From Nitrosopumilus sp. (GTDB lineage Archaea > Thermoproteota > Nitrososphaeria > Nitrososphaerales > Nitrosopumilaceae): 64,000 nt of DNA. The position numbers and the translations under genes were made by a program. Location: NCBI GenBank assembly GCA_965238275.1, contig OZ250186.1, positions 608,001-672,000 on the forward strand. Direction: 5' to 3'. Each line of letters begins with the position of its first letter. Positions within the stretch are counted from its first letter, which is position 1. Under the pieces are notes generated by a model. It did not search any database, had not been told where the DNA came from, and worked only from the letters and a program-made list of their open reading frames with translations. Positions 1 to 64,000 of the stretch are shown here, piece after piece.

Positions 1-87
1 CAGATAGATGTACTTGAGACCCGCCAGAATGGATGATTTGTTCATTGTTATGTTCTGTATGTAACTAAGGGTTAAAGGGTTTCAGAT

Positions 88-1806
88 CTACATCATGCCG
101 CCCATGTCAGGCATTCCACCCATACCCGGTGGCATGCCGCCCATGCCGGGGGGCATTCCACCCATACCCGGTGGCATGCCGCCTTCGCCTCCAGGTGGCC
201 CGCCTGCGGATTTTTGTGTTGCAATTACGTCGTCAATTCTAAGAATCATGCAGGCAGCCTCAGAGGAAGCCGAGACGACTTGGAGTTTTACTACGAGCGG
301 TTCGATAATGTCGCTGCTCTTCATGTTGGATATCTTTCCCTTCATCACGTTGATTCCGGTCCACTTTTCACCCCTTTGCTGTTTTGAACGTAGAAGGGTT
401 ATGGTGTTTATTGGATCCATTCCGGCATTCTCTGCCAGCGTCAGCGGAATTGATTCCAGGGCATCTGCAAATTTCTCGGCGGCCAGCTGCTCTCTTCCTT
501 CCAGCGTCTTTGCCCAGCCCCTGAGTTTTGTTGCTGCAAACGTTTCAGGAGCGCCTCCGCCTGCAACAATAAATGGACTCTGTATTACATCCTTTACAAC
601 CATGAGTGCGTCATGAATAGAGCGTTCAACCTCGTCTACCACTCTTTGCGAGCCTCCCCGGAGAAGTATGGTAACGGATTTTGGATGCTTGCATCCCTCC
701 ACAAACACCCATCGGTCCTCTTCGATCTTTCTCTCTTCTACCAGTTCTGCGGCTCCAAGATCCTTCTCAAAGAGGTCGTCCAGATTTGTAACTACTCTGG
801 CACCTGTTGCCTTTGCAAGTTTGGTAAGATCACTTTCCTTGATTCGCCTGACGGCAATCACGCCGGCCTTGGCAAGATAGTGCTGTGCCATGTCATCAAT
901 CCCCTTTTGGCACAAAACCGCGTTTGCGCCGGAACCGATAACCTTGTCAATCATGTTCTTTAGCATACGGTTCTCCTCGTCAAGGAACGATTTGAGCTGC
1001 TGGGGGTTTGAGATGTTGATCTTTGCATCAGTCTCGGTCTTGTTGATCTCCAATGCAGTATTGATTAGTGCAATCTTGGCCCCAGATATCTTCTTTGGCA
1101 TGCCACCGTGGACGATCTCCTTGTCAAGCACGATTCCCTGTACAACTACAGAGTCCTTGATCGAGCCGCCGGCCTTCTTCTCCACCTTTATGTCATCAAT
1201 ATCGATGTTGTAGGCGTCGCCATCCTTCTCAATCACGGACAGAATGGAGTCTACTACCATGTCGGCAAGCTGGGCTGAATCCTTTCTGACAAGCTTAGTC
1301 TGCATTGAGGTCTTTGCTATCTTTGTCAGGATGGTCTTGTCGCTTACGGAGACTGCAGTTGCAATGCTTTCGAGAAATTCCTTGGCCATCTTTCCGGCCT
1401 TTCGATATCCGTCAACTATGATTGTGGGGTGTACGTTCTGATCTATCAGTGATTCTGCGTTTTCAAGCAGGGCTCCTGCAAGAACCACAGCAGAGGTGGT
1501 ACCGTCGCCTACCTCGTTGTCAGTTGTCTTTGAAATTTCAACTAGCATCTTGGCCGCAGGGTGCTGGACATCAATCTCCTTGAGAATTGTAGCCCCGTCA
1601 TTTGTAATGGTAACATCTCCCAGAGAGTCCACCAGCATCTTGTCCATGCCACGCGGACCCAGACTCGTATGAATAATCTCTGCAATTATCTTGGATGCGG
1701 CAATGTTGTTCTTTTGTGCATCCCTGCCTTTTGTCTCAGAACTGCCCTCTTTTAACAGAACCACTGGCATGGTTCCCTTTGAAGTTGCCTGTATCGCCAT
1801 ATCCAA
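88..1806 (-). CDS. ths: Thermosome subunit (group II chaperonin)
   Basis: [18 protein letters not shown] and GDGTTS motifs; C-terminal GGM tail; start may be 1800. Confidence 0.97.
91..183 (-). repeat. 21-nt tandem coding repeat (GGMPPGM units) of the chaperonin tail
   Basis: ggcattccacccatacccggt at 110-130 and 152-172, with a variant unit at 131-151. Confidence 0.9.
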
Positions 1807-1845
1807 TCAGTCATAGGATCCCTTATTATATTTTAAGATCGGTTG

Positions 1846-2991
1846 GGGGTTGTCGCGTAAATCAGTCAAATCATGATCTACCTTGCCTTTGGGTTCCATC
1901 TGACGTAGACGGCATTCATCGTGGCTTTTTGGTGTCATGCATAGACTACCTTGACTCCCAGATCCGCAGTATGCTCCAGCCTGTTGAGAACCTCAAGATT
2001 CCAACCTATCGCCTTTAGCAACCCAAACCTTCTCTGGTTCACGCCTTTGCGGAACCTGCAGTACAGCTGGTGGTGTTCTGCCTCCTCGGCCCCGAATATT
2101 CCCTCGATCATCCCGCGCTGCTTGTAGAGGACAGCATCAAACAGCCCGGAGGCTTTTTTCCGATGCTTTTTGCCCCTGCTCCTTGCGTTCTTTCTCTGCT
2201 TGATGTTGGGAACCATGCCCAGCGCAAAGAGGGCCTCGCAGTTGCTGTCCGAATCGTATCCCTTGTCGGCGTCAAACACCCACCCGTCAAAGACCCTCTT
2301 TATTCCGGTAATGCGGTTCAGCATCGTCTTAAGCACGACCGTGTCAGTCGTGCGGTTGGAAGTGATTCTGCAGGACAGTATGATCTGCAGTCCCGGTATC
2401 ACCGTCACGTGCCACTTGAGGTACCTCTTTATCCTTTTTGGGACAAATTCGTGCCTGGTTTTGTCCGGCCTTTCGGCTGTTTCGTACCTGTCCGTCTCCA
2501 CTCCCGTGCTGTCTGCGGCCAGTATCCCTTCAGTCGCACCGGCCGCCTCCATGCATTGGCGCGCAGTCTTCGTCAGGATTCGTTCCAGCCACAGGATTGG
2601 AATTGTTTCGAGGAATCGTGCTATCGTCGAATGGTCCGGGACCGGCTCATGCCACGGAAGGTTCCATCCGGGCACGCAGTTTTGCGCATCCCTGGACGTG
2701 AGGCCCTCAAAGATCATGATGGCGCATACGCAAGTCATCTTCTCTACAGAGTGGATTCTGGGTCTTCCGTGTCTGCCCTTGCCTTGTTTTGCAGGCGGCG
2801 GGTTCTTCATTACCAAAGACACGATGGTTTTTATCCGAAAGTCGCGTTCTGTTGTGTGTGCCCTGTGATAACTATTCCAGTAGTTAGCCCTTCTCTTGTG
2901 TTTCATTGAAGGGGGCACACTTTATGATCTTTAGCAGGTATGAGTCAAATGTGCGCGATCACACGCTCAACGTGATTTACGCGACAACCCC
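1846..2991 (-). mobile_element. Intact IS5-family insertion sequence, 1146 bp
   Basis: Perfect 19-bp TIR ggggttgtcgcgtaaatca (1846-1864) / tgatttacgcgacaacccc (2973-2991); 9-bp TSD gatcggttg at 1837-1845 and 2992-3000. Confidence 0.93.
1935..2918 (-). CDS. IS5-family DDE transposase
   Basis: PDHSTIARF; DDE triad in AADSTG, DADKGYD and YKQRGMIEGIFG; lies between the TIRs. Confidence 0.9.
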   Translation of the reverse strand: MPPSMKHKRRANYWNSYHRAHTTERDFRIKTIVSLVMKNPPPAKQGKGRHGRPRIHSVEKMTCVCAIMIFEGLTSRDAQNCVPGWNLPWHEPVPDHSTIARFLETIPILWLERILTKTARQCMEAAGATEGILAADSTGVETDRYETAERPDKTRHEFVPKRIKRYLKWHVTVIPGLQIILSCRITSNRTTDTVVLKTMLNRITGIKRVFDGWVFDADKGYDSDSNCEALFALGMVPNIKQRKNARSRGKKHRKKASGLFDAVLYKQRGMIEGIFGAEEAEHHQLYCRFRKGVNQRRFGLLKAIGWNLEVLNRLEHTADLGVKVVYA

Positions 2992-3593
2992 GATCGGTTG
3001 CGGTGAGTCGGATTCAGACACGATCCGTAAAACCAAGAGTGCCGATCGACAACGCAATCATGTCAAGATTCACATATATCGTGCATGCCTGACAATTCCA
3101 GAACAGGCCTGTGGAATCATGCATCCGTAGCGTCCAATGTCCGGTCTGGCGCATGCACTGATTCTGTATGTCAAGCGTACTATCTGACCAAACGCAGCAT
3201 CCTGTAATTTAAAAAATAACACGGTTAAAATATAAAAATTTTCAAAAAACTGCTGATAGTTTGATTGATTTGAAATGTAGATCGTCTTATAATGAAAAAT
3301 GCTTCAGCCGTTCAACGGGGGTAATATTTAGCGGGCCAGATCTTCAGAACGTGATGGAAGAGCAAACAAATTCCCAAGTAGAAAAATACGGTACGCCTGT
3401 CTCTATTCTGTCACTTCGGAATTTATTGAAGAAAGTGCAGGTTCTTGCATTTCTGGCAATGCCATTCCACTATAAAACATCGCAGGCATTGCCGTATATC
3501 AAAGAATGTATAGTTTAAAATGAAAAATTTGTTTGGCGGGTTGGTTGATCTTTGTCACGGGGGCGGATCCCAAACCATGACCTTGTAGTCACT

Positions 3594-4517
3594 CTACAGG
3601 TCGAGGGATTCCTTGAGGCCCTTGTACCTGTTTCTAATGGTAACCTCGGTGACGTTTGCCGCCTCGGCAATGTTGTGCTGTGTCTGGTTCTCGCCGTTCT
3701 TCACGCAGGACAGGTATAATGCAGCCGCTGCAAGCCCCATTGGATCCTTGCCTGCAGAGATCTCATTCTCTTGGGCCTGTCTTAGAACCGTGACTGCGTA
3801 TCTCTTTGTCTTTTCTGCGATGCCGATTCTGCTTGCAATTCTTGCAACGCATTGGATTGAGTCGGTTACAGGCATCCTCAGATCAAGCTCCTTGACAAGC
3901 AGCCTGTAGCATCTTGCAATGTCCTTCTTTTTGATGTTGGCAGCCTGTTCCACATCCTTGAGGTTTCTAGGGGTCTCCGTGTCACGGCACGAGGCATATA
4001 ATGAGGATGCCATCAGTGTTGATATGGAGCGGCCCCGGACAAGGCCCTTCTCAGGGGTCTTTCTGTAAATGTATGCTGCCTTTTCAATCACGGCATCAGA
4101 GATTGCAAGCTTGTCCTTGAGCCGGTTCAGCTCGCCAAATGCCTGTCTAAAGTTCCGATCAATGGGCTCCTGAACCTGGCTTCTGCTGTCCCACGTTCTC
4201 AGCCTCTCAATGTTATTTCTCATAGTAGCCGAAAGCGGCCTGCCTGAGGCATCCTTATTGATGGGGTTGATTATGGTTGCCAGTCCCATGTCATGCATTG
4301 TCAACGAGGTTGGCGCGCCGGTTCTTGCCCGGTCGCCGTGCTCGTCTGATGCAAACGATCGCCATTCCGGGCCTGACTCTTGCAGTTTTTCGGTGATCAC
4401 GAATTCGCATCGGGGACAGAACGTCTCCCCTGATTCGTTATCTGTGACCAGTTTTTCCCCTGCACATCTGGAACAAACCATCGCCGCCTTAATTGACATA
4501 ATTGTTTCTAGAATCAT
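3594..4517 (-). CDS. tfb: Transcription initiation factor IIB
   Basis: Zn ribbon CSRC..CPRC, GPEWRSF B-reader, two cyclin repeats, VTEVTIRNRYK; start may be 4499. Confidence 0.96.
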   Translation of the reverse strand: MILETIMSIKAAMVCSRCAGEKLVTDNESGETFCPRCEFVITEKLQESGPEWRSFASDEHGDRARTGAPTSLTMHDMGLATIINPINKDASGRPLSATMRNNIERLRTWDSRSQVQEPIDRNFRQAFGELNRLKDKLAISDAVIEKAAYIYRKTPEKGLVRGRSISTLMASSLYASCRDTETPRNLKDVEQAANIKKKDIARCYRLLVKELDLRMPVTDSIQCVARIASRIGIAEKTKRYAVTVLRQAQENEISAGKDPMGLAAAALYLSCVKNGENQTQHNIAEAANVTEVTIRNRYKGLKESLDL

Positions 4518-4644
4518 GAATTTTGTACTATTTATGAATCAACAGGGCTTTTGCAGAGAAGCAGCCTCATACCATACTGTATGCATTTGGAGTTCTGCAC
4601 CGGACAGGATAATAGTCATAACGGAGTAACGTGGGTTAAGAGGC

Positions 4645-5577
4645 ATGAATCTGTTCTGGATCATACCACTGCTGGCAGTATTCCTGATGCTAGTCTCAGA
4701 TGCACACGCCAATACCGAAACCATGAATGTAGAGGGCGGGGTGGAAGTCGAGATTACGTATCCCGGCGAGATTGTCGCGGGAAGGGAGGGAATAGTCTCC
4801 ATCCTGGTAAGGAACAACGGATGGGAGGACAAGCAGGACATCTCGTTTGTCTTTTCACTGCCTGATGTTCCGTCGATCACCGTGGAACCGTCAGAGGGAA
4901 TCACCATAGACAGACTCGCACAGGGCGGGTCGTACGGCAAAAACGTCAGCCTGCAGGTTGCAGAGGAGACAAGGCCCGGCGTCTACTTTCTGAATATGAG
5001 GTACACGCACATCCTTGTTGCAAACAACGAGACGCCGCAGGATCCATTCATTCAGGATATAGCAATCTCGATCACCATAAAGGAGGATGCAAGCGTGACG
5101 GTCATCACAAAGACGCCCGAGTCAATCTTTGCAAATGCACAGTTTCCGATCGAAGTGGAGATACTCTCAGAGGACATAGACATTACAGATGTCAGGATCA
5201 GAATGGTTCCCCCCGAAGGTATCGAGTTTCTGGGTGAGACGCTTTACACATTCTCAAGGATTGAAAGGAATACGCCCGTTGGAATAACTGCACAGATAAT
5301 TACGCCTGCCACCGTGGACACGGAGTACAGGATTCCGTTTGGAATTGTTGTAGAGTATACAGATGACACCGGGGCCGAAAAGGCCGACTCGCAGACAGTC
5401 TCCCTGGTTTTAAGGCCCAGAACGTTCATGGAGCTTACCGGGGACGGGGGAATCTGGATTGGTGATTTTTTTATTGCGCCGTATGTCAGTATTGGAACGA
5501 TCATAGGAATACCGGCAGGCACGATAATGACGCTGCTGATAAAAAGAAGGAAGGATGGCAAAAAGTACGGTTCCTAG
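4645..5577 (+). CDS. Secreted, C-terminally anchored beta-rich (S-layer-domain-like) protein
   Basis: Signal peptide, acidic beta-strand-rich body, C-terminal TM followed by KRRK. Confidence 0.7.
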   Translation: MNLFWIIPLLAVFLMLVSDAHANTETMNVEGGVEVEITYPGEIVAGREGIVSILVRNNGWEDKQDISFVFSLPDVPSITVEPSEGITIDRLAQGGSYGKNVSLQVAEETRPGVYFLNMRYTHILVANNETPQDPFIQDIAISITIKEDASVTVITKTPESIFANAQFPIEVEILSEDIDITDVRIRMVPPEGIEFLGETLYTFSRIERNTPVGITAQIITPATVDTEYRIPFGIVVEYTDDTGAEKADSQTVSLVLRPRTFMELTGDGGIWIGDFFIAPYVSIGTIIGIPAGTIMTLLIKRRKDGKKYGS

Positions 5578-5873
5578 GATTTCAGCATGTCTGTGATCGC
5601 CTGAATGTACCTTTCGTTGTACCTGTTGTACATCTGGATTTTGTCTTGGGCCAGAGCCATTGCGCCCGGCCTGCTGTTGATGTGTGCTCCTGCCATCCTC
5701 TGCTCATCCAGAATTCGCTCAAGACGCTCCCTTGTGTGTGATTCAAGTTGTGCAAGCAGGCCTGCAAGCTCCCTCTCAAGAATATCCCGGGTGTCGGGAA
5801 TCTCCGGAGGCCATGCGCCAATGATCTCCTTGACGGTGATCCTTCCAAGCACTCTTCTGTCCAGCTCCAACAA
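5574..5873 (-). CDS. Hypothetical protein
   Basis: 99-aa helical ORF with a TATA-like ttataa just upstream. Confidence 0.65.
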   Translation of the reverse strand: MLELDRRVLGRITVKEIIGAWPPEIPDTRDILERELAGLLAQLESHTRERLERILDEQRMAGAHINSRPGAMALAQDKIQMYNRYNERYIQAITDMLKS

Positions 5874-5928
5874 CAGGCAGGATTACGCCCTGCCATTATA
5901 AACCGAGCCTGTACGTGCGGCCTCCGGG

Positions 5929-6159
5929 TCAGGCACGTTCGCCCAGAAAATGAACGGCGCCGTCTGTCACGACAACTGTCCTGTCCTTTGGCACCCTGTA
6001 CAGTTTTTTTGTGTCGTTGGGAAACTGGATAATAACCTTGGAGAACGGATCCTTTAGCGACTTGTACAGAACGCCCCTGTCGACTACTGACTGTGACCAG
6101 TGCGTGCCCTGTACGAATGATATCGACTGAAATCTCACAACATGATACGAGTAGACCAT
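5929..6159 (-). CDS. Hypothetical protein
   Basis: 76-aa ORF with plausible composition, co-oriented with its neighbour. Confidence 0.6.
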   Translation of the reverse strand: MVYSYHVVRFQSISFVQGTHWSQSVVDRGVLYKSLKDPFSKVIIQFPNDTKKLYRVPKDRTVVVTDGAVHFLGERA

Positions 6160-6563
6160 TCCCGATTAGGTAGTAGCGACGTTACGGATAAAGGATCTTC
6201 CAATCAGATAACCCAGGTGTGGCTCATTCTGATAAACTTTCAACGCAAACAAGACTGGAGTCTCTTGCTAAGCATCATATCACCTGGACCACCGCCCGAT
6301 CCTGTCGCGCCGTGATCACGTCTGGGTTATCTGTCCAATCAAGGCTGCATGTAGGAGGAGTTCTGCAGAATTACAACAAATCGTTGCACATATGGTTCCG
6401 AGACATTTTGGACTGCGCCGCTGGCAGAGACGTGCCATGGTACGTTCGGTCATGCTTGTGGTGTTCTGTGCGCCATTTCGTTTTGCCCGAACCGTCTGAT
6501 TGTGGGTTAAAGCGCAGAATATTCAGGATAGGATTTTATAGTTTAGCGTATCCTTGATATTAA

Positions 6564-6755
6564 ATGGTTCTCAAATTGAGATGCGAGGAGTACGGTTTTG
6601 AATGCCCGTTTGTCATAGATGGCGAGGAGACGTTGGAGACGATCGGTATGCTAAGGAAACATTTTGACGATGTTCACGGTATCGACTATACCATAGAGGC
6701 AGTAACGCAGATGATTTCAAACCGGGGATATTCACTGCAATCAATAAAAAAGTAA
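6564..6755 (+). CDS. Small metal-binding protein (DUF1059-like)
   Basis: LRCEEYGFEC...HFDDVHG; ttttata box about 25 nt upstream. Confidence 0.75.
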   Translation: MVLKLRCEEYGFECPFVIDGEETLETIGMLRKHFDDVHGIDYTIEAVTQMISNRGYSLQSIKK

Positions 6756-6921
6756 GAGGCCGATGCGGCCAGAAGGGTTGTAACAGACATCCATCTGGTG
6801 CGGACTCATCCCCAACAGGATTGTTTTTTGAGTCATATTTCATAATCCCGTCTGACTGCACGCATGCCATCGTGATGGGCAGGTGTGTTGAAAAAGGGAC
6901 ACGGGTCAAGGCGGGTCTTTT

Positions 6922-8463
6922 TCATATGTATAGCGGCGAGCGAAAATTCGTGCAAACAGATCTCTCTGTAGCGTGTCCTGGTGCTCTTTCCGGCGCTCTG
7001 TCAGACCTTCCAATATTGTCGTCGTTGTCGGGTCCAAGCCGACCTGTCGAATTGTTCATTCCAGAACCATCCGATCCGTGATCCTCGCGCCTTGTGACGA
7101 CCTCGACACCTGCAATGGTGCCTCCACGATTCCCGTGGGCTTGGCCGCCAGTCTCCTCCGTATGGAGACAGTCATTATCCAAAATGTTTTTTGCCGCGTT
7201 CTTGTCGGCATGGTGGCACCATCCGCATGAGACGCAGACAAATGATTCGCCGTTTCTGGACTTTTTGTCCACTATCCCGCAGGCAGCGCATCTCTGGCTT
7301 GTATGTGCGGATTCCACGCGTTTTGTAATTCCGCCCCTCTTTTTCATCTGCCATTCAACTTGGCTCCGAAACTCGCCCATTCTGGAATAGGCCATCTCGC
7401 GGTTCAACCCCGTCTTTGGGGCGGCCCCGTTGGATCTCCTCATCCTGGTCAAATCCAGGTCTTCCAGAGACGTAATCCGTAATTAGTCGTTAGGCACAAA
7501 GTGGGAATAGATGCTAGGCACGAAATGACCCAAAACTGCCTATTACGGATTATGTCTCAGGAACAATACGGACAGTCCTTTTGTTATCCGCCTGGCAATG
7601 TCGGCCTCGTTGTGTTTTTGCCTGTTTGATATCTTTTTCAATTCATGCGTTATCCTGCGGCCGATCTCTTTCCACCTTCTGGAGCCTGGCTGGCATCTTG
7701 ATCTAAATGATTTCAGCTGATCAATCCTGTCGCCGTCATGCCTCTTGCAGCCTCCGGGGACACTGTGCAGTTTTTCATTCCCATGCTCGTCTGCGACTGC
7801 CGCAAGGTGCCTGACTCCAAGATCCAGCCCTGCCTTGCATCCGCGGCCACCGCCTGTCGTGGGTTCGGGGTCTGGGACTTCTATCTGCAAATGCAGTTTG
7901 AATTCGCGATCACCATCCCTGGTCTTGCGCGTGACCTTGCCTGTGGTGTCAATCATCTGGAATGACACGAGCCTGCCTTCTGGAACCCTCGTGCGTGGCC
8001 TTACCTCCCCGAGTCCGGGCAGAAATACGGTGCCGTCGTCCCGCAGTTTTGGCTTTCCGCGTGAATTCAGCGAGCGCAGCCTGGTTGTTTTCCTGCCGCG
8101 CCTCATCAGGCTGGACGGCTCGGTCCACCTGTTGTGCTTGTACGTTTTCTTTTTCCCCAGCTTGATCTGTCTCTTGCGCCAGATGCGCTTGTTGTGCTTG
8201 AGCCGGTTTGCCTTGCGGAATTTGACTGCCGCCTGGAAAGCATGTTTTGAGGCGGCCTCATGCATGCGGACGCTGCTGGCCAGGTTGAATTCCCTGCGCC
8301 ATCCTGTTATCAGGTTGTTGACATCAAACTGTGTGATCCGTGAGTGTGCAAGTTTCATCATGATTGTCATGTCGTAAATGATGTCTGTTTCCCGGGAGCA
8401 TTTCACGATCTTGCGTGACAGTTCCCGAGATTGTGTTATCTTGATGATTTTACTGACAATCAT
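6922..8463 (-). pseudogene. tnpB: TnpB RNA-guided endonuclease (~482 aa when restored), interrupted by a MITE
   Basis: RuvC-I GLDLG, RuvC-II LFL/EDL split by the 93-bp insert, Zn finger CAAC..CVSC, RuvC-III ADKNAAKNI; both halves in the same frame. Confidence 0.92.
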
Positions 8464-8532
8464 ACCTGTAGTTGGGATTTATTTTCTTAAAAAAGGTGCC
8501 CAAAAAATTGCACGAACTTTCGCTTTTCACTA
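6931..8532 (-). mobile_element. Non-autonomous TIR-bounded TnpB element, copy 1
   Basis: Ends tatagcggcgagcgaaaattcgtgcaa (6929-6955) and ttgcacgaactttcgcttttcactata (8508-8534) are inverted repeats (22/27, counting the flanking TA); boundaries agree with copy 2. Confidence 0.85.
7468..7557. mobile_element. 90-bp MITE, copy 1
   Basis: TIR agacgtaatccgtaat / attacggattatgtct (15/16); TSD cag at 7465-7467 and 7558-7560. Confidence 0.92.
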
Positions 8533-8742
8533 TAGAAAAGGCCACAATCCCACGCGGATAGTTGTTAGTGTGTGCTTTTGTGTTTCCAGACAAGCCAATG
8601 TTTATTACATTGTAGATATACCAAATATTGCACCCGCGCTTGTTGCAAGGGAACAGGAATTTTTTGCACGCAGGAGCGTATTTTAATACCAAAATTACCT
8701 ATAAGATATTCCTTTTATTCTAAAAACGCCAATATAAGGTGA

Positions 8743-9657
8743 GTGATAATAGGGTATTTAGATAATTATGAAGGCAAGTGCGAAATTGATGCCTGCCAAA
8801 CCCAACCCACCATAACAGATTCTGAGAGAGGAGAGGTTGTGTGTGGGGGATGCGGGACCATCCTAGAGCAGAGTATGTCTGACATGTCGCATGAGGTGGG
8901 CGGTCACGGAGCAGACGAGTACATGAAACAGACAAGGACCGGACCCTCTTCATCACTGACGATGTACGACAGGGGGTTGTCAACGGTAATTGGCAGCAAC
9001 AAGGATTCTGCTGGAAACGTCCTGTCCAACGAGACAAAATACGAGTTTAGCAGGTTGCGGACATGGGATCAGAGAAGCAGGTCAAGAAGGACTGCCGCAC
9101 TGAGCAAGGCATTTACCCTGCTTCACGGAATGAAGACGAAGCTTGGAATCCCGGTCAATGTTGTGGAGTACTCAGCATACATCTACAGAAAGGCAGTCAG
9201 CGCAAAGCTTACCAGGGGAAGGACGATGGCATCGCTGGTTGCAGCGTCCCTGTATGCAGGATGCAGGGCCAACAACATTCCAAGAACGCTTGACGATATC
9301 GCAGATGCCGGGAACGTGGAGAGAAGGATACTTTCGCGGGATCTGAGAACCCTGATCAGGACGCTTGGTCTGAGCCTGAACCAGTATGACACAACGTCGT
9401 TTATCTCAAAGATTTCAAACAACATGAAACTCAAGGAGAAGACAAAGAGGGACGCATTTGATATACTCAAGCGGTGCGAGGAGGAACGGATCACGGCGGG
9501 AAAGCATCCCGTGGCACAGGCTGCAGCCTCGCTGTACATTTCATGTATTATGAACGGGGAAAAGATCAGTCAGAAAAAGTTTGCAACAGAGGCCGGGGTA
9601 AGTGACGTCACGATAAGAAACAGAATCATCCTTATCAAAAAAACGCTAAAGATCTAA
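8743..9657 (+). CDS. tfb: Transcription initiation factor IIB (second paralog)
   Basis: Zn ribbon ..VVCGGCG, RLRTWD, TRGRT, GKHPVAQAAA, VSDVTIRNR. Confidence 0.95.
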   Translation: MIIGYLDNYEGKCEIDACQTQPTITDSERGEVVCGGCGTILEQSMSDMSHEVGGHGADEYMKQTRTGPSSSLTMYDRGLSTVIGSNKDSAGNVLSNETKYEFSRLRTWDQRSRSRRTAALSKAFTLLHGMKTKLGIPVNVVEYSAYIYRKAVSAKLTRGRTMASLVAASLYAGCRANNIPRTLDDIADAGNVERRILSRDLRTLIRTLGLSLNQYDTTSFISKISNNMKLKEKTKRDAFDILKRCEEERITAGKHPVAQAAASLYISCIMNGEKISQKKFATEAGVSDVTIRNRIILIKKTLKI

Positions 9658-9698
9658 AGGCCGATGCCGGAAACGGCATGCAATTATGAGGGGGTGTA

Positions 9699-9917
9699 TC
9701 ATTTGTAAAAGCTGGGTTCCTGATTATTCTTTTGTTTCGGTAGATCATCCATAACTGCCTGGATCACCTCGTCGTGGTTGTATGTCAGGTGCCTGAGAAA
9801 TTTTGCCGACTCGCATGCACGGGTCTTATCATCACCGGACAATATCTTCGGGCTGCACAGTGCGGCCATCATAAAGTCGCATTGGGAGCACGGTTCAAAG
9901 TCAAGATAGAGCTTCAT
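9699..9917 (-). CDS. Small Cys/His-containing hypothetical protein
   Basis: 72-aa ORF with CxxC and HxxxxH. Confidence 0.65.
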   Translation of the reverse strand: MKLYLDFEPCSQCDFMMAALCSPKILSGDDKTRACESAKFLRHLTYNHDEVIQAVMDDLPKQKNNQEPSFYK

Positions 9918-10053
9918 TATACTGTATCAACATCCTCAGTATTTAGATTGTTGTATGATGCATCAGGGTGTACGGAGAACGCACTCTGTCGCCGGAAGGA
10001 GAATGTGTGTGACCCTTGGCAGGCGCGAGGGGTTATCGCATACTCCAGAATAT

Positions 10054-12186
10054 CTAGGATGCAACAGGTGCCACCTTTCTTCCGGGATCCACCGTGTACA
10101 CGGCATCCACCAGATCCTGTTGCGTAATCCGGATGTCTTTAATGCTCGGATGCCTGCCGCCTACATGTCTTCTCAGGGCTGCAATTGAGGCCCTGTTGGC
10201 CACTGCGGCAATCTCGGCCCCAGAGAATCCGTCTGTCAGATCCACAATGCCGGCAATGTCGGCATCGTCTGCAAGGGGCTTTTTCCGGGTGTGGATTTCA
10301 AGGATGTGGCGCCTTCCTTCGGCGTCAGGCGCAGGCACCCTGATTATCCTGTCAAACCGACCGGGCCTTAACAAGGCCTCGTCTATGATATCCAGCCGGT
10401 TTGTCGCACCCACCACCAACACATCGTGAAGCTCTTCAAGCCCGTCAATCTCGGTCAGAATCTGGGAGACTACGTTCTCTGTAACGTGTGAGCCGGAGCC
10501 GTCGCTTCCCCTTCGCGGAACAAGCGCATCGATCTCATCAAGAAAGACGATACATGGTGCTGCCTGCCGCGCCTTTCTAAAGATCTCCCGGACGCCTTTC
10601 TCAGACTCGCCAACCCATTTGGAGAGCAGTTCCGGACCCTTGATGCTGATAAAGTTGGACTCAGTCATGTGGGCAAGGGCCTTTGCAATCAGGGTCTTGC
10701 CTGTTCCAGGCGGGCCGTGCAGCAGTATTCCGTGCGGAGGCGCCGCATCAACATACTCAAAGGCCTCCTTGTACCTGACAGGCCACTCGACTGCCTCGCG
10801 CAGTTCATCCTTTAACTGATTCAGGCCCCCCACATCACCCCATGTCACATCCGGAATATGGGCCTGGACCTCCCGCAGGGCACTGGGGCCGATCTCCTTT
10901 AAAGCATCCTCAAAATCCTTGCCTGTGATCCGTATGTTCTGAAGAATCTCCGAGGAGACCTCGTCGTCGCCAAGATCAATTTCAGGAAGAATCCTGCGCA
11001 GGGATCTCATTGCGGCTTCCTTGGAGAGCATCTGCAAGTCGGCTCCCACAAACCCATGTGTGGTTCGGGAGAGGTGCTTAAAGTCCACGTCTTTGCCGAT
11101 TGGCATTCCGCGCGTGTGAATTGAGAGGATCTCCAGCCTTCCGTTTTCGTCTGGAATGCCGATCTCGATCTCCCGGTCAAATCTTCCCGGCCTCCTGAGT
11201 GCGGGATCTATTGAATCCGGCCTGTTGGTGGCAGCAATTACCACTACCTTCCCCCTGGACTTGATCCCATCCATCAATGTCAGAAGTTGGGAGACAATTC
11301 TCTTTTCAGTCTCGCCGGATACGTCGTCCCTCTTTGGCGCAATCGAGTCGATCTCATCAATGAAGATGATGCATGGGGAGTCTGCCTCAGCCTCTGCAAA
11401 GATCTTGCGAATTCTCTCCTCGCTCTCCCCATAGTGGCTTCCCATTATCTCAGGACCGCTAATCGAGATAAAACGGGCGTTGGTCTCCCCGGCCACTGCC
11501 TTTGCGATCAGGGTCTTGCCTGTCCCAGGCGGGCCGTAAAGAAGGACACCTTTCGGGGCATCCACGCCGATCTTCTTAAAGAGTTCAGGGTGTCTCATCG
11601 GCAGTTCGACTGTCTCTCGGATCTTCTGAACCTCGTTCTTCAACCCACCAAGTTCATCATATGTAATCCTGGGAACCGACGCATCCATGGTCTTGGTCAT
11701 TGTTCCAAGACGGAACACGGTATTTTCCGTAACAAGAACCGGTCTGGCAGGTCTTGTCCCGGTCACTATGAACTGTACACGGGCCCCCATCTTTGTATTC
11801 AGGGATACCGAGTCTCCCGTGGCAAACACGTGGTTGAGATAGTTGTAGGTCATAAACTCCTGCAGGCCCTCGACGGTAACCTTCTCTGTCGGGGACAGGA
11901 TGATCTGCTCGGCGTTGGCCGCCTCCACTGATCTCAGTGTGGCTTTGTCCCCTATCCCTGCGCCTAGGTTCTGTCTTGTAACACCGTCAATCTTGATGAT
12001 TCCCTCGCCGTACTCTTCGGGGGCTCCCGGCCAGAGCTTGACATGGGTCTTCCTGTTGCATGTCAGCTCCAAGATTTGACCGGTGCTCCACTTCTGCTCT
12101 TCAATGACCCGAGGATCAACGATTGCCCGCCCCCGTCCAACATGTTGCAGGGGAATCTCGCCTATCTTTAATGTGATTTCGTTCAT
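10054..12186 (-). CDS. cdc48: CDC48/VCP family AAA ATPase
   Basis: N-domain plus two AAA modules ([25 protein letters not shown]). Confidence 0.97.
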
Positions 12187-12214
12187 ACCATTACCTCAAA
12201 AAAAGGGGGGGAGG

Positions 12215-12700
12215 TTATTCCACCTCCACCTTGGTGCCGGTTGGTTTTTCTGCAACCAACTCAAACACGAGCTGCAGGATCCCGTTCTTGTAAGAGGCCT
12301 TTGCAGAGTTCTCATCAATCCTGCGTTTTATGGGAACCCTAGCATGGTATCTCATCTTGTCGCGGGCAGCAGAGATGTCCACTACTTTGTTGTCGACTAC
12401 GATCTGGATGTCAGTCTTTTCAACCCCGGGTATCTCGGCAATGAGTTTCACCGTGTTGTTCTTCTCGTCAACGATCGTGTCCACGACTGGCTCCCTTGCA
12501 AGATCTTGGCCGGGTGCCTTTTGGTCTGTCCCGTACTCCTTTAGAACGGGTCTTCCGTTGGGGCCGATACTCAGGGTATAACCATACCAGTATGGCCCGG
12601 TTTCAGAGTTGCCTCTGTTTCCTTCAAAGATGTCATCCGTGTCAAAAAAGGATCCAGACATTCTTTTGAAGGCTCTGTTGATCTCATTGTCAAAGAACAC
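12215..12700 (-). CDS. hsp20: Small heat-shock protein Hsp20
   Basis: Alpha-crystallin motifs AEIPGVEK and AKASYKNGILQ; directly upstream of cdc48. Confidence 0.93.
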   Translation of the reverse strand: MFFDNEINRAFKRMSGSFFDTDDIFEGNRGNSETGPYWYGYTLSIGPNGRPVLKEYGTDQKAPGQDLAREPVVDTIVDEKNNTVKLIAEIPGVEKTDIQIVVDNKVVDISAARDKMRYHARVPIKRRIDENSAKASYKNGILQLVFELVAEKPTGTKVEVE

Positions 12701-12716
12701 GTCATATTCACCTATC

Positions 12717-12746
12717 TAATGTAATATACATTACATTATATAATGT
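12717..12746. promoter_or_regulatory. Overlapping palindromes in the hsp20-cdc48 promoter (candidate operator)
   Basis: taatgtaat-N4-attacatta (12717-12738) and acattatataatgt (12733-12746). Confidence 0.5.
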
Positions 12747-12860
12747 TTACTATGTTATATGGTAATATTTAACAGTACATAATTTTATTTATAAACAAAT
12801 GAAGAATCGGAGTAATTAATTACACAAACTAGTTATAAATGACATGGTGAAATAACCGTC

Positions 12861-13517
12861 ATGAGGACATCGGTGCCCGATGCAGTAAGGGGGATCATTA
12901 CCAGAAACCGCTCCATTTACGACTGCATGAGGATGGATCTGATAAACTACACGGCCCTTGCAGCAAGGATACGGCCCGAGGTTGAGAGGATCCTAGGAAA
13001 CGCAGTAAACCTCAACACCGTGGTGGTTGCAATCAAGAGATACGCAGACTCTTTTGACCTCAGAGAAGGGGTGGAAGATGAACCGGTTCTAAAGAATGCG
13101 CGACTGGTCCTGACAGGCGGAATCATGGATGTCAGGTTCTCAGCAAAGGAATCAGACGGGATGGATCCGGCTGACATACTAGACAAGTTCTCCAAGGTGA
13201 CTAGCAATTATGAGTTCTTCAGGGTGAGCGACTCTTTCCGGTTTCTTGCCGAGGACATGGATGATGTCAGGCAGATCTTTGAGAGTGTATCGGAAACCAA
13301 GGATATGTTCAATACCGGTCTTGTAAAGATCAGGATCATGATTCCAGATGCCAGAAACCAGTCAGGTGCAGTCTCGTATGTTGCCGAGGTGTTGCATAGA
13401 AACGGAATCGAGCTTGTAAATGCATTCTTCAGTCAGGACAGCATCACGGTCATCCTGAGGGAGAGGGACGCGCCAAGGGCATATGACATACTGCATTCAG
13501 ACATCACGGGCAACTGA
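12861..13517 (+). CDS. Conserved archaeal protein with C-terminal ACT-like domain
   Basis: LINYTALA..VVAIKRY N-terminus; beta-alpha-beta C-terminus; ttataaa box upstream. Confidence 0.75.
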   Translation: MRTSVPDAVRGIITRNRSIYDCMRMDLINYTALAARIRPEVERILGNAVNLNTVVVAIKRYADSFDLREGVEDEPVLKNARLVLTGGIMDVRFSAKESDGMDPADILDKFSKVTSNYEFFRVSDSFRFLAEDMDDVRQIFESVSETKDMFNTGLVKIRIMIPDARNQSGAVSYVAEVLHRNGIELVNAFFSQDSITVILRERDAPRAYDILHSDITGN

Positions 13518-13530
13518 CAGTATTATATTT

Positions 13531-14898
13531 ATGGCATATGCCAATAGAAAATCGAGATTGGTTAAAAAGAAGAACATGGTTGTGGTAGGAGGCGGTTTTG
13601 CAGGTGTAAAATGCGCCAAGCAGTTGGAATCCGAGTTTGGAGACGATCCGGAGATCAACCTGATAATGATAAGCGAGGACAACTATCTGCTGTTTACGCC
13701 GATGCTGCCCCAGGTGGCGTCAGGGGCAATCGAGACGAGGCACATTGTCACGCCCATCAGAGCCATATGCAAGAAGACAAAGTTCTACGAGGGAAGGATC
13801 AAGAGTATCGACCCCTATGGAAAGAGGGTTACGTTGTGGGGGACTGTCAACAGGAGAAGCGTATCAATCCATTATGATTTTTTGGTGCTTGCCCTGGGCA
13901 GCGAGACCAATTTTTTCGGGATGACAGATGTGGAAAAGAATGCATTCAGCATGAGAACGCTGAATGACGCAGTCTTGCTGAGGAACAGGGCAATCGACAT
14001 GCTTGAACAGGCAGAGAACGAGACGAACCCAATCCTTCGAAAGGGTTTTTTGCATTTTGTCATTGTGGGCGCCGGTTTTGCAGGAATAGAGACGGCAGGC
14101 GAGCTCATGGGGCTCCTACGGGATGCAAGAAAGCATTATCCAACAATCCACAAAGAGTATCTCAAGGTAACGGTGGTGGAGGTGGCCTCTGCCATACTGC
14201 CGGAATTCGACCAAAAACTGGCCCAATACGCAAAGGAGAAGCTCATAGAGGGTGGAATTGACATAAGGCTGAACACGGCCGTGACCAGTTTTGATGGAAA
14301 CGAGGTCACGTTGAAGCCCGCAAAGACAGACGACGAGGATGACATGGAGGGAATCATAACAAAGACTATGATCTGGACTGCAGGGGTGACGCCGGTAAAC
14401 ACAATCAAGAGATCGATGTTCAAGACCGAGAGGGGAAAGATCGTAGTTGACGACTATCTGGAGGCAGAGGGGTTTCCAGGAGTCTTTGCGATTGGGGACT
14501 GCGCCGGATTTACAGACCCGAATACAAAAAGACATCTCCCACCCACCGCGCAGGTTGCAGAATCCCAAGCAAAGACTGCAGCAAAGAACCTAAAGGCCAT
14601 AATTAAAAACACCCAAAAGGAAAAATTTGTCTTCAGGAACAGGGGGCAGATGGCAATAATTGGAAAGCGGTCCGGCATCGCCCGTATTAAAGGAATGAAT
14701 TTTACAGGTTTTCTGGCATGGGTCATATGGAATAATGTGTACCTGGCAAAGGTCGCTACCGTGGACAAGAGGGCCAGAATAGCCATCGACTGGGTGGTGG
14801 ATCTAATCTTTGACAGAGATGTGGCCCAACTCAAACTGATGAAGCGTGATGTAGAAAAAGAGTACAGGGCCGTCGATGATGTAGATGATGTCTGGTAG
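13531..14898 (+). CDS. Type II NADH dehydrogenase-like FAD oxidoreductase
   Basis: GGGFAG, FTPMLPQVASG, GAGFAGIE, WTAGV, FAIGD, PPTAQVA; start uncertain (13531 or 13558). Confidence 0.9.
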   Translation: MAYANRKSRLVKKKNMVVVGGGFAGVKCAKQLESEFGDDPEINLIMISEDNYLLFTPMLPQVASGAIETRHIVTPIRAICKKTKFYEGRIKSIDPYGKRVTLWGTVNRRSVSIHYDFLVLALGSETNFFGMTDVEKNAFSMRTLNDAVLLRNRAIDMLEQAENETNPILRKGFLHFVIVGAGFAGIETAGELMGLLRDARKHYPTIHKEYLKVTVVEVASAILPEFDQKLAQYAKEKLIEGGIDIRLNTAVTSFDGNEVTLKPAKTDDEDDMEGIITKTMIWTAGVTPVNTIKRSMFKTERGKIVVDDYLEAEGFPGVFAIGDCAGFTDPNTKRHLPPTAQVAESQAKTAAKNLKAIIKNTQKEKFVFRNRGQMAIIGKRSGIARIKGMNFTGFLAWVIWNNVYLAKVATVDKRARIAIDWVVDLIFDRDVAQLKLMKRDVEKEYRAVDDVDDVW

Positions 14899-14919
14899 TA
14901 CAGGTTCGTTATAGTGCAG

Positions 14920-16515
14920 TCACAGTCTGGCGTTCTGGCCGGATGGCAGAATGCGCAGGCGGGGGGCTTTCTTCAGGCCGTATATGAGGGCTACGGGTGC
15001 TGCAACATACATGCCCACGTTTAACAGGATTACACCAATTCCATACCCTATCATCTCTGCCTCCGAGTCAATGCCGGCATGGTTGAGAAGCGACAGTGTT
15101 GTGAGGAGTGGGGTAATTGCCAGCCTGACGGTCTCTTTGAATACGGGGTTCTGACGCTCCATGTCAGCTATTGCAGGCGAGAATGAATAGTACAGTTGGT
15201 TGAATCCCGTCATGAACGCAGAACCGGATGCCGTTGCAAGCACCGTGCTGTCGCGCAGCTCACGCAGCTGTTGAATTTGGGGTGCAAACTCAGAACCAAT
15301 CGCTGCAGTTGCAATCAGACACCCGCCGCTGTCTCCATATACATTAGGTGGGGCGCTGCCATCAAACCCGGGCCGATCCTCTTCTGGGATGGGCGACTCG
15401 GAGAGGATCTCAAAGGAGTCCAAGGTTTCTTGGAATGCCGGAAGCTGTGAATCAAAATCGTCTATCCCGTTGACATAGGTAATGGTATAGATGTTGTCGG
15501 CACCATAAACTACAACCTCCTGGAATCTTATGTTGATTTCCGCACCGCCAGCCGTGGATGCGCCGTCGGCGACAGTAACGTATGCATAATGGTCGTTAAG
15601 GGTAAGAACCTCCTGCGAGACGGTGTCTATTATTCCCGCAGCCGCGATCTCATCAATCCGTAAAGAGGTCTCAGTAAAGATGTCGTCGGTGGTCCTCTGG
15701 TTGGTGTCCTCTATTATTATGGAGATGAAAGGGTTCGCAGCACCGGTCTTGGGTCCCACTGCGACTACGTTGGGGACGCCCTCGCCTGCGTTTGGAGGCT
15801 CCTGCAGCAACCAGCCGCCGGGCGCGTTGAAGGCAAACTGGTGTTCTTGGCTTTCAAATCTCTGACTGCCCGATGTTGGAGTCGTGGAGGGAACAGGGGA
15901 GGAGTCTGTGCGTTCGGGTTCTGGCAGTTCAAGAAGATCCCAGACATCAGAACGATCCACTATGCCTATTTTTATTATTCTTACCTGTTCCGGATCTAGT
16001 GGGGCGTCCCTGTTTCCGGTGGGGGCAGCGGCAATAAGATCCAGAGTCTCGAAGCTTTCCTCGGTTACAATCCTTCCAAACACAGTATATTGTTTATCAA
16101 GAAAGGCAGAGTCTTGGTGAACTATGAAGAATTGGGAACCTGCGCTGTTAGGATCAGCTGCCCTTGCCATGGACACGATTCCGCGGTTGTGTTTTATGGT
16201 GTTAAACTCGGCATCCACACTGTGCGGCGGGTCTCTCTGCCCCCAAGTTGAAGAATCGCCGCTGATTGTGTTGGGATCCCCTCCCTGAATCATAAAGCCA
16301 GGAATTATTCGATGAAAGACGGTTTCGTCATAGAATCCCGCCTTGGCCAGTTCTACAAAATTCTCAACGTGGTTTGGTGCGTCATCCGGAAAGAACTCCA
16401 GGGTTATGTCCCCAAGATCGGTCTCAATGACGGCCAGCGTTTCGGACTGTGCATATGCCTGAATGCCAGACAGTGTGAGAAGGAGTGGCACGATAAACAA
16501 CAATAATTTATTCAA
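14920..16515 (-). CDS. Secreted cyclophilin-type PPIase with CFI-box-CTERM-like anchor
   Basis: Signal peptide; FHRIIPGFMIQGGD, SMAR, SAGSQFFI; GGCLIATAA...LRELRD...YYSFSP followed by TM; start uncertain. Confidence 0.9.
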   Translation of the reverse strand: MNKLLLFIVPLLLTLSGIQAYAQSETLAVIETDLGDITLEFFPDDAPNHVENFVELAKAGFYDETVFHRIIPGFMIQGGDPNTISGDSSTWGQRDPPHSVDAEFNTIKHNRGIVSMARAADPNSAGSQFFIVHQDSAFLDKQYTVFGRIVTEESFETLDLIAAAPTGNRDAPLDPEQVRIIKIGIVDRSDVWDLLELPEPERTDSSPVPSTTPTSGSQRFESQEHQFAFNAPGGWLLQEPPNAGEGVPNVVAVGPKTGAANPFISIIIEDTNQRTTDDIFTETSLRIDEIAAAGIIDTVSQEVLTLNDHYAYVTVADGASTAGGAEINIRFQEVVVYGADNIYTITYVNGIDDFDSQLPAFQETLDSFEILSESPIPEEDRPGFDGSAPPNVYGDSGGCLIATAAIGSEFAPQIQQLRELRDSTVLATASGSAFMTGFNQLYYSFSPAIADMERQNPVFKETVRLAITPLLTTLSLLNHAGIDSEAEMIGYGIGVILLNVGMYVAAPVALIYGLKKAPRLRILPSGQNARL

Positions 16516-16618
16516 TGGTGTTATCGCACAATTCTTACTTAAAAGTTGTAACAGCTGACGCATGTTCCTGCAACCACACAAGCCAATAGTATTTAACAAA
16601 GACGCCTGAATCAGCAGT

Positions 16619-17110
16619 ATGCACCCAGACGAGAGGATTCAGGCGCATTTGGTCTCGGTTTGGAGGGAATCAAAAAAATTCCTTTCGATTGGAGGCAGGG
16701 AAGGGATGCTGGTACTCACAGACAGGCATCTGATGTTTGTTCATAAAACGGAGGCAAAGATAAACTGGTGGAAGGCCATAACCCAGAGGCAGGTGATTAA
16801 TTTTATCAGATCAAGAAATACGATGATCCGGCACGACGGTTATGATGAGGAAGAGTTGATGGACGATCTTGAAAATGAGAAGAATGTGGAGGTTGCCTTT
16901 GATGACATATCTGCCATAGAGTACGAGGAGAGGGTTTGGGGCAGCGTGCTGCAGTTTGAGTATGAAAAGGACGGAAAACGTGAGAGCCACCAATACACCA
17001 TAGCCCAAGACTGGGTAAAGTACCCGGCCAAGGAGCCCACAAAGTACATGAAGGTGGACTGGGAGCCCTTTGTACAATATATTAAGGAACGGCAGAGGTC
17101 TACAAGATAA
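16619..17110 (+). CDS. Hypothetical protein (PH-like fold suspected)
   Basis: GMLVLTDRHLMF motif; tttaa box upstream. Confidence 0.7.
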   Translation: MHPDERIQAHLVSVWRESKKFLSIGGREGMLVLTDRHLMFVHKTEAKINWWKAITQRQVINFIRSRNTMIRHDGYDEEELMDDLENEKNVEVAFDDISAIEYEERVWGSVLQFEYEKDGKRESHQYTIAQDWVKYPAKEPTKYMKVDWEPFVQYIKERQRSTR

Positions 17111-17112
17111 GA

Positions 17113-17832
17113 TTGGGAAGGGTGTTTGCCGTCGGCGTCGGTCCTGGTTCTCCAATGTATGTAACCGGGGTCGTAAGGGATATCGTGTTGAAGTGTGATG
17201 TGGTGGTTGGCTACAGATACACGCTGAGGACCATAGAGGATCTGCTTCGTGGAAAGGAGGTTCATGAGATTACCATGGGAAACCAAGAGGAGGTGTATCA
17301 TGGTGTTCTGCAGGAGCTTGGCGATAAGGTGTTGGTGGTTCCATTTACAGGAGATGTGAATTTTTCAGAGTCAGAGGTGGTCGACAGGCTGGTGGAGATC
17401 TTTGGTGCGGTGGAGATCGTCCCGGGTATTAGTTCAATCCAGGTTGCAGCTTCCAGGGCGCAGGTTCCCCTTGACAAGTCCAGGGTAATCACGATGCATG
17501 TAACTGCCCCGATCGAAGACAAGAAGGCTGAGATGAAGGAGGCGTTAGGTAGAGGCCTTAATGTTATTGTGGTTCCAAGGCCGTGGCCCAGACAGCCTGA
17601 CAAACATTTCATGCCCTCGGAGATAGCCAGATATCTCAGGGAGTCAGGCTTTGACACCGGAAGAATGACGGTGCATGTCTATGAGGCATTGACTACCCCC
17701 GATGAGACCAGTTTTAGTGGGATGGTGAGGGAGTTGGAGGGGAGGGAATTTTCAGATATGTCTATAATGGTATTCAGCCAGACAAAACCCGACTCGTATA
17801 TCAATTACAGGTGGCAGTGGGAGGGTCAGTGA
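17113..17832 (+). CDS. cbiE: Cobalt-precorrin-7 / precorrin-6Y C5-methyltransferase
   Basis: VGVGPG, GDVNFS, VPGISSIQVAA tetrapyrrole methylase motifs. Confidence 0.8.
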   Translation: MGRVFAVGVGPGSPMYVTGVVRDIVLKCDVVVGYRYTLRTIEDLLRGKEVHEITMGNQEEVYHGVLQELGDKVLVVPFTGDVNFSESEVVDRLVEIFGAVEIVPGISSIQVAASRAQVPLDKSRVITMHVTAPIEDKKAEMKEALGRGLNVIVVPRPWPRQPDKHFMPSEIARYLRESGFDTGRMTVHVYEALTTPDETSFSGMVRELEGREFSDMSIMVFSQTKPDSYINYRWQWEGQ

Positions 17833-17876
17833 TCCAGGTATGCCCAAAGCGTGGTGTTGTGTGCCGGCAGTCATGA

Positions 17877-18413
17877 TCAGTACAGTGGGGCATGAAGGCC
17901 GTCCTCTGCAATCAGGGTTATCAGGGCGTATTCGATGTATGCTCCTGCCAGAAGCAGTCCCAAGGCAGCCCCAATCTCCATCAATGTCGGTTTGAGGTGT
18001 TTGGAAAGGTCGGTTCTTTTAACAATCGCCCGTATTAGAATAAAGCTTCTGGATACTCCAAGGGTGTATGCAACCATCTCCATCAGTCCAAACGGGGTAA
18101 GAAACAGTATGGACAGCGGGGAGACTCCTGCAAGTTGGGGGGTTGTGGAGGCGATTGCCGCAAAAGCAAATCCGGTGGACCAGGCAGAGAACATTCCCCA
18201 CCCCACCCCAAACCCGGGAATAAACATGGGCAGGGCTATGGTTGCGTTGTGCTGGAAGATGCCAAACGCATCAATGCCCTCAACAAGATCCTTAAATTCA
18301 CTCATGAACATGTCTGCCTCCTCTGGACTTACCACAGTCATTGAGCCGATCTGATATATGGCGACAAAGGCTCCAAGAGATGCAAAAAATACAATTATCC
18401 TAGTACCGTCCAT
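17877..18413 (-). CDS. SpoIIM-like integral membrane protein
   Basis: IFQHN, PFGLME, GAYIEY; several TM segments. Confidence 0.75.
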   Translation of the reverse strand: MDGTRIIVFFASLGAFVAIYQIGSMTVVSPEEADMFMSEFKDLVEGIDAFGIFQHNATIALPMFIPGFGVGWGMFSAWSTGFAFAAIASTTPQLAGVSPLSILFLTPFGLMEMVAYTLGVSRSFILIRAIVKRTDLSKHLKPTLMEIGAALGLLLAGAYIEYALITLIAEDGLHAPLY

Positions 18414-18569
18414 GCTGGTCTGGTTTTGCGATGGTATTTGAGGGTTGAGGGGTGTTGGTGTGGGGCCATGTGTGTGGGGTTTTCCTGTTTGGTTGGTGTT
18501 TTTTCATCCTTCCGGCAAACATCAGTGTTGTGGGTGCGGCTCTGCATGCAGATTTAATTAAACCAGAAT

Positions 18570-20030
18570 GTGTTTGTTGGTGTGAATAGGGAGATCGCCT
18601 TTGTACTCAACTATGCGTTAAGCAAGGGTGTTCAGATTCACCCAGATGCCTTTAAGATTCTGACCGGAATGGGCGGCGGGGGACTTGAGAGGATCATCAA
18701 GGGGATAGTCAAGGAGAAGACCAGGCAGGGGCAGTTTCAGATCACCAAGAGTGATTTGGAGGATTATCTTGGAATTAGTGAGGATCCGTCGTTGCGGGGG
18801 GAGGTCAGGGTGCAGTCTGACCCTACAGGCAGTGTTGCCACTGGGGAGGGGGTTAGTGGGTATAACGCCCTGTTTGCCAGCAGATTCAACAAGTTAAAAC
18901 AGATAATCTCCATGAGACCGGAGGCCAGAATGCTCAAGACAATTGCAGCAGCCAAGTCCCTCAAATTCGTAAAGCCCAGCGACGATATCTATGTCTGTGG
19001 TTTGGTATCTGAAAAGAACGTCAGTAGGAACAGGATGGGGTTGGTTTTGGAGGATCCGACCGGAAGTATTAATGTGACAGTGTATGATAACGAACTGCAA
19101 AAGACTGCAGACACTCTCTTGTTGGACCAGTTTGTCATGGCTAGGATCGGTCTGGGTAAAACCGGTTTTGCCATGAGGGATTTGATCTTTCCAGACATCC
19201 CAGACCACGCCCCAAACAAGGCCGAGAGTGATGTTTACGCGGTATTTCTCTCGGATCTCCATGTAGGAAGTAAGTATTTCATGGAAGAGGAGTTTGTACG
19301 GTTTGTCTCTTGGCTTTCAAGCCCGGATCCGGTGGCAAGAAGGATTCGTTTTGTTTTGATTGCAGGGGACATAGTGGATGGTGTGGGGATATATCCAAAC
19401 CAGGACAAGGAGTTGGTCTGCCAGACCATTGAAGAACAGCTTGCAAAGGTTGAGGGTGTAATAGATAGGATTCCCAAAAACATCAAGGTTGTAATCATGC
19501 CCGGGAACCATGATCCGGGTAGGAGGGCGCTGCCCCAGCCGGCAATTCCGCAGAAATACAACTCTGGTCTGTGGGAGAGAGATAACGTCATAATGGTGGG
19601 CAACCCGTCTGTAGTCTCACTAAACGGAGTAAGGGTTCTGATGTTTCACGGACAGAGCATTGATGATATTGTAAAGACCACGCCTGGCCTCAGTTACGAC
19701 AAGCCTGCAAAGGTGATGAAACACTTACTCAAGGCGAGGCATTTAAGTCCAATTTATGGTAGCCAGACGCCGATAGCGCCGGAGGTGGAGGATTTCATGG
19801 TGATAGAGGATGTGCCGGACATATTCCATGCAGGGCACGTTCATAGGGCGGAATTGGATATGTATAGGGGAGTCTTGGTTATCAATTCCGGTTGTTGGCA
19901 GAGACAGACCCCTTTCCAAACCAGTGTTGGAATAACCCCCAACCCCTGCATAGCATTCATAGTCAACCTGAAGACGTTTCAGGTGCTCATGAGTGATTAT
20001 ATGGATTCAGATGATATCGTGAAGGGTTAG
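18570..20030 (+). CDS. DNA polymerase D small (proofreading) subunit DP1
   Basis: OB fold plus phosphoesterase motifs SDLHVG, AGDIVDG, PGNHD, FHG, GHVH. Confidence 0.96.
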   Translation: MFVGVNREIAFVLNYALSKGVQIHPDAFKILTGMGGGGLERIIKGIVKEKTRQGQFQITKSDLEDYLGISEDPSLRGEVRVQSDPTGSVATGEGVSGYNALFASRFNKLKQIISMRPEARMLKTIAAAKSLKFVKPSDDIYVCGLVSEKNVSRNRMGLVLEDPTGSINVTVYDNELQKTADTLLLDQFVMARIGLGKTGFAMRDLIFPDIPDHAPNKAESDVYAVFLSDLHVGSKYFMEEEFVRFVSWLSSPDPVARRIRFVLIAGDIVDGVGIYPNQDKELVCQTIEEQLAKVEGVIDRIPKNIKVVIMPGNHDPGRRALPQPAIPQKYNSGLWERDNVIMVGNPSVVSLNGVRVLMFHGQSIDDIVKTTPGLSYDKPAKVMKHLLKARHLSPIYGSQTPIAPEVEDFMVIEDVPDIFHAGHVHRAELDMYRGVLVINSGCWQRQTPFQTSVGITPNPCIAFIVNLKTFQVLMSDYMDSDDIVKG

Positions 20031-21209
20031 GTCGTCTTGGAATGCTTTTTTTACCATCTCAGAAGAGACCGTAATTTTGTATTTTTTTGTCCTTCCGTGA
20101 ATTCCCTGATGGATCAGCCTGCCTGAGATGATCCCAGACAGTTCAATCTCACTTAACATTTGGGTGATTCGTCTCTGGGTGAGGTTGTCCCTCCCGACAA
20201 CCTTGCAGAGGTTTTTGTAGGAGACGTATATCTCTCCAGTACTCGATCCGTTCGCCTTTATTATTGCCAGAATTAGTAGTTTTTCGTGTAGTGGGTAAGA
20301 TTTGAGTGATGCCTCCTCCTTGTTCTCCTCTATTTTTTGGGAGGCCTCCCGGACATTGTCTGCTGTAACGTGGCCGGACTGCCGCCGTTCTGCAATCTCG
20401 CCGGCTACACGAATTAGGTCTATCGCCCTTCTAGCATCCCCGTGTTCGCTTCCTGCAAGAGCGGCGCATAGGTTTAGTGCAGATTCCTCAACGGATCCGG
20501 CCACAAACGCCTTGTTGATTCTCTCCTGAAGGATTCTTTTGATCTGTTCTGTGTTGTAGTTGGGAAAGACGATCTCCTCCTCCCCCAGGCTGCTGATCAC
20601 TCTGGGATCCAGATTCTCTTTGAATGTTAGATCATTTGAGATTCCCACCACCGTGAGAAACCCCGTACTCAGTCTCTCGTTTGCCCTAGTTAGTTGATAC
20701 AAGATGTCTTTTTTGGTTTTTGTAATTAGTTGTGCTAGATAATCAATCTCGTCTATCACAAATATTGTGTTAAGTTTGTCTTGGTTGATTTTGTTTAGTG
20801 ATCTTTTAAACACCTCACTAATCGCAAGGCCGGTGGTTGGTAGTTCCCGTTCCTCGATACCAAGCTGCCTACCCATACTCACCAACAACCCATAAAGTGT
20901 AGTCTCTTCCTTGGCATTGGAGTAGATCAATTTGATCGGAAAGTTTGATTTTTCCACCCGGTCCCGAATCTTTGATATCACTTTTTTAACCACCAATGTC
21001 TTGCCGGTGCCTGGTTTACCATACACCAAAAGGTTTGACGGTCTTGATTGTCTTAGGATTGGGAGTAGTGATTGGGTAACCATCTCCTGTTCTGCATCTC
21101 TATGAAGGATGGTGTCTGGTATGTATGTGAGATGAAGGATGTCCCTGTTCTGAATGATCACATCTCCAGACTCGGCTGCATCAAGCAACCTGTCTATTGG
21201 ATCAGACAA
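20007..21209 (-). CDS. cdc6: Orc1/Cdc6 replication initiator
   Basis: GKPGTGKT, IDEID, GDARRAIDL, C-terminal winged helix; TTG start inferred. Confidence 0.96.
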   Translation of the reverse strand: MSDPIDRLLDAAESGDVIIQNRDILHLTYIPDTILHRDAEQEMVTQSLLPILRQSRPSNLLVYGKPGTGKTLVVKKVISKIRDRVEKSNFPIKLIYSNAKEETTLYGLLVSMGRQLGIEERELPTTGLAISEVFKRSLNKINQDKLNTIFVIDEIDYLAQLITKTKKDILYQLTRANERLSTGFLTVVGISNDLTFKENLDPRVISSLGEEEIVFPNYNTEQIKRILQERINKAFVAGSVEESALNLCAALAGSEHGDARRAIDLIRVAGEIAERRQSGHVTADNVREASQKIEENKEEASLKSYPLHEKLLILAIIKANGSSTGEIYVSYKNLCKVVGRDNLTQRRITQMLSEIELSGIISGRLIHQGIHGRTKKYKITVSSEMVKKAFQDDLTLHDII

Positions 21210-21259
21210 CCCACACACCTTTGTTTCCTATCAACACCATCTAACCTATCCCCTTCTTG

Positions 21260-21650
21260 GTTTAGAGTGGAATGGTTATTCTAGTTAAGTTTGTAATTAA
21301 TTATTTTTGCTTTAAAAAAAATAAGAAAAGGGTAGAGTGGAAATATAGGTGTGTGGGTTGCCGCGGACCTACGGTTAACACCATGTTGGTTGTTTGTTAA
21401 GAAACACACCAAAAAAGGTATTTTTGACCCCTTCATTTCCACTCTAGGCGTTAAGACGAGCCTTAACAGAGTTAACATGTGGTTTCTGACCCCTTCATTT
21501 CCACTCCAGTCACAAACAAGGTAGTTTTCCGCCAATCACACCCACCAACATGTTAACAACGACGGCCACCTAGAACCCCCTAGGCAGTCAATGTTAACAA
21601 ACCAACTCATTAACAAATTTCAAAGGATCCATTAATCTGTTAACGGCAGA
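21260..21650. other. Replication origin oriC with ORB-like repeats and an AT-rich segment
   Basis: tagagtggaa at 21263 and 21333; inverted tgaccccttcatttccactcYag at 21425-21447 and 21487-21509; AT tract 21285-21330; directly upstream of cdc6. Confidence 0.85.
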
Positions 21651-21663
21651 TCCATATGATCCC

Positions 21664-22044
21664 ATGACAAAGAAACGGATCCGGATAGACATGGAGGACT
21701 CTGATGGAGCCAGATACGACATAAAACTAGAAGGAAACGTCACCCGGGAGAAGATTCTGAAGATATTTGAGATGATGGATCTGATGAACATCGAGGAGGA
21801 ACCAAAAACACCCAACACAGATTCGACAGGATCAAAGATCTGGCACGTTGTGGATAAGTTCTTCCCTACAGGGAACTTTACCTCTACAAACATACTTGAA
21901 AAGTATGAAGACGAGTTCAACAAACCAATCAAACTAAGCATAATATCCACATACCTGTCACGGTTTTCATCAAAAGGGAAGATTAACAGAACCAGAACCG
22001 GCCGGGAATGGACCTACCAAACCATAAAAATCACCCAAAGATAG
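21664..22044 (+). CDS. Origin-adjacent winged-helix protein
   Basis: ISTYLSRFSSKGKINRTRTGREWTY wHTH signature. Confidence 0.75.
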   Translation: MTKKRIRIDMEDSDGARYDIKLEGNVTREKILKIFEMMDLMNIEEEPKTPNTDSTGSKIWHVVDKFFPTGNFTSTNILEKYEDEFNKPIKLSIISTYLSRFSSKGKINRTRTGREWTYQTIKITQR

Positions 22045-22305
22045 GCGCCCCCACCTGCAACCCCACACAAACCCACTGGGGTGCCGGCATTCTGATGATT
22101 ATGCGTAGGCGTAGTGAGGCCAGGAGACCCCAAGATCACAAATCCACAACCCAGTATCATTTTTGCACAACCCACGGGTCGGCGTTGTGCCTAGCGGTGG
22201 GCAAAAACCCACAAAGACGCTGACGCTCAAACCATTATTGGCGCGTTGATTGTGTGATCTTGGTTGGGCGATGCTTCAACCACACACAACACACGCCCTA
22301 CCACA

Positions 22306-22914
22306 CTATGTTTTGATCCTTACTACACCCTTCTCCGTTATGGAGTATGTGTATGGTTTTGATTCCATGTTTCTTACCACGTATCCCTCATCATACAACC
22401 TCTTCATTAACCGCGACGTGTGTTCCCTGCTCTTTTTTAACATGGTTTGTATATCACGTGACGTCATTGGATTGTTTGTGATTAAATGTAACACATAATC
22501 TGTGGAGTTGAGGTGTTTGTTGGTGATTTCTGGCGCCGTGGTGGTTTCTGGGCTGGTTGTGTTTGTTAGCTGGTGTGGTTTGGCGGCTGGCGTGATCTGC
22601 GCGTTTGGTGTGGTTTTTGCCCCCCCCTCCCCCCAATTGGTGCGGGGCCGCACCGAAGCCTGTTCCTGAACACTACTTTTTACATCCTGCACGCCTAAAC
22701 TATCCAAACGTATCTTCATGTCTATTAACTGCCTCTCATAATACTTGAGCAGTTCTGACGGCGCGTCGTTGCTGGTCTTGTTTTTAGATTTGAAGTGCGC
22801 GTTGATGACATAATACACATACACACCTCCCACACCCACCAAAAACGCAACAATCACACCAAGAATCACCTCCAAATTCGGAATCTCTACCAACATCACA
22901 ACATCTGTAACCAT
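22306..22914 (-). CDS. Membrane-anchored winged-helix protein
   Basis: N-terminal TM, P/T-rich linker, SREHTSRLMKRLYDEGYV HTH. Confidence 0.75.
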   Translation of the reverse strand: MVTDVVMLVEIPNLEVILGVIVAFLVGVGGVYVYYVINAHFKSKNKTSNDAPSELLKYYERQLIDMKIRLDSLGVQDVKSSVQEQASVRPRTNWGEGGAKTTPNAQITPAAKPHQLTNTTSPETTTAPEITNKHLNSTDYVLHLITNNPMTSRDIQTMLKKSREHTSRLMKRLYDEGYVVRNMESKPYTYSITEKGVVRIKT

Positions 22915-23019
22915 ACCGTGATTTATTGTAACCGAATTAGATGATTTTACATTTTACGTTGACAAATTACACATATAATCACAACCAACTCCAATAAAAC
23001 AGCCCCAGCAACCAAACCA

Positions 23020-23382
23020 TCACAACTTAACCATTTGTTGGATAAGCTTTTCTATCACGTCAATTACTTCTTTCTCCTTTTCTGGGAACACATCACCATC
23101 TTTTATCACACTAACCTGATCCGAAATTTGTAAAATCACATCAATGTTATCAGGCACGAGTATGCCCAACCCACGCAAAAGCACGACTGTGTAAAACAGC
23201 GCAACCACCTTGTCCCTTGACTGGCCCACCTGTCTGTAGTATGCGCCCTTGGTGATGGCAAACTGTGCGTGCTGCAGGCCCATCTGGTTTGAAATAATTT
23301 CAATTTGTCGTTCTGTAAACAAGGATTTTTTAATAATATGACGAACAACGCTGTTAAAATTGGATTGATTAGAATCGGCCAT
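23020..23382 (-). CDS. Conserved hypothetical protein
   Basis: SLFTERQ..ITKGAYYRQ; divergent from GGGP synthase; start inferred. Confidence 0.65.
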   Translation of the reverse strand: MADSNQSNFNSVVRHIIKKSLFTERQIEIISNQMGLQHAQFAITKGAYYRQVGQSRDKVVALFYTVVLLRGLGILVPDNIDVILQISDQVSVIKDGDVFPEKEKEVIDVIEKLIQQMVKL

Positions 23383-23446
23383 AGCTATACAAATCTGTAT
23401 ACAGCACCACAATTAAACTTTAAAATGTCATCTACAAACCAACCAT

Positions 23447-24196
23447 ATGGCAGGCAGTGTGGAGTCATTCCTAAGATCCGAACTGAAGGAGAAGAACACA
23501 CTACTCTTTGTACTGATTGACTCTGAGATGTCAGATCTGGAGGCGTCTGCCAGCTTGGCAGTTGGTGTGGAGAAGATCGGGGCATCTGCAATACTGGTTG
23601 GTGGTTCCTCTGTTACAGACCAGATGGGGATGGATGGCGTTGTTGCAGGAATAAAGAAAGGGGTTAAGATTCCCATCATACTGTTCCCTGGCAACATAAC
23701 CGGGGTCGTGCCTAGCGCAGACGCAATCCTGTTCAGCTCGCTTATGAATTCTGAAAACCCATACTTTATTACACAGGCCCAGGCGTTAGGAGCCCCAACC
23801 GTTGCCAAGTTCGGCTTGGAACCACTACCAACAGCATACCTGGTGATAGGGGATGGAACATCTGCGTGGTTCGTGGGCTCTGCCCGAGGCATACCGTTCA
23901 ACAAACCCAAAATAGCCGCCGCGTATGCCTTGGCAGCTAAGTTTTTGGGCATGAGGTTTGTGTACCTTGAGGCAGGTTCGGGCGCCAAAACCAACGTGAC
24001 GCCTGAGATGGTTAGGATGGTTAGGATGGCGTTTGATGGTTTTCTGATTGTTGGGGGAGGCATTAAGGACGCTGAAACCGCCAAAAGCTTGGCAGAGGCG
24101 GGCGCAGACGCCTTGGTCATTGGAACATTCCTTGAACAGGGCGGTCGCCTGGACAAGCTTCAGGGGATGGTGGATGCCATCCAAAACAGGGCATAG
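23447..24196 (+). CDS. Geranylgeranylglyceryl phosphate synthase
   Basis: ILVGGS, FPG, YLEAGSGA, VGGGI motifs. Confidence 0.93.
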   Translation: MAGSVESFLRSELKEKNTLLFVLIDSEMSDLEASASLAVGVEKIGASAILVGGSSVTDQMGMDGVVAGIKKGVKIPIILFPGNITGVVPSADAILFSSLMNSENPYFITQAQALGAPTVAKFGLEPLPTAYLVIGDGTSAWFVGSARGIPFNKPKIAAAYALAAKFLGMRFVYLEAGSGAKTNVTPEMVRMVRMAFDGFLIVGGGIKDAETAKSLAEAGADALVIGTFLEQGGRLDKLQGMVDAIQNRA

Positions 24197-24203
24197 TCAC
24201 GCC

Positions 24204-27200
24204 ATGTCTGAAAACACATCAATCTCCAGAATCAGGAGCGTTCCAATGCCCGAACACTATCACAAGTACTACTCGGATCTCTCAACTAGGACATACACAA
24301 TATTTGAGAAGGCCGCAGCGGCAAAATCCCACCTTGTTGACTCTTCTGGGATGGTAGAACCAAAAATAGCATTTGATCTGGCTGATCGTGTAGCAAAAAT
24401 GCATGATATTGACATTGCCGACCCACTTAGGAAGCTGTTACAAACAAACGGCAAGGAGGTGTCGGCACTCATACTGTCTGAGAGGATCGCCCTTGGCAAA
24501 TACTCGCCCCCGGATGCCACCATTGAAGAGAAACTCGACCTTGCCGTACGTGTGGGCCTTGCAATTGTGACGGAGGGGGTAACGATTGCCCCCCTTCAAG
24601 GAATCAGCGAAGTTACAATCAAAAGAAACAAGGACGGTTCAGAATATCTGTCAGTATCGATAGCCGGACCAATGCGTTCTGCAGGGGGAACCGAATCTGC
24701 CGTGACAATGCTGATTGCAGACCATGTGCGAAAAAAGGCCGGACTGTCCAAATTTCAGGCCAACTCGTTTGATGACGAAACGGGCAGGTTTGTAGAGGAA
24801 CTGAGGATATATGAGCGGGAGGCAAGCAGCTTTCAGTTTCATGTATTGGATCGGGACATCGAACACGTCATATCAAACCTGCCAGTAGAACTTGACGGGG
24901 TTGACACTGATCCTTTTGAGGTAGTCAACCATAAATCCATGGCCCGTATCAAGACTGATCGGGTGAGGGGCGGCGCCCTGCGCGTGTTAAACGACGGACT
25001 AATCGGCAGATCCAAGAAACTCCTTAAAAGAATAGAACTGTACAAGTTGGATGGTTGGGAATGGCTTAAGGATCTCGAGGGTGCAGTCCAGGCAGGTAAC
25101 AACCAGGAGGACGCTGCCACAAAAAGGATGCGCGAGGTGATTGCAGGAAGGTCGGTACTGTCAATGTCCAACAAACCCGGAGGGTTTCGTCTTAGGTATG
25201 GACGCGCCTGCAATACTGGATTTGCCGCAATCGGGATACATCCCGTAATAGCAGAAATTCTAAACCACACCATCGTAGTGGGGACACAAATCAAAACTGA
25301 TATTCCTGGAAAGGGGGCAACTGTTGCCTTTGTAGACTCCATCGAGACCCCGACAGTATTACTCAACAACGGCAGCGTCGTCAAGATCCGGGATCTGGAA
25401 CACGGAACCAAGATAAAAAACGAGATCAAAAGAATACTGCACCTTGGGGACATCCTCATATCTTTTGGCGATTTTCTTGAGAACAACGCACAACTGGTTC
25501 CATCCGGGTACGTTGAGGAGTTCTGGGCGGAGGAACTGAGGCACAGGATTGAGGCGCAGGATCCTGGCTGTCAGAGCATGACGCAGTTTCTCCTCAGGGC
25601 CCCGACTGTACACGAGGCAATAAAAATATCCCTCGAGTGCGGCATATCACTACATCCCAGTTTTTTATACTTCTGGGATCTGATCTCAACTAGGGAACTT
25701 AAAGAACTCCTCAAACCCCTGACATCAGACGAATCCGTAATCCGATACCCTTCTGGAACAAAACGAACTCTTGAGATGTTGGGAGTACCGCACAGGCTTG
25801 ACGGGGAGGATGTGGTTTTGGAGGGCACGGAGGCCACAGTGTTCCACCACCTGTTGTTCCAGAAGAAGCCGGACGTTGATGGAGATTCGGTTCCTGAGAT
25901 CCTGTCTGACTCTTCGGGAATCCAAATACGGAACAAATCCTCACGTTCCATAGGCGTCCGTATAGGGAGGCCTGAAAAGGCTGCTGCAAGGCAGATGAAA
26001 CCTCCAACACACATGCTTTTTCCGGTAGGCGATAAAGGGGGCCCCACCAGGGATCTACTTCGGGCCTCAAGAAACGGGAACTTCTTTACCAACATCTCCA
26101 ACAGACGCTGCACCGGGTGCGGCCAGCTCTCAATTGGCATTAAATGTTCTATATGTGGTACCAAGACCGCAGTTACATACTACTGCCCAAACTGCAGGGA
26201 TGCAGTGGATGGTCCGAACTGCCCAAACTGCAGACGTGCGGCCCAGACCCACTCCCACAAGGAGTTTCCGCTAAAGGCAAGACTGATGCTTGCACAGGAA
26301 AGGATGAAGATACGTGCCCGCGAACCCCTCAAGGGGGTCAAGGATCTGATTGGGCAGGATCGAATTGCCGAACCCATCGAGAAGGGGCTGGCACGCCAGA
26401 GCTTTGGGCTTACCGTCTTCAAGGACGGAACTGTGCGGTTTGATGCCACAAACTCCCCGCTTACCCAATTCAAACCATCCTGGGTGGGAACCTCCGTTGA
26501 GAAACTGAAAGAACTTGGATACTCCTGTGATGTGGATGGGGAGCCGCTGAGTCGTCCCGACCAGATCCTTGAACTCCGTATGCAGGATGTGATACTTCCA
26601 TACGAGAGTGGGAGTTATCTGGTCCTGGTCACTAAATACATTGACACCCTTTTTGAGAGATTCTATGAAACCGAGCCGTTCTACAACGTCAAGGACCTGC
26701 ATGATCTCGTGGGCCATCTGGTGATAGGGCTGGCACCACACACCTCTGTTGGGATAGTGGGGCGCATCATTGGATTTACCAGCACCAATGTGTGTTTTGG
26801 AACACCCAACTGGCATTCTGCCAAGAGACGGGATGCTGATGGAGATGCCGACTCTGTCATGTTGTTGACAGACGCCCTGCTCAATTTTTCAAGACTGTTT
26901 CTCTCTGATCGGATAGGGGGGCTCATGGATGCGCCACTACTCATCCAGCCCTTGGTCCTGCCCCACGAGTCACAGCCGCAGGCACACAACCTTGAGGTGG
27001 TAAAGTCGCTACCGCTGGAATTTTTCGAATCCACCCTCAAATGTACCCGTGCCTCGGATGTCTCGTCAATAGAGATTATAAAGTCACGTCTGGATACTGA
27101 GAGGCAGTTCCATGATTATTTTTTTACCCACACCACCTCATCTTTGATTACATCAAAGACGCGTAGTGCCTACTCGACTCTTGGATCCATGCTTGACAAG

Positions 27201-27581
27201 TTTGACATGCAGATAAGGAACGCCGAGTTGATTGATGCCGTGGATACAACCGAGATCGTCTCAAACGTCATAACCACCCACTTTGTTCCCGACATAGTAG
27301 GAAACCTCAGGTCGTACGCCAAACAAAAATTCAGATGCATGGCATGTGGGCTTTCGTATCGGCGCACACCCCTTACCAAGACATGCCAGTGCGGCAACGA
27401 ACTGCTTCCCACCATTACAAAAGCCTCAATTGTAAAGTATCTAAAACTCGCAAAGAGGCTGGTTGTCACATATGACGTGGGCAGGTACCAGAGGGGAAGG
27501 ATACATGCACTCTCAGACGAGATTGAGCTGGTATTCGGGAAGAGTCGTGGGGATCAGTCCCTCCTTACCGACTACTCCTAA
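24204..27581 (+). CDS. polC: DNA polymerase D large subunit DP2
   Basis: AGPMRSAGGT, GGFRLRYGR, RIGRPEKA, KRRDADGDAD, Zn fingers; no intein seen. Confidence 0.97.
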   Translation: MSENTSISRIRSVPMPEHYHKYYSDLSTRTYTIFEKAAAAKSHLVDSSGMVEPKIAFDLADRVAKMHDIDIADPLRKLLQTNGKEVSALILSERIALGKYSPPDATIEEKLDLAVRVGLAIVTEGVTIAPLQGISEVTIKRNKDGSEYLSVSIAGPMRSAGGTESAVTMLIADHVRKKAGLSKFQANSFDDETGRFVEELRIYEREASSFQFHVLDRDIEHVISNLPVELDGVDTDPFEVVNHKSMARIKTDRVRGGALRVLNDGLIGRSKKLLKRIELYKLDGWEWLKDLEGAVQAGNNQEDAATKRMREVIAGRSVLSMSNKPGGFRLRYGRACNTGFAAIGIHPVIAEILNHTIVVGTQIKTDIPGKGATVAFVDSIETPTVLLNNGSVVKIRDLEHGTKIKNEIKRILHLGDILISFGDFLENNAQLVPSGYVEEFWAEELRHRIEAQDPGCQSMTQFLLRAPTVHEAIKISLECGISLHPSFLYFWDLISTRELKELLKPLTSDESVIRYPSGTKRTLEMLGVPHRLDGEDVVLEGTEATVFHHLLFQKKPDVDGDSVPEILSDSSGIQIRNKSSRSIGVRIGRPEKAAARQMKPPTHMLFPVGDKGGPTRDLLRASRNGNFFTNISNRRCTGCGQLSIGIKCSICGTKTAVTYYCPNCRDAVDGPNCPNCRRAAQTHSHKEFPLKARLMLAQERMKIRAREPLKGVKDLIGQDRIAEPIEKGLARQSFGLTVFKDGTVRFDATNSPLTQFKPSWVGTSVEKLKELGYSCDVDGEPLSRPDQILELRMQDVILPYESGSYLVLVTKYIDTLFERFYETEPFYNVKDLHDLVGHLVIGLAPHTSVGIVGRIIGFTSTNVCFGTPNWHSAKRRDADGDADSVMLLTDALLNFSRLFLSDRIGGLMDAPLLIQPLVLPHESQPQAHNLEVVKSLPLEFFESTLKCTRASDVSSIEIIKSRLDTERQFHDYFFTHTTSSLITSKTRSAYSTLGSMLDKFDMQIRNAELIDAVDTTEIVSNVITTHFVPDIVGNLRSYAKQKFRCMACGLSYRRTPLTKTCQCGNELLPTITKASIVKYLKLAKRLVVTYDVGRYQRGRIHALSDEIELVFGKSRGDQSLLTDYS

Positions 27582-27674
27582 CCATGATGCTCGGGGTGAC
27601 CAAGTACACGCTGTCCGCTCAAACCCGGCTACTACAAACCCCGTCTACTGGGGCCATTACAACAACTGTCCCGT

Positions 27675-28994
27675 TTATCTCAGCTTGACGTACTCGTAGG
27701 CGCCAAGACCGTCGTTAAAACAGAACCTGACCTTCTGGTAGTCTCTTCTGAACGCCTTAATCTTTGGGCGTATCCTCTTTGGATCCTTTCGGTCTATTAC
27801 TACCTGCTTGATGAATGAGGCAATCTCCTGCATCTGGTCCTTCTTCATTCCAAGGCGGGTGATCTCTGAAACCCCGAGCCTGATTCCGCCCGGGTGGAAG
27901 TAGTTTCTCCCCGCCTTTATATCTCCGGGAATGAGCTGCCTGTTTACTATTATGTTGGCCTTCTCCAACTCGGCCTCGACCAAACCCCCGTCTGAGTAGT
28001 TTAGAACGTTGACTGCAATCTGGTGTGACTCTGTAAACCCCCTGTCCTCGCCAAGTACCTTGAATCCTGCATTACTGAGTGATTCTGCAAGCACCCTTGC
28101 ATTTTTTATGACCTGGTCTGCATATTTTACTCCAAATTCCAGAGCCTCCGCAAAGGCGACTGCCTTTCCTGCCATGTTGTTGATGTGATGGCTGCTTGTA
28201 AGACCGGGAAATATCGTCTTCTTTATGGCCTCCTCATGCGTCTTGGAGCCCAATACCAGCCCGCCCTGGGGCCCAAACAGGGTCTTGTGCGTACTCATGG
28301 TCATGGTGTCTGCACCCTCCCTGAGCGGATCCTGAAACCTGTGGCCCGCTATCAGCCCTGCAACATGGGCAGCGTCATAATTGATGTGGACATTGTGGCT
28401 CTTTAGGACGTCTGACAGCTCCCTGACCGGGTGTGGAAACAGGAAGAGGGAACCGCCAAACATCGCAATTTTTGGAAGGCGGCCGTCCTTGTCCAACTGT
28501 GCGATCTTCTTCTTTGTCTTGTCAACATCAATTGTCATCTCCTCTGCATTAAACGGATAAAACTCGATCTCCAACCCGTGAACCAGCCCCGCGGTCCCCG
28601 AATGCTCCCTCTTGCCATGTGATATGTGACCTCCGGCAGGAATGGATGGCGCCAGCATCACGTCTCCGGGATTTGAGTACGCCGAGTAGATGGCAAGGTT
28701 TGCAATGACGCCTGAGATTGGCCTGACATCTGCGAATTCGGCCTTGTAGAGTTTCTTTGCCAGATCTGTACACTCTACTTCTACCTCATCAATGTAGGTG
28801 CATCCAGCATAGACCCTCTCCCCAGGCCATCCTTCCGCATATCTGTTGCCAAAGTCAGAGACCACCGCCTCCCGTACAGCCGGGCTGGGGACGTTCTCAC
28901 TTGCAATCAGCGGGATCAATTCTTCAAACCACCTGTGATGCTTCTTTAACTTTGAGAAGATTCTGTTGTATGATTCCCTGTTTTGGCCTGCCAT
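27675..28994 (-). CDS. glyA: Serine hydroxymethyltransferase
   Basis: LIASEN, RYAEG, GGHISH, STHKTLFGPQGG. Confidence 0.97.
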   Translation of the reverse strand: MAGQNRESYNRIFSKLKKHHRWFEELIPLIASENVPSPAVREAVVSDFGNRYAEGWPGERVYAGCTYIDEVEVECTDLAKKLYKAEFADVRPISGVIANLAIYSAYSNPGDVMLAPSIPAGGHISHGKREHSGTAGLVHGLEIEFYPFNAEEMTIDVDKTKKKIAQLDKDGRLPKIAMFGGSLFLFPHPVRELSDVLKSHNVHINYDAAHVAGLIAGHRFQDPLREGADTMTMSTHKTLFGPQGGLVLGSKTHEEAIKKTIFPGLTSSHHINNMAGKAVAFAEALEFGVKYADQVIKNARVLAESLSNAGFKVLGEDRGFTESHQIAVNVLNYSDGGLVEAELEKANIIVNRQLIPGDIKAGRNYFHPGGIRLGVSEITRLGMKKDQMQEIASFIKQVVIDRKDPKRIRPKIKAFRRDYQKVRFCFNDGLGAYEYVKLR

Positions 28995-29076
28995 ATACGT
29001 CCGTGTAACGATTCCCAATTTAAAAACACCGTCGCGGGACTGGAATGCAGGCCGCATGCCCGTCTCGGGCCGTCAT

Positions 29077-30453
29077 TTACTTCCTTGTCACGAATCCGCC
29101 CCCTGTAGGGTCCGGAGGTGGTATGCGCTTGGATCTGCCCAACCCTATGGTTGTAATGACTACCGATGAAAGGATGATAAAGAATATGATCTGCGGATAT
29201 GCCTCTGCATTGGGCAGGCCCAGGGTTACAGGATATGTGGCAAGTACGGCAGCTGCCAACCCCCTTGGAATCATCGAAGTTGTTACCACCTTGTCCAGCC
29301 TTGAGAATCTCTTTGTCAGGGTAATCCGGACAATTATCGACCGCCCAAAGTATACTGCCACCGTAATCAGAACCCCAAATATGACATACTCTATTTGTCC
29401 AAAACTTGCCATCAACCCCACAAACACGAAGAAGAACGATCTTATCAGAAACGTCAGCTGGTTGTGCGTGGGATCGTCTGTCTCGATCTTTGGAAGCTTG
29501 AATCTGAGAACCCGGGCAAGATGGCTCTTGTTTCCAAGCATCAGACCAAACACCAGTGCCGTCAACGCCCCGGACTCTCCAAACGAGGTTGCAAAGAAGA
29601 ACAAGACAAACAGAATCCCCAAGGTAAGCATGTAGGCGTGCTGGACGTTTCCAAGCTTCGTGGTTATGTACATCCAGGGAACCCCCACACCCAACCCCAA
29701 GGCCAAGCCCACTACGACTGCCCTTCCAAACGTCTCCTGTATGGTCTGCAGGTCAAACTGTCCTGCAAGCACGGCCTCAAAGAGGACGAATGCAATTATC
29801 GTGGCCAGAATATCAGTCAGTGCCGATTCGAAGCTGAGCATGGACTTTGTCTCATCTCCAATCTTGATGTTCCTGACGAGGCCGAAGACTATGACCGAGC
29901 TGCTTCCGCCTACGATGGAGCCCAGCAGAATGCTGTCCAGAATGGGCCACGCCAGGATGTAAAAGGCAGCAGCAGCAATCATGGCCACTGACAGGATAAA
30001 ACCCAAAACCGCCAGAACCACTGAAAAATGCGCAGTCTTGATTACATGCTTGATGTCGAGATTCAACCCCCCGTCAAACATTATGATTATCAGGGCAAGT
30101 GCGGCAAAATAAGGCACGATCTGAATGACTGCTTCCGGCCCGATTATTCCAAGAACCGGCCCGATCAACACCCCGAAGATCATCAGGAATATGATGTCTG
30201 GGACTCCCGTCTTCTTGAAGAACGCCTCGCCTGCAACCCCCAGAAGAATTACGACCCCTGCAGTAAGCAGCAGCACCTCGGCTGAGGCTATCTGTCCATT
30301 CTGAACCGTCAGCGATTCCACTGTGCTGCGCAGATCCACAACCTTGTCTAGGATCATACTCACGCCTATATCTGGCAATTGGATCCTCTCAACCTGTTCG
30401 CTTATCATACCAAGAACTGTTAAGATTGTAGGATTCAACAGCTGTACCCACAC
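29077..30453 (-). CDS. Cation:proton antiporter (CPA1)
   Basis: About 12 TMs, FESALTD, PRGLAAAVLA; start uncertain. Confidence 0.88.
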   Translation of the reverse strand: MWVQLLNPTILTVLGMISEQVERIQLPDIGVSMILDKVVDLRSTVESLTVQNGQIASAEVLLLTAGVVILLGVAGEAFFKKTGVPDIIFLMIFGVLIGPVLGIIGPEAVIQIVPYFAALALIIIMFDGGLNLDIKHVIKTAHFSVVLAVLGFILSVAMIAAAAFYILAWPILDSILLGSIVGGSSSVIVFGLVRNIKIGDETKSMLSFESALTDILATIIAFVLFEAVLAGQFDLQTIQETFGRAVVVGLALGLGVGVPWMYITTKLGNVQHAYMLTLGILFVLFFFATSFGESGALTALVFGLMLGNKSHLARVLRFKLPKIETDDPTHNQLTFLIRSFFFVFVGLMASFGQIEYVIFGVLITVAVYFGRSIIVRITLTKRFSRLDKVVTTSMIPRGLAAAVLATYPVTLGLPNAEAYPQIIFFIILSSVVITTIGLGRSKRIPPPDPTGGGFVTRK

Positions 30454-30577
30454 AAGTACCGATAAAAATCAAACTCCGTTCACACCGGCATATACCTGTG
30501 CGTGCGACTGCAGTTCTGTTGCCAGCCCGTCCTGACTACGATACAGATAAAGTCAGCTGCGTCGGTGCACGTGTCAA

Positions 30578-31120
30578 TTGAGCGCTACAGAGACGCTAAG
30601 GGAGGATCACCGGCAGATCAAACGCTTGGACCGGATTATTATCCGGTGTTATACGGAGCTGTATGCAGGCAGGGAGATCCCCCTTGCAGACATTGAAAAG
30701 ATTGCAAAAATAATGGATGACTTTCTAGACTCGATCCACTATTCAAGGGAGGAGGATGCATACTTTCCGTGCGTTGCAAGCTACGATCACCTCAAAAACG
30801 AGATCAGGGGGCTGCTCATAGAACACGAGTTCTCTAGGCGCATTGCTGCGAAGATCAAAAAACACCTCCGGGCTTGGAGGGAGGGAACGGATGCAAGGGA
30901 GCCTGTGGCAAGGTACCTCAAGACATACTCCGTATATCTGGCAGACCACATGGCCAAGGAGGAGGCCTTCTTTGACAGGGCCGCATCAGAGGTTCTCTCA
31001 AAGGAGGAGGAATACGACATGTATGATCAGTTCAAGTCAGTCATGGCAGTATCGATTGGCGTGGATGCGATGATCAGGGAAATAGAATATCTGGAGATGC
31101 TGCCCTGGGCCCGTGACTAG
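30578..31120 (+). CDS. Hemerythrin/HHE domain protein
   Basis: EDH, HYSREE, EHE, HMAKEE motifs. Confidence 0.85.
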   Translation: MSATETLREDHRQIKRLDRIIIRCYTELYAGREIPLADIEKIAKIMDDFLDSIHYSREEDAYFPCVASYDHLKNEIRGLLIEHEFSRRIAAKIKKHLRAWREGTDAREPVARYLKTYSVYLADHMAKEEAFFDRAASEVLSKEEEYDMYDQFKSVMAVSIGVDAMIREIEYLEMLPWARD

Positions 31121-31157
31121 CGCAAACTCTTTATGGGCTGTCTTGAGACTCGTTCCC

Positions 31158-31673
31158 ATGAAACCCTTCGTTCTCTGGATGACCGGCCTGCCATGCTCCG
31201 GCAAGACCACCATTGTAAAGGATCTGCAAAAGGACATTCCAAACCTTGCAATGCTTGACGGGGACGAGCTTCGGGAATGGTTCTCTCCCAAGGACTTTTC
31301 AAAGGCCGGACGGGACGAACACAACAAACGGGTTGCGCATCTGGCAAAACTACTGCTAAGGCATGGGGTTCCAAGCGTAGTCTCCTTGGTGTCACCGTAC
31401 CTAGAGAACAGATCAAGTGCTAGGTCGATTGTGGATGCAAGCAACCAGTTTGCCGAATGCTATGTGAAATGCTCGCTTGAAAAATGCGAGGAGAGGGATG
31501 TCAAGGGCATGTATGCCAAGGCAAGGAGAGGAGAGATCAAGGGGTTTACCGGAATTGATGATCCATACGAGGCTCCGGAGAACGCCGACCTCATAGTTGA
31601 CACCGAACACGAGTCCCTCTCAGACAGCGCAGACAGGGTAAGAGGCTTTCTCAGTGAGAGAGGCCTGCTTTGA
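31158..31673 (+). CDS. cysC: Adenylyl-sulfate kinase
   Basis: TGLPCSGKTT, LDGDELR, RDVKGMY, FTGIDDPYE. Confidence 0.95.
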   Translation: MKPFVLWMTGLPCSGKTTIVKDLQKDIPNLAMLDGDELREWFSPKDFSKAGRDEHNKRVAHLAKLLLRHGVPSVVSLVSPYLENRSSARSIVDASNQFAECYVKCSLEKCEERDVKGMYAKARRGEIKGFTGIDDPYEAPENADLIVDTEHESLSDSADRVRGFLSERGLL

Positions 31674-32472
31674 AATCCTTTAGAATCCTTTCATGAACCA
31701 GTCCGTTTGTAACCAGAATCCCGTTCCGATGCCGTACATCCATGTTGTTGTACGTGATGTCGTTCCCTGACATGTCAGTCATACTCCCCCCGGCCTCCAA
31801 TATGATGCAGTACGAAGCTGCAGTGTCCCACTCCTTCATCATGGTAGTGGTGGTAATGTATACCTCGGCCAGGCCGGAACCGATCTTTGCAACCTTTAGC
31901 GAGCTGCCAATACTTGTAAAATCATCAATACCCAGACTCCTGATAAACGCCTTCTCCGCCGGAGACAGATGGTGCCTTGAGCCCACCGCCCTGCACTCTG
32001 AGATCTCCGAGATAGCAGTAACCGACATCCTCTCCCATGCCCCCTCAGAGTACCTGTATGCGCCGCATCCCTTCTGTGCCACAAACAAAGTCCCTTCTGC
32101 AGGCCAGCCGATTACCCCCAGCACCGGCAGCCCGTTCCTTACCAGCGCGATCATCACCGTAAACTCGCCGGTCCTGTCGACAAAATCCGAAGTCCCGTCA
32201 AGTGGATCCACTATCCAGACCGTATCCTCTGAGAGCCTCTGCGGCTCATCTGCATCCTCCTCTGAAAGTATCAGGTGTCCGGTTCGCCTGAGAACCCCCT
32301 TGATAATCTCATTGCTTGCAAGATCAGCCTCGGTAACCGGAGAATTATCCGCCTTTGTCGATACCGCAAAGCCCCCCCGATAGATCTCCATGATAGTACC
32401 TCCTGCCCTGACTGCTGCCTCCACGGCAGCATCAAGATCCGGAACCCGGCCTGGCAGCGGCATGCCCGACAA
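31651..32472 (-). CDS. cysQ: 3'(2'),5'-bisphosphate nucleotidase
   Basis: SPVTEAD, LSEE, WIVDPLDGT, EWDTAA; start inferred. Confidence 0.9.
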   Translation of the reverse strand: MSGMPLPGRVPDLDAAVEAAVRAGGTIMEIYRGGFAVSTKADNSPVTEADLASNEIIKGVLRRTGHLILSEEDADEPQRLSEDTVWIVDPLDGTSDFVDRTGEFTVMIALVRNGLPVLGVIGWPAEGTLFVAQKGCGAYRYSEGAWERMSVTAISEISECRAVGSRHHLSPAEKAFIRSLGIDDFTSIGSSLKVAKIGSGLAEVYITTTTMMKEWDTAASYCIILEAGGSMTDMSGNDITYNNMDVRHRNGILVTNGLVHERILKDFKAGLSH

Positions 32473-32480
32473 GACCTTCC

Positions 32481-32705
32481 CTAGGTCGTCAGTTCCGGTT
32501 TTAGCGTCCATACCACTCCCAGCATGATGAACGGAATCGACATGATTCCTATGATGCCAAGTATTGTGTTAAACTGAGGCGCCGACACCTCTGGATTGTT
32601 GATGATCCACGGCAACGGCAGGGTGATTATCACCCAGATGATCCCCAAAAGTATTATCAGCTTGGCCTTTGCCTTTTTGCCCTTCACAGCACCCCTAGCA
32701 CACAA
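32481..32705 (-). CDS. Small two-TM membrane protein
   Basis: Two hydrophobic helices; start may be 32687. Confidence 0.7.
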   Translation of the reverse strand: MCARGAVKGKKAKAKLIILLGIIWVIITLPLPWIINNPEVSAPQFNTILGIIGIMSIPFIMLGVVWTLKPELTT

Positions 32706-32931
32706 GCTGTATTAAATTCATGTCCATTGGCAGATTTTTGGAGCCCCTGTTACAGGACGCATCTGTCAGACCCATCATCGGCTTCCTGCCATTCCGAGCG
32801 ATCCTGCAATATGCGTACCATGACATGTAATTTACGCTCCATCATTTAGAAATGAACCCAAAACATCCTATAAAATTATTAAAAAATTGAAATTTATTGA
32901 ACTAAACCTTAAATAGTTAAAATTCCTATAC

Positions 32932-33060
32932 ATGTTGATGCCGATGGATGCAACTTCTATCGACTAACCCGGCGTAGCCCCGCAGAACAAAAAGGCGCTC
33001 AGAGTATCTGACAGCAAGAGGAAATCTCTTAAAGTTCTGCCGTGAAGGGGATACGCCTCT
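32932..33060 (+). ncRNA. Candidate structured non-coding RNA of unknown family
   Basis: cttaaata box at 32908; nested helices ggcgta/tacgcc, cccc/gggg, gcagaac/gttctgc enclosing two hairpins; T-rich tail. Confidence 0.5.
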
Positions 33061-33488
33061 TATTTCTTCAAAATGTCTACAGAGACCGCGCCGTTTACGT
33101 CTCCGTTTGGATCAACGACTATTGTCATCTTCCCACCAATTGGAATCGAAACGGCCTTTTGTCCGTCATAGTCCCAGGTAAAATACTCTGAGATGCCTGT
33201 CTCCTGCAGCGTGCCCCTGAGCCTGAACTCCTCGTGGAAGTCAAGACCCTCCCCGCTTAGCGTTATCGACAGGATCTCCGGACTGCTCCCGTTTGGAACG
33301 AACCCAAAGACATACTCTCCACTGTCTGCTGTAAACGTGTTGGTGAAGACGCCGTTCTTGTACAGGCTGGGGTCTGCAAGGGTCGCATGGAACACGGCCT
33401 TGCTTTTGTCAGGCGAATCTAGCGAGCCGCCACTTACTATGGCGATTACGGCTATGGCTGCCAGCGGAATTATTATCTTCCTATCCAT
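33060..33488 (-). CDS. Secreted or membrane-anchored hypothetical protein
   Basis: MDRKIIIPLAAIAVIAIV signal anchor; tttataa box upstream. Confidence 0.7.
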   Translation of the reverse strand: MDRKIIIPLAAIAVIAIVSGGSLDSPDKSKAVFHATLADPSLYKNGVFTNTFTADSGEYVFGFVPNGSSPEILSITLSGEGLDFHEEFRLRGTLQETGISEYFTWDYDGQKAVSIPIGGKMTIVVDPNGDVNGAVSVDILKK

Positions 33489-33862
33489 GGGATCAGTCAG
33501 GCGCGATATTATAAAAACGAACTTTGAATCGTTACGTACTTCCCAGTTCTGGCACCAGCCCGGAAACCCGTGTGATTCCAGACACCATGCATCCGGAAGC
33601 TCAAACCCAAACTGCCTGTTTATAACGGAACACCGCAGGGAATGCCTTGATAGATTTTCAAACCGTTCTGTGCATTTGGCCGGCGTACATGGCATGCCCA
33701 AATTACTCCCTAAACCGCAGTCTGTCATGCCGTGGCGTGTCCGTCAGGCCTGGCAAATCACCGCATACCCCAGTGATGCGGCCCATTCTTGTTAGTGAAA
33801 TTTTATGTACTGTTAATCAATATTTACACCTGAAATTAAGTACGAACTACACAACCATGATT

Positions 33863-34510
33863 ATGCCCAGTATGAGCGATAAGTGGTCAAAGCAACCAAA
33901 GCCAAGCATTGCTGATAAGATTAATGATACCTTAAAACCCAAAGGTGCCCTGAAACCACGGGTTCAGCGCGCAATTGGCAAGCTGCGACTGCAGACAAGG
34001 AAGCTGGATTCCATGCTTGGAAATCTGCAGGAGCGTGATGCAAAACTCTTCCAGAGAATTGTAGAGGCAACGCAAAAGCATGATGTCCAGACCAGCAGGG
34101 TTCTTGGAAACGAGCTGGCCGAGATCAGAAAGGTCACAAAGATTCTAAGCAGCGCCCGAATCGCGCTGGAGCAGATCGAACTGCGTCTTACTACCTGCCA
34201 AGATCTTGGAGACACGGTGGTGGCAATCATGCCAACAATAGGCCTTATGAAAAACCTGAAGACGTCCCTAGGAAAGGTAATGCCCGGGGCCGAACGGGAG
34301 ATTGGCCAGATGGCAGAGATGCTTGGCGGCTTCATGACTGAGAGTTTTGCAGGCGATGCCGCATTCGGACTAGACGATTCAACCAATATCGAGTCCGAAA
34401 ACATTCTCAAGGAGGCTGCCGCCGTTGCTGAAAGTTCTACCAGCCAGATGTTCCCGTCGGTTCCATCCGAAACTGCCGGCAAGGCAAACTCGCTCAATTC
34501 CAACTACTAA
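33863..34510 (+). CDS. ESCRT-III / CdvB-like (Snf7) protein
   Basis: NELAEIRKV, LEQIELRLTT, DLGD; paralog of 56451-57104. Confidence 0.9.
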   Translation: MPSMSDKWSKQPKPSIADKINDTLKPKGALKPRVQRAIGKLRLQTRKLDSMLGNLQERDAKLFQRIVEATQKHDVQTSRVLGNELAEIRKVTKILSSARIALEQIELRLTTCQDLGDTVVAIMPTIGLMKNLKTSLGKVMPGAEREIGQMAEMLGGFMTESFAGDAAFGLDDSTNIESENILKEAAAVAESSTSQMFPSVPSETAGKANSLNSNY

Positions 34511-34575
34511 ATTCTGTCCGTGCCATACTGGTTCCTGCCGGATGTACAGACTGGCACCTGTCTGATTCATAGTTC

Positions 34576-36111
34576 CTATAGCGGCGAGCAAAAGTTTGTG
34601 CAAACAGATCTCTCTGTAGCGTGTCCTGGTGCTCTTTCCGGCGCTCTGTCAGACCTTCCAATATTGTCGTCGTTGTCGGGTCCAAGCCGACCTGTCGAAT
34701 TGTTCATTCCAGAACCATCCGATCCGTGATCCTCGCGCCTTGTGACGACCTCGACACCTGCAATGGTGCCTCCACGATTCCCGTGGGCTTGGCCGCCAGT
34801 CTCCTCCGTATGGAGACAGTCATTATCCAAAATGTTTTTTGCCGCGTTCTTGTCGGCATGGTGGCACCATCCGCATGAGACGCAGACAAATGATTCGCCG
34901 TTTCTGGACTTTTTGTCCACTATCCCGCAGGCAGCGCATCTCTGGCTTGTATGTGCGGATTCCACGCGTTTTGTAATTCCGCCCCTCTTTTTCATCTGCC
35001 ATTCAACTTGGCTCCGAAACTCGCCCATTCTGGAATAGGCCATCTCGCGGTTCAACCCCGTCTTTGGGGCGGCCCCGTTGGATCTCCTCATCCTGGTCAA
35101 ATCCAGGTCTTCCAGAGACGTAATCCGTAATTAGTCGTTAGGCACAAAGTGGGAATAGATGCTAGGCACGAAATGACCCAAAACTGCCTATTACGGATTA
35201 TGTCTCAGGAACAATACGGACAGTCCTTTTGTTATCCGCCTGGCAATGTCGGCCTCGTTGTGTTTTTGCCTGTTTGATATCTTTTTCAATTCATGCGTTA
35301 TCCTGCGGCCGATCTCTTTCCACCTTCTGGAGCCTGGCTGGCATCTTGATCTAAATGATTTCAGCTGATCAATCCTGTCGCCGTCATGCCTCTTGCAGCC
35401 TCCGGGGACACTGTGCAGTTTTTCATTCCCATGCTCGTCTGCGACTGCCGCAAGGTGCCTGACTCCAAGATCCAGCCCTGCCTTGCATCCGCGGCCACCG
35501 CCTGTCGTGGGTTCGGGGTCTGGGACTTCTATCTGCAAATGCAGTTTGAATTCGCGATCACCATCCCTGGTCTTGCGCGTGACCTTGCCTGTGGTGTCAA
35601 TCATCTGGAATGACACGAGCCTGCCTTCTGGAACCCTCGTGCGTGGCCTTACCTCCCCGAGTCCGGGCAGAAATACGGTGCCGTCGTCCCGCAGTTTTGG
35701 CTTTCCGCGTGAATTCAGCGAGCGCAGCCTGGTTGTTTTCCTGCCGCGCCTCATCAGGCTGGACGGCTCGGTCCACCTGTTGTGCTTGTACGTTTTCTTT
35801 TTCCCCAGCTTGATCTGTCTCTTGCGCCAGATGCGCTTGTTGTGCTTGAGCCGGTTTGCCTTGCGGAATTTGACTGCCGCCTGGAAAGCATGTTTTGAGG
35901 CGGCCTCATGCATGCGGACGCTGCTGGCCAGGTTGAATTCCCTGCGCCATCCTGTTATCAGGTTGTTGACATCAAACTGTGTGATCCGTGAGTGTGCAAG
36001 TTTCATCATGATTGTCATGTCGTAAATGATGTCTGTTTCCCGGGAGCATTTCACGATCTTGCGTGACAGTTCCCGAGATTGTGTTATCTTGATGATTTTA
36101 CTGACAATCAT
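34576..36111 (-). pseudogene. tnpB: TnpB interrupted by a MITE (copy 2)
   Basis: Translation identical to copy 1 except for the last few residues. Confidence 0.92.
35116..35205. mobile_element. 90-bp MITE, copy 2
   Basis: Identical to 7468-7557; TSD cag at 35113-35115 and 35206-35208. Confidence 0.92.
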
Positions 36112-36168
36112 ACCTGTAGTTGGGATTTATTTTCTTAAAAAAGGTGCCCAAAAAATTGCACGAACTTT

Positions 36169-37938
36169 GTAATTGTTTCGCTTTTTGAAGTACCCCGGAT
36201 GGCCTAGCGGGCATCCATGGCGCCGGGAATAAATCTAATGATTTCGTGCTCGGGACGACAAAGCTAGACTGTCGTGATCTAAATGTGAGTGGGTGCTAGT
36301 TCCTTCGAGATAGCAAATGAAGAAACCAGCACACCAGACATGCTTGGAGGTGGAGGAATTTAAGGCAATACACGAGCCCTCCTTACACTTACCACAAATC
36401 CTTCCTGATGCCGGGGCGTGCATGAAACCAGAATGCAGGTGTTGTCGGTTCTGGACAAGGGTGCTTGGCGATACGATCGGCTTGACAGGCAAGATCTTGG
36501 AGGCTGCTGCCGCCGAAGTTGCAGGCAGGCCAGGCGCCAACTGCAAGGAGATCGAGGACCTGCAGGCACTCGTCTCATCCCTCACAGAGGACAACAAGAG
36601 GTACGCCAAGGCCAACAGGGAGCTTAACGCCAAGGCCAACAGGATCAACATCCCCACCGTGACCAAGAAAAAGGCAGGCCCAAGGAAGGCCGGCAGGCCC
36701 AAGGGGCAAAAACCCACCATCAACTGCAGGCCAAAACGCGTCGACCGCGTCGAGGAGATCGACTGCAAGGAATGTCCCGACTGTGGCAACGACAATCTTT
36801 CGGACGTGACTGACAGGTACGATCGCATCGTGACTGTCATGCGCGTCATACTGGAAAACGTCAGGTACGTCATCAAGCGGCGCTGGTGCCGCGGGTGCAA
36901 AAAACAGGTCTCTGGAAGGGTTCCCGGCGCGGCAAAACACGCGCGCCGTTCATCAAACTTTGATGCGGCCATGACGTCCCTGAACATGAACGGTTTGTCG
37001 CATGCCAGGGCCGCAGAATTTGGCAGCGACGCGTGGGGGCACAAAATCTCGCGCCCGTCTGCATACCGCGGCAAGATCAGGCAGGCAGAGCGCATGGCAC
37101 CGGAGCGTGATTCTGTAAGAAAGCGCGTGTTAGAGGCGCCACACCTGAACGCAGACGAATTCCACTGGCCGTTGGGCGGCAAACGCGGCTACGGGATAGT
37201 GGCCCTGGCAAAAGACGCCTGCCTCGTGGAGGTGACCGGCTCGTGGGGCATCAAGACGCTTTGCCACACACTCCCGGACTACAAGGGAACCATAACGCAG
37301 GACTCGTATTCAGGATGGCTCCACGTGGGATCGTGCCGCCAGATGTGCGTGTGGCACCAGGAACGCCTGGTGCAAAAGGACGTCCTGACCAACCCCAAAG
37401 GTGACGTTCCAAAGTTTCTGGACAGGCTGTCGGCAATCCACGATAAGATTTATCGCGCATCCAGAATCGAGGACGGGCACACGAGGATCGTCGCGGCCCA
37501 CTGCATAGACGCGGAGCTGCGCGGGCTGATGAACGAACCGTTTGCAGACGATGGGCACGGCACCATCGCCAGACACAAGAAGAGGAACCCCCGGGAGGGA
37601 TACTTTATGACCACCTGCCTGCACGTGGACGGCATCGAGCCGGACAACAACGCAGTGGAGAGGGTCAACCGGAGGTTCGTGGCCATAAGGAGCGACGGGG
37701 GCGGAAACCGCTCCCAGAAGGGCATGGATGCCAACTCGATCCTGTTCACGCTGCTGGCAACTGACAGGATCAACGCGAACAGTTTCTTTGATCATCTGGT
37801 CCGCTCGTCCTCTGGAGACAGTTGAGGCATCATCTGACGGCACGTATGGTGCATCACGGGAAAAAAGATTCCACGGCAAGGGAAAGGCTGCACCTGCTCC
37901 ACTGTTAGGCAGGCCACTTCAAAAAGCGAAACTGTTAC
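36169..37938 (+). mobile_element. IS66-family element (single ORF), 1770 bp
   Basis: TIR gtaattgtttcgctttttgaagt / acttcaaaaagcgaaactgttac (21/23); 8-bp TSD cgaacttt at 36161-36168 and 37939-37946. Confidence 0.92.
36317..37825 (+). CDS. IS66-family transposase
   Basis: Coiled coil, GRPKG, CPDC/CRGC, NADE, TQDSY, QMCVWH, PDNNAVER; start uncertain. Confidence 0.9.
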   Translation: MKKPAHQTCLEVEEFKAIHEPSLHLPQILPDAGACMKPECRCCRFWTRVLGDTIGLTGKILEAAAAEVAGRPGANCKEIEDLQALVSSLTEDNKRYAKANRELNAKANRINIPTVTKKKAGPRKAGRPKGQKPTINCRPKRVDRVEEIDCKECPDCGNDNLSDVTDRYDRIVTVMRVILENVRYVIKRRWCRGCKKQVSGRVPGAAKHARRSSNFDAAMTSLNMNGLSHARAAEFGSDAWGHKISRPSAYRGKIRQAERMAPERDSVRKRVLEAPHLNADEFHWPLGGKRGYGIVALAKDACLVEVTGSWGIKTLCHTLPDYKGTITQDSYSGWLHVGSCRQMCVWHQERLVQKDVLTNPKGDVPKFLDRLSAIHDKIYRASRIEDGHTRIVAAHCIDAELRGLMNEPFADDGHGTIARHKKRNPREGYFMTTCLHVDGIEPDNNAVERVNRRFVAIRSDGGGNRSQKGMDANSILFTLLATDRINANSFFDHLVRSSSGDS

Positions 37939-38032
37939 CGAACTTTCGCTTTTCACTATAGAATGGCCGCCCTAGCTGCTCAGGATCGGCACTATCATAA
38001 ACTTCATATACATTTTCCCAACAGCATTGAGT

Positions 38033-38227
38033 ATGGCCTCCAAGGCAATCACAGCAGGCGTGGGAATTCCAATGATTGTGGTGGGTGCGTTAATGGCTTG
38101 GCTGTGGGCACCTACAAGTGCCGACCTTCAAAACCAGGTGGAGCTTGTAGGAAGCACAATCGGAATTCTGGGAGTCGTGTTCTTCATCTCCGGACTCTTC
38201 TATTCAAAAGAACCTGTAATGCATTAG
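38033..38227 (+). CDS. Small two-TM membrane protein
   Basis: Two hydrophobic helices. Confidence 0.7.
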   Translation: MASKAITAGVGIPMIVVGALMAWLWAPTSADLQNQVELVGSTIGILGVVFFISGLFYSKEPVMH

Positions 38228-38259
38228 GTACATAACCGAGTAGCCTTCAAACACATTAC

Positions 38260-38973
38260 TTGAATGTCAGACTGTCTGAGATATTTACATCCGTTGAAGG
38301 CGAAGGCATCCTTTACGGAACAAAGACGCTGTTTGTAAGGCTGGCCGGCTGTCCCTTTACGTGCTTTTACTGCGATACCCCTGAATCCCTTCCGCTTGAC
38401 TCGGGCACGGAGCACACAGTTGAGGAGGCATGCGGCATGATCGACTCAAGCCTGCAGAGAAAGACATTCAAGGTCAACTTTACCGGAGGCGATCCCCTGA
38501 TACAGCATCAGGCAGTGGCGCTTCTTGCACAGCATGTCCAGAAAAAAAAGATCCCCACCTATCTGGAGTCATCATGCTTTGATGTTGGCAGGTTCAACCA
38601 TGTTCTGCCATATTTTGACATAATAAAGATCGAGTTCAAGACAAGGGATTCAAATTTTGTAGACCCGCAACACCATGAACGGTTGACCGGCCATGCCATG
38701 AAATGCCTCGAGTCGGCTGCCAGAGGGGGCAAGACAACATACGTCAAGGTTGTGGCAAGCTCCAAGACAGACCCTGGTGATATTGAGGATCTGGCATCTG
38801 CAGTCTTTGGGGGCATGTCCGGACATGCCGTGTCCGGGTTTGTCATCCAGCCAACCTATGGCGTTTCTGAACCATCGCTGGAACGCCTGCTGGAACTGTA
38901 CGACGCCGTTGTTCCGTACTATGAGGATGTCCGGATAGTCCCGCAACTGCACAAGTTCATCGGGGCACCATAA
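38260..38973 (+). CDS. queE: 7-carboxy-7-deazaguanine synthase (radical SAM)
   Basis: EIFTSVEGEG, CPFTCFYCDT, TGGDPL, PQLHK. Confidence 0.93.
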   Translation: MNVRLSEIFTSVEGEGILYGTKTLFVRLAGCPFTCFYCDTPESLPLDSGTEHTVEEACGMIDSSLQRKTFKVNFTGGDPLIQHQAVALLAQHVQKKKIPTYLESSCFDVGRFNHVLPYFDIIKIEFKTRDSNFVDPQHHERLTGHAMKCLESAARGGKTTYVKVVASSKTDPGDIEDLASAVFGGMSGHAVSGFVIQPTYGVSEPSLERLLELYDAVVPYYEDVRIVPQLHKFIGAP

Positions 38974-39143
38974 GGCGCAGTACGGCCAGTCGATGTTTGC
39001 TCAATGTGGAAGGATGTGTGTCTGCGCATCGATTACGCATAAGGTCTATGAGAACTGCACGGTAAAACACCGCGCCGTGATGCAGGACAGCTGGCTGAGG
39101 TTCCGCCTAGGTTCAAATATCCGACGAATGCCGTACCTGTCAA

Positions 39144-39698
39144 ATGGATCATGAACGCGTAAAAAAACTTGTCCGGGAACTGATAATCGAAGTAGGTGAG
39201 GATCCGACACGGGAGGGACTGCGGGAGACTCCCCAGAGAATTGCCAACATGTACACTGAGATCTTTGAGGGCTACGACTCTGACTCGGAGCTGTCCGTGC
39301 AGTTCTCCGAGGACTCTGATACGGTGATTGCACGCGACATCCAGTTCTACTCCATGTGCGAGCATCACATGTTGCCATTCTACGGAAAGATCCACATAGC
39401 GTACTCGCCAAATGGCAGGGTCTTTGGCATATCCAAATTGGTCAAACTAGTAGAAAAGTACTCAAGGAGGCTGCAGATACAGGAGAGGCTTACAAAGAAC
39501 ATCGCTGACGAACTGTACGGGCAGGGGATCCGGGGCGTGGTGGTGCTGGCCGAGGCAGAACACCTATGCATGAAGATGCGGGGGGTCAGAAACGACGCCG
39601 TGCTGCTGTCCTCTGCATTCCGTGGAATCTATGAGAGTCGGGAGGAGAAGGAGAGCATCATGACCATGATTAGGCAGTGTGTACAGGACTCGCTTTGA
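39144..39698 (+). CDS. folE: GTP cyclohydrolase I
   Basis: REGLRETPQR, CEHH, LQIQERLT, HLCMKMRG. Confidence 0.96.
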   Translation: MDHERVKKLVRELIIEVGEDPTREGLRETPQRIANMYTEIFEGYDSDSELSVQFSEDSDTVIARDIQFYSMCEHHMLPFYGKIHIAYSPNGRVFGISKLVKLVEKYSRRLQIQERLTKNIADELYGQGIRGVVVLAEAEHLCMKMRGVRNDAVLLSSAFRGIYESREEKESIMTMIRQCVQDSL

Positions 39699-39773
39699 GG
39701 GAACCGTATTCAAAGGCGGTTTTCCAGTTTTGGTATTGGAATAATTAAATAATCAATCCTCTTGATTACCAAC

Positions 39774-40025
39774 ATGGGAGCGCACCCGAACATCCACATT
39801 CCAAAGGAATCATGGCCCAACTGGACATGGTATGCGCTGGAGGCCGGAATCGTTCTTGCAGTATCCATGCTGGTCTCACAGCAGATCACCGACTCGATTG
39901 AGGGCCTTGCAGCAGACACCCAAAACTACGTCTTCATGGGGATCGTCGGACTGATATTTCTGGCATGGTACATTGGAATCCGGGGACTCCTTCTGAAGAA
40001 GAAGATCCTCGGGAACAGCTACTAG
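39774..40025 (+). CDS. Small membrane protein
   Basis: Two TM helices; ttaaata box upstream. Confidence 0.7.
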   Translation: MGAHPNIHIPKESWPNWTWYALEAGIVLAVSMLVSQQITDSIEGLAADTQNYVFMGIVGLIFLAWYIGIRGLLLKKKILGNSY

Positions 40026-40696
40026 CGCTGCCTCAGATATCTTGTCCTGTCCGTAATGCCTGCATCCTCAAATGCAGCCTTTCTGTTGTTGCACGACTCG
40101 CAGACCCCGCAATGAAACCTCTTGTCTGCGTAGCAGCTCCACGTCTTGAAGATCAGATCCCCCAAGGCATCTGCTCCGGCTCTTAACAGATCGCTCTTTG
40201 AGAGGCCGTGTCTGTAGGGTGACCATATCTCAATCTTGTTGTGCAGCCCGGATCTGATTCCGTCGATCTCGCCCTGGTTGAACGCCGCCTCGATCTTTTC
40301 TGTGAACGCCGGTCTGCAGTCCGGGTAGTGACTGTCTCCGGTGTGCGCACCGTATCCGACTAGGGAGGCGCCAATGGCATATGCCCATGCCGAGGCAATT
40401 GAGAGGAATATCGCGTTTCTGATTGGGACTACAATCGAATACTCAAATCTTCCAGGTATGTCCTTGGTGCCTGTCAGGACATTTGCATCCCCGTACAGCT
40501 CCTTCATAAAGCCAATATCGACTACCTTGTGCTGTTTGAATCCGAGTCGCTTGGCAAAGGTTCCTGCCACGGTTACCTCCCTGTCTGCCCTCTGTCCGTA
40601 CGAAAAACTGATCCCGTACAGCTCGTATCTTGGCTTGAGAAGCAGCGCGGTGCACACCGAATCCAAACCCCCGCTGAAAACAATGACTGCCTTCAT
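40022..40696 (-). CDS. queC: 7-cyano-7-deazaguanine synthase
   Basis: SGGLDS, YGQR, VPIRN, YPDC, TWSCY..CGVCESC. Confidence 0.95.
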   Translation of the reverse strand: MKAVIVFSGGLDSVCTALLLKPRYELYGISFSYGQRADREVTVAGTFAKRLGFKQHKVVDIGFMKELYGDANVLTGTKDIPGRFEYSIVVPIRNAIFLSIASAWAYAIGASLVGYGAHTGDSHYPDCRPAFTEKIEAAFNQGEIDGIRSGLHNKIEIWSPYRHGLSKSDLLRAGADALGDLIFKTWSCYADKRFHCGVCESCNNRKAAFEDAGITDRTRYLRQR

Positions 40697-40712
40697 TGGA
40701 TCCAGTCCGGCA

Positions 40713-41630
40713 TCATCCCTTGCGTGCAGCGCCCCTGGCCGGCCTGCATATGATCGTCTGTGACTCCGTGCCGGCGGTCCTGAACCCCTCTGACATGGCC
40801 GTTCCGATCCCCTCTAGATCCGCCGTGTCGTCTGTGAATGCTATTACTGAAGGCCCAGCGCCGCTGATCGTAACGCCAAACGCCCCTGCCTTTAGGGCGT
40901 TGTGTTTGACTTGGGAGAACCCTGGAATCATGTGCTGCCTTGCAGGCTCGACTATCACATCCCTGACCGAGCTCCCGATTAGATGCGGATCCCTTCTCAT
41001 AAACCCGGCCACCATACCTGCCGCATTTGACAGGTTTAGGATGCTGTCTGAGAGGCTGACCCTCTTTGGAAGCACTCCCCTTGAGACCTTGGTCTTCTTT
41101 TCAGGAACCTTGAGTCTTGGAACCGCCACACACATCCTGAGCTTTGACGGCGGCGTTATCCTGATTACGTCCAGGGGATCGGTCCTTACAATCACGAATC
41201 CCCCCAGAACCGAGGCTGCAACGTTGTCATAGTGTACGGAACCTGCACTTGCCTTCTCCCCGGAACCTGCAAGCTCCACCAGGGAGTTTCCATCAAGATT
41301 CAGTCCAAACAGCCTGTCAAATGCCACGGCCGCCGCCGCCGCCGATGCCGCGCTGCTCCCCATTCCAAACCCTGCCGGTACCCCCTTGTTGATCCTGATC
41401 TCCACACCGCCACCGATCTCAAACCTTTCTGCCATGTTCTTGACTACCAGTCCCGCCGTGTTTCTGGCAGGCTCCGCAGGAATGTCATCATCTGTAACTA
41501 TCGTGATTCCGTCTCCGGTCTCAGTCAGGGTTACCGTGTCGTAAAACGCGTCCATTGCCAGTCCGAACACATCAAAACCCGGTCCTAGGTTCGCAGTCGA
41601 TGACGGGGACCTCACAGTCACTGATGCCAT
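40713..41630 (-). CDS. thrB: Homoserine kinase
   Basis: ANLGPGFD, GMGSSAAS, HYDNVA, SGAGPS. Confidence 0.96.
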   Translation of the reverse strand: MASVTVRSPSSTANLGPGFDVFGLAMDAFYDTVTLTETGDGITIVTDDDIPAEPARNTAGLVVKNMAERFEIGGGVEIRINKGVPAGFGMGSSAASAAAAAVAFDRLFGLNLDGNSLVELAGSGEKASAGSVHYDNVAASVLGGFVIVRTDPLDVIRITPPSKLRMCVAVPRLKVPEKKTKVSRGVLPKRVSLSDSILNLSNAAGMVAGFMRRDPHLIGSSVRDVIVEPARQHMIPGFSQVKHNALKAGAFGVTISGAGPSVIAFTDDTADLEGIGTAMSEGFRTAGTESQTIICRPARGAARKG

Positions 41631-42389
41631 CTAGTCTTCCACCTCCTCCCCAAGGTTGAGTATCCTGCTCAGGGCGCTCTCAAGGTTGACAAGGCCCTCT
41701 TCTGTAGTATTGGAGATTGGAATCAGCCCCTGTGCAAACCCGCCCAAGTTCAGGCCGCGCAGAATGTTTATGGTAAGCGTGTAGGTCTCCCCGTCAGCCT
41801 CCCTGGACACTGCTCCCTCCAGCGCCGCCAGGCTTGTGGACCATCCGAGAATCTCCCTTAGCCGGCCCCCTATGAGATCCGTCTTTGTTATTATGTTGAC
41901 TGTGGGCAGATTCAGTCGTAGTCTTATTGACGTTGCAAGCAGCGCAATTGAGATAAAGTTTACAGGAGTGGTAATCAGAGCGCCATCAAACAGAAAGATG
42001 CTGGCCTTCTCATCAGATACGATGCTGTCCACAAGAAAACTCCCGCTGGAGCGGTATGCAGACAGTTCAATCTGGCCCGGCGTGTCTATGATGAGGTAGT
42101 CCGGATTTACCCCGTCGATCTCCCTTTGTATGTCATCGATCCTTGATGCAAGCAGATCGCTTGCCATTATCAGGGCACCGTTGGGACCTAGTTCATACTG
42201 CTGCATTATGCTCGTCATATCCACATAGTCCCTGGCATCTACATCACACGTGTATGGCAGGCTCTCCACGCCGGGATCCAGGTTCAGGACTGCTGCAAAC
42301 GCCCCGTTCCTCCTGTAGTGGTCGCACAGTTTTGATGTGAGCAGTGATTTTCCTGCGCCGGCAGTGCCCAATACAAAGATCGACTTCAA
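41631..42389 (-). CDS. GPN-loop GTPase
   Basis: GTAGAGKS, NLDPG, LGPNGA, DTPGQIE; TTG start inferred. Confidence 0.92.
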   Translation of the reverse strand: MKSIFVLGTAGAGKSLLTSKLCDHYRRNGAFAAVLNLDPGVESLPYTCDVDARDYVDMTSIMQQYELGPNGALIMASDLLASRIDDIQREIDGVNPDYLIIDTPGQIELSAYRSSGSFLVDSIVSDEKASIFLFDGALITTPVNFISIALLATSIRLRLNLPTVNIITKTDLIGGRLREILGWSTSLAALEGAVSREADGETYTLTINILRGLNLGGFAQGLIPISNTTEEGLVNLESALSRILNLGEEVED

Positions 42390-42621
42390 CGGTATGATCA
42401 CTGCCTGCCCGTATTTCAAACTAGCTTGGCCCCTCACATGGGAGACAGGAAATGACGTCTGTCTTGGAACCCCTACACAGAATCATGCTCTGTTCTCTTG
42501 CAACCTGTAGGGGAATCCATTGCACATACACCATGTCCGTGGGGGTAATGGCGAATACAGGCATCAAACCTGCAAATACCTCTACCAACTTTCATATTTG
42601 ATTCCCAAAGCACACTCTTAC

Positions 42622-43638
42622 ATGAACTGGAGACTCGTCGTGATCCCCGTGACATTGATTCCAATTATGATCATTGCCATCACCTTTGATATCAAACCGG
42701 AGGACGTTCTGGCCATCGGGATTGTTCCATTTGCAGGCGCAGTAGCTGCCATGATGATAAAACTGGGCCTTCAGGGGGTCAAGTTTGCCTACATTACAAG
42801 ACGGTATGCGGGCAGCATCGATTCTGTCCTAAAGCTGAGCGGGGTTCGGGTAGGAAGCGAGTTCATCAAATTCACTACTCCGATGTTTATCGGGGCGGAG
42901 TTTATTGTAATCTATTATCTGCACAAAAAGGGCGTAAAGCCGTCCAAGGCCACATGGATAGCCATGATGGATATCGCCACCGAGGTGCTTGCAGGAGGAA
43001 TACTGTCCATGATCGCAGGAGTGATTGCATTGCTGCACGGGGCATACGCTGTAGGCATAGTCATTATGGCCACCAGCATTACTGTGACATCCCTGTGGAT
43101 GATAGTGTTCTTCCTGTCCTCCAAGCGTACATTCCAGGTTCCCGGCGTCCTGGCAAACCTTGCCCAAAGGTTTGGGAAGGAGAAGGTCAACAGATACATC
43201 GACAAGACCAACATGTGGATGGCCGAGATGTGTGAGATAAGCAGAAAGAACCTCAGGACATCTGAATCCAAAAGGGTCTTTACCGTGTCATTTCTGCTCT
43301 CGCTTGCGTCGTGGATATTCTATGGGATCTCGTTCCTGGTGATCGCACTCGGGGCCGGATACGCGATAGGAATCTTTGACTCTGTAATGGCAGTCATGGG
43401 TGCCAACGCCATCGGAAACCTGCCGATCACGGTGGGCGGGGCGGGCCTGGCCGAGTTTGGAATCGTGGCATACCTGAACAACCTGAACCCCTTTGACTTT
43501 GATCTCTCACAGGCTGGCCTTGAATGGGATGCCGTAATAGGGTGGAGGATTGCAACATACTACGTGCCGATTCTCATTACCTGGTTGCTTCTGGTAAAGC
43601 TGGCCCTGAGCAGGATATCCAGTACGCAGACTGCATAG
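42622..43638 (+). CDS. UPF0104 / flippase-like membrane protein
   Basis: Multi-TM; TTPMFIGAE, PITVGGAGLAE, WRIATYY. Confidence 0.8.
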   Translation: MNWRLVVIPVTLIPIMIIAITFDIKPEDVLAIGIVPFAGAVAAMMIKLGLQGVKFAYITRRYAGSIDSVLKLSGVRVGSEFIKFTTPMFIGAEFIVIYYLHKKGVKPSKATWIAMMDIATEVLAGGILSMIAGVIALLHGAYAVGIVIMATSITVTSLWMIVFFLSSKRTFQVPGVLANLAQRFGKEKVNRYIDKTNMWMAEMCEISRKNLRTSESKRVFTVSFLLSLASWIFYGISFLVIALGAGYAIGIFDSVMAVMGANAIGNLPITVGGAGLAEFGIVAYLNNLNPFDFDLSQAGLEWDAVIGWRIATYYVPILITWLLLVKLALSRISSTQTA

Positions 43639-43665
43639 AGGCAGCCTAACACATGATTGTGGGTT

Positions 43666-44631
43666 CTATTTGAGGAACAGCGCCCCGTACTCTTTTGTCC
43701 ACGGGGACCACTCGTCTTCAGGGCGACAGTTTTCGATATTCTGAATGACTCCCTTGACCTTGGCATCCAGATTGTCGATATGGTGCAGTGCCACGGCCTC
43801 CGGGAATCTTGGAACTACAGGGGATGCCCACTCCAGCTTTCCGTGGTGGCTTAGTATCATGTGGAGGATCTTCATGGCCAAGTTCTCTGGAAACGAATCC
43901 AGTCTTCCTATTCTCCAGGCGATCATGTTGTATCCCATGGGGATGTGTCCAAGCAGGCTTCCCTTCGTGGTGTAGGTGATGCCGGTGCTTGCCTCCAACT
44001 CCTCCACCTTTCCGATATCGTGAAGAATGCATCCGCATACAAGCAGATCGCAGTCCAGTCTGCGATGGGATTGGGCCGCCATTTTGGCAAACCCGATCAT
44101 GCTGAGTACGTGCTCCAAGAGTCCGCCGATATAGTTGTGGTGGTTTGATTTGGCGGCAGGCGTCTTGGCATATCTGTCCAAAAAGTCCTCGTCATCAAAC
44201 ATATCCTTCAACAATGTCCTGATGTCCGTGTTGCCCATATCGTTAATGATATCCCGAAGCTCCCCCTTCATCTCTCCTATGTCTCTTGGCGCCGTCTTGA
44301 GAAGATCGCCTGGTTCAAAATCATCCGTCTTTGAGATTCCTCCCTGTTTGGGAGTAACTGAGATCTGTAACTTGCCCTGATAACTGCTGACGTTTCCGGA
44401 GACCCGTATGACATCCAGTTCGTCAAAGGAGGAATGAATCTGCCTTATCTGACCCTCGTTCTCATTTCCCCAGTACCTGAGTTCGGCTTCTCCTGTTCGG
44501 TCTCCCAACCTAACCCCAAAATAGAACCCCTCCTTGTTCTTGTATTTTTGAATGGACTCCTTCTTGGTTACAGCAAAGTAGGATTCTGCAGAACCCCCGT
44601 CCTTCAGATCCGTGACATACTGCTTTGCCAT
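43666..44631 (-). CDS. YhaM/Cbf1-like OB-fold + HD-domain 3'-5' exoribonuclease
   Basis: LGDRTG OB fold; HHNYIGGLLEH, LHDIGK, LLGHI, ILSHHG, DNLDA. Confidence 0.88.
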   Translation of the reverse strand: MAKQYVTDLKDGGSAESYFAVTKKESIQKYKNKEGFYFGVRLGDRTGEAELRYWGNENEGQIRQIHSSFDELDVIRVSGNVSSYQGKLQISVTPKQGGISKTDDFEPGDLLKTAPRDIGEMKGELRDIINDMGNTDIRTLLKDMFDDEDFLDRYAKTPAAKSNHHNYIGGLLEHVLSMIGFAKMAAQSHRRLDCDLLVCGCILHDIGKVEELEASTGITYTTKGSLLGHIPMGYNMIAWRIGRLDSFPENLAMKILHMILSHHGKLEWASPVVPRFPEAVALHHIDNLDAKVKGVIQNIENCRPEDEWSPWTKEYGALFLK

Positions 44632-44694
44632 GAGGCTGGTTCATACTCCCTGTTTATCATAGTATCGTTGTTCTCTTGATGGTCTGCAGGCCTG

Positions 44695-44784
44695 AGACAT
44701 AATCCGTAATAGGCAGTTTTGGGTCATTTCGTGCCTAGCATCTATTCCCACTTTGTGCCTAACGACTAATTACGGATTACGTCT
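44695..44784. mobile_element. 90-bp MITE, copy 3 (opposite orientation, intergenic)
   Basis: Reverse complement of 7468-7557; TSD ctg at 44692-44694 and 44785-44787. Confidence 0.93.
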
Positions 44785-44893
44785 CTGGTTCTGTATCCTG
44801 ACAGGATACGCCGGCGGGATATGGATAACCATTATATGAACTGGATGCCGCCGTCACAGAAAAGCACAAGGATCAGATCAACTGTGTGCAATC

Positions 44894-45223
44894 ATGGACA
44901 GGAATGAAGAAAAACCGGCCAAGCAGAAATCGCGGCTAAAGATAACGCACGCCCAAAACGATGCCAGGTACGTGGAGATGGGCAAGCTGCTCCACCTGCA
45001 AAAGGATCCCGGCTCTGACGGAGAACTGGATCGCATGAACGCAAACAAGAACGGGCGCCCATACCAGTACCCGGACGTGGCCGTGATGGCAATTGCAGGA
45101 ATACGCTCAATCTACGGCACCCTGTCGTACCGAATGTGTCAGGGGATGGCCATGTCGGCACTTGGCCAAGAGGACGCCCCAGACCACGTCACACTGTGGA
45201 GAAGGATACGCGGCATGTTGCCG
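44894..45223 (+). pseudogene. N-terminal fragment of an IS5-family transposase, in frame with pyrE
   Basis: GRPYQYPD..LSYRMCQG..PDHVTLWRR; no DDE domain follows. Confidence 0.75.
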
Positions 45224-45811
45224 ATGACTCCTTCTGAGGATGAGCAGCGACTGGCAGAACTACTAGCCGAGACTGAGGCATTCAAGTACTCCCCGGACAA
45301 ACCATTTCAGCTGGCCGCAGGCGGAACAAGCATGTACTATTTTGATCTAAGGCTTCTAAACGGCCATCCTGAGGGAGTCAACACCGTAGCCTGTGTGCTT
45401 TACGATCGCATCAGGAGGCTGGGTGCCCAGTCAATCGGCGGCTTGGAGGCAGGTTCCATTCCAATTGCGACTGCTGTCTCGCAGCTGAGCTATCTGGAAA
45501 ACAAAAGGGATCCGTCAAACCCCCTGCTGGAGTCATTCTATGTGCGCAAGAGGCCCAAGGAACACGGAACTAGGAAGATGATCGAGGGAAGAATTTCGTC
45601 ACCCGTGGTGGTGGTTGATGATGTAATTACCAGCGGCAAGTCTGCCATAACGGCCATGGACGCAGTAAGGGCCGCAGGGTATGACTGCAGATGTCTTCTA
45701 TCCATAGTGTTTCGGGGAACCCAACAGGATCTTAAAAGGATCGAAGGGCACGGCGCATTTGAGTCCGTCTTCACTGCAGATCAGCTGATAGGCCGGTTCA
45801 AGGAACCCTGA
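45224..45811 (+). CDS. pyrE: Orotate phosphoribosyltransferase
   Basis: FQLAAGGTSMYYFDLR, VRKRPKEHG, VVVVDDVITSGKS. Confidence 0.88.
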   Translation: MTPSEDEQRLAELLAETEAFKYSPDKPFQLAAGGTSMYYFDLRLLNGHPEGVNTVACVLYDRIRRLGAQSIGGLEAGSIPIATAVSQLSYLENKRDPSNPLLESFYVRKRPKEHGTRKMIEGRISSPVVVVDDVITSGKSAITAMDAVRAAGYDCRCLLSIVFRGTQQDLKRIEGHGAFESVFTADQLIGRFKEP

Positions 45812-45930
45812 ACTGCAACCTGATGCAGAGAAGATCCGCACCTACTAGGCGATGCCACGTCAAAAGATCATCTGCATGTACAGGCACCCCAATCGAAACT
45901 ACTTTATCCAAAAAACACCCCACCTGATCT

Positions 45931-46731
45931 GTGGATTTCCAAGGTAAGACTGTCCTGATTACCGGCGCATCTTCTGGCATCGGCAGGGAGGCGGCCGTCA
46001 GGTTTGCAAAACACGGTGCCAGTCTGGTTCTGGTTGCAAGAAGGGCGAACCTGCTTGAGCAGCTTGCAGAAGATCTGGAAAAGCTTAATGCAACGACGCT
46101 TGTCTGCAGGTGTGATGTCTCCAAGAGGGGGGAGGTGCAGGACATGGTCAGTACTGCCCTTGAGAGATTCGGTTCGGTTGATATCCTGGTGAACAACGCC
46201 GGATTTGCAGTGTACGGTTCGGTAAGCGATCTCTCCATTGGAGACATAGAGTCTCAGATGGAGACAAACTATCTCGGAATGATCTACTGCATAAAGAACC
46301 TTCTTCCGTCCATGATACAAAACGGCTCCGGCCACATAGTAAATGTGGCATCCGTTGCGGCAAGCTTTGGCCTTCCGGGGATCGCCCCGTACTGTGCTAC
46401 AAAGCACGCGATGCTGGGATTCTCAGAGGGCCTCAAACATGAGCTGCAAGACACCGGAGTCGGCGTTACCGTGGTTAGTCCGATAATGGTACGGACCAGC
46501 TTCTTTGACCATCCGTCCTTTGAGGGGATGCCCAAATACTCCCCGACATCACTAAGTCCTGGGGACGTGGCAGGGGCGATCCTGAGGGCTGCAGATTCGC
46601 CCCGGCTTGAGATCATAGTCCCCTCGGCCGTAAGGGTCGCAGTATGGCTCAAGCACACATTCCCCTACATCATAAATCCTATTCTTGGAAGATTCTTCAA
46701 AAGGCAGATGGATCGCGCAAGACCGAACTGA
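45931..46731 (+). CDS. Short-chain dehydrogenase/reductase
   Basis: TGASSGIG, NNAG, YCATK. Confidence 0.93.
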   Translation: MDFQGKTVLITGASSGIGREAAVRFAKHGASLVLVARRANLLEQLAEDLEKLNATTLVCRCDVSKRGEVQDMVSTALERFGSVDILVNNAGFAVYGSVSDLSIGDIESQMETNYLGMIYCIKNLLPSMIQNGSGHIVNVASVAASFGLPGIAPYCATKHAMLGFSEGLKHELQDTGVGVTVVSPIMVRTSFFDHPSFEGMPKYSPTSLSPGDVAGAILRAADSPRLEIIVPSAVRVAVWLKHTFPYIINPILGRFFKRQMDRARPN

Positions 46732-47109
46732 TTACTCTTCTGGAATCTCTGAACTTACGTCCAGCAGCTCCAACGACCTGAGTTCAAACCGGTATATGGC
46801 AGCCATGTCGATCTCTTTTTCCTCCTTGAGATACTCTGAGACCTTGCCGTTCAGAGGCGCCTTGTACTGGTCAAAGACGAACTCATAGACGATCCCCTTC
46901 TCAAGATTCTTTATCCCTTCTGGCAGATCCATCGTGACTATGTGCCTTCCATCCTCTACAGACTCGTACAGCTGCACATCCATCTTGCCGTCTGCATCGT
47001 ACATCTCCAAAATGTATCCTGTGTGTTTTTGCTCCGTAGGACTGCCAAACTCGGCATTTTGAATATCCTCTGAAACCCATTCTGGGATCTCGTCCTTCTT
47101 TTTTACCAT
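46732..47109 (-). CDS. Hypothetical protein
   Basis: Acidic 125-aa ORF coupled to the upstream gene. Confidence 0.7.
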   Translation of the reverse strand: MVKKKDEIPEWVSEDIQNAEFGSPTEQKHTGYILEMYDADGKMDVQLYESVEDGRHIVTMDLPEGIKNLEKGIVYEFVFDQYKAPLNGKVSEYLKEEKEIDMAAIYRFELRSLELLDVSSEIPEE

Positions 47110-47110
47110 G

Positions 47111-47431
47111 CTATACTCTATCCTGATAATTCTGTTTCTCTTTCTTGCTCTTCTGCCACCAGTCAAGGTAGTCGTCCTGTCTGTCCTGACGCGTCTTCTC
47201 CCTCTGGTTCAGCCTGTACCTGATGTCCGATACCTGCTCCCTTGTCGCGTAAAGACCGCACCTCCTACAGATGAAGTGCTTTGTGGCCACGTCAATCTTC
47301 ATCGGAATGTCAATCTCATCAAACAGTTTGTACAGATCATCCTTGCTCCTGTCCTCTTCGGAAACCTGTGCCTCGTACCGTTCCTGGATCTTCTTTCTCT
47401 CCCTTGCAGAACATTCCGGACAGTTGGTCAC
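47111..47431 (-). CDS. Zn-binding hypothetical protein
   Basis: CPEC and CRRC pairs. Confidence 0.7.
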   Translation of the reverse strand: MTNCPECSARERKKIQERYEAQVSEEDRSKDDLYKLFDEIDIPMKIDVATKHFICRRCGLYATREQVSDIRYRLNQREKTRQDRQDDYLDWWQKSKKEKQNYQDRV

Positions 47432-47499
47432 TGTCTGTTTGGGTTAATTTTTTCCATAAAAGCCTTACCACGCCGGCATTTTGCCCACACACGATCCTG

Positions 47500-47655
47500 T
47501 TATCTTGGAAAGTTTCTGAGAACCGCATAGCCGTGCCGTTTTGCATTCTCGTGGTGCCACCTTGTATCATCTGCAAAATTCACATCCAGCACGTTCGACG
47601 ACCTGTCAAACGCCACCATACGAGTCTTCTGTTTACGTAAAACCTCCTTTGCCAT
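47500..47655 (-). CDS. Small hypothetical protein
   Basis: 51-aa ORF co-oriented with its neighbours. Confidence 0.4.
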   Translation of the reverse strand: MAKEVLRKQKTRMVAFDRSSNVLDVNFADDTRWHHENAKRHGYAVLRNFPR

Positions 47656-47798
47656 GGCTGATTGGCATGGCACACTAATGCACAAACTAACTTGCATCTG
47701 ACACGCGGATTTCCCCTTTCATTCATCATCCCTTGCGGTCCGTTCGCCCATCGAACATCCCGCGTGCCAGACAAAAAACATCTCACAGGGGCGGCATT

Positions 47799-49040
47799 TT
47801 ATCTCTTCTCTTCAAGGGCCTGCGAGGCAATCTTGGCGGTATTCCGGGCCCCTCCGGCAACAAAATTTTTTGAAAACTCGGCCAGGTTCTCCTCAAAGAC
47901 GTTATAGTCTTCCTTGATCCTGGTAATTGCCCTGACCACCTGCTTTGTCTTTGTGGCCAGCACCCCGAGATTTCTCTCGTCTGCCCACCTGATGTTGTTG
48001 GTGTGCTCGTCATATACCGGAATTCCTATGATCGGTTTTGACTTTCCGCCCATTATCTCCCCCATCACCGTGTGCGATCCGTTGACGACGGCATACCTGC
48101 ACAGGTTTAGAACCGTATCCTTCTCCTGTTCTGAGAGGAACCCAATGTCCATCTGTATCCAGTCTATCTTCCTGTCCAGAGCCTCCCGGACAGTATGCCT
48201 TCTCCCGTCCCTTCCAATGACTGACTCTATTCCCGGTTCATCCCTTGCATGCGATATGATCCTCTTCTCGTCTTTCATCTCGTCTTGGGCAAACACCTCC
48301 TCGTACCTCTCACCTGTTCCATCGTTTGTAGACTTGTTTCCGGTACGCATCCAGTACCCAAACTCCTCGCCCCTGACCAGCTTCTCAATGTCAGACTCTC
48401 CGGTTCTCCTGATCTTGCCGCCGTCTGTAAAATGTCCCACATACTCTACCTTGCCTCTTGCCTCGTCTGTTAAATTCAGGTTGTACTCGCACATGGTGTA
48501 CGGCGGCGGCGAGTCTGCCACAAGAATTCGTGAGGCCTTGGCAATCTGTCTTGCAACAAACAACAGCGACGGATAAAGATACGATCTGGTGCTGTACAGC
48601 CTGGGCCTGAACTGGTTTGTGATGAACAGGCACGGTATGTTCCTGTTTCTTGCCAGAATGTTTGAGCCCACGTCGCCGTCGTTGATGACCAGATCAAACT
48701 TCTCAGCATCATACAGTTTTCTCTCCTCCCTGAGGTAGCTTACAACCTGCCTGACCAGCGAGGGATTCTTTGAAACCGGCAGCAGTAGATTTGCCAGCGA
48801 CATTGAGACGCTCGGACCCAGCCGTCCGTCGATGGGGGTGGGCATTAGTATCTCATGGATCCTGTCTGCCTTGTCCGGAAACCTCTTTTGCAGCTTTTCA
48901 TACACGTGTTCCTTGCTTGAAAAGTGAACGTCAGGCTCTTTTATGTAGTCGCCAAGCACATCGTTTAGCCTCATCATTCTGGAGTAGTGGCCGCTTCCCC
49001 ATGGGTAGATGAACTCTCCTATCTTGGGCACAACATCCAA
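47799..49040 (-). CDS. Glycosyltransferase (GT-B, family 28-like)
   Basis: GSGHYSR, DLVIND, NGSHTVMGE..KPIIGIP. Confidence 0.82.
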   Translation of the reverse strand: MDVVPKIGEFIYPWGSGHYSRMMRLNDVLGDYIKEPDVHFSSKEHVYEKLQKRFPDKADRIHEILMPTPIDGRLGPSVSMSLANLLLPVSKNPSLVRQVVSYLREERKLYDAEKFDLVINDGDVGSNILARNRNIPCLFITNQFRPRLYSTRSYLYPSLLFVARQIAKASRILVADSPPPYTMCEYNLNLTDEARGKVEYVGHFTDGGKIRRTGESDIEKLVRGEEFGYWMRTGNKSTNDGTGERYEEVFAQDEMKDEKRIISHARDEPGIESVIGRDGRRHTVREALDRKIDWIQMDIGFLSEQEKDTVLNLCRYAVVNGSHTVMGEIMGGKSKPIIGIPVYDEHTNNIRWADERNLGVLATKTKQVVRAITRIKEDYNVFEENLAEFSKNFVAGGARNTAKIASQALEEKR

Positions 49041-49062
49041 TCATGTGCGCCCGTTTAAATTC

Positions 49063-50166
49063 TCAATGATCCAGCGAGTCCAGAATGTCATGGACGTTGT
49101 TGGGACCCACTACAACCTGAACCCTCCTGCGGGTCTTCAGGGCCTGGCCCACCTCCGTGTCTGCAGGGGCAGGAACCTGGCCTGACGTGATTGCAACTGT
49201 CCTTTGCAGTCTTGCAACCGCCCTCTCAAGCCCGATCTCCCTTGCATCTGCAAGCAGGTCCGTATCCACTCCTGCAAGCGGCAGAACCGGAACCCTTCCT
49301 GCCCTGAAGACCTCCCGTACCATTCCGTCTGTAAACTCTGCAGACGATACCAGCGGCGAGAGTGCCAGGGATATGCGGGCCTCAGGACCATGCAGCATTA
49401 TCTCCAGAATCGACCTGACATACACCTGGTAGTTTCTGATCCCTCTAGGCCTGATCCTCAGGTGGAACAACTCCAGTTCTATCTCGTCTTGTACCAGCCT
49501 TGGGATTATCCTGTTGATTATTCGTACCAGCCAGGTCAGCTCCGATTCCTGTCTGTAGCATACCATGATCCGGACATCATGACCCTGCCTGATGGCCTCT
49601 AGACACGACACTGCAGAGATCTCGTCATACACGGCACATGCAGTCTTTTGCTCCTGAGGCCGGTACGGCACCCCCCCGCACCCCTCGTCCAGAAAGATGC
49701 AGACATATGCGTTGTCCTTTGTAAGATACGCATACAGCATCTTGTCATGGCTCCTCTCCGTTCCCGGACGGGCGTCGGGTTTCTTCTCTATGATGCTGGA
49801 TGTTGCTGCGATCTCGACGTCCCCTGCAAGAAAACCGCTCGACGTACCCTCTACCCTTACCAGAAACCTCTCTCCCTTCAGGAGCAGGTTCCCCCCAGTG
49901 GATGTAATCTCCTTTACGATGCCGTCAAAGTCGTTTCTTACGCATCTTGCAATTGCGATCTTTTCTATGCCAAAGAGGAGCCCTATGGCCGACGAGGCAA
50001 AGACGGGATCGTTTGCGTGTACCAGAATTACGTCGCCGTCGCGCCTGACGGTTTTGAACTGCTGGCCCCTGATCCTTAGAATGTCCTTGATGTTCTTGAT
50101 CATCTGCCGGATATGCCTTCTTGAAAATATCGTTGGAAATACTACCACGTATGATACCTCATTCAT
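49063..50166 (-). CDS. THUMP-domain ThiI-like protein with degenerate PP-loop
   Basis: LFGIEKIA, FLVRVEG, GGVP; lacks SGGxDS. Confidence 0.7.
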   Translation of the reverse strand: MNEVSYVVVFPTIFSRRHIRQMIKNIKDILRIRGQQFKTVRRDGDVILVHANDPVFASSAIGLLFGIEKIAIARCVRNDFDGIVKEITSTGGNLLLKGERFLVRVEGTSSGFLAGDVEIAATSSIIEKKPDARPGTERSHDKMLYAYLTKDNAYVCIFLDEGCGGVPYRPQEQKTACAVYDEISAVSCLEAIRQGHDVRIMVCYRQESELTWLVRIINRIIPRLVQDEIELELFHLRIRPRGIRNYQVYVRSILEIMLHGPEARISLALSPLVSSAEFTDGMVREVFRAGRVPVLPLAGVDTDLLADAREIGLERAVARLQRTVAITSGQVPAPADTEVGQALKTRRRVQVVVGPNNVHDILDSLDH

Positions 50167-50250
50167 ACACGATACCCTGACACATGCCTGCATATAATTT
50201 AGTGCCGGATCCGCACAATCAATATAAAACTAATAGCCCAAGACACCTTC

Positions 50251-50979
50251 ATGATAAGATTTACACCCGAGCAGGTCGGCAAGCTCAACGACTCTGTGAG
50301 GACTGCCGAGGACGCACTGCGGTGGGCCTCTGAGAACCTGCACCCTAGGGTTGCCAAGGCATCGAGCTTCGGAGCCGAGGACGCAGTAATTATGGACATC
50401 ATGATGAAGATCAACCCGGAATTCAGATTATTCACGCTTGACACGGGCAGGCTGCCCCAAGAGACATATGACATCATGGAGGTGGTTCGAAGGAGATACA
50501 ACATTACCATCGAGGTACTCTTTCCCGACGCGGGAGAAGTCCAGGAGATGGTCAGGGAGAAGGGCCCAAACCTCTTCTATGACAGCGTGGAAAACAGAAA
50601 ACTCTGCTGTGGCATCCGCAAGGTCCATCCCATGAACAAGATGCTTGCAACCTTGGACGGGTGGATTACCGGGCTGAGGAGGGATCAGACTGACATACGA
50701 AGGGATGCAGCCATGTTCCAGCTGGACCACGGACACGACGGCATCCTAAAGATCAACCCCATTATTGACTGGACGTGGGAGCAGGTTCAGGACTACATCC
50801 GGAAAAACGATCTTCCATGCAACGCCCTGCTGAAGAAAGGATATCCGAGCATCGGGTGCGCGCCCTGTACCCGGCCGATAAGACCAGGCGAGGATCTTCG
50901 GGCCGGAAGGTGGTGGTGGGAGCAGAACCAGCACAAGGAGTGCGGGCTTCATATAACCCCAGGCACGGAGGAGTCATGA
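50251..50979 (+). CDS. cysH: (Phospho)adenylyl-sulfate reductase
   Basis: [31 protein letters not shown]. Confidence 0.95.
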
Positions 50980-52118
50980 TGACGCAGGGCACAATCAGGG
51001 CACATGGAGGAGCACTGGTGGACAGAATTACCAACGCCAACCCTGCCGGCCTGTACTCTGTTGCACTCACTGATGATCTTGCAAACGATGTCGAGAATAT
51101 AGCAGACGGAATCTTCAGCCCCCTTGAGGGGTTCCTTGGAAGGCAGGACTTTGAAAGCGTCGTGTCGCGGGGAAGACTTGAAAACGATCTGGCCTGGACC
51201 ATTCCAATAACGCTTGATGTGGACGGACCGACAGGCTCCAAGATGAAGGATGCCGGGGATGTGCTGTTGCGCAATCCCAAGGGAGACGCAGTTGCGGTGA
51301 TTCATGTAGAGGAGATATTTTCATTTGACAAAAAAGAGACTGTACAGGGCGTGTATGGCACCACCGATCCGTCCCATCCTGGGGTTGCCAAGACCATGTC
51401 CATGGGCGAATACCTTGTAGGAGGATCAATTGACTACATCAAGAGACCCGAACATACTGAGATCAGAAGGAACAGGATGACCCCTGTCCAGACCCGGGAT
51501 GCCTTTGCGCAGGCAGGCTGGAAGACGATCTGTGCGTTTCAGACTAGAAATCCTCCCCACGTAGCCCACGAGATGCTGCAAAAGACGTCAATTACCACGC
51601 GGGACGGCGTATTTGTCAATCCCATTATTGGAAGGAAGAAGCCCGGCGACTTTGCCGACGAGGTTATCATAAAATGTTATGAGACCATGATAAAACTGTA
51701 CTATCCCGAAAACAGGTGCATGCTTGGAACTCTTCACACCGAGATGAAGTATGCCGGTCCCAGAGAGGCAATCCACCATGCAATCATGAGACAGAACTAT
51801 GGATGCACGCACATCATAATAGGGCGGGATCATGCAGGAGTCGGCAAGTTCTACGATCCGTTTGCCGCGCATAAGATCTTTGCAGACTATCACGATCTGG
51901 AGATCTCCCCCGTCTTCTTTCCTGCGTTCTTCTACTGCAAAAGATGCCTTACGTATACCACCCGCAAGGCATGTCCGCATGGCGATGACTCAAAGGAGCA
52001 GATCAGCGGCACAAAACTGCGGGAGATGATTCAGAACGGCCAGTCTCCGTCCGAATTCATCCTGAGACCCGAGGTGGCAAGGGTGATCCTGGATCATCCA
52101 AAACCGTTTGTAGACTAG
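50976..52118 (+). CDS. sat: Sulfate adenylyltransferase
   Basis: [32 protein letters not shown]. Confidence 0.96.
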
Positions 52119-52149
52119 ATATTTATTCAATCATGCCCTCCCATACCTC

Positions 52150-52815
52150 GTGAAGTATCTGTATGCCGTCATCCTGCTTGCGGGGTTTATAGTCGTCCCG
52201 GCATCGGCACAGGATGTAATGAACCCCTCGCTTATCAACCGGACAATCGAGATCCAAGCAGACGAGTTCAACCGGGTTCAGCGCGAAGCTCCTGTGGTGA
52301 TGCTTGACGAGGTTCATGCAGTCCACTGGCAGGTAACCATCGACAACAACCTCATATATGAAAACCCTGACGGCAACGCGGTCCTCCGGTTGTACGACCA
52401 GGAGACGCACGACGAGTTTATTGAGGTGGGCATGGGCTCTAATCCTGACAACAAGTACTGGGTTGCAGTACAGACGCCTGAAGAGGGATACATCGTGGTC
52501 CACCGGGATCTGGACAGGGGATGGTATCAGCAGGCAAAGTCCATAGTATCCTACACTGACAGGGCCGGCCTTACCGTGAATAACGGAGCCAGAATTGTGG
52601 TGACGAATCTGGACATCGGGTTGTTCATAATTGACGGCTACTCGGTACACGGGATGGACAGCTCGACTGATCCCCCTGCTGTAAACTCTGGCAGTTTGGT
52701 TGCAGAGTTTCGCTCCGGCGATCCCGCTGAGAACATTCTTGCACTGTTCCCATTCTATCTGGCAGCAGGCATCGGGGCAATAGTAGGCGCGCTGTACCTT
52801 ACCAAGAAGCGTTAA
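52150..52815 (+). CDS. Secreted, C-terminally anchored hypothetical protein
   Basis: Signal peptide; C-terminal TM followed by KKR. Confidence 0.7.
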   Translation: MKYLYAVILLAGFIVVPASAQDVMNPSLINRTIEIQADEFNRVQREAPVVMLDEVHAVHWQVTIDNNLIYENPDGNAVLRLYDQETHDEFIEVGMGSNPDNKYWVAVQTPEEGYIVVHRDLDRGWYQQAKSIVSYTDRAGLTVNNGARIVVTNLDIGLFIIDGYSVHGMDSSTDPPAVNSGSLVAEFRSGDPAENILALFPFYLAAGIGAIVGALYLTKKR

Positions 52816-52878
52816 CAGTCATTCCATTGGATGCAGACTCTCGTGACATGTCCGGCGTGCGGCACCGGATGTAGGCAA

Positions 52879-53265
52879 TCATCCCTCAGACATGACCGGT
52901 TCGGCGTTGGTATCTATGCGGAGTCTCATTCCGTCCCTTATGGAGTCAAACTGTTCCCCTGACACCGTCAGAAGGGGGATGTCTGCAAGCGCACACCCTG
53001 TCACAACGGTAAGATCCGCCTTTTTACATATCATGGCAAGCGGGGCTGCGCTGTTTGACTTTATGGAGTAGATGGTGTATGCCCCCACACTGCTCCCCAC
53101 CCCTCCGGGAAACACCAGAATCGTGTCCCTGATCGACTTGCCGGACAGGTCGTGGCTGTCATCACTAATCACCCCGGTTCTCTTCTCGACGGTTCCAAGA
53201 AAGTTGATCGGATTTTCGGACTTGAGGACAACCCCCTGTGTCCTGCCCCGGACCAGAATCTTCAC
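52879..53265 (-). CDS. Aconitase X swivel subunit (DUF126; putative phosphomevalonate dehydratase small subunit)
   Basis: INFLG, GVGSSVG; overlaps the DUF521 gene. Confidence 0.85.
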   Translation of the reverse strand: MKILVRGRTQGVVLKSENPINFLGTVEKRTGVISDDSHDLSGKSIRDTILVFPGGVGSSVGAYTIYSIKSNSAAPLAMICKKADLTVVTGCALADIPLLTVSGEQFDSIRDGMRLRIDTNAEPVMSEG

Positions 53266-54413
53266 CGGGTCTCCTCCCGGATTATCTGTGAGAGCGGCTT
53301 CAGGTTCACATCTACCTTGTTGGAGTTTTTCAGATAGAATGCGCCCTTGACGCTGTTGGTGGTTACAGCATCGACGTTGTCATGGCTGATCAGCGGACTC
53401 AGGCATATGCAGCAGTCGGCAAGAATTTCACAGCCCGCCTTCTTTAGCATGTCTGAGTGGCCGGACTCTCCGGCCTCCTCCTTTGCCGTTCTCGGGCAGA
53501 ACACCATGCACCTCTTCTTAAACGATCTTCCCTCCAGCATGCCTGCCAGTTCTGCCATCTCCTCAAATCCAAGCTGGGGGCTTCCAAGCGCGATCATGTC
53601 CCCCTCCTCTGCAGTGTTTAACTCATCGTGGATCTTTTGTGCCTCGCTCTCGTCAAAATCCACACTCTCACCTTGGATCTCCTCCTCGTCAAAGACAAAC
53701 TTGGCACACGTGCCGGACGTTCCCATTCCCCCGCACATTGCCTTGCACTGCCGCCTGTCCATTCTGCCCAGCCCGCATATGTTTACAGAATCATCACCCA
53801 TCCTACCTGAAAAGAATCCAAGCATTCCGTACGTCAGCTCGTCTGGTTCCTTTACCTTCATCCGGATCGACATGCCGGACGCATCATCCCTGCGCAATGC
53901 AGAGTACGGACTCTTTCCGGTGATTGCGCTTGCCAGTGCGCTAAACGCACTTTCCTTGTTTGTCCTCAGGCTGTCGTACGAGTTTGCATGTATTGCAGCA
54001 TTGCTTTCGGCAAACGCCACCTGCGTGCCGGGTTCAGGAATATCAAATATCTCGTACGGTATGCACGAGAATGACGGTATTACGCCCATGGCCTCGTATG
54101 ATGACCTAATTGAGAGCTGTTTTGAGACAAAGTTCTCATCCAGTCCGTAATTATCCACACTGTCAATATCAAACCCCATGGGATTCAGGGTCGTCTTTAC
54201 GCTGACCCGGGCATTCCTGATGCTGGAGAGGAACTCCTCGCCTGCATCGCCTATCGTGTTGTAGTTGACCCCGGACAGATGCGCCCATCTTATGGGAACC
54301 AGCCTCTCTGCGTCCGTGGCCTCGCCTGTGGCAGCCAGAATCCTGTATGCCACCTGCATTATCTCCCCATGTTCCCCGTCAAGCGCGGCCTTCTCCGAGT
54401 CCGTAAGCTCCAT
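53262..54413 (-). CDS. Aconitase X catalytic subunit (DUF521; putative phosphomevalonate dehydratase large subunit)
   Basis: AHLSGV, TTLNP, SCIPY, AESNA, TNSVK. Confidence 0.88.
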   Translation of the reverse strand: MELTDSEKAALDGEHGEIMQVAYRILAATGEATDAERLVPIRWAHLSGVNYNTIGDAGEEFLSSIRNARVSVKTTLNPMGFDIDSVDNYGLDENFVSKQLSIRSSYEAMGVIPSFSCIPYEIFDIPEPGTQVAFAESNAAIHANSYDSLRTNKESAFSALASAITGKSPYSALRRDDASGMSIRMKVKEPDELTYGMLGFFSGRMGDDSVNICGLGRMDRRQCKAMCGGMGTSGTCAKFVFDEEEIQGESVDFDESEAQKIHDELNTAEEGDMIALGSPQLGFEEMAELAGMLEGRSFKKRCMVFCPRTAKEEAGESGHSDMLKKAGCEILADCCICLSPLISHDNVDAVTTNSVKGAFYLKNSNKVDVNLKPLSQIIREETR

Positions 54414-54468
54414 GATATCATTGCTGGTGGGATCTACAGATATAACACTTCGTTGCACCCCCAATGAC

Positions 54469-55116
54469 ATGAAGAGAATTCTGTCCGGAATGCGGGACAC
54501 GATGAACTCCGTCAAGCCTCCTAGAATGACTGCGCTGCGGGAGCTGCACGATGCAGAGAGAGGCGGCCCGTTCAGCATCCTGATAGGAACCATCCTGTCT
54601 GCCAGAACAAAGGACGAGAACACGGCCAAGGTGGTAAAATCACTGTTCTCCATATACAGTAACGCCGAGGAGCTTGCATGTGCAAGACTTGAGGATGTCG
54701 AGGAGATAATCCACTCCATCGGATTCTATCACGTCAAGGCCAGACGAATAATCGACGTTGCAAGAATCATACACACCCAGTACAAGGGATTGGTCCCTGA
54801 CAGTCTGGAGAAGCTTGTAGAGTTGCCGGGGGTGGGGAGAAAGACAGCAAACTGTGTGCTGGTCTATGCGTATGAAAAGCCGGCAATACCTGTAGATATT
54901 CATGTCCACAGAATCTCAAACAGGCTTGGGCTGGTAAAGACAAAAACGCCCGAGGAGACTGAACAGGAGCTCATGAAGAAGATTCCAAAAGAGCTCTGGC
55001 TTGACATTAATGACACCTTTGTAATGTACGGGCAGAACATCTGCAAGCCTGTATCCCCCATGTGCGGCGTCTGCAAAATCCGAAGGAGGTGCAGCTTTTA
55101 CAACTCCCTGTCATGA
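54469..55116 (+). CDS. nth: Endonuclease III
   Basis: HhH LPGVGRKTANCVL, VDIHVHR, 4Fe-4S motif CKPVSPMCGVCKIRRRC. Confidence 0.95.
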   Translation: MKRILSGMRDTMNSVKPPRMTALRELHDAERGGPFSILIGTILSARTKDENTAKVVKSLFSIYSNAEELACARLEDVEEIIHSIGFYHVKARRIIDVARIIHTQYKGLVPDSLEKLVELPGVGRKTANCVLVYAYEKPAIPVDIHVHRISNRLGLVKTKTPEETEQELMKKIPKELWLDINDTFVMYGQNICKPVSPMCGVCKIRRRCSFYNSLS

Positions 55117-55246
55117 CTCAAGACAGTCCTGCCTGCGCATCCGTCTCATATCCCGCCGTCACGCCTGGGCAGTCGCGACACTTTGTGAAGAAAAGATTAC
55201 CCACGCATGAAATTTGTTATAGACTAATATTCAATTACCACCTCGT

Positions 55247-56413
55247 ATGGTTGAAAGGCGTATGATTGCAAACAATCCCCAGCTCTCGATAATTCTTCCC
55301 ACATACAACGAGTCCCAGAACATACTGGGAATCCTCAAGTCCATTCGCGAGAACATTCCAAAGGGAATCCGCTCAGAGACCATAGTGGTCGACGACAATT
55401 CGCCGGACGGAACAGGAAGGATAGTCGAGGACTACATCTCAGGCATCAGAAGGATGGCAGGGGACACGATTGACGTGATCCACAGAAGGACAAAGAACGG
55501 ACTCTCTTCTGCAATCCTCAACGGAATCCAGAACGCAAGGGGAGACATGATAGTGATTATGGACTCGGACTTTTCACACCCGCCGCAGATCATCCCCAAG
55601 ATGATCGAGGCCTTCAGGCACCACCGGTGCGATCTTGTAGTGGCGTCAAGGTACATCACAGGGGGCCGCATTCGGGGCTGGACTGCCAAGAGGCGGCTCA
55701 TGAGCAAGACTGCGACCGTGATTGCAAAGAAGGGCCTGGGTGTTCAGATAAAGGATCCAATGTCGGGCTTCTTTGCCTTCCGGAAGAGCATCATCAAGGG
55801 GATGAACTTTGACGCGCTGGGCTACAAGTTTCTGCTGGAACTGCTGGTAAAGACCAAGGGAATCAGCGTAAGGGAGATTCCATACACGTTTGAGAACAGA
55901 AAGCTTGGCTCAAGCAAGCTTGACGGGGCGACGGTGGTAGGCTATCTCAGATCCGTCTGGCGGCTGTACAGGAAAGGAAGACGGGATGCCGGCGAGAGGC
56001 GCAGCTCCGTGCGCTTCCTGTCCAAGGCTGCACGGTTCTTTACAGTCGGGGCATCCGGCTTTGTTGTAAACTATGTGGTCTCGATGCTCTTTACGTCGGG
56101 ACTTGCCGAGATGTGGTATCTTCATGCCAACATAGTTGGAATAATGGCATCCATATCGACCAACTTCATACTCAACAAGATCTGGACATTCGAGGACCGG
56201 GACTTTTCAAAGTGGAGGACGCTGACCCAGTATGGCAAGTTTGGCCTGTTCAGCTCGCTGGGCGCACTGGTGCAGCTTGGAATGGTGTTCTGGCTTATAG
56301 ACACGCATGATGTAGTGTATCCGCTCGCGCTGATCCTGGGAATATCATCTGCAGCATTTGGCAACTTCCTCCTCAACAAGAAGCTGACCTTCAAAGAGAA
56401 GCTCTGGGGCTAA
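55247..56413 (+). CDS. Polyprenol-phosphate mannosyltransferase-like GT2 fused to a GtrA domain
   Basis: PTYNE, VDDNSPDGT, MDSDFSHPP, DPMSGFF; C-terminal NFILNKIWTF. Confidence 0.9.
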   Translation: MVERRMIANNPQLSIILPTYNESQNILGILKSIRENIPKGIRSETIVVDDNSPDGTGRIVEDYISGIRRMAGDTIDVIHRRTKNGLSSAILNGIQNARGDMIVIMDSDFSHPPQIIPKMIEAFRHHRCDLVVASRYITGGRIRGWTAKRRLMSKTATVIAKKGLGVQIKDPMSGFFAFRKSIIKGMNFDALGYKFLLELLVKTKGISVREIPYTFENRKLGSSKLDGATVVGYLRSVWRLYRKGRRDAGERRSSVRFLSKAARFFTVGASGFVVNYVVSMLFTSGLAEMWYLHANIVGIMASISTNFILNKIWTFEDRDFSKWRTLTQYGKFGLFSSLGALVQLGMVFWLIDTHDVVYPLALILGISSAAFGNFLLNKKLTFKEKLWG

Positions 56414-56450
56414 TCTCTAATTAAAACAAAAAGAAGGGCCTGTTCGTCTT

Positions 56451-57104
56451 CTACTCGAAACTGGAAGTAGTTGTTTTGGACGAAAGTCCGATTGAAGCTG
56501 GTGCGGATGGGAATTTTTCTCCTATCTGCTGCTCGGCAACTGCCGCTGCCTCCTGAATGATCTTCTCTGTCTCCTCGTTTGAGAGGTCGGAGTCCATGTT
56601 GCCGAATGAATCTCCTGCGAGCGAGTCGACCATGAGCCCGTTGAGCGTCTGGGTCATCGCATTCAGTTCCGAGTCTGCCTCTGGCATGAATCTTCCGAGC
56701 GAGGATTTCAATCCCTTCATGGTTGACATTGCTGGCCCTATTGCCACCATGGCATCACCAAGATCATGAATGGTTGTTAGTCTTAGTTGAACTTGTTCCA
56801 GTGATACCCTTGCGTTACTTAGCATCTTTGTAACCTTGCGGATCTCTGCTAGTTCGTTGGACAGGACTCTGCTTGTGCCGATGTCGTGCTGCTGCATGGC
56901 AGTTACGACCCTCTTGAAGAGATGCGCATCCCTTTCATGCAGCTTGTTTAGCATAGAGTCCATCTTTGAGACCTGGACTTGTAGCTTGTTCACAGCAGTC
57001 TGGATTCGTGGCTTCAAGGCTCCCTGAGGCTTTATAGCATCATGGAGTTTGTCGCTCATGCTTCCTGTTTCCTGTTTAGACCAAGTTTTGTTGAAGTTTG
57101 GCAT
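56451..57104 (-). CDS. ESCRT-III / CdvB-like (Snf7) protein
   Basis: NELAEIRKV, LEQVQLRLTT, DLGD. Confidence 0.9.
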   Translation of the reverse strand: MPNFNKTWSKQETGSMSDKLHDAIKPQGALKPRIQTAVNKLQVQVSKMDSMLNKLHERDAHLFKRVVTAMQQHDIGTSRVLSNELAEIRKVTKMLSNARVSLEQVQLRLTTIHDLGDAMVAIGPAMSTMKGLKSSLGRFMPEADSELNAMTQTLNGLMVDSLAGDSFGNMDSDLSNEETEKIIQEAAAVAEQQIGEKFPSAPASIGLSSKTTTSSFE

Positions 57105-57247
57105 GACTGCTGGTTTAGGAATTTAGTCTTAATGTATCGTGTATATTTAGATCAACATCGGGCTAAATTTAGCTGACAATATTCCATCCGCGGCAGACAC
57201 GATCCAACGTAGTCACTCCAACGAAGCCGCCCTGAAGGCATACTATT

Positions 57248-58027
57248 ATGACAGAATCGCCTCCAAAATGCGTGGCAAGGATTGCCGTCTTTGATTCGGG
57301 TCTGGGATCGCTTTCAGTCATACTGGCAATCCGGAGTGTGATGAAGGCAGACATTGTGTATTTTGCAGACCAGCAGAACTTTCCCTACGGACTCAAGTCA
57401 CATTCACAACTCAGGTCCATAATTACTAGAACCATCCGGATGCTTGAGGAGAGGTTCTCCCCGGATGGCATCGTAATGGCATCAAACACACCCAGCCTCA
57501 TGCTGGACATTCACAATCCGAAGGTGATCGGCGTGAGGCCTCCGCTGGCCGAGGCCTGCAAGGCCTCCAGGTCAGGTGGGATTGGAATTCTTGCAACCCG
57601 GTCGGCGGTAAGAAGCAGGGGTCTTTCAAGGTACATCAAACAGAATGCCCCAGAACAGTGCAGAATTCACAGGATTGACGGCTCCGGGCTTGTAGATCTG
57701 GTAGAGTCCGGGCGGTTCCTAACAGACAGGAGTCTGTGCAGGAAGGCAATACGGGAGAGTCTGGAGGATACAATATCCAGAAACTCCATTGACACTGTCA
57801 CCCTCTCCAGCACACACCTTCCCTTCCTGCAGGACATGCTGGATGGCGAGTTTCCCCAAGTCAGGTTCATTGATCCGGGCAGAATGGTGGCCTCGGTTCT
57901 CTCAAGGCGGCACGGCAGTTCTCCAAGAAACTCACTGAGAATCTTTACCTCGGCAGAACCCGGGAACCTTCAGGAGAGCCTGACGGGTCTGGGGATCAAA
58001 AACAGGGTTTTGCGCCTGTCTATCTGA
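57248..58027 (+). CDS. Glutamate racemase-like protein (Ser at both catalytic Cys positions)
   Basis: FDSGLG, FPYG, ASNT, LSSTH. Confidence 0.82.
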   Translation: MTESPPKCVARIAVFDSGLGSLSVILAIRSVMKADIVYFADQQNFPYGLKSHSQLRSIITRTIRMLEERFSPDGIVMASNTPSLMLDIHNPKVIGVRPPLAEACKASRSGGIGILATRSAVRSRGLSRYIKQNAPEQCRIHRIDGSGLVDLVESGRFLTDRSLCRKAIRESLEDTISRNSIDTVTLSSTHLPFLQDMLDGEFPQVRFIDPGRMVASVLSRRHGSSPRNSLRIFTSAEPGNLQESLTGLGIKNRVLRLSI

Positions 58028-58784
58028 CTTTGGCCCTTCTGTAACCGTGGCTGAACTCCTTGTCATACAGCTTGGAGTATTCGTATGACTCTGGCTCTAT
58101 GACATCGCCGATAATTATGATGGCAGTCCTTGTAATCCCTGCGTCCCTTGTCTTTTTTGCAATGTCCTCCAGCGTCCCCTTCAGGATCGTCTGATCCTTC
58201 CAGCTTGCCCTGTATACGACTGCAGCAGGCGTGGTCTCCTTGTAGCCTCCGGCCACTGCCTCCCTGACAAGCCCTGCGATCAGCTGTGCGCTGAGATAAA
58301 AGATCATCGTTGCCCCGTGCCCTGCAAGCTCGGATATTCTCTCCCTGTCTGGAACCTTGGTTCTTGATTCTGCCCTTGTAATGATTATCGTCTGGGTGAC
58401 TCCCGGCAGGGTAAGCTGTGTTCCCAGCGCGGCAGCCGAGGCAAGAAACGCAGTGACCCCAGGCACGACTGTGGATTCTATCCCCTTTGCCTTGAGATTG
58501 TCGATCTGCTCCCTTATCGCGCCATATATGGACGGATCTCCGTCATGAAGTCTGACCACCCGTCTGTTCTCCCTTGCGTTCTGGTACAGCAGATCGAATA
58601 TCTCCTCCCTGACAAGCCCTGATGCGTCATGCAGCTCCCCGTTCCTGCACAGCTTCAGGATGGGTTCGGGAATCAGGGATCCTGAGTATACCACCACATC
58701 TGCCTCCTGAATCAGCCTGCTGGCCTTGACTGTAATGAGTTCGGGATCGCCTGGTCCGCATCCCACAAAGAAGACTTTAGACAC
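58020..58784 (-). CDS. cbiF: Cobalt-precorrin-4 C11-methyltransferase
   Basis: VGCGPGDPELIT, RLHDGDPSIYGA, VPGVTAF, SKLYD. Confidence 0.93.
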   Translation of the reverse strand: MSKVFFVGCGPGDPELITVKASRLIQEADVVVYSGSLIPEPILKLCRNGELHDASGLVREEIFDLLYQNARENRRVVRLHDGDPSIYGAIREQIDNLKAKGIESTVVPGVTAFLASAAALGTQLTLPGVTQTIIITRAESRTKVPDRERISELAGHGATMIFYLSAQLIAGLVREAVAGGYKETTPAAVVYRASWKDQTILKGTLEDIAKKTRDAGITRTAIIIIGDVIEPESYEYSKLYDKEFSHGYRRAKVR

Positions 58785-59499
58785 GCTTTACCACCAGTAT
58801 TGAAAAGTATTTGGTCGTCAGGGTACTGTCATTTACCTCACCAAGCGTCATCTTTCTGACGATCTCCTTGTCGGTACCAAGATCCTGTCCTATTGCAAAG
58901 ATGGAATCTGCAGGGAACCCGGACTCCCTTAGCACGTCTATCACCTGATCAAAATACCTCCCGTCCTTGAGAAAGACCATGGTCTCAGAGTTTTTTGCAA
59001 TCTCCCTGACGCTGGACAGGTCATAGCATGATGGAATTATTGCAACCTTCTCTGCCCCCTCTGCAATACTTACGCCTACCTTTGAGGCAAACGTGAATAT
59101 CGAGACGATTCCGGGTATCACGCTTATGTCCATGTCCGGATGGTTTTCTGTAAGATCCCTGTGCATGTAGATCCACGTGCTGTACAGGTATGGATCCCCT
59201 ACAGTGATATACACGATGTTCTTCCCTGACAGGACTCTTTCTGCCATGATTTTGGCATTTCTCTTCCATGTCTGCTCAAGAACCGCCCTGTCCTTTGTCA
59301 TCGGAAAGATCAGTTTTACAACCTCCTGGCCTGCCGACTTGTCGATTAATTGTGATATTATTGAGAATGCTATACTCGGCCTGTCCTCTCCTGATGCCGG
59401 GCACATTATGATATCTGCATTCTGGATTGTCCTTACGGCCTTAACCGTAAGCAGATCGGGATCCCCCGGACCCACCCCTATTGCAGTCAGACCAGGCAT
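58777..59499 (-). CDS. cbiL: Cobalt-precorrin-2 C20-methyltransferase
   Basis: GVGPGDPDLLTVKA, FPMTK, GDPYLYST, YFS. Confidence 0.92.
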   Translation of the reverse strand: MPGLTAIGVGPGDPDLLTVKAVRTIQNADIIMCPASGEDRPSIAFSIISQLIDKSAGQEVVKLIFPMTKDRAVLEQTWKRNAKIMAERVLSGKNIVYITVGDPYLYSTWIYMHRDLTENHPDMDISVIPGIVSIFTFASKVGVSIAEGAEKVAIIPSCYDLSSVREIAKNSETMVFLKDGRYFDQVIDVLRESGFPADSIFAIGQDLGTDKEIVRKMTLGEVNDSTLTTKYFSILVVKRV

Positions 59500-59672
59500 G
59501 CGGGTTTTTGGACAGCCCCAATTAAAAATCTAGGTTAGCGTCCCGGCCCATTGCAGGTACTGAACCTGGTGTTTCGGCCAGTCTGCAAAATGCGTGGTGT
59601 CCTGACAGCGTATCCTGCCGACTACGGATCAGCACCACTCTTTTATAAAAACGACATGATCATAATATTACC

Positions 59673-61568
59673 TTGGTTGACGTTAGTTGGATGATTGGCG
59701 GACCTCAAGGAACCGGCGTCGACTCGGGCGCGTCCGTATTCATGAAGGTCCTGGCGCGGTACGGTTACCATGTGTTTGGCACCAGAGAGTTTTTTACCAA
59801 TATCAAGGGGGAACACAGCCACTTTGTGGTCCGGATCTCAGACGAGCCCATCAACTCCACCGTCGAGGGGATGGACCTGCTTGCCGCCTTTGACGCAGAG
59901 ACCGTTCTGAGGCATTTTCACGATGTCTCTGGGGGAATCATATACAACTCTGATGTGGAAGGAACCAAGATGGAGGATATTCCAACCATCGACGAGACAG
60001 ACAAGAAAAGTATTGCAGGGCGCCTTTCATCCCAAGACAAGCAGCCGACCATGGCAGGAGCACTGGAGGCGGCCAAGGAGCGAGGCGTCCGGCTGTACCC
60101 GGTATCGTTCAACGGACTGCTTGACGACCTTGCAGAAAAGACCAACAATCCAAGAATGCGCGGCCTCTTGAGGATGCACAACACGATGGCAGTGGCGCTG
60201 TCACTCGGACTGCTCGGGGTGCCGCCCGAACCGATGCTTGAGGCGATCGGAAAGGTGTTTGAGAAGAATGCCCGGGCAGCCGGCGTAGTCAAGCAGACCG
60301 CGGAACACGCCTACAGTCACGCGGTAGCCGAATTCGACTATGCCGCCACCCTACCGCCTGTGGAGAAACAGCCGAGGACCATACTGGCAAACGGCTTCCA
60401 CGGGACAGCCCTTGGAAAGATAGCGTGCGGCTGCAGGCTCCAAGCCTACTACCCAATTACCCCGGCCACCGACGAGTCGTTCTATCTAGAGTCCAACGCG
60501 GTCTTCGACGTGGTGGACTCGCGGCCCGGTTCCATTGCCGTGGTGCAGACCGAAGACGAGCTGTCTGCAATCGGAGTGGCCGTGGGAGGATCGCTGACCG
60601 GAGTCCGTTCGTCTGTGGCCACGTCCGGCCCGGGACTGTGCCTGATGGTGGAGATCCTGGGATGGGCTGCAATCAGCGAGACGCCGTTGGTGATAACTGA
60701 CTACCAGAGGTCGGGGCCGTCATCCGGCATTGCCACAAAGCACGGACAAGACGATCTGGTCTTTTCGATATCCGCCGGACACGGGGACCTGGCAAAGATC
60801 GTGTATGCCTCCGGAACCATAGGGGAGAGCTTTTACGATACCGGAAACTGCTTCAACTACGCCGACATCTTCCAGGTTCCGGTGATACACCTGATGGACA
60901 GGTTCCTCGTGACATCCGTAACCACGTGCAAGCGGTTTGAGCCCCGGCTGGTCAGGATCAAGCGCGGAAAGATGCCAGACAGCGTGGGAAAAGACTACCG
61001 GAGATTCGAGATTACAGAGGACGGCATATCCCCGCGTTCGAGGCTGGGACTGGACGACGGAATATTCTGGACGACGGGGACAGAGTCCAACGAGTCCGGC
61101 CATTTTGACGAGAACCCCGCAATGCGCATGAAGATGATGCACAAGAGGATGTCCCGCCTTGGCCTGATACTCAAGGGCATCCCGGAAAAAGAGCAGGTAA
61201 CATCCTTCGGCGTCCGGGAATATACCGTGGTCTCGTGGGGCTCTACCAAGGGGCCGATAATCGATGCAATCAAGATGCTCAAGCGTGACGGGATCGACAT
61301 CGGATTCGTGCAGATAAAGCTGCTGCATCCGTTCCCGGCGGATCTTGTAACCTCCCTGCTCAAGGACGCCCGGGTGATAATAGACGTGGAGGCCAACTAT
61401 TCAGCCCAGCTTGCAAGCGTCCTAAAGCAGAACACGAGGATGGACTTTGACTACCACATCCTAAAGTACAACGGACGGGCCATGACGTGCACCGAAGTTT
61501 ACAGCACCCTCAAGAAAGTGGTCCGGAACGAGGCAGAGCAAAGGGAGATCCTGACTTATGACACATAA
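59673..61568 (+). CDS. 2-oxoacid:ferredoxin oxidoreductase alpha subunit
   Basis: GGPQGTG, YPITP, EDE, TSGPG, QRSGPS, WGST. Confidence 0.93.
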   Translation: MVDVSWMIGGPQGTGVDSGASVFMKVLARYGYHVFGTREFFTNIKGEHSHFVVRISDEPINSTVEGMDLLAAFDAETVLRHFHDVSGGIIYNSDVEGTKMEDIPTIDETDKKSIAGRLSSQDKQPTMAGALEAAKERGVRLYPVSFNGLLDDLAEKTNNPRMRGLLRMHNTMAVALSLGLLGVPPEPMLEAIGKVFEKNARAAGVVKQTAEHAYSHAVAEFDYAATLPPVEKQPRTILANGFHGTALGKIACGCRLQAYYPITPATDESFYLESNAVFDVVDSRPGSIAVVQTEDELSAIGVAVGGSLTGVRSSVATSGPGLCLMVEILGWAAISETPLVITDYQRSGPSSGIATKHGQDDLVFSISAGHGDLAKIVYASGTIGESFYDTGNCFNYADIFQVPVIHLMDRFLVTSVTTCKRFEPRLVRIKRGKMPDSVGKDYRRFEITEDGISPRSRLGLDDGIFWTTGTESNESGHFDENPAMRMKMMHKRMSRLGLILKGIPEKEQVTSFGVREYTVVSWGSTKGPIIDAIKMLKRDGIDIGFVQIKLLHPFPADLVTSLLKDARVIIDVEANYSAQLASVLKQNTRMDFDYHILKYNGRAMTCTEVYSTLKKVVRNEAEQREILTYDT

Positions 61569-62520
61569 GGCGGCGGACTTTAGGACGGACGTCCACAACG
61601 ACTGGTGCCCGGGATGCGGCGACTTTGGAATACTCAATGCCATCCAGATGGCCCTGGCCGAGACCGGAATCCGCAGGGACAAGACGGCGATATTTGCCGG
61701 AATAGGGTGCTCCGGCAAGACGTACAGCTTTGTCAACACGTACGGCATCAACACCCTCCACGGCAGGGTGCTTCCGTTTGCCCAGGGGGCCAAGATCGCA
61801 AACAACGATCTTACGGTACTCGCAATCGGCGGGGACGGCGACGGGCTGGGAATCGGTGCCGGCCACTTCGTCGCGGCAGGCAGGAGGAACGTGGACATGA
61901 CCTACATCATATTTGACAACGGCGTGTACGGCCTGACAAAGGGGCAGGCCTCCCCCACCATGAGGCTCGGGGAGAAGCCAAAGTCACTGGCCACGCCAAA
62001 CAAGAACGACAACGTCAACCCGCTCGCGCTGGCAGTCACAAGCGGCTTTACGTTCATCGCGCGCGGCTACTCCTATGACGTCCGGCACCTGAAGGATCTG
62101 ATAATCCAAGCGATATACCACAAGGGGCTCTCCTTCCTGGACGTCTTGCAGCCGTGCCCGACGTACAACGACATCAACACCCACGACTGGTACGCCGGGG
62201 AGGATATGGCAGGCGAGTCCATGGAACGACACTCTAGGATATACAAGCTGGAGGACACCGGATACGATCCGATGGTCCACTACGACACCGGGGAGGAGAT
62301 AAACGAAAAGATGACGCAGGCACTGATAAAGTCCATGGAGTGGAACGACAAGATACCCACAGGCGTCTTTTACGTGAATGGCATATCGACGCCCTACAAC
62401 GAGAGGATGCTAGACGACATACCCAACTACATAGAGAACCCTCCGGCACGGCAGGAGATCTCCAACCTAGGCGTCTCGAATGTGGACATTACGCCCATGC
62501 TGGACTCTCTGGATGTATAG
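61558..62520 (+). CDS. 2-oxoacid:ferredoxin oxidoreductase beta subunit
   Basis: WCPGCGD, GIGCS, HGR, GGDGD, YGLTKGQASPT. Confidence 0.95.
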   Translation: MTHKAADFRTDVHNDWCPGCGDFGILNAIQMALAETGIRRDKTAIFAGIGCSGKTYSFVNTYGINTLHGRVLPFAQGAKIANNDLTVLAIGGDGDGLGIGAGHFVAAGRRNVDMTYIIFDNGVYGLTKGQASPTMRLGEKPKSLATPNKNDNVNPLALAVTSGFTFIARGYSYDVRHLKDLIIQAIYHKGLSFLDVLQPCPTYNDINTHDWYAGEDMAGESMERHSRIYKLEDTGYDPMVHYDTGEEINEKMTQALIKSMEWNDKIPTGVFYVNGISTPYNERMLDDIPNYIENPPARQEISNLGVSNVDITPMLDSLDV

Positions 62521-62597
62521 GGTAGGATCACTACTGGATGCTGGCCGGGCAAAAGAAAAAACGGATCCATGGGTAAAAAAACGCCGCAGTGTGAACG

Positions 62598-63299
62598 TCA
62601 TTCGTCAAGCAGTTCGAGGGCGACGGTCCTGCCCACCACCATCCCATCCTTATCAGTCTCGTTGGTCGCGCTAAGGAGTGTCGGAAACTGGCTCCCGTCC
62701 TTTCGGAGCATCCATATCTTGGACTTGTCGCGGCGCCCGTGCCTCCAGTTCTCCATGTTTGCGTGCAGGTTGCCCTTGCTTCTCGGGGCGGTGTGCTCGT
62801 AGAGACTGATTCCGACGACCTCGTCTTTTATGTATCCCAGGTTGTCCAGATATGACTGGCTGCAGTCAACTATCGTGCCTATATAGTCGACTGACCTGCG
62901 CATGACTTTGGGATCCTCGTAGCCCTCCTTGGCACCAACATTGTACATATCCTGCATCGCCTTGATGTCGGACATCACCCTCATGTTGATGCTTGCCCCG
63001 ATCACCTTTCCGTTTTCGTACACGTTCCTGATCGTCCGTATCACGTCCACAACTTCCCCGTCCCTTGTCTGCAGCTGGATCCTGTTAGAGACGTTTGTCG
63101 CAAACGTATTCTTCCAGGCGAGGTACACGCGCCATATATGATCGCGGAGATCGTCTGGCACATGATCCAAAATGGACGTGCCTATCACCTCATCAACCGT
63201 ATACCCCAACCTCTCAGCATAAAGCTGGTTGCAGTCCGTGATTATGCCGTCGGGAGTGACGTACCGGTATAGCACCGGTATTGATGCATGTACTGACAT
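62598..63299 (-). CDS. Stand-alone tandem PAS-domain protein
   Basis: Two repeats: GIITDCN..LGYTVDEVIG..RDG and GTIVDCS..LGYIKDEVVG..RKDG. Confidence 0.85.
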   Translation of the reverse strand: MSVHASIPVLYRYVTPDGIITDCNQLYAERLGYTVDEVIGTSILDHVPDDLRDHIWRVYLAWKNTFATNVSNRIQLQTRDGEVVDVIRTIRNVYENGKVIGASINMRVMSDIKAMQDMYNVGAKEGYEDPKVMRRSVDYIGTIVDCSQSYLDNLGYIKDEVVGISLYEHTAPRSKGNLHANMENWRHGRRDKSKIWMLRKDGSQFPTLLSATNETDKDGMVVGRTVALELLDE

Positions 63300-63486
63300 T
63301 ACTAAAGGGTGACCAGCCTATTTTATAAGAAAATCTACGGCGCCAAGTGGTGGTGGGGAAGTCTTTCAGGTGTGGTTTCAAGCTGAACAACCGGTGTCTG
63401 TATACAACCTAGATGGAAAAATGAGCGAAACAATGTGTCCAACACCGCATAAGGTCTAATTAATACAATTGGCAAGTACGGTATGT

Positions 63487-64000
63487 ATGGACAGGAAGGA
63501 TAATCTCAGAACCGGCTACACCACGGGAAGTTCGGCCACGGCAGCTTCCAAGGCCGCACTGCTGGCAATACTCGGCCAGCAGGACATATCCAGCGTAGAG
63601 ATCCAGCTGCCCAAGGGCAACTGCATACAGATTCCGGTAATCTCCTGTAGACATTGGTCCGATAGGGCAAGGTGCACTGTAGTCAAGGACGGGGGGGACG
63701 ATCCCGACGTGACCCACGGCGCTGAGATCATAGTGGATCTGTCCCTTACTGATGCGGTAGGAAAAATAGACATAGACGGGGGCCAAGGTATTGGAATAGT
63801 CACAAAGCCTGGTCTGGGACTGGAGATAAACAAACCCGCCATCAATCCGGTGCCCAAAAAGATGATTACCAAGAACCTGCAGGATGCCGGAGGGCAGATA
63901 CTTGACAAACACGGGATCCGGGTGGTGATCTCGGTTCCCAAAGGCACCGAGCTTGGTCCAAAGACTGACAATCCGAGAATAGGCATCAAGGGCGGCATCT
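63487..64000 (+). CDS. cbiD: Cobalt-precorrin-5B C1-methyltransferase (5' part, runs off the window)
   Basis: Translated by hand: LRTGYTTGSSA, KDGGDDPDVTHGA, PAINPVP, NPRIGI; absent from the ORF track. Confidence 0.93.
   Translation, partial: MDRKDNLRTGYTTGSSATAASKAALLAILGQQDISSVEIQLPKGNCIQIPVISCRHWSDRARCTVVKDGGDDPDVTHGAEIIVDLSLTDAVGKIDIDGGQGIGIVTKPGLGLEINKPAINPVPKKMITKNLQDAGGQILDKHGIRVVISVPKGTELGPKTDNPRIGIKGGI

Follow-up and report, generated by a model that had tools for sequence, protein, structure and literature searches.

Results

A tnpB-carrying element with inverted ends and TA duplications

The window analyzed here, a 64,000-nt stretch of contig OZ250186.1, comes from the archaeon Nitrosopumilus sp., whose 2.2-Mb genome is referred to as G000. 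The window contains two copies of a transposable element, each with one minus-strand tnpB gene. Copy 1 is framed by the terminal arms TA(6929-6930)|TAGCGGCGAGCGAAAATTCGTGCAA ... TTGCACGAACTTTCGCTTTTCACTA|TA(8533-8534), which form imperfect 25-bp inverted repeats that are identical at 20 of 25 positions, or at 22 of 27 if the TA is counted. Its right end (RE), located downstream of tnpB, consists of a TA target-site duplication (6929-6930), for which a sister copy offers an unoccupied orthologous site with a single TA, and a terminal inverted repeat (TIR; 6931-6955, minus strand) that also contains the 3' end of both the predicted omegaRNA scaffold and the tnpB frame. The left end (LE) carries the second TIR (8508-8532, minus strand), followed by the other TA duplication and an invariant flanking base (8533-8535, minus strand), a plus-strand G that reads as a C in the sense of tnpB and would complete the proposed TAM core C-T-A.

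Copy 2 (34577-37960, minus strand) has the same termini, with TA duplications at 34577-34578 and 37959-37960 and the element proper at 34579-37958. The two copies differ at 3 of 1,592 aligned bases, all of them within the arm at 6942-6949. An IS66-family insertion sequence of 1,770 bp (36169-37938, plus strand) interrupts the left-end TIR of copy 2 and is flanked by the 8-bp duplication CGAACTTT (36161-36168 and 37939-37946). Its transposase (36317-37825) matches Pfam DDE_Tnp_IS66 (E = 3.5e-14) and scores 135.5 bits on NCBIfam NF033517, below the cut-off of 180; this insertion is a later arrival and not a component of the element. The shared boundaries, inverted ends and flanking TAs that a preceding sequence-only reading had assigned to both window copies were all recovered on re-reading, and the empty sites it had reconstructed, gTAg and cTAg, had been read correctly.

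In both copies, tnpB is broken by a 90-bp MITE with the ends AGACGTAATCCGTAAT, which was delimited by alignment to an intact copy and has 12 other matches in the genome. In copy 1, it occupies positions 7468-7557, is bordered by a duplicated CAG (7465-7467 and 7558-7560) and splits the gene at the RuvC-II glutamate; copy 2 carries the same MITE at 35116-35205. The N-terminal fragment of copy 1 (7543-8463, minus strand) comprises the WED/REC and RuvC-I regions (Pfam PF01385, E = 5.4e-11), and the C-terminal fragment (6922-7452, minus strand) the end of RuvC-II, the zinc finger, RuvC-III and the tail (PF07282, E = 1.7e-17), with a frame that crosses the TIR and finds its stop codon in the flank. 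Intact tnpB frames of 479-513 amino acids are present in 14 of the 19 other copies examined; an intact copy is found, for instance, at G000 positions 316709-318223. The protein contains both Pfam domains and scores 123 bits on NF040570 (cut-off 100). Its best match among solved structures is an AI-designed RNA-guided nuclease (9yyg, E = 1.9e-21), followed by TnpB and TnpB-like chains, and the PDB matches include ISDra2 TnpB (E = 8e-15). The residues D215, E304 and D390, together with the zinc-finger cysteines C362, C365, C380 and C383, are invariant in the TnpB alignment, in agreement with the initial classification of the protein as a canonical D-E-D TnpB. Approximately 20-30 nt upstream of the ATG (8463), the sequence reads as an A/T-rich TATA-like box, TTTTTTAAGAAAATAAAT (8478-8495, minus strand), which is a possible archaeal promoter.

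The last ~250-280 nt of the element (6929-7208, minus strand) harbor a predicted omegaRNA scaffold that overlaps the non-conserved C-terminal tail of tnpB. For a 13-sequence alignment covering three subfamilies, RNAalifold predicted 55 base pairs, 22 of them with compensatory changes. The covariation score of 0.397 was reached by none of 500 shuffles, and slid controls scored 0.05-0.12. In the predicted fold, the inner part of the right-end TIR forms helix 11 with sequence further upstream. As judged from this covariation, the last ~250 nt of the element encode a conserved structured RNA that reaches the right end. The earlier statement that tnpB is the only cargo thus holds in that each copy has one tnpB, but a structured RNA is also on board. 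RNA-library contigs from four runs of two studies include two that contain the MITE-free form completely or for the most part (X1, 6929-8535; X2, 6929-8364) and two that cover parts of the element (X5 and X6), with contigs entering other flanks beyond the element ends. We rejected them as evidence of transcription, given possible DNA carry-over and the fact that they show neither ends nor strand.

Genome-wide copies and empty sites

BLAST searches identified approximately 22 full copies in G000, both with and without the MITE, the latter being among the copies that the sequence-only reading had proposed to search for. They have the same two ends, occupy unrelated sites, mostly lack the 90-bp MITE and are flanked by TA on both sides, except for one copy that is flanked by TG...TG. 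Gene-less mini-elements were also considered, but the candidates (right-end fragments at G000 positions 35138-35487 and 193617-194030, solo left ends at 1082172 and 1974595) proved to be truncated copies. None of the full copies in G000 encodes a DDE transposase as part of the element; the only DDE_3 match located within one of them, at 889457-889867, is accounted for by a nested 1,425-bp IS630-A element that has TIRs of its own.

A clean junction is provided by copy L154 of a second genome of the genus, G017, which reads ...ggataaac TA[element]TA cgtcca..., with the orthologous site in G000 reading ...ggataaac TA cgtcca.... The empty orthologue thus has a single TA, as had been predicted, and in two paralogous empty sites the flanks are likewise separated by exactly 2 nt. 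The single-TA orthologue and the copy flanked by TG...TG together indicate a true 2-bp duplication. The interval corresponding to window copy 1 lacks the element in G017 (427 bp, compared with 1,895 bp in G000) and consists of diverged intergenic DNA in which the junction is unreadable; further pairs of flanks compared between G017 and G000, among them L147 and L153, align with indels and yield no clean junction.

IS630 relatives and the mode of mobilization

G000 contains 34 DDE_3 matches. Among them, the transposases of one subfamily, IS630-D, score 172-175 bits on the IS630-family model NF033545 (cut-off 100), and IS630 elements of 1.1 kb, flanked by TA duplications and ending in inverted repeats homologous to those of the TnpB elements, are present in both G000 and G017. 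The TIRs of the TnpB elements match those of IS630-D at 15-22 of 25 positions, compared with 10-14 for IS630-B and 4-10 for IS630-A and IS630-C, and the two ends of a single IS630-D element match each other at 15-19 of 25. The RE repeat of copy 1 agrees with the 3' TIR of element IS630-D1 at 20 of 24 positions and its LE repeat with the 5' TIR of an IS630 element in genome G194, again at 20 of 24, so that the polarity is consistent, with LE nearest to a 5' TIR and RE nearest to a 3' TIR. D1 itself, at positions 1873253-1874348 of G000, is inserted in a (GTA)n run whose phase is kept only if one TA is counted. Across 81 genomes of the genus, TnpBs with at least 46% identity and IS630-D transposases with at least 63% identity were confined to G000 and G017; besides G017, a scan of species-representative genomes with conserved peptide patterns returned only one spurious match at 27%.

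No transposase-bearing element with exactly the ends of the TnpB elements was detected in G000, and no composite element holding both tnpB and a transposase was seen. The prediction of an IS630 transposase with the same TIRs was borne out as far as homologous ends and TA duplications are concerned, but the ends are similar (15-22/25) rather than the same, so that cross-recognition has to be assumed. Both window copies share the tnpB-breaking MITE yet occupy different TA sites, which speaks for mobilization in trans. Based on the ends, the TA duplication, the IS630 relatives and the lack of a canonical transposase, we share with good confidence the earlier view that tnpB rides a non-autonomous transposon of the IS630/Tc1-mariner type, ~1.5 kb in length and with a complete OMEGA module, made up of a TnpB whose catalytic residues are intact and the omegaRNA scaffold, as cargo between 25-bp inverted ends. 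As far as can be told from sequence comparison, this element is very probably moved in trans.

An alternative would be that a different DDE transposase, since lost from the genome or residing in another strain, moves the element and that the similarity of the ends reflects common descent only. The best TIR matches reach 20-22 of 25 positions and none is identical, the nearest match to the left end sits in another genome (G194), and G000 contains one D1 and one intact D2 copy as opposed to ~22 TnpB elements, all of which would fit this scenario. We nevertheless regard it as improbable, because the close TnpB clade and the close IS630-D transposases co-occur in the only two of the 81 sampled genomes that have either, because the ends of an IS630-D element are no more identical to each other than to those of the TnpB elements, and because the near-identity of copies differing at 3 positions points to recent movement in G000. 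It is still far harder to uphold that this is a TnpB-only element of the canonical IS200/IS605 (Y1) or IS607 (serine) type in which the inversion of the ends is only apparent, a possibility that we consider negligible. IS1341-type TnpB-only elements are the most common setting of tnpB, and the protein obtains sub-threshold scores on the NCBIfam models IS607_TnpB (89.5 bits, cut-off 350) and IS200_TnpB (58.4 bits, cut-off 425). However, searches of the complete genomes G000 and G017, run with positive controls, gave no matches to PF01797 (Y1) or PF00239 (serine recombinase), and neither type of transposase lies between the element ends in any copy; had one been there, it would have spoken against the sequence-only reading. 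Moreover, the 2-bp duplication is documented by the empty orthologue and the TG...TG copy, the 25-bp repeats are homologous to IS630 ends, and the Y1-adjacent TnpBs of the class are placed in the tree's other main branch (support 97/97) and possess an N-terminal HTH domain that is undetected here. Membership in IS200/IS605 or IS607 was accordingly rejected, given the presence of TIRs and a TA duplication and the lack of a Y1 transposase or a serine recombinase, respectively.

In the phylogenetic tree, the clade lies among other Nitrosopumilaceae TnpBs bounded by inverted repeats with 8-bp duplications; the elements of the sister clades have GGGAATTAYATAC ends and 8-bp duplications. An independent capture of TnpB by an IS630-type element had been suggested. 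The IS630-type vehicle is supported, but the closest relatives of this TnpB are likewise carried by elements with TIRs, which leaves an independent capture no more than a possibility. The TnpB may instead have changed from one DDE vehicle to another without having been taken from IS605 or IS607.

A one-sided C next to the left-end TA

The flanks of the elements are asymmetric. A C adjoins the left-end TA in 34 of 34 cases (20/20 in G000, 13/13 in G017 and 1/1 in G400) but the right-end TA in only 16 of 37 (Fisher p = 2.5e-8), where the flank is C or G in 20 of 25. What had been described as a CTAG preference is in reality not symmetric: the C is invariant at the left end only, with a variable right end. 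The 5' ends of IS630-D show a C in 3 of 7 cases, a small control in which one end is uncertain, and a TnpB-free IS630 relative in G194 with 13 copies shows it in 1 of 13 at each end; IS630-A and IS630-C were left out of these controls, as their TIR bounds are a few bases short and their flank columns conserved. The C is also found in empty sites and is thus part of the target. Its origin from a palindrome (CTATAG at the left junction) was rejected, since subfamily a of G017 has CTATAC and retains the C.

We infer that the invariant C may be the footprint of a TAM, and it is this signature that we count as new. It is conceivable that, out of random TA insertions made by a DDE transposase, only those with a TAM beside the guide-encoding flank would persist and spread. 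The combined proposal that the C represents the TAM of TnpB, preserved by survivorship, and that a Nitrosopumilaceae TnpB lineage without Y1 or serine transposases switched between at least two DDE vehicles is offered tentatively, as a reading that we hold to be plausible but somewhat short of an even chance. The element could also be of IS630 type and moved in trans, with the C reflecting the target choice of an asymmetric transposition complex instead of a TAM or selection. The LE and RE repeats do differ, at 4 of 25 positions in G000 (21/25 identical) and at 4-6 of 25 in G017, IS630 prefers CTAG, and the right-end flanks are likewise enriched for C or G. On the other hand, the transposase-bearing IS630-D ends show the C in fewer than half of the cases, the G194 relative displays no asymmetry and neither does IS630-B, and the C is retained in three TnpB subfamilies whose repeats differ in sequence, which makes target choice by the transposition complex a rather unlikely explanation.

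Discussion

Cas12 descends from TnpB, whose biology is known almost wholly from the scarlessly excising elements IS200/IS605 and IS607. For the archaeal element, we propose that the IS630-D transposase binds the ends in trans and cuts and pastes the element into TA. Transcripts from the putative internal promoter would then run past the right end, such that each copy would obtain its guide from its own right flank, and the TnpB-omegaRNA complex would cleave unoccupied alleles, in which the left flank, a TA and the right flank are joined, with recombination with an occupied copy restoring the element after cutting of the empty allele. The TAM core would be the C next to the left-end TA, in a motif of approximately N-C-T-A that includes the TA duplication, as reported for Fanzor. 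At the occupied right junction, an A stands at the equivalent position, which would protect the element from self-cutting. Since excision of IS630-type elements usually leaves a break or a footprint, a simple model of restoration after excision is weakened, and homing into never-occupied alleles must be assumed.

The element resembles the IS1341-group elements of IS200/IS605 and their PATE derivatives in having tnpB as its sole gene, many copies and a transposase encoded elsewhere. These elements have asymmetric ends with subterminal hairpins, produce no duplication and depend on the Y1 transposase TnpA, whereas the present element has TIRs and a TA duplication and resides in a genome without Y1. 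Similar to Stowaway-type and IS630-derived MITEs, it is non-autonomous, has its TIRs and TA target in common with an autonomous partner of the IS630/mariner type and is more numerous than that partner, but unlike these gene-less elements, it carries the gene for a 480-aa nuclease and a guide RNA.

Links between prokaryotic TnpBs and IS630, along with solo TnpBs between the same ends, were already published in 2023 (PMC10691335), so that the novelty of the system is lower than first rated; in that report, solo TnpBs with the ends of transposase-bearing elements are taken to indicate mobilization in trans (Altae-Tran et al., 2023; PMC10691335). As in the IS630-linked DDE-6 branch described there, TnpB lies within symmetric IS630-type inverted ends, and as described for DDE-associated TnpBs, its 3' end is no more than 250 bp from the transposon end (PMC10691335). 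According to the same description, DDE-6 elements combine tnpB with an IS630 transposase and a separate HTH protein (PMC10691335). In the archaeal host studied here, by contrast, a transposase is missing from every copy, and a bare IS630 element of 1.1 kb, with a single HTH+DDE protein and without tnpB, is the partner. The DDE-6 architecture, with tnpB, an IS630 DDE gene and an HTH gene in one pair of ends, was found in none of the full copies. A further parallel is Fanzor1 in the Tc1/mariner-type transposons of eukaryotes and giant viruses, described as an RNA-guided passenger of the TnpB family in cut-and-paste DDE elements with TIRs and a TA duplication, with a guide-RNA scaffold that passes through the TIR (Bao & Jurka, 2013, PMC3627910; Yoon et al., 2023, PMC10711439; PMC13565253). 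The Fanzor TAM is reported to include the 5' duplication (PMC13565253), and the same may apply to the archaeal element. Unlike Fanzor1, the protein studied here is an ordinary prokaryotic TnpB, and its host is an archaeon.

Associations of TnpB with DDE transposases are characterized as rare and of unclear benefit in a 2026 review (PMC13565253). The archaeal family constitutes a clean natural case, with many recent copies and a separate, identifiable transposase partner, in which the guide RNA must share sequence with the transposase-binding repeat. It also provides a compact nuclease whose short TAM probably contains C-T-A, and the annotation of every tnpB as IS200/IS605 mislabels elements of this kind. 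The one-sided target signature is directly testable by experiment. If our reading of it is true, it would supply evidence from nature that a prokaryotic DDE transposon profits when empty alleles are cut under omegaRNA guidance.

The TnpB element and its target duplication

Each of the two window copies of the TnpB element carries a single minus-strand gene, tnpB, broken into two frames. Including its TA duplications, copy 1 extends from 6929-6930 to 8533-8534, as read from the sequence, and copy 2, with the same boundaries, occupies 34577-37960. In copy 1, tnpB is split into an N-terminal frame (7543-8463, minus strand; PF01385, E 5.4e-11) and a C-terminal frame (6922-7452, minus strand; PF07282, E 1.7e-17) because a 90-bp MITE (7468-7557), flanked by duplicated CAG, has inserted exactly at the RuvC-II glutamate. 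The arms of this copy, TAGCGGCGAGCGAAAATTCGTGCAA and the reverse complement TAGTGAAAAGCGAAAGTTCGTGCAA, match at 20/25 positions. The coordinates, ends and reconstructed sites of the sequence-only reading are correct. The two copies differ by three mismatches per 1,592 aligned bases, all within the arm at 6942-6949 and confined to the right-end repeat (6942, 6946 and 6949 versus 34590, 34594 and 34597), with left (upstream) and right (downstream) ends named in the sense of tnpB. Variants of this repeat (GCGAAAATTCG, GCAAAAGTTTG and GCGAAAGTTCG) recur in copies that are otherwise divergent, a pattern suggestive of end exchange or repair and not of ordinary divergence. Copy 2 also contains an IS66-family element (36169-37938; 1,770 bp; 502-aa transposase; GTAA... 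ends; 8-bp duplication CGAACTTT), whose insertion in the tnpB-upstream arm, within the left-end repeat, probably immobilises it.

The genome holding the window (G000), a single contig of 2,216,668 bp rated 99.9% complete, contains about 22 full copies with 75-100% identity to the window copy (BLAST), nearly all of them without the MITE and about 1,490-1,545 bp long, so that the further, MITE-free copies for which the sequence-only reading had proposed a search do exist. All full copies have TA beyond both arms, except for a diverged one (2157229-2158722, ~80% identity) with TG...TG in place of TA...TA; TG on both sides is what duplication of a 2-bp target would give, and here the target was non-canonical yet duplicated all the same. 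For two copies with an uninterrupted paralogous site elsewhere in G000, the flanks lie exactly 2 nt apart in both cases. The cleanest empty site is an orthologous one: copy L154 of the related genome G017 reads ...ggataaac TA[element]TA cgtccacc..., and the corresponding empty site in G000 (809516-809597) reads ...ggataaac TA cgtccata..., with the single TA that had been predicted. The TA duplication is therefore real. At the locus of window copy 1, G017 lacks the element, the interval between the two bordering genes being 427 bp there and 1,895 bp in G000; this junction is too diverged to be read.

The MITE, with ends AGACGTAATCCGTAAT and 3-bp duplications such as CAG, CAT and CTG, has 13 matches in G000 (BLAST), including those in the two window copies (7468-7557 and 35116-35205) and one at 1821626-1821720. 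At least two separate insertions into TnpB elements are seen: the window copies were hit at the RuvC-II codon, and the copy at 1821559-1823163 just 5' of its ATG.

A canonical TnpB with a probable IS630-type partner

The tnpB frame is intact in 14 of the 19 MITE-free copies examined (479-513 aa). An alignment with relatives sharing 47-56% identity shows no variation at D215, E304 and D390 or at the four cysteines of the zinc finger, in agreement with the proposed canonical D-E-D TnpB. The protein scores 123 bits on NF040570 (RNA-guided endonuclease TnpB, NCBIfam; cut-off 100), and its scores on the IS607- and IS200-specific TnpB models of NCBIfam are far under their cut-offs. Among solved structures, it is matched best by 9yyg, an AI-designed RNA-guided nuclease (E 1.9e-21), and then by TnpB and TnpB-like chains, with ISDra2 TnpB at E 8e-15.

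Six-frame searches of G000 and G017 gave no match to Pfam Y1_Tnp or Resolvase, with control genomes positive, as anticipated for an element moving without a Y1 or serine transposase. G000 has 34 DDE_3 matches, spread over several IS630 subfamilies (at least 4-5, of ~1.1, 1.25, 1.43 and 1.45 kb), and holds IS66 elements and MITEs besides; it is unusually transposon-rich for its genus, in which 67 of 81 sampled genomes have no match to the IS630-D subfamily at E 1e-30. IS630-D elements are 1.1 kb long and each encode one 337-aa HTH+DDE protein (172-175 bits on NF033545, cut-off 100), whose frame stops within the element's own repeat (after ...CKNF). One of them, D1 (1873253-1874348), with ends TA followed by TAGTGACGCGCAAAAGTTTTGACAA and TA followed by TAGTGGCGATCAAAAGTTCTTGCAA, lies inside a (GTA)n run whose phase is kept only with one TA removed. 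The second, D2, and its G017 relatives begin with TA followed by TAC....

The arms of the TnpB element match those of IS630-D at 15-22/25 positions, compared with 10-14/25 for IS630-B and 4-10/25 for IS630-A and IS630-C; the two arms of one IS630-D element match each other at just 15-19/25. An IS630 transposase with matching terminal repeats, as had been sought, is present in the same genome, its arms being similar, not identical. Arm polarity also agrees: the tnpB-upstream arm is nearest a transposase-upstream arm (20/24, in an IS630 element of another genome, G194), and the tnpB-downstream arm is nearest the transposase-downstream arm of D1 (20/24). Among the 81 genomes, TnpBs of at least 46% identity and IS630-D proteins of at least 63% both occur in G000 and G017 only, a co-occurrence that is suggestive rather than a test, as kin are not independent. 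When sampling was extended to 301 genomes of the class, a single further genome, G400, had the same ends. Moreover, the two window copies have a disabling MITE in common yet occupy different TA sites; a copy whose tnpB was broken has therefore moved, which fits protein supplied in trans.

A one-sided C beside the TA and a structured 3' region

When flanks were scored in tnpB sense, the base adjoining TA at the upstream end was C in 20/20 cases in G000, 13/13 in G017 (two subfamilies) and 1/1 in G400, as against 10/25 (one of the 25 being the IS630-D1 end) and 6/13 at the downstream ends in G000 and G017, respectively (Fisher p 2.5e-8, IS630-D1 end dropped). The C is already present in empty sites and is therefore part of the target. 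Two bases further out, upstream flanks have T in 16/20 cases in G000 and A in 9/13 in G017, but T also stands at 14/25 downstream flanks in G000, which makes this position weaker evidence. Transposase-bearing IS630-D elements show C at 3/7 upstream ends (one uncertain), and a 13-copy IS630 relative in G194, which has no such TnpB, shows it at 1/13 at each end. The main rival explanation is that an asymmetric transposition complex, not TnpB, sets the one-sided C. A symmetric transposase complex should not tell the ends apart, and we therefore read C-T-A as the putative core of the TnpB target-adjacent motif (TAM), with the TA duplication within it. This TAM reading would resemble Fanzor, for which a review describes a TAM with the duplication inside (PMC13565253). 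At the occupied right junction, A takes the position matching the C, which would prevent self-cutting.

In G000, the tnpB frame passes through the downstream arm, and the flank determines its stop, which is either a TAG or TAA formed by the duplicated TA with the adjoining flank base or a codon of the flank (window 6922-6930); in G017, it ends 30-32 nt before the element end (87 nt in one copy). Past RuvC-III, the TnpB tail is poorly conserved as protein, yet the DNA there is structured. An RNAalifold prediction on the aligned final 280 nt of 13 copies, drawn from three subfamilies, gave 55 pairs in 11 helices, with compensatory changes in 22/55 and 96.9% of cells pairing. The covariation score of 0.397 was reached by 0/500 shuffles and fell to 0.05-0.12 when partners were slid by 1-3 columns. 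Such a region is as expected of a guide RNA (omegaRNA) scaffold predicted to end at the right end. In one predicted helix, the inner terminal repeat pairs with an upstream segment, so that the repeat would be constrained by both transposase and RNA. RNA-library contigs carry the MITE-free element, although they may be DNA. These metatranscriptome contigs (~93-97% identity) come from two studies, one labelled sponge metagenome, and at both element ends (window 6929 and 8535) run into flanks unlike those of the window; related populations therefore have the element at other sites.

Origin of the lineage

In a collection of 5.8 billion proteins, homologues of at least 46% identity occur on a handful of contigs (1.9-2.5 Mb), after which identity falls to 31% or less. 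A maximum-likelihood tree was built from 28 TnpBs of the class, without rows L166, L169 and L183, fragments or the disrupted G400 copy. In it, the IS630-type TnpBs form one clade (100/100) nested in a 12-member Nitrosopumilaceae group (97/97), and the TnpBs with an adjacent Y1 gene lie on the other main branch. Ends were read for six of the nine other group members (all but L160, L167 and L168); each of these six is a solo TnpB bounded by GGGAATTAYATAC... inverted ends, and copies with such ends in genomes G183, G384 and G287 show 8-bp duplications. The nearest relatives, L098, L101, L104 and L107 (G183; 27-39% identity, BLAST), L066-L086 (G056; 32-41%) and L161-L164 (genus g61; 93-189 bits on profile), are likewise solo genes with GGGAATTAYATAC... 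ends, can number 10 or more in one genome and show 8-bp duplications in the G183 copies, L162 and L163. No Y1 or serine gene adjoins any of the 11 loci examined from Nitrosopumilaceae, and a Y1 gene adjoins 3/16 more distant TnpBs of the class. With sister TnpBs between inverted ends and no such gene adjoining, the Nitrosopumilaceae lineage seems to ride DDE-type vehicles generally. Of the capture by IS630 that had been proposed, the IS630-type ends are confirmed, but the event may instead have been a change of vehicle, as the sister TnpBs also lie between inverted ends.

Altae-Tran et al. (2023; PMC10691335) describe a DDE-6 branch whose TnpB lies within symmetric ends together with an IS630 transposase and a separate HTH protein. 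They also describe inverted repeats in all six DDE-associated groups, and solo TnpBs whose ends are almost the same as those of elements that encode a transposase; the Nitrosopumilus clade might already be within their tables or locus files. Our searches found no literature joining TnpB and Nitrosopumilus and, by title and abstract, none on archaeal IS630-type elements among work on TnpB together with DDE transposases, target site duplication and TAM. A survey of thaumarchaeal mobile elements has IS630 and IS200/IS605 as separate entries, with TnpB unmentioned in the sections available (PMC6563490). Collectively, the observation behind the sequence-only reading is confirmed and its interpretation supported, namely that the element is a non-autonomous transposon of IS630 type, with TnpB and a predicted guide RNA as its cargo. 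The one-sided C and the 8-bp duplications of the sister clades are the parts that we did not find in print; the element itself represents an archaeal variant of the TnpB-IS630 association already published in 2023.
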